DNA from: Octopus sinensis
Taxonomy: Eukaryota
Direction of reading: 5' to 3'
DNA length: 19,365 bases
NCBI RefSeq assembly: GCF_006345805.1
Contig: NW_021824205.1
Span: 1-19,365, forward strand
The position numbers and the translations under genes were made by a program. Positions 1 to 19,365 of the stretch are shown here, in pieces; positions within the stretch are counted from its first letter, which is position 1; each line of letters begins with the position of its first letter. The notes under the pieces were generated by a model that saw nothing but the letters and a program-made list of their open reading frames with translations, ran no database searches and was not told the DNA's origin.

Positions 1-162
1 ACACACACACACACACACCACACACACACACAACATTTATGGAAAAACAAGTCACGACGGGCTTCTTTTAGTTTCCGTCTACCAAATCCACTCACAAGGC
101 TTTGGTCGACCCGAGGCTATAGTAGAAGACACTTGTCCAAGGTGCCACGCAGTGGGACTGAA
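1..162 (-). mobile_element. SINE family A, partial copy (internal CA tract plus central domain, truncated in the B box)
   Basis: 54-162 is the reverse complement of 221-329 (102/109 identical by manual alignment). The (CA)n at 1-32 matches the internal microsatellite seen in the other family A copies. Confidence 0.85.
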
Positions 163-564
163 ATAGGCGCAGGAGTGGCTGTGTGGTAAGTAGCTTGCTT
201 ACCAACCACATGGTTCCGGGTTAATTCCCACTGCGTGGCACCTTGGGCAAGTGTCTTCTACTATAGCCTCGGGCCGACCAAAGCCTTGTGAGTGGATTTG
301 GTAGACGGAAACTGGAAGAAGCCCGTGGTATATATGTATATATATGTATGCGTGTATATGTTTGTGTGTCTGTGTTTGTCTCCCCCACCATTGCTTGACA
401 ACCGATGCTGGTGTGTTTATGTCCCCATAACTTAGCGGTTCAGCAAAAGAGACCGATAGAATAAGTACTAGGCTTACAAAGAATAAGTCCTGGGGTCGAT
501 TTACTCGACTAGAAGGCGGTGCTCCAGCATGGCCGCAGTCAAATGACCGAAACAAGTAAAAGAA
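163..564 (+). mobile_element. SINE family A, full-length tRNA-derived SINE
   Basis: A-box-like TGGCTGTGTGG (177-187) and B-box-like GGGTTAATTCCC (218-229). Central CCTTGGGCAAG domain, internal TA/TG microsatellite and 3' tail GGCGGTGCTCCAGCATGGCCGCAGTCAAATGACCGAAACAAGTAAAAGAA. Homologous copies lie at 3712, 8274, 10886 and 12686. Confidence 0.9.
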
Positions 565-593
565 AGAAATGAGAAAAAAGAAAGATATATATA

Positions 594-1292
594 TTCTTTT
601 ATATGTTTCAGCCCTAAGACTGTGGCCTTGCTGGGGCACCGCCAGTGTAATCAACTTTTTATTGGCTAATTCTACGTGATTGGCTTTTCTGAAGGAGAGA
701 GTTCGGCACCGCTGAACTCTTTTGAGATTCCTGCTTTGATATTGGTTCATCTTGGATCTTGGAAAGCAAGAGGTCAAGTTGTTTCTTGAAAACATCTACC
801 CCTACTCCATGGAGATCCCTCAGATGTTTTAGCAAGGCGTTAAGTAGCTGTGGGCCCTTGATTCCCAAGCTAATGCAGTACATAGTCCTCTCTTTCGATA
901 GGACAAAGGGGACTCTGGAACAGTGCAGTGACGTCCATTTCAAGGTCTGGTATAACTCTCAGTTCCAAAGTTTGGTGCCAGCCCTTCCAGTATCTTCCAC
1001 ACGTATATCACTGCATGCCCCTCCCGTCTTCGCTCCAGGGATTAGAGTCGTTAGCTCTTTCAGACTCTCCCAGAAGCTCAGCTGTTCCATTGATGCAATC
1101 TTTCTCGTGTAGCATCGCTGAACCGCCTCAGGTCCCGCTATTAATCCGACAGTAGTCCAGACGGCTGGGGACAAGAGTCCTCCATAGCACAAGCATAGCT
1201 ACCTGGTCCCTTGTTCTGAAGGTTCTCAGAATCCATCCGGCCATTTGTCTGTACACTGCCACCATCTTGGTGATATGCATATGAAATGAGGC
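594..1292 (-). mobile_element. 5'-truncated, decayed non-LTR retrotransposon (CR1/L2 group): ORF2 C-terminus, short 3' UTR and tail
   Basis: Across frameshifts the minus strand reads ASFHMHITKM..GWILRTFRTRD..LWRTLVPSRLDYC / EAVQRCYTRKI..LSFWESLKEL / SLERRRE..AVIYVWKILEG / GPQLLNAL..FKKQLDLLL..DEP, typical of the post-RT region of CR1/L2-type ORF2. Stop at 659-661 and tail at 594-643. Confidence 0.85.
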
Positions 1293-1312
1293 TATATATG
1301 GATGGAGTGAGG

Positions 1313-1755
1313 AAACGATTGACCGGAGTCTCGCATGCATGGAGTTCAACCGATTATATTTGAATGTATTTTTCAAATGCCTTCACTTCGGCGCGCTGAG
1401 ACCGGAAAAATCAACCTGCAGCTAATAAGTAGCAGCAGTCAATTTACCGGTTAGAGAACATATTTATTTTATATAAAATTAATTAAGGGTAGAAATTGAT
1501 ATTAGTCAATTAAAACCAGTGGTCTAGCATATTAAAAAGAATCCGAAGATTAAAATATTTTTACATACAAATTAAGGACTGAACACGAATTTTATATAAA
1601 ATAAATATGTTCTCTAACCGGTAAATTGACTGCTGCTACTTATTAGCTGCAGGTTGGTTTTTCCGGTCTCAGCGCGCCGAAGTGAAGGCATTTGAAAAAT
1701 ACATTCAAATATAATCGGTTGAACTCCATGCATGCGAGACTCCGGTCAATCGTTT
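1313..1755. mobile_element. Foldback/MITE-like element with 168-bp inverted arms
   Basis: 1313-1480 is the reverse complement of 1588-1755 with one mismatch (167/168). The spacer is 107 bp and AT-rich. No TSD is visible, so the element call is less certain than the inverted repeat itself. Confidence 0.7.
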
Positions 1756-1951
1756 TCGCATCTAGTCCAGCAAATTGTATTTATAACAGACCATGCTGAC
1801 GAGATTACAGTTTATCTTTGCGGGTAATAATAATCGAAACTGATTCAGTACATGGGTAATTATTTTATTTCGTATATTTTCATTTGTCTTGTTTAATGCT
1901 TTGGTTTTGTGCTGAGTTTTATTTCAGAACATACTCTTTGTGGAGAATGGC

Positions 1952-2007
1952 GTTGTGAATTCGATTCCTGGACCTGGCTGCATGTTGTTGCTCATGAGCA
2001 AGACACT
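1952..2007 (+). mobile_element. SINE family B head fragment
   Basis: B-box-like GAATTCGATTCC followed by TGAGCAAGACACT. It is inverted relative to the adjacent copy and joined to it through a CACT microhomology. Confidence 0.55.
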
Positions 2008-2238
2008 CCACAGACATGCGTACCGGTCAAGTACTTCTCAGGGAGATTCAGAGTGAAATAGAATGCGACAAGTCTGGCCCTTATGAATTACAGCTACAAC
2101 TCATTTTTGCCAGCTGAGTGGACTGAAGCAAGGGGAAATGAAGTGTCTTGCTCAAGGACACAACTCGCAACCGGGATTCGAACTCACGAACTTACGATCA
2201 TGAACCAATTACTCTACGCACTAAGCTACGCACCTTCA
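2004..2238 (-). mobile_element. SINE family B (tRNA head, GTGTCCTTGAGCAAGACACT central motif)
   Basis: The minus strand has A-box-like TAGCTTAGTG and B box GAGTTCGAATCCC. Its 3' part (AAGGGCCAGACTTGTC...CTGAATCTCCCTGAGAAGTAC...GTCTGTGGAGTG) is homologous to the 3' parts of 4602-4980 and 7694-8069. Confidence 0.75.
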
Positions 2239-2263
2239 TAGACGAGAAAGTAAACAAATGCCT

Positions 2264-2486
2264 ATTTCTTTATTACCCACGAGGGGCTAAACATAGAGGG
2301 GACAAACAAGGACAGACATAGGTATTAAGTCAATTACATCGACCCCAGTGCGTAACTGGTGCTTTATTTATCGACCCCGAAAGGATGAAAGGCAAAGTCG
2401 ACCTCGGCGGAATTTGAACTCACAACGTAACGGCAGACGAAATACCGCAAAGCATTTCGCCCGGCGTGCTAACGCTTCTGCCAGCT
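2264..2486 (-). mobile_element. SINE family C, near-complete copy
   Basis: The minus strand begins AGCTGGCAGAAGCGTTAGCACGCCGGGCGAAATG, has B box GAGTTCAAATTCC and ends in AATAAAGAAAT. Decayed relatives lie at 7125, 7377 and 10216. Confidence 0.8.
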
Positions 2487-2695
2487 GTTAGTGACTCTTA
2501 AGTACTCAATATGTTGTTGTTTAGGGCCATTTCGGCGTCTACCTAGGAGCCCTAGGGTAAGTACGTTCTGTGACCATCCCAAGCCAGCCCCCTTTATTTG
2601 AGGCGACTAAGTATGGGGGTTATTTGGTATATGCGTATGTGTACACACTTCGTTTTGCGTGGGTGTTAATTCAGGGTGTATATAATAATATAATA

Positions 2696-2869
2696 TACAT
2701 CCACACACACACACTCACATACACACACATACACACATACACCCACACACACACACACTCTTTTACACATACACACACATACACACTCGCTCGCACTCAC
2801 ATAAGCACACACACACACACTCTCTCTCTCTCTCTCACACACACACATACACACATACACACACACACA

Positions 2870-2906
<37 letters not shown>
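2696..2906. repeat. Compound (CA)n/(CT)n microsatellite
   Basis: Directly visible dinucleotide tracts. Confidence 0.95.
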
Positions 2907-2908
<2 letters not shown>

Positions 2909-3014
2909 GCACACATACAATTACAAAAGAGCTGCTAATGGTTTCATGCTGTCCTTGCATTTTCTAGCTGTGTATATAAAAATGATGTCTCTCCCTGGAT
3001 GGGGAAATTTTCTG

Positions 3015-3245
3015 CAGATCCTAACAGCCATACCGCTGTTCATTTATCGCGGTTCACCTATCGCGGTTTTTTATTCAAGCTTACGTCAATTCCTCCGTGC
3101 TGTTGTTTTGCATTTGTGATAAAATAAATATATACAAATTATAAAAATAAGAAAAATACTGTACAGTATTGTTTCTACTACACGGATATTCACCTGTCGC
3201 GGTGGGTTTTGGAACGTAACACCCGCGATAATCGAAGGATTATTG
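3015..3245. mobile_element. pogo/Tigger-like MITE remnant
   Basis: The right end on the minus strand reads CAATAATCCTTCGATTATCGCGGG, like Tigger/pogo CAGTA.TCCC.. termini, next to a TA run. Repeated TATCGCGG subterminal motifs occur at both ends. The left end is decayed and its boundary approximate. Confidence 0.55.
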
Positions 3246-3260
3246 CATATATATATATAT

Positions 3261-3469
3261 AAAGTTAATCCAAACAAGAATACAAAAACAAAAAAACAAC
3301 AACGCAAGGACGTGGAACAAATAAAGTATTATTGGACGCTCAGGAAAGAAGGGAAGAAGGAGGGTTTGACGTTTCGAGCGGATCTCTTCGTCGGAAATAT
3401 AGGAGAAGGAAAGATCCCGAGAAGGGAAGACAGGGGAAAAAAATCGCTAGTGATACAGACGAGGTCACA
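3261..3469 (-). mobile_element. Probable Penelope-like element (pLTR) fragment
   Basis: A non-microsatellite segment bounded by (TA)n on both sides, containing a minimal hammerhead-like motif, which is the known signature of Penelope pLTRs. No coding homology is visible, so the family call is an inference. Confidence 0.5.
3365..3397 (-). ncRNA. Minimal type I hammerhead ribozyme-like variant
   Basis: The minus strand reads UUU-CCGACGA-A-GAG-AUCCG-CUC-GAAA-CGUC-AAA. Stem I is UUU/AAA, stem II is GAG/CUC, stem III is the palindrome ACGU and the cleavage triplet is GUC. The core has C instead of the canonical U4 and an extra A after A9. Confidence 0.6.
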
Positions 3470-3665
3470 TATATATATATAAATATTTACAGGTTTTGAT
3501 AAGATGTTGTAGTATGAAACAATTGTACTAAATTACCGGATTCATTCTTGTTGCTTATTTTTTTTATTATAATCACCCCACATATTTTATAGGTAACACC
3601 ATACAAAATTCTGGTGCATCTAAATTAAGTACCATATTCATTTGAATCTAAATTGTTGCTGATAT

Positions 3666-3711
<46 letters not shown>

Positions 3712-3714
<3 letters not shown>

Positions 3715-4080
3715 TTGTTTTATTCATTTGAATGCGGCCATGCTGGAGCACGCCTCTAGACGAGCAAATCGACCACAGGATATATTCTTTGTAAGCCTAG
3801 TAATTATTTTATTAGTCTCTTTTGATGAACCGCTAAGTTACGGGAACATAAACACACCAGCATCGGTTGCCAAGCGATGTTGGGGGGACAAACACGGACA
3901 CACAAATACACATACACACACACATACGATGGGCTTCTTTCAGTTTCCATCTACCACATCCACTCACAAGGCTTTGGTCAGCCCGAGGTTATAGCAGAAG
4001 ACACTCGTCCAAGGTGCCACGCAGTAGGACTGAACCCGAAACCATGTGGTTGGTTAGTAAGCTACTTACCACACAGCCAC
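3712..4080 (-). mobile_element. SINE family A copy
   Basis: Reverse-complement homology to 163-564 from the tail to GTGGCTGTGTGGTAAG. Confidence 0.9.
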
Positions 4081-4311
4081 ACACACACACACCACACACA
4101 CATATATACACATACATACAAACAGATACATACACACACATATATACACATACATACATACATACATACATACATACATACATACACACATATTGTGCTA
4201 CATCGTATTAATACAGGAATTTTAATCTTGAAATTTCGTGTATTTCCTTGATATGCCGCCATTGTATGTCAGTATGACATAGCAGCGTGCATATGTATAA
4301 ATGCGTATATC

Positions 4312-4345
<34 letters not shown>

Positions 4346-4400
4346 TGTATGTATGTATGTATGTATGTATGTATGTATGTATGTATGTATGTATGTATCA
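4081..4400. repeat. (CA)n/(TACA)n and (TATG)n microsatellites
   Basis: Directly visible; a near-perfect (TATG)n runs at about 4316-4398. Confidence 0.95.
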
Positions 4401-4503
4401 TCTATCTAGTTATCTCTCTATATATGTAGGTATGTAGTTTTACATAAATGCATTACACGCGCACACAGACACAGACACACACAAATACGCACACACATTT
4501 ATA

Positions 4504-4546
4504 CATGACCGCGGTCAAATGACTGAAACAAATAAATAAGATAAAT
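4504..4546 (+). mobile_element. Isolated fragment of the shared SINE-A/LINE 3' tail
   Basis: CATGACCGCGGTCAAATGACTGAAACAAATAAATAAGATAAAT matches the tail at 529-564. Confidence 0.75.
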
Positions 4547-4601
4547 GGATGTGTGTGTATACATACGCACACACACACACACACCACACACACACACACA
4601 T

Positions 4602-4980
4602 GGAGGCGCAATGGCCCAGTGGTTAGCGCAGCGGACTCTCGGTCGTAGGATCGCGGTTTCGATTTCCCAGACCGGGCGTTTTGAGTGTTTATTGAACGAA
4701 AACACCTAAAGCTCCACGAGGCTCCGGCAGGGGCGGGATGGCGAACCCTGCTCTACCCTTTCACCACAACTTTCACTTTTTCTTCTTGTTTCTGTTGTAC
4801 TTTGTATTCCAAAGGGCCAACCTTGAGACAAACTGTGTCACGCTGAATCCCCACTAGGACTACGTTAAGGGTACACGTGTCTGTGGAGTGCTCATCCACT
4901 TGCACGTTAATTTTACGAACGGGCTGTTCCGTTGATCGGGTCAACTGGAACCCTCGTCGTCGTAACCGACGGAGTGCCAC
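4602..4980 (+). mobile_element. SINE family B variant (B'), full length
   Basis: A box TGGCCCAGTGG (4612-4622) and B-box-like GGTTTCGATTTCCC (4655-4668). Homologous end to end with 7694-8069. Confidence 0.9.
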
Positions 4981-5168
4981 TAATAATATAGATAGATAAA
5001 TAAGATAGATAAATAGTGGAAGAGGCATTATTTTTAATGAACGTTTTAAGGTTAAAGACTCCATAAAACCCGATTCCGTAAACTGTGAGGTGAGTGCGAA
5101 TGGGTCGGGCGAAGCAGCGGAGTATTAAAAGATGAAGCGGGAGTCTCTACAAAGATTATATGGAAGTG

Positions 5169-5169
<1 letters not shown>

Positions 5170-5208
<39 letters not shown>

Positions 5209-5471
5209 TGTGAGCGTCGGGGGTGAAAGTTGGGGTTGATTGTCGGGATGAGAGATGAGAAGGCGATGGGGGTTTGTCGTGGTGGCGGTGATGGTGATGG
5301 TGATGTTATGATGGGAATACTTAGAATTATGATGGTAGCGGTGATAAACGTGGTGGTGATGATGCTGATGATAGTGGAAGTGGTGGTAGTGGTGGTGGTG
5401 GTGGTGGTGCTAAACGTGATGGTGGCGTTTAGAGGGGAACTAATGAGGTTGGAGTTAGTTTGGGAGGTAAT

Positions 5472-5512
<41 letters not shown>

Positions 5513-5555
5513 AATGGGTGGATGGGTGGGTGGATGGTGATGGTAGTGTTGATGT
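5170..5555. repeat. (GT)n and degenerate (GGT/GAT)n low-complexity tract
   Basis: Directly visible. Confidence 0.9.
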
Positions 5556-5656
5556 TGCTGTCACCGTTTATCTTGGTTATTTTCATTTGGTGCGTTGTTT
5601 TTATTATCAATCCCCTCCTGATCAGAGGCTGACTTCTTTCATTTCCTGGGGTCACT

Positions 5657-5659
<3 letters not shown>

Positions 5660-5691
<32 letters not shown>

Positions 5692-5899
5692 CACCATCAC
5701 CACCACCACCACCACTACCACCACCACCACCACTACAACTTCCACCACCACCACGACTACCACCACCACCACCACCACTACAACTTCCACCACCACCACC
5801 ACCCCACCACCACTACCACCACCACCACCACCACCACCACCACCACCACCACCACCACCACCACCACCACTACCACCACCACTACCACAACCACAACAA
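5660..5899. repeat. (ACC/AAC/TAC)n trinucleotide tract with a 45-bp higher-order duplication
   Basis: CACTACAACTTCCACC occurs at 5731 and again at 5776. Confidence 0.95.
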
Positions 5900-5921
5900 T
5901 AAAAAGTCTAGCTATGTGATT

Positions 5922-5977
5922 ATTTGACCTGCAGGAAATAACTACCAGATGTCCCTCAAATCATAGTTTACTGTCTT
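5922..5977 (+). repeat. Decayed interspersed repeat, related to 11650-11800
   Basis: ACCTGCAGGAAATAACTACCAGATGTCCCTCAA aligns with ACCAGCTAGAAACAGCAGCCAAATGTCCTTCAA at 11654. A GGATGGTCACGGCTGG-like motif follows both (6206 and 11748). Confidence 0.5.
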
Positions 5978-7124
5978 CGGACGATCCTTCGGTATTGGTC
6001 TAGTCTCTAGATGTGTCGGTATAAGGGAGACGACGTCATTCCCTCTCTGTTTCATCTTTACCCGTTTATCTACGCCATGAGGGAAGGTGGTGAGGGTCAA
6101 TGACATCATGTACCTATGCCGAAAGATTGCCAATCTTTAAAAACGTGAAAGGCAACATCAGTTAATGAAGTTGTAGCAGATGCACAGTATTTGGGGAGGA
6201 TGCTGGATGGTCACGGCTGGGACGTCTTTTGTCGTCGGTAAATCGTGTTCGAACATCAAACAAGCACCACAAAGTATTTCTTGTGATATTCTGCTCGCAG
6301 AGCTGCTGTTGTTGTTGTTGTTATTGTTCCTCCCATATCGGTTCTGTCGAAAAGTGCGATGATCAAAGACATTCTCGATAACATTATATAGTCTTCTTCT
6401 TTTCTTTTATTATGAAGCAAAGGTGATTCGAGGAAGATTCAGTTGTTATTTCTAGTAGTTCGATCGTCCACGTAGACGCGCCCTCCAATGAAGATGATCG
6501 GGACACTTTAGATCTCTCACTCGCAGCATTTCTCCTCAGACTCCGGCAGAAAAGAAACATCATTGCTTCCACTGTAAGATGCCTTACTGTAATGGGTGAT
6601 GGCTAAGTTGGAATGGAGTTAATCTGCGAGAAATGTGGAAACATCGATTCCCAGAACCCCGTCTTCAGCCAGGAAACATTGATATTAATTGTAAAAGTTG
6701 CTACTATGTAAATGAAGATTCCTTGGACCCATAGACAGCACTTGAATAACCCCCAAGAACATATCCACCTAATACTTTCAATGCAATAATATGAAGGTCG
6801 AGGCTGTGTTCATAGGCTTCGCAGACCGTTTGATGTCGGCAAGAGCCACACTGTTAAAGTTCGTCGGTAAAACGATAGTTGGCAGACGTTACCTTTCGAA
6901 CCTTGACAACTGTATCGTGTTTCCGCCTCTTATTCAGACACAACAGCTAAACATTATTGAATTTTCCTTTCCTTTGTAAGACGAAAGGGTTTTATTTCGA
7001 GGGAGGTGTAGCTGCTATTTCTGGTAAGTCTTGTGCTCACGAATCTCTCTCAACTTGATTCATTAATAAATTTATTTCGTAGAAACCACATCGTTAGAGA
7101 CTTGTGGTGTTTGTTTAAATTCTT

Positions 7125-7190
7125 TGTGCTCTGAGTTCAAATCCCACGCAAACCAACCTTGGCTTGCGTTATTCGATAAATAAAGTTTCG
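7125..7190 (+). mobile_element. Decayed SINE family C fragment
   Basis: CTGAGTTCAAATCCC B box followed by sequence resembling the family C body (TCGATAAATAAAG). Confidence 0.5.
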
Positions 7191-7376
7191 CTGCTGGATA
7201 CTAGGTGACTGGACTGTTAGATTAATTACCTTGAGGTACATATTTCCGGTTCTTTATGTTCAGAGTTAACCCCCATTAAAAAAATTTTTCATTACTTAAG
7301 TCTGATTTTGTGGCCGTTTGTGGAAACCTACCTCTTTGAAATGATTGATTAAATTATGTATCAATATCTCAATTCC

Positions 7377-7440
7377 TATTTAATCGACCTCGGATTGATG
7401 AGAGTAAACATGTATCCGGGCAAGATTTGAACTCAGGACA
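7377..7440 (-). mobile_element. Decayed SINE family C fragment
   Basis: TATTTAATCGACCTCGG...GATTTGAACTCAG aligns with 2365-2425. Confidence 0.6.
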
Positions 7441-7464
7441 TAACAAGCATATAACATGAGAATT

Positions 7465-7570
7465 TTGTTTGAGGCTCTACAGACTGTTTTCATTTACCCG
7501 CCAAGGTCGGGTCCGATAATATTGTTTGAGGTTCTACAGACTTTTCTCATGTACACACCAAGGTCGGGTC
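7465..7570. repeat. Direct duplication of a 49-bp unit (period 57)
   Basis: 7465-7513 versus 7522-7570, 43/49 identical. Confidence 0.9.
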
Positions 7571-7693
7571 TCTGGGTAAGTAAGGTGTGTAGAGTTTACC
7601 CGGATTAAAACTTTAGATACCATTTACAAAATTTATTGAAAAATCCAATTCGTGACAAAAAATTATAATTCAATTGCTTGTCATTCGAAATGA

Positions 7694-8069
7694 GGAGGCG
7701 CAATGGCCCAGTGGTTAGGGCAGCGGACTCGCGGTCGTAGGATTGCGGTTTCGATTCCCAGACCGGGCGTTGTAAGTGTTTATTGAGCGAAAACACCTAC
7801 AAGCTCCACGTGCTCCGGCAGGGGATGGTGGTGATCCCTGCTGTACTCTTTCACCACAACTTTCTCTCACTCTTACTTCCTGTTTCTGTTGTACCTGTAT
7901 TTGAAAGGGCCGGCCTTGTCACTCTCTGTGTCACGCTGAGTATCTCCGAGAACTACGTTAAGGGTACAGGTGTCTGTGGAGTGCTAAGCCACTTACACGT
8001 TAATTTCACGAGCAGGCTGTTCCGTTGATTCGGATCAACCGGAACCCTCATCGTCGTAACCGACGGAGT
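7694..8069 (+). mobile_element. SINE family B' full-length copy with an 11-bp TSD
   Basis: A/B-box head and homology to 4602-4980. CATTCGAAATG flanks it at 7682-7692 and 8078-8088. Confidence 0.92.
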
Positions 8070-8273
8070 CCTTCCCCCATTCGAAATGGAATTCCGTGAA
8101 GCATTTTTAACGGTGGAAGTCGAACGAGAGAAATAATAGTGTCGAACAGTGTTTGTCAGCCATTTTTTTTTACCCTTGAACCGCTCTAATCCCTATTTTA
8201 CTCAGAGGGTCCCTCGTGGTCATTCGATGTTTTAAAAATCTTGTTTATTTTATGATTAGATATTTTAGGAATT

Positions 8274-8685
8274 ATTCTTTTATTCTTTTATTTGTTTCAG
8301 TCATTTGACTGTGGCCATGCTGGAACACCGCCTTTAGTCGAACAAATTGAACCCAGGACTTATTCTTTATAAGCCTAGTACTTATTCTACCGGCAACTTT
8401 TGCTGAACCGCTAAGTTACGGAGACATAAACACACCAACATCGGTTGTCAAGCGATGGTGGTGGGACAAGCACAGACGCGGCCCGCACGCACGCACGCAC
8501 ACGCGTGCACACACACATATATATGACGGGCTTCTTTCAGTTTCCGTCTACCAAATCCACTCACCAGGCTTTGGTCAGCTCGAGGCTATAGTAGAAGACA
8601 CTTGCCCAAGGTGCCACGCAGTGGGACCGAACCCGGAGCCATGTGGTTGGTTAGCAAGCTACTTACCACAGAGCCACTCCTGCGC
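8274..8685 (-). mobile_element. SINE family A, full-length copy
   Basis: Reverse complement of the family A copy at 163-564, from GCGCAGGAGTGGCT to a (TAAAAGAA)n tail. Confidence 0.92.
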
Positions 8686-8716
8686 TTAAATGTATAAGAA
8701 ATACAATATTTTTGGG

Positions 8717-9106
8717 AGTAAAGATTGTTTGCCAACATAACATGGCAGTCCTGGTTTAGGACTAATGTTGCTGTAATTTAGCCCCAGGAGACTATACGGC
8801 ACGATCTGTGTCCTTATATTTTCAAACAAGGGAATCTAGTACCCCCACTAACCTCAAAACAATATCTGTGTATCGCGATTTCTGGGTTATTTCTCTTCAT
8901 CAACACAGAATAATCGTTCGGTTAGAAGTAGCACTGGCAAATTCCCGTTCGAAACATATAGTTTTCAAAGTGACAACTTGTTCGAAAATATAAGGACACA
9001 GATCGTATCATATAGCCAGCTGGAGACGATGTCTCCTGGGGCTAAATTACAGCAACATTAGTCCTAAACCAGGACTGCCATGTTATGTTGGCAAACAATC
9101 TTTACT
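8717..9106. mobile_element. Foldback/MITE-like element with 114/130-bp inverted arms
   Basis: 8717-8792 is the exact reverse complement of 9031-9106 (76/76). The arms continue to 8830 and 8977 with a 16-bp indel and 4 mismatches. No clear TSD. Confidence 0.8.
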
Positions 9107-9219
9107 ACTAAGTACTGTTGCTGAATATCTCTCGTTGTGAGATTTAAAAATAGTAATTTTCTAACAATATTTTTTTATTTTCTAAGAAGTATAACTAATT
9201 TATTGCAGATAAATTTTGA

Positions 9220-9269
9220 CAACGGGATCTTATATCTGGATGCATATGGATCCCCGTTGAGAAACACTG
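9220..9269. mobile_element. hAT-like terminus / collapsed MITE remnant
   Basis: TTGAGAAACACTG (9257-9269) is the reverse complement of the hAT-type TIR CAGTGTTTCTCAA. A short hairpin CAACGGGATC...GATCCCCGTTG lies next to it. The partner TIR was not clearly found. Confidence 0.4.
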
Positions 9270-9756
9270 GTGTAGAATAAAATTCTTGAAAGGAAAAAAA
9301 ATAATAAAATAAACGTTTTTTAAAACCCAAACTAATATTTATAGACTTATCTGCTTCGAGTATCACTGCAAAACAATGTACTTTATATTTCACAAAGTTT
9401 CTAAATTCTTATAAAACCATCCCCGTCAGTAATACTTTGGTGAATGACATACACAATCTGTTGGGACCATTCAACGTTAAATATAGAAATATGTGAATGC
9501 ATCTAACGACTTGCCGTAAGTACAGTCTCAAGTTATATGAAATACTATGACGTAATGAGAATGATTTCTGCCTTTTTGTTGTAGGGAGAGAAATGTGTCC
9601 ATGTAACCAAGCATAGCCAATCGACACATCACGATACGTTCGTAGTTTAATGTTTCGGACATGTGGATTGTCTATGTTCACCTTGTAGATCGTTTGCTTC
9701 TAGTAAATTTGTAACGACGTATTTTATTTGAAAATGTAGCCCTTTTCAAATATGAT

Positions 9757-9820
9757 GGCGGTGCCTCAACATGGCCGCAGTCTAATGATTGAAACACGAA
9801 GAAAAAAAAAGATAAAAGAT
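9757..9820 (+). mobile_element. Solo copy of the shared SINE-A/LINE 3' tail
   Basis: GGCGGTGCCTCAACATGGCCGCAGTCTAATGATTGAAACAC plus an A-rich AAGATA repeat. The upstream sequence matches neither SINE-A nor the LINE. Confidence 0.8.
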
Positions 9821-10215
9821 AAATGAATATCTTAGAAATAATCCTTGTCAGCTGTTTTGTGAAGAGAATTAAAATGGAATTTAAAATGACAAAGCAACAT
9901 CTGAAAAGAACCACTTGAGTAAACTTGTAAAATAACAAAGCAAGGACATTTTTCAACCACGTGGTACAACCGGAAAAAGGACGTCGTGTGGCTGCCAAAG
10001 AAGGCGATGTATTCTTTTGTTTTTGTGTTCGTTTCCTGTATCGAATGAATGGACAATCGAAAATCGAAATTGAAAGAAATTGGTAATATTTTAAGTAAGG
10101 ATTAGAAGCCGGTCTGTTGCCGTTTTGTGAGAAGGGCTTTCGTTAGTCCGATTACTTACCACTGGCACGTGCCTAAACGACATCGACACCTGTTAGCAGT
10201 GCATAGATGGCTATA

Positions 10216-10300
10216 TGGCAGAATGGCTAGGCTGTTGGATTCTGGATGTCTGCGTTATGAGTTCAAATCTCACCGAAATCAATTTTAGTTTCATCTTTTG
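10216..10300 (+). mobile_element. Decayed SINE family C head
   Basis: TGGCAGAATGG A-box-like motif, GAGTTCAAATCTC B box and TTTCATCTTTTGGGG body motif (compare the minus strand of 2264-2486). Confidence 0.6.
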
Positions 10301-10583
10301 GGGATCAGAAAAAAAAGACCCCCCAAAACAGCGCAGAGCGATGGGTTGATAGAATTGGTAAGAGCGTAAGAATAATGTCTGGGAGTGGCCATTTTGGGGA
10401 TCAGAAAACCCCCCACCAAAAAACAGCGCAGAGCGATGGGTTGATAGAATTGGTAAGAGCGTAGGAATGATGTCTGGGAGTGGCCATTTTGGGGATCAGA
10501 AAACCCCCCACCAAAAAACAGCGCAGAGCGATGGGTTGATAGAATTGGTAAGAGCGTAGGAATAATGTCTGGAAGTGGCCATT
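10296..10583. repeat. Minisatellite, 3 units of 95-96 bp
   Basis: Units start with TTTTGGGGATCAGAAAA at 10296, 10392 and 10487. Units 2 and 3 are nearly identical. Confidence 0.97.
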
Positions 10584-10830
10584 CCAGCTCAAAATCTTCT
10601 GAGTACAAATCCCGCTCCGTCACTGAAAACCTGTGACATTTCTGTTAGGAATGGTGACTAATAGGAAGTTGTTACAACAAATAGAATCGTAGGTTCATTT
10701 GGGTTGATTGGAACATCGACCACCACCAGTGGATCTCCGTCGCTTGACCATGAAGATTTACTTTGCTCAATCAATTGAATTATATGCACTTAAATTAACG
10801 TGCATATGGCCGAGTATTCCACAGGGTTAA

Positions 10831-11091
10831 CCTTTAGCATTCAGATTACTCTGTCAAATATAATGATTATTTATTCTCGTTATTGTTCTTTTATTCTTTT
10901 ACTTGTTTCAATCATTTGACTGCGGCCATGCTGGAGCACCGCCTTTAGTCGAGCAAATCGACCCCAGGATTTATTCTTTGTAAGTCTAGTACTTATTCTA
11001 TCGGTCTCTTTTCCCGAACCTCTAAGTCACGGGGATGTAAATACACCAGCATCGGTTGTCAAGCGATTTTGGGGGACAAACACAGACACAT

Positions 11092-11126
<35 letters not shown>

Positions 11127-11426
11127 TATATACGACGAGCTTCTTTCAGTTTCCATCTACCAAATCCACTCACAAGGTTTTGGTCGGCCTGAGGCTATAG
11201 TAGAAGACGCTTGGCCAAGGTGCCACGCAGTGGGACTGAATCCGGAACCATGTGGCTGGTAAGCAAGCTACTTACCACACATGCGTAACTTCAAGATTTC
11301 AATGATGTGATTCTTTATTTTTAGAATGACATTGTAGGATAGGTGTGAGAGGCTGGATCTGGCCAGTTTGAGCATAATAAAAGACGGGCTATTTGAGCCT
11401 GATATGGATCGCTTCGATGGTAAAGG
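10831..11426. mobile_element. TTAA-flanked (piggyBac-type) MITE remnant interrupted by SINE-A
   Basis: The left end reads TTAA|CCTTTAGCATT. A candidate right TIR GATGGTAAAGG (11416-11426) matches its reverse complement at 9/11 positions. The right-hand TTAA is not preserved. Confidence 0.4.
10886..11281 (-). mobile_element. SINE family A copy
   Basis: Reverse-complement homology to 163-564. The extreme 5' end is missing. Confidence 0.9.
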
Positions 11427-11550
11427 ACGAAAGCAACCCTTAAACAGAATGAGTAGGACACGCCTGAACCTTTTTAACTACAATCTATTCGAAGGGATTC
11501 TTTACAGTTTCCAAACACTGAATTTCACTCGGAAGGTATGAGTCAACATT

Positions 11551-11630
11551 CATCCAAAATGCCACGCAATGAGCTCAAACCCGGGTCCTTGTGGATGTGA
11601 AGCGAACCTTCTTACCGTTGGGACCAACAC
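11551..11630 (-). mobile_element. Diverged SINE-A-like head fragment
   Basis: The minus strand reads GGTAAGAAGGTTCGCTTC...CCGGGTTTGAGCTCATTGCGTGGCATTTTGGA, resembling the family A head. Confidence 0.55.
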
Positions 11631-11884
11631 AGAAGACTTTCGGTCATTGCTCGACCAGCTAGAAACAGCAGCCAAATGTCCTTCAAGATACACGTTAACG
11701 TCTGAAAGAAGGATGCATTGGACCATATGAGTCTCTGATATATAGACGGGATGTGCACGGTTGGAACGCCTTTGATTATATAGGTCTACTTCGTTGGGGT
11801 TACTCTGTAAAACAAACGAAGAGAAACGCCAGCAGTAGCGGCGGTAGCAGCAGCAGCAGCAGCCGTTAAAAATCCTCACCTCTG

Positions 11885-11998
11885 CTCTTTTTCTCTCTCT
11901 CTCTCTCTTTTTATCCCCCTCCCTTACTCTCTCTCTCTCTCTCTGTCTCTCTCTTGTCTCAACAGCTTCATTGACTTCCTGTACATCCTCCTTTCATT

Positions 11999-12031
<33 letters not shown>

Positions 12032-12355
12032 TCATCGTCTGCTTCCCAATCCACTCACTATATATATATATATAAAATATCTCCGTATATCACCTCCCAC
12101 CACTTCTCTCTCTATAATTACATATATTCCTCCCCATTGTCCCACTCCCCTTCCTTACTACTCTCACACTTCCTTTCACTAACACTTCCGCACAAACTCT
12201 GTCATAGCTTTCTCTTCACTTCCTCCCCTCCCCTCTGCATATTGTCTCTCTCCCCTCCCTCTCTTATCTCTCACCAATATTTCCCTCTTCATTTCCCCCC
12301 TTCCTTCGTCTCTGTCCTTCTCTAACCCACATTTTTAGCTATCCTCTCCCCCCCA
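11885..12355. repeat. Pyrimidine-rich (CT)n low-complexity region
   Basis: Directly visible. Confidence 0.85.
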
Positions 12356-12479
12356 CCTACTTGTGGTGTTTTAATATTTCTGACCTCCCCACCATTTTAC
12401 GCGCGCACGCGCACACACACCTTCGTTTTTTTCCCAGTTTTTACAGGAAAGTTTTTCGTCTTACCTTTATATATTGAGA

Positions 12480-12559
12480 GAAATACACACACACAAACAC
12501 ACACACACACACATATACATACATACATAATAAATAGATAGACAGACACATACATTCAC

Positions 12560-12597
<38 letters not shown>

Positions 12598-12680
12598 ACA
12601 TATACATATGCATATATATATATATATATGTATGTGTACATATACATACATGTATATATATATATGTGTGTGTGTGTGGG
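12480..12680. repeat. (CA)/(TA)/(TG) microsatellites
   Basis: Directly visible. Confidence 0.9.
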
Positions 12681-12685
12681 GGAGG

Positions 12686-12901
12686 TTGTGTGTCTGTGTT
12701 TGTCCCCCTAGCATTGCTTGACAACCGATGCTGGTGTGTTTACGTCCCCGTCTCTTAGCGGTTCGGCAAAAGAGACCGATAGAATAAGTACTGGGCTTAC
12801 AAAGAATAATTCCCGGGGTCGATTTGCTCGACTAAAAGGCGGTGCTCCAGCATGGCGCAGTCAAATGACTGAAACAGTAAAAGAGTAAAAGAGTAAAAGA
12901 G

Positions 12902-12904
<3 letters not shown>
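12686..12904 (+). mobile_element. SINE family A, 3' half, with (AAAAGAGT)n terminal repeat
   Basis: Homologous to 362-564. It ends in three TAAAAGAG units. Confidence 0.9.
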
Positions 12905-12942
<38 letters not shown>

Positions 12943-13439
12943 CTTACGTGTATGTATTTGTATGTATGTATGTATGTATGTATATGTATATATAATACAG
13001 CGTGACGAGAGCTTGTATGACTTAACAGCCGATAGATTTATGAATGATACCTAGAGACAGGCATGCGAGCATATTTACATACATTTATATATACATTTTT
13101 GCAAAAACTCTGCGTGCATATGAATGCGAATATGTGCATGTCATGTTGGTATTCTTTTACTAAAATCTGACTCACTCACTGTCCCCTTCTCCACCTCAAT
13201 CCCTTATTTCCCAGGCCAGACTGTAAGTTCTTCCTTGTATCATCACTACAGACGGTGATGTTGGTCAGGGGAAACATGGCGGTCGTGGTGATGATGCTGG
13301 TGGTGGTGGTGGTGGTGGAATTTCGTGATGTGAACACGCACGCCTCTCTAAGTAGGTTTGTAGACAACAACAACACAAACATGCACATATATAAACATAT
13401 GTATTTGCGTGTGTGGCGGTGGTGGTGATGGGGTACTCG

Positions 13440-13508
13440 AGTGTGTGTATGAATATCTATGTATCTATCAATCTATCAATCTATCAATCAATCAATCAAT
13501 CAATCAAT

Positions 13509-13552
<44 letters not shown>

Positions 13553-13830
13553 ACATATATATATATATATATAGACATACGCAATCACACACTTGTGCGC
13601 GTATGTAAACTAATATGGCTGCTTGTGGCTCGAGGACAAAAGAAGGCAAGCGACAGATACACGTAGTTTCACACTTATACACATACATAAACACACATAG
13701 ACGCACAGACACACAAACACACAGACTCGTTAAATACACACACACACACACACACAGACACACTTCCTCCAGGAAACGGGAGTCGCTCGAAATATTGTGG
13801 TACTTTTAGACAAGAGAGAGAGAGAGAAAA
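13440..13830. repeat. (TCAA)n/(CA)n/(TA)n/(GA)n microsatellite cluster
   Basis: Directly visible. Confidence 0.85.
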
Positions 13831-14189
13831 TAGAGGGGTCCCCCCCCTTATAAATTACAGATGTTGAAAACATTATTTCCTCAAATCATGTTTTATTTCA
13901 CTCATCTTTAACAGGGTGATTTGGGTGGGAGGGTCACGGATGGGAAGAGGAGAGAGAGGTGGGGGTTACGTTCGGTATGAGGCAAGATTTAGAGGGTAGG
14001 AGGTGGAGGAGGAGGGGGAAGAGGGTAGAAGGCTGAGGAAAAGGAGGATAAGGTCAGGTCATGGGGAAAAGGGGCGGGGAGAGGGGTGGGTGTACTTAAA
14101 AGTGTGCGGCTTGCTTTTTCTTCTGCAAATCATCCGTCTCGAGCCTCCCTTCCCTTTTGCCACGTTCTCGTATAAATACCCAAACATAT

Positions 14190-14205
14190 ATAATACCTAT
14201 ATATA

Positions 14206-14258
<53 letters not shown>

Positions 14259-14334
14259 TATAATATTATATTATATATGTACATATATACCTATACATAT
14301 GTACATTATACGTGTAAATACATACACATATATT

Positions 14335-14377
<43 letters not shown>

Positions 14378-14417
14378 ATATATATATATGTATATATATA
14401 TATGTATGTAATATATA

Positions 14418-14460
<43 letters not shown>

Positions 14461-14652
14461 TTAAGTAATACATCTATGTATGTATACATATAATATAAAT
14501 ATGTATGTATGTATGTATGTACACATGAAAACATTTTGAGATATTTAATCATGCATAGACATACATATATTATATGTACACATATATACATAAATATAGC
14601 GATATATATATATGTATCGCGATATTTGTATGTGTGCGTATCTAAGTCTGCG

Positions 14653-14710
<58 letters not shown>

Positions 14711-14790
14711 GTATGTATGTATTATATTGCTCATTCATTTATATATATGCATATATATATATATATATGTTGAATATGTAGATATGTGAG
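14190..14790. repeat. Degenerate (TA)n/(TATG)n tract
   Basis: Directly visible. Confidence 0.9.
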
Positions 14791-15017
14791 TGTGTGTATG
14801 ATACTGTACGCAATGCATGCATTCACATAGACAGGGCAGAGACATCGTAAACTCACGAGCAGTGCGCCTGCGCGCTCACTTTCCACAAGCTGTTGATGAT
14901 TAGCGCTGATGATCGACCGGATGTGATAGAAACATTCATTGAGGCAGAGTAGCGAAGCATTGTGGGTGGTGGAGGTGGTGGAGGTACAGATCGTGGCAGC
15001 GGAGGATAACTGATACA

Positions 15018-15149
15018 TCTCTCTCTCTCTCTCTCTATCTATCTATATCTAACCATTTATCTATCGATGTATCTCTCTGTCTCTTACTATCTATCTATCT
15101 ATCTATCTATCTAACTATCTGTCTATCTATCTATCTATCTACCTATCTA

Positions 15150-15240
<91 letters not shown>

Positions 15241-15245
15241 GTCTG

Positions 15246-15305
<60 letters not shown>

Positions 15306-15500
15306 CGTGCCTACGTACCTGCCTACATACCTACCTACCTACCTATCTATCTATCTATCTCTGTCTGTCTGTCTGTCTATCTATTTATTTATCCCCATCT
15401 TTACCAGTACGTACATTCATACTTACCTACATTCATACATATATTTATACAAACATATATACATACACACATACACACATACATACATCCATCCATTCAT
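15018..15500. repeat. (CT)n, (TCTA)n/(TCTG)n, (CCTA)n, (TACA)n microsatellites
   Basis: Directly visible. Confidence 0.95.
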
Positions 15501-16025
15501 ACTTACACATTCTGTTTTACATGTATGTGTTTGAGTTTGTGGTGTGAGAGAATTGAAAGGGTGGGAGTGCAGCCCTCAAACCGAAGGCGGCGACGGCGGC
15601 GTCGGCAGTGATCCTTATGAAAGTGGTGGTGAGTTCTGAAGGCAAGGCAAAGTTGATATGAATGGTTATAGAAAATAAAGTCACAGGATGAGAAAGGTGG
15701 AAGAGAGAGGGAGTAGAGAAAGAGAGAACAGGAACAGTAGATAGGGTGCTGGTAATGTGAGGGCGGCGACTCGAGACAGTTAATTATAGATAAGCCAAAG
15801 AGAGGGGGAGAGTTGTATAATCATAGAGAGGGAGTGAGAGAGAGAGAGTATTCTAAGTTTCAATTATATGATTTTATTGGAGTTATCTCCCTTGATAGTC
15901 CATTTGAGTTTCTCGTGTAGATCCTGTCGACATTGGTAATCCCAGTTTATCGAAATTTTTCTGCACACGATATCACCTATGGCAGACAGAGCCGCCTGTG
16001 CATTTCTGACGTAGAGCGCTTCCCT

Positions 16026-16287
16026 TCTAGCTGTTTATGTATGTATGTATGTATGTATGTATGTATGTATGTATGTATGTATGTATGTATGTGTGTACGT
16101 ATGTATGTATGTATGTATGCATGCATGCATGTATGTATGTATGTATGTATGTGTATGTATGTATGTATGTATGTATGTATGTATGTATGTATGTATGAAT
16201 GCATGTATGTATGTATGTATGTATGTATGTATGCATGCATGCATGCATGCATGTATGTATGTATGTATGCATGTATGTATGTATGTA
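16026..16287. repeat. (TATG)n/(CATG)n tetranucleotide array
   Basis: Directly visible. Confidence 0.97.
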
Positions 16288-16838
16288 TGAGACCTGATCA
16301 ATAAGTATCCGGACTGTTGCTATAGTAATGAAGGTAAGGCACACAGAGTGAAGCCGCTTGGCACAGATTGACCTTGAATTCTGTTGTGCATGCGCACTAA
16401 GTTTTAACGTTCTATCTCACTTTCGCTGTTTACAGCAGTACATGGAAGGAAGGTGTGTAGCGTGTGATCGTCACATTGACCATGGCAGAGAAAGCTCTCT
16501 TGGCGATACCTGTATAGAGGCCTATGCAAAGTTGCAGAAAGTGTAAGGAGAGGAGTGTATGAACCGCACACAAGTGTACGAATGGTTTAGACGTTTCCAG
16601 GATGGCTGAAAAAATGTCGATATTGAACGATCTGGGAAACCCGCAACCAGCCGAAGAGAAAAACAAACATCGTAAATGTGCGTGCAGCTGTGAGGGAAAC
16701 TCGTCGAATCACCATCCGCTAAAACGTAGTGCGCATGCACAGCAGAGATTAAGGTCAATCTGTGCCAAGCGGTTTCACTCTGCTTACCTTAGCTTCGTTA
16801 CTATAGTAACAGTCCGGATACTTATTGATCAGACCACG
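16288..16838 (+). mobile_element. Internally deleted mariner (Tc1/mariner) element with ~119-bp TIRs
   Basis: TA TSDs at 16286-87 and 16839-40. 16288-16406 matches the reverse complement of 16720-16838 at about 103/119. A transposase N-terminal remnant lies inside. Confidence 0.93.
16482..16720 (+). pseudogene. Mariner transposase N-terminal HTH remnant
   Basis: Reads M..LGDTCIEAYAKLQKV*GEECMNRTQVYEWFRRFQDG*KNVDIERSGKPATS / NIVNVRAAVRETRRITIR. This matches the Mos1/Himar-type paired HTH motifs (VY.WF.RF..G, ERSGRP) with stops and frameshifts. The DDD catalytic domain is absent. Confidence 0.9.
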
Positions 16839-16974
16839 TATACGCGCAAATTTGTATGTTTTACTCTATGCATGTATTCTCATGCATATACTCGCATGTA
16901 TAGACATGCTCATATAATATTTAAATGAAAAACGTCTGGAAAGTTTTATAGATTTTTACTGCTCTAGTGATAGA

Positions 16975-17650
16975 ATGTATGTATGTATGTATGTATGTAT
17001 TGTGTATGTTGTATGTATGTATGTATGTATGTATGTATGTATGTATGTATGCACTGTCTATGATGTAATGTATGTATGTATGTATGTATGTATGTATGTA
17101 TGTATGTATGTATGTATGTATGTATGTTGTATGTATGTTGTATGTATGTATGTATGTATGTATGTATGTATGTATGTATGTATGTTGTATGTATGTATGT
17201 ATGTATGTATGTATGTATGTATGTATGTATGTATGTATGTATGTGTTTGGATGTATGTATGTATGTATGTATGTATTGTATGTATGTATGTTGTATTGTT
17301 TGTATGTATGTATGTAGGTATGTATGTATGTATGTGTATGCATGTATGTATGTATGTATGTATGTATGTATGTATGTATGTATGTTGTTGTATTGTAATG
17401 TATGTATGTGATGTATGTTGTAGTATGTATGTATGTATGTATGTATGTATGTATGAATGTATGTATGTATGTATGTTGTATGTATGTATGTATGTATGGA
17501 TGTATGTTGTATGTATATATGAATGTATGTATGTATGTTATGTATGTATGTATGTATGTATGTATGTATGTATGTATGTATGTATGTATGTATGTATGTA
17601 TGCTTGTATGTATGTATGTGTGTGTGTGTGTGTGTGTGTACGTGTGTGTG
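16975..17650. repeat. Long interrupted (TATG)n array ending in (TG)n
   Basis: Directly visible. Confidence 0.97.
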
Positions 17651-18014
17651 TTTAGGTTGGTAGGTATGAAGGTAGATAGGTAGGTGGGTAGATAGTTGTG
17701 TCGGTCATTTCAAGGTTTTGTCAGTTCAGCAGAATAAACTTCGCTGAAGAGATGCAATAATACTGAAACATACACGTTACTGTCATCAATCTGTTTAATA
17801 TAACAGATCCACCCCAATGTGCATCATCTTTATTTGCCCAAAAATTTCAGTTGATTTTATTGACGTCATCTTCTTTATGCTTATTTAAAAAAAATTTAAC
17901 CAGCCCAAGAAGAAGATCTTTTCAACTAATTGTTCAGATAAACTCACAATTACAACGGAAACACACACAACACAAAATTTAACATGTGACTACTAACATA
18001 GCAAAAATGACCAC

Positions 18015-18088
18015 GGGCATATGGCATAGTGGTTAAGAGCGCGGGCTACTAACCCCAAGATTTCGAGTTCGATTCCAAGCAGTGACTC

Positions 18089-18135
<47 letters not shown>

Positions 18136-18274
18136 TCGAAAAATACCTTAGGAACGAGAACCCAGGTTCGAAATTTCCCCAAGACACCTGATGAAGGCTG
18201 GAGGGTTAGCAACAAACAAGATGAGGACAAATATCCGTCAAATGTAAGTAATGCAAATAATGTACATAATGTAA
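18015..18274 (+). mobile_element. SINE family D: tRNA head, (AAT)n, body with half-hammerhead, AATGTA-type terminal repeats
   Basis: A box TGGCATAGTGG (18022-18032), B box GAGTTCGATTCC (18065-18076), (AAT)n at about 18090-18134 and CACCTGATGAAGGCTGG at 18185. Imperfect AATGTA/AATGCA repeats mark the 3' end. There is only one copy in the window, so its extent is inferred. Confidence 0.7.
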
Positions 18275-18599
18275 AAATGGAAATCTCAATACTCCAAATT
18301 TGACCGTAATACACAAATCAACATATGGCTTTGTAATGCAACACGCTATTGGTTAGAATAGCTCTGTAGAGGGGAGGAGTCTACACGAGCTGAACTGATA
18401 TATAAGAAAGTACGCGACTGCCAAATACATATTCAAATCAATTCTTGGTAATGAGACTGTGACGTTCTAGAAGCGTCGATTATGAATTTTTGAAGTTTGT
18501 AGTTCGAAACCAAGTGTACAAAAGCTAATGAGAAAATATGAAGAATATAAAATAAAAAAGATGAAACTTGTATTTAGCAGTGTATCTTATGAAACATGC

Positions 18600-18628
18600 T
18601 TGTCTGTGTGTGTGTGTGTGTGTGTGTG

Positions 18629-18675
<47 letters not shown>

Positions 18676-18710
18676 TTGTCTGGTCTGTGTGTGTGTGTGT
18701 GTTTGTATGC
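18600..18710. repeat. (TG)n microsatellite
   Basis: Directly visible. Confidence 0.95.
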
Positions 18711-18899
18711 ATGAATTTCTCAAAATCCAATATGAATACATTTGCTATGGCAGTATTTTGCGAAAGCCTAAATGAAGAAAGAACTTTCCAATGGCTGTGT
18801 TGTTATACATAGTTGAACTCAAGGAAAAGCAAGTATTGACAATTTTATTCCAAGGTAAATGAATAGTTTGAACCAGAATCATGTTTTTGTGATCGCTGG

Positions 18900-19037
18900 G
18901 TATATATATTCTATTTTATAATATAATATATTATATATATATATATTATATATATACACGCTTTTTAGGACTTAATGCACTTTTAATTTATTGAGTAACG
19001 GAACGCCACGCATCCCGACTTTTGTTAACAATACGTT

Positions 19038-19365: not shown

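What the first reader, a model, noticed from the sequence alone, without database searches (positions are those of the whole stretch)
515..1292. SINE-A and a CR1/L2-group LINE share a 50-nt 3' tail and sit tail-to-tail, identifying a candidate LINE-SINE partnership
Seen: the SINE tail (515-564, +) and the LINE tail (594-643, -) align ungapped at 40/50. Homology starts abruptly at GGCGGTGC, only 15 nt after the LINE ORF2 stop (659-661). Established: L2/CR1-type SINEs borrow the partner LINE 3' end, a stem-loop plus short terminal repeat, for retrotransposition (as in the eel UnaSINE1/UnaL2 pair). Inference: this LINE family mobilised the most abundant SINE in the window. Whether this specific pair is already described is unknown to me.
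Basis: partly seen in the sequence, partly recalled or inferred. Interest (0 to 1): 0.7.

Follow-up and report, generated by a model that had tools for sequence, protein, structure and literature searches.

The report
SINE sharing a CR1-like LINE tail
A short parasitic repeat (SINE) scattered through this octopus-like genome ends in the same ~55-base, two-hairpin tail as a CR1-like LINE lying next to it; this is the ordinary way SINEs borrow a LINE's copying machinery, so the case is real but of a well-known kind.

Summary
Window 515-564(+) and the reverse complement of 594-643 match at 40/50 ungapped, against a maximum of 30/50 in 300 shuffled windows. The similarity starts abruptly at GGCGGTGC, 15 nt after the stop of a decayed, 5'-truncated LINE ORF2 remnant (662-1292, minus).

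Three intact full-length ORF2 relatives (endonuclease plus reverse transcriptase, 984-1041 aa) and four decayed copies from elsewhere carry the same tail 8-21 nt after their stop. One decayed copy lies in the Octopus vulgaris assembly. The tail is therefore the LINE's own 3' UTR.

It folds into two hairpins, followed by UGAAAC and short terminal repeats. Hairpin 2 keeps pairing through compensatory changes (U-A in SINEs, C-G or U-G in LINEs). The window's LINE subfamily also shares the SINE's terminal octamer TAAAAGAA.

Corrections:
- "SINE-A" is only the 3' half of a ~400-nt composite SINE (tRNA-like head, CORE-like domain, internal microsatellite, body, tail).
- The LINE looks CR1-like rather than L2.
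- The hairpin-2 loop differs between the SINE and every sampled LINE, so the exact driver subfamily and the timing remain open.

This is an ordinary stringent-type SINE/LINE partnership.

The parts
166..320 (+). Head of the composite SINE: a tRNA-like part with A-box-like (GTGGCTGTGTGG) and B-box-like (GGTTCCGGGTTAATTCC) motifs, then a CORE-like domain (CCTTGGGCAAGT...).
   Evidence: Four copies at 90-94% identity, each directly 5' of a 'SINE-A' copy. Sequences, consensus. No Rfam or ARAGORN tRNA hit, so 'tRNA-like' rests on my reading of the motifs and an acceptor-like stem.
321..375 (+). Internal (TA)n/(TG)n microsatellite of the SINE, variable in length between copies.
   Evidence: Present between head and 3' half in all four full copies.
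376..514 (+). It has no similarity to any LINE sequence fetched.
   Evidence: Five-copy alignment. Sensitive BLAST of the body against all LINE loci gives only chance hits.
515..553 (+). SINE tail core: hairpin 1 (515-534), hairpin 2 (536-549), and an almost invariant UGAAAC (548-553; this copy has C at 548).
554..584 (+). Degenerate terminal repeats of the SINE. TAAAAGAA-type octamers occur in 2-4 units in other copies.
   Evidence: A3 and A5 have 2 units; A2 shows 3 complete GTAAAAGA units plus part of a fourth in that extract.
585..593 (.). (AT)n run at the tail-to-tail junction. (TA)n also follows other SINE and LINE 3' ends.
594..643 (-). LINE 3' tail: hairpin 1 (643-624), hairpin 2 (622-609), GAAAC (609-605), terminal octamer TAAAAGAA (601-594).
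   Evidence: The same tail sits in the same position in L001, L002, L003, L005, L006 and L007.
644..661 (-). 15-nt spacer of the LINE 3' UTR (644-658) and the ORF2 stop codon TAA (659-661).
662..1292 (-). Decayed, 5'-truncated C-terminal part of the LINE ORF2, matching residues 763-973 of the intact relative P0001. It has frameshifts and internal stops.
8283..8685 (-). Second full composite SINE copy (head, microsatellite, body, tail).
10894..11281 (-). Third composite SINE copy, slightly 5'-truncated.
3712..4080 (-). Fourth composite SINE copy. Its tail end has been replaced by (TA)n.
12646..12884 (+). SINE 3' half only, preceded by a long microsatellite. It ends in repeated GTAAAAGA octamers.
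9756..9812 (+). Tail-only fragment that begins exactly at GGCGGTGC. It is an extremely 5'-truncated SINE or LINE copy. Its hairpin-2 loop (UAAU) is intermediate between the SINE and LINE versions.
4504..4547 (+). Truncated tail fragment, from the 3' side of hairpin 1 onward.

Best explanation
The ~55-nt end of the SINE is a copy of the 3' UTR of a CR1-like, stringent-type LINE lineage. One dead, 5'-truncated member of that lineage happens to lie tail-to-tail with a SINE copy here.

Shown: the tail belongs to the LINE. It consists of two adjacent hairpins, an almost invariant UGAAAC and short terminal repeats. Only this module is shared between the SINE and the LINE.

Inferred from work on other stringent LINEs: the LINE's ORF2 protein recognises the hairpin module on its own RNA. 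Pol III transcripts of the SINE present the same module and are bound in trans. After endonuclease nicking, the terminal TAAAAGAA repeats pair or slip on the target to prime reverse transcription. That would explain the variable number of octamers and the frequent 5' truncation.

The SINE itself is a ~400-nt composite: tRNA-like head, CORE-like domain, internal microsatellite, body, then the LINE tail.
For: (1) The match is 40/50 against at most 30/50 in shuffles.

(2) Three intact ORF2 relatives carry GGYGGTGCCCCAGCATGGCCRCAGC...GCTGAAAC plus terminal repeats 8-21 nt after their stop. They are P0001, P0075 and P0076, 984-1041 aa, with Exo_endo_phos and RVT_1 domains. Decayed copies L005, L006 and L007 carry the tail too. 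L006 is in O. vulgaris GCA_951406725.2 (assembly named in PMC13282606).

(3) The tail is older than the SINE copies. It is shared by LINE lineages that differ by K2P 0.33-0.55 in the adjacent coding region.

(4) Structure: 91.6% of cells pair in the two-hairpin model, against 21-40% when partners are slid. At pair 25:32 the SINEs have U-A, five LINE copies have C-G and the window LINE has U-G. Single-sequence folds give the same two hairpins.

(5) The terminal octamer TAAAAGAA is shared by the SINE and the window's LINE subfamily (window copy, L005, L006, L007; L007 has two units, as in the SINE) but not by L001-L003. The window copy is the closest of all sampled LINE tails to the SINE consensus, at 32/39 plus 10/12.

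(6) No similarity exists outside the tail.

(7) Stringent LINEs need their cognate 3' stem-loop, which ORF2 binds (PMC4176376). The eel UnaL2/UnaSINE1 precedent is cited there (Kajikawa and Okada 2002).

(8) Composite SINE: all 4 heads are followed by the 3' half in the same orientation, and head and 3'-half divergences rank the same way per copy.
Against: No LINE copy sampled has the SINE's hairpin-2 loop (AAAU, against UUAG, CUAG, UUCG, CAUG and others), and hairpin 2 matches at only 6-10 of 14 positions. In zebrafish L2 elements the loop is what the cognate protein discriminates (PMC4176376). The sampled subfamilies may therefore not be the actual driver.

The window's LINE copy is dead. 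The three intact relatives have different terminal repeats, and their source species is unknown.

The age comparison is weak. SINE copies are K2P 0.02-0.10 from a 4-5-copy consensus. The window LINE is 0.09 from a 7-copy consensus that is biased towards it, and the other copies are 0.15-0.24.

The covariation sample is small (13 sequences). No experiment has been done.
Confidence: 0.8

Rival explanations
1. The lineage is right but the subfamily is wrong. The SINE was, or is, driven by an unsampled subfamily of the same CR1-like lineage whose hairpin 2 carries the AAAU loop. The copy at 594-1292 belongs to a sister subfamily that never mobilised it.
For: Hairpin-2 loops differ consistently between the SINE and all seven LINE tails. 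Loop-specific recognition is documented for ZfL2-1 and ZfL2-2 (PMC4176376). The tail-only fragment at 9756-9812 has an intermediate loop (UAAU) and a LINE-like C at position 9, which hints at further tail variants.
Against: Hairpin 1 is 16-19 of 20 identical between the SINE and all LINEs, and UGAAAC is almost invariant, so recognition may rest there. The window's subfamily shares the terminal octamer with the SINE. Only about 10 LINE copies were sampled.
Confidence: 0.35
2. The 50 nt next to the LINE ORF are not part of the LINE but a separate, inverted, heavily 5'-truncated SINE fragment that landed beside it.
For: Tail-only fragments do exist in the window (9756-9812, 4504-4547).
Against: Seven independent LINE copies from other loci and samples carry the tail at the same distance from the ORF2 stop. 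They include three with intact ORF2.
Confidence: 0.02
3. The direction is reversed: the LINE acquired its 3' end from the SINE.
For: Sequence sharing alone does not give a direction.
Against: The tail is present in LINE lineages that have diverged by K2P 0.33-0.55 in the coding region, much deeper than the SINE copies (pairwise 0.09-0.20). The tail starts within 8-21 nt of the stop and forms essentially the whole 3' UTR.
Confidence: 0.03
4. The similarity is due to chance or low complexity.
For: The last ~12 nt are A-rich.
Against: The match is 40/50 against a maximum of 30/50 in 300 shuffles. The most conserved part is the GC-rich hairpin 1.
Confidence: 0.01

Closest known systems
UnaSINE1 / UnaL2 (eel) and ZfL2-1 / ZfL2-2 (zebrafish): stringent-type L2 LINEs whose 3' stem-loop plus short terminal repeats are required for retrotransposition and are shared with partner SINEs (PMC4176376; Kajikawa and Okada 2002, cited there)
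   Same: A short conserved 3' tail with a stem-loop, followed by short tandem repeats and no poly(A). SINE-LINE similarity is confined to that tail. The number of terminal repeats varies.
   Different: Here there are two adjacent hairpins, the repeat unit is an octamer (TAAAAGAA) rather than a penta- or hexamer, and the LINE looks CR1-like rather than L2. No functional assay exists for this pair.
CR1-clade LINEs and their SINEs, for example the tortoise Pol III/SINE with a CR1-like LINE (Ohshima et al. 1996, from my own knowledge); CR1 3' ends carrying microsatellites (PMC11303007)
   Same: An endonuclease plus reverse transcriptase ORF2 of ~1000 aa, and relatives with an upstream ORF1. The 3' UTR is very short and ends in a hairpin region plus an 8-nt repeat, without poly(A), and copies show extreme 5' truncation. 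From memory, the ORF2 C-terminal motif pattern resembles that of chicken CR1.
   Different: The octamer sequence differs from the vertebrate CR1 octamer.
CORE-SINEs, including the octopus OR1/OR2 SINEs (Ohshima and Okada 1994, cited in PMC4824008 and PMC4758252); 'tRNA-Core' SINEs reported as the main octopus SINE type (PMC8967140)
   Same: A tRNA-like head is followed by a segment with the CCTTGGGCAAGT-type CORE signature, and the element is abundant in an octopus-like genome.
   Different: I could not compare it with the OR1/OR2 or Repbase/Dfam consensus sequences, so identity with a named family is untested. This element has an internal microsatellite and a further ~190-nt 3' module.

Membership tests
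SINE with a LINE-derived 3' tail (stringent-type SINE/LINE partnership) | The 3' end of the SINE is similar to the 3' end of a LINE beyond chance. | tested here: met
   40/50 against at most 30/50 in shuffles. The SINE consensus against the seven LINE tails gives 26-32 of 39 over the hairpins and GAAAC.
SINE with a LINE-derived 3' tail (stringent-type SINE/LINE partnership) | The shared segment is the genuine 3' end of full-length LINE copies. | tested here: met
   L001, L002 and L003 (intact ORF2 of 984-1041 aa) have the tail 8-21 nt after the stop.
SINE with a LINE-derived 3' tail (stringent-type SINE/LINE partnership) | Similarity is restricted to the tail; the head and body are of other origin. 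| tested here: met
   BLAST of the SINE head and body against all LINE loci gives only chance hits.
SINE with a LINE-derived 3' tail (stringent-type SINE/LINE partnership) | A conserved stem-loop in the tail, with terminal short tandem repeats and no poly(A). | tested here: met
   Two hairpins with 91.6% of cells paired and covariation at pair 25:32. Octamer repeats are shared with the window's LINE subfamily.
SINE with a LINE-derived 3' tail (stringent-type SINE/LINE partnership) | The LINE protein mobilises the SINE in trans. | not testable with these tools
   This needs a retrotransposition assay.
SINE with a LINE-derived 3' tail (stringent-type SINE/LINE partnership) | The activity periods of the SINE and the LINE overlap. 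| tested here: inconclusive
   SINE copies are K2P 0.02-0.10 from a local consensus. The window LINE is 0.09 (biased low) and other copies are 0.15-0.24. The sample is too small and is ascertained through the window copy.
CR1-clade non-LTR retrotransposon | An ORF2 with an apurinic-type endonuclease and a reverse transcriptase, and no RNase H. | tested here: met
   P0001, P0075 and P0076 hit PF03372/PF14529 and PF00078. The PDB search finds only LINE-1 ORF2p and R2 reverse transcriptases, at a distance.
CR1-clade non-LTR retrotransposon | A separate ORF1 upstream of ORF2. | tested here: inconclusive
   Relatives at ~41% identity have one. L014 has an ORF1 of 456 aa with Cys/His-rich finger-like motifs, and L015 has an ORF1 cut by the contig end. 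The region upstream of ORF2 in L002 shows the same CCCH-like motif. No full-length element of the window's own subfamily was recovered. The L014 ORF1 has no PDB match.
CR1-clade non-LTR retrotransposon | A 3' end with a hairpin and an ~8-nt tandem repeat, and no poly(A). | tested here: met
CR1-clade non-LTR retrotransposon | The RT domain groups with the CR1 clade in a phylogeny with reference elements. | not testable with these tools
   No Repbase, Dfam or RTclass1 references were available, and the database names of relatives are uninformative.
   The C-terminal motif pattern of P0001 (…SYW-RL-EL-L-SLE-RR…) resembles chicken CR1 rather than L2, but only from my memory of those sequences. No reference comparison was run.
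CORE-SINE / tRNA-Core SINE | A tRNA-derived head with pol III A and B boxes. | tested here: inconclusive
   By my reading, the A-box-like motif matches 10/11 and a B-box-like motif lies ~34 nt downstream (sequences). ARAGORN and Rfam give no tRNA hit, even at E<=10.
CORE-SINE / tRNA-Core SINE | A CORE central domain. | not tested
   The resemblance of CTGCGTGGCACCTTGGGCAAGTG...GCCTCGG to the MIR/CORE signature is recalled from memory. The SINEBase supplement is not held.

The most novel reading that the evidence does not exclude
The SINE is a chimera that changed partner. An older CORE-SINE ending in a (TA/TG)n microsatellite, the kind of end typical of RTE-mobilised elements, acquired a new ~190-nt 3' module carrying a CR1-like tail. 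The internal microsatellite would be the scar of that fusion. The tail swap would have opened the octopus-specific SINE expansion, driven by a CR1-like LINE rather than by the RTE or Dong elements that the octopus literature has focused on.
Probability: 0.2. Interest if true: 0.55.

Novelty: new member of a known kind. Interest (0 to 1): 0.3.

Why it matters
SINEs are reported as the largest or second-largest repeat class in Octopus genomes and have been invoked in their reorganisation (PMC8967140, PMC13282606, PMC12988792). In the papers I could search, most octopus SINE families are unclassified, no partner LINE is assigned, and attention has gone to the RTE element RTE-2_OV (PMC9115989). 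Knowing that an abundant CORE-type SINE ends in the 3' UTR of a CR1-like LINE says whose reverse transcriptase spread it. It also gives a concrete RNA module (two hairpins, UGAAAC, octamer repeat) to test. The principle itself has been textbook knowledge since the 1990s.

Tried and rejected
- The search for homologous proteins with the 99-aa C-terminal piece found nothing; only the full HMMER scan did.
- A scan of JGI metagenome contigs with the tail pattern gave two GC-rich bacterial chance matches. The IMG/VR scan gave none.
- The exact-protein look-up of a window ORF, meant to identify the source assembly, found nothing, so the species of the window is inferred, not shown.
- Rfam at gathering and E-value thresholds, and ARAGORN, gave no tRNA hit for the SINE head. 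The miRNA-like hits at 515-660 are artefacts of the tail-to-tail inverted repeat.
- No other LINE copy and no coding remnant lies upstream of the tail-only fragment at 9756.
- I saw no clear target-site duplications flanking the composite SINE copies.
- The SINEBase supplement with consensus sequences is not held. Ohshima 1996 and Albertin 2015 are not held.
- Full-text searches for the sequences themselves, and for an octopus SINE/CR1 pairing, found no paper describing this pair.
- The PDB search of a relative's ORF1 found nothing.

Full report
**Observation**

Window 515-564(+) and the reverse complement of 594-643 are identical at 40 of 50 ungapped positions. The best match of that 50-mer anywhere in 300 dinucleotide-preserving shuffles of the window was 30/50 (mean 25.9). 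Upstream of GGCGGTGC nothing aligns.

On the minus strand the stop TAA is at 659-661, 15 nt before the tail. Upstream of it, 662-1292 encodes a decayed C-terminal part of a non-LTR ORF2, readable only as pieces in three frames.

**What the LINE is**

A word-indexed search with the 99-aa piece next to the tail found nothing. A full HMMER scan of 1.84 billion representatives found 74 relatives. The best, P0001, is an intact 984-aa protein with endonuclease and RVT_1 domains. Its residues 763-973 match window 1292-686 in two frames at 49-67% identity.

A search with P0001 gave two more intact close relatives, P0075 (72% identity) and P0076 (64%), and a broad clade at ~40% identity. PDB comparison shows only distant similarity to LINE-1 ORF2p and R2.

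Relatives at ~41% identity have an upstream ORF1. In L014 it is 456 aa with Cys/His-rich finger-like motifs, and in L015 it is cut by the contig end. The region upstream of ORF2 in L002 shows the same CCCH-like motif.

Several features fit a CR1-like element: two ORFs, an ORF2 of ~1000 aa, no poly(A), and a very short 3' UTR ending in hairpins and an octamer repeat. From memory, the C-terminal motif pattern also resembles chicken CR1 rather than L2. A reference RT phylogeny could not be run, so clade membership is not formally tested.

**Is the tail the LINE's own?**

DNA around the proteins was fetched. All three loci with intact ORF2 carry the tail immediately after the stop:
- L001: TGA, 7 nt, then GGTGGTGCCCCAGCATGGCCGCAGCCCTAGCGCTGAAACAAT(TAAAT)n.
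- L002: TGA, 13 nt, then GGCGGTGCCCCAGCATGGCCACAGCCTTCGCGCTGAAAC...
- L003: TAA, 21 nt, then GGCGGTGCCCCAGCATGGCCACAGCTCATGAGCTGAAAC....

Decayed copies of the window's own subfamily have it too. These are L005, L007 and L006. L006 lies in chromosome OX597824.1 of GCA_951406725.2, which PMC13282606 names as the Octopus vulgaris assembly xcOctVulg1.2.

BLAST of these copies to the window stops at 1292, which confirms the 5' truncation there. The tail is therefore the LINE's 3' UTR, not a neighbouring SINE scrap. It is shared by LINE lineages that differ by K2P 0.33-0.55 in the adjacent coding region. It is thus older than the SINE copies, which argues that the SINE took it from the LINE and not the reverse.

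**Anatomy of the tail**

Single-sequence folds of the LINE tail, SINE tails and the tail-only fragment all give two adjacent hairpins. In a 13-sequence alignment (A2) the model has three parts: hairpin 1 in columns 1-20, hairpin 2 in columns 22-35, then UGAAAC.

The model pairs 91.6% of cells, against 21-40% when the 3' partners are slid by 1-3 columns. Pair 25:32 is U-A in the SINEs, C-G in five LINE copies and U-G in the window LINE. The sample is small, so this is supportive rather than conclusive.

Hairpin 1 is nearly identical between the SINE and the LINEs (16-19 of 20). Hairpin 2 keeps its stem but not its loop, matching at 6-10 of 14 positions, with AAAU in the SINE against UUAG, CUAG, UUCG or CAUG in the LINEs.

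After UGAAAC the SINE ends in 2-4 copies of TAAAAGAA or GTAAAAGA. The window's LINE subfamily ends in the same octamer, and L007 has two units exactly as in the SINE. The intact relatives end in other repeats. Of all LINE tails sampled, the window copy is the closest to the SINE consensus.

**What the SINE is**

A second repeat (166-320) has four full copies. Each lies directly 5' of a 'SINE-A' copy in the same orientation, separated only by a (TA/TG)n tract of variable length. The divergence of head and 3' half from their consensus ranks the same way copy by copy.

The parsimonious reading is one composite SINE of ~400 nt. It has a tRNA-like head with A- and B-box-like motifs, a CORE-like segment (CCTTGGGCAAGT...), an internal microsatellite, a body and the LINE tail.

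ARAGORN and Rfam do not call the head a tRNA, so 'tRNA-like' rests on my reading of the motifs. The CORE resemblance is from memory. It agrees with reports that tRNA-Core SINEs dominate octopus genomes (PMC8967140) and that the octopus OR1/OR2 SINEs are CORE-SINEs (PMC4824008, PMC4758252). Head and body have no similarity to any LINE sequence fetched.

**Mechanism**

Shown: a shared, structured, LINE-owned tail. By analogy with stringent-type LINEs, the 3' stem-loop is required for retrotransposition, is bound by the ORF2 region between the endonuclease and RT domains, and lets SINEs be mobilised in trans (PMC4176376 and the eel work cited there). The inference is that this LINE lineage's ORF2 protein binds the two-hairpin module on SINE RNA and primes reverse transcription on the terminal octamers. 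The variable octamer number and the extreme 5' truncations (9756-9812, 4504-4547) fit that.

The main caveat is the different hairpin-2 loop. In zebrafish L2 elements the loop is what is discriminated (PMC4176376), so the true driver may be an unsampled subfamily.

The tail-to-tail position is most simply a coincidence in a SINE-dense region. It could also reflect a shared preference for (TA)n-rich targets, because (TA)n follows several SINE and LINE ends.

**Timing**

SINE copies lie K2P 0.02-0.10 from a local consensus. The window LINE lies 0.09 from a consensus of seven decayed copies, a figure biased low because those copies were found through it, and the others lie at 0.15-0.24. This is compatible with overlap but does not establish it.

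**Novelty**

No paper in the searchable library describes this pair or contains these sequences. Recent octopus repeat work leaves most SINE families unclassified (PMC13282606) and highlights an RTE element (PMC9115989). Repbase, Dfam and SINEBase could not be consulted.

The kind of relationship is long established. I therefore rate this as a new member of a known kind, of modest interest.

Noticed in passing
window 63-157 (-) with 226-320 (+): An inverted, 5'-truncated copy of the SINE's CORE-like part abuts the full SINE head-to-head. It is 95.8% identical to the neighbouring copy, higher than between other copies (90-94%). Its own 3' side runs into (TG)n at the window start. It could be a second insertion or a local inverted duplication.
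   Followed up: partly
window 1313-1755: A large foldback with two ~220-nt arms at 86% complementarity starts about 20 nt from the LINE's 5'-truncation point. It is MITE- or hairpin-like, with no coding capacity seen.
   Followed up: no
window 2263-2490 (-); L001 3238-3285: A third SINE family lies on the minus strand. Its 3' end is 93.8% identical to the sequence flanking the intact LINE in L001. That suggests L001, from an ENA 'metagenome' assembly, actually comes from a related cephalopod genome.
   Followed up: partly
window ~4598-4700 (+), 4806-4890, 7888-7983, 2004-2100: Another SINE family has a clearly tRNA-like head (GGCGCAATGGCCCAGTGGTTAGCGC...). It does not carry the CR1-like tail.
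   Followed up: no
window 9756-9812 (+): A tail-only fragment begins exactly at GGCGGTGC. Its hairpin-2 loop (UAAU) is intermediate between the SINE and LINE versions, and its terminal repeats are GATAAAA-like. It may derive from a LINE subfamily closer to the SINE.
   Followed up: partly
window 515-660: The two tails form a ~130-nt inverted repeat, which Rfam's permissive scan reports as weak miRNA- or sRNA-like hairpins (E 0.02-0.05). This is an artefact of the arrangement.
   Followed up: yes
window 2700-2940, 4100-4400, 5050-5900, 14270-14740, 15930-17650: Long microsatellite or low-complexity tracts ((CA)n, (TATG)n, (ATGT/ACAT)n and others) generate long spurious ORFs in the ORF listing.
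   Followed up: no
L014 4572-4620: A ~41% relative of the LINE, from a Tara Oceans contig, has a quite different short 3' UTR ending in three copies of ATCAAGTAAAC. The two-hairpin tail is therefore specific to the octopus-type lineage, not to the whole clade.
   Followed up: partly
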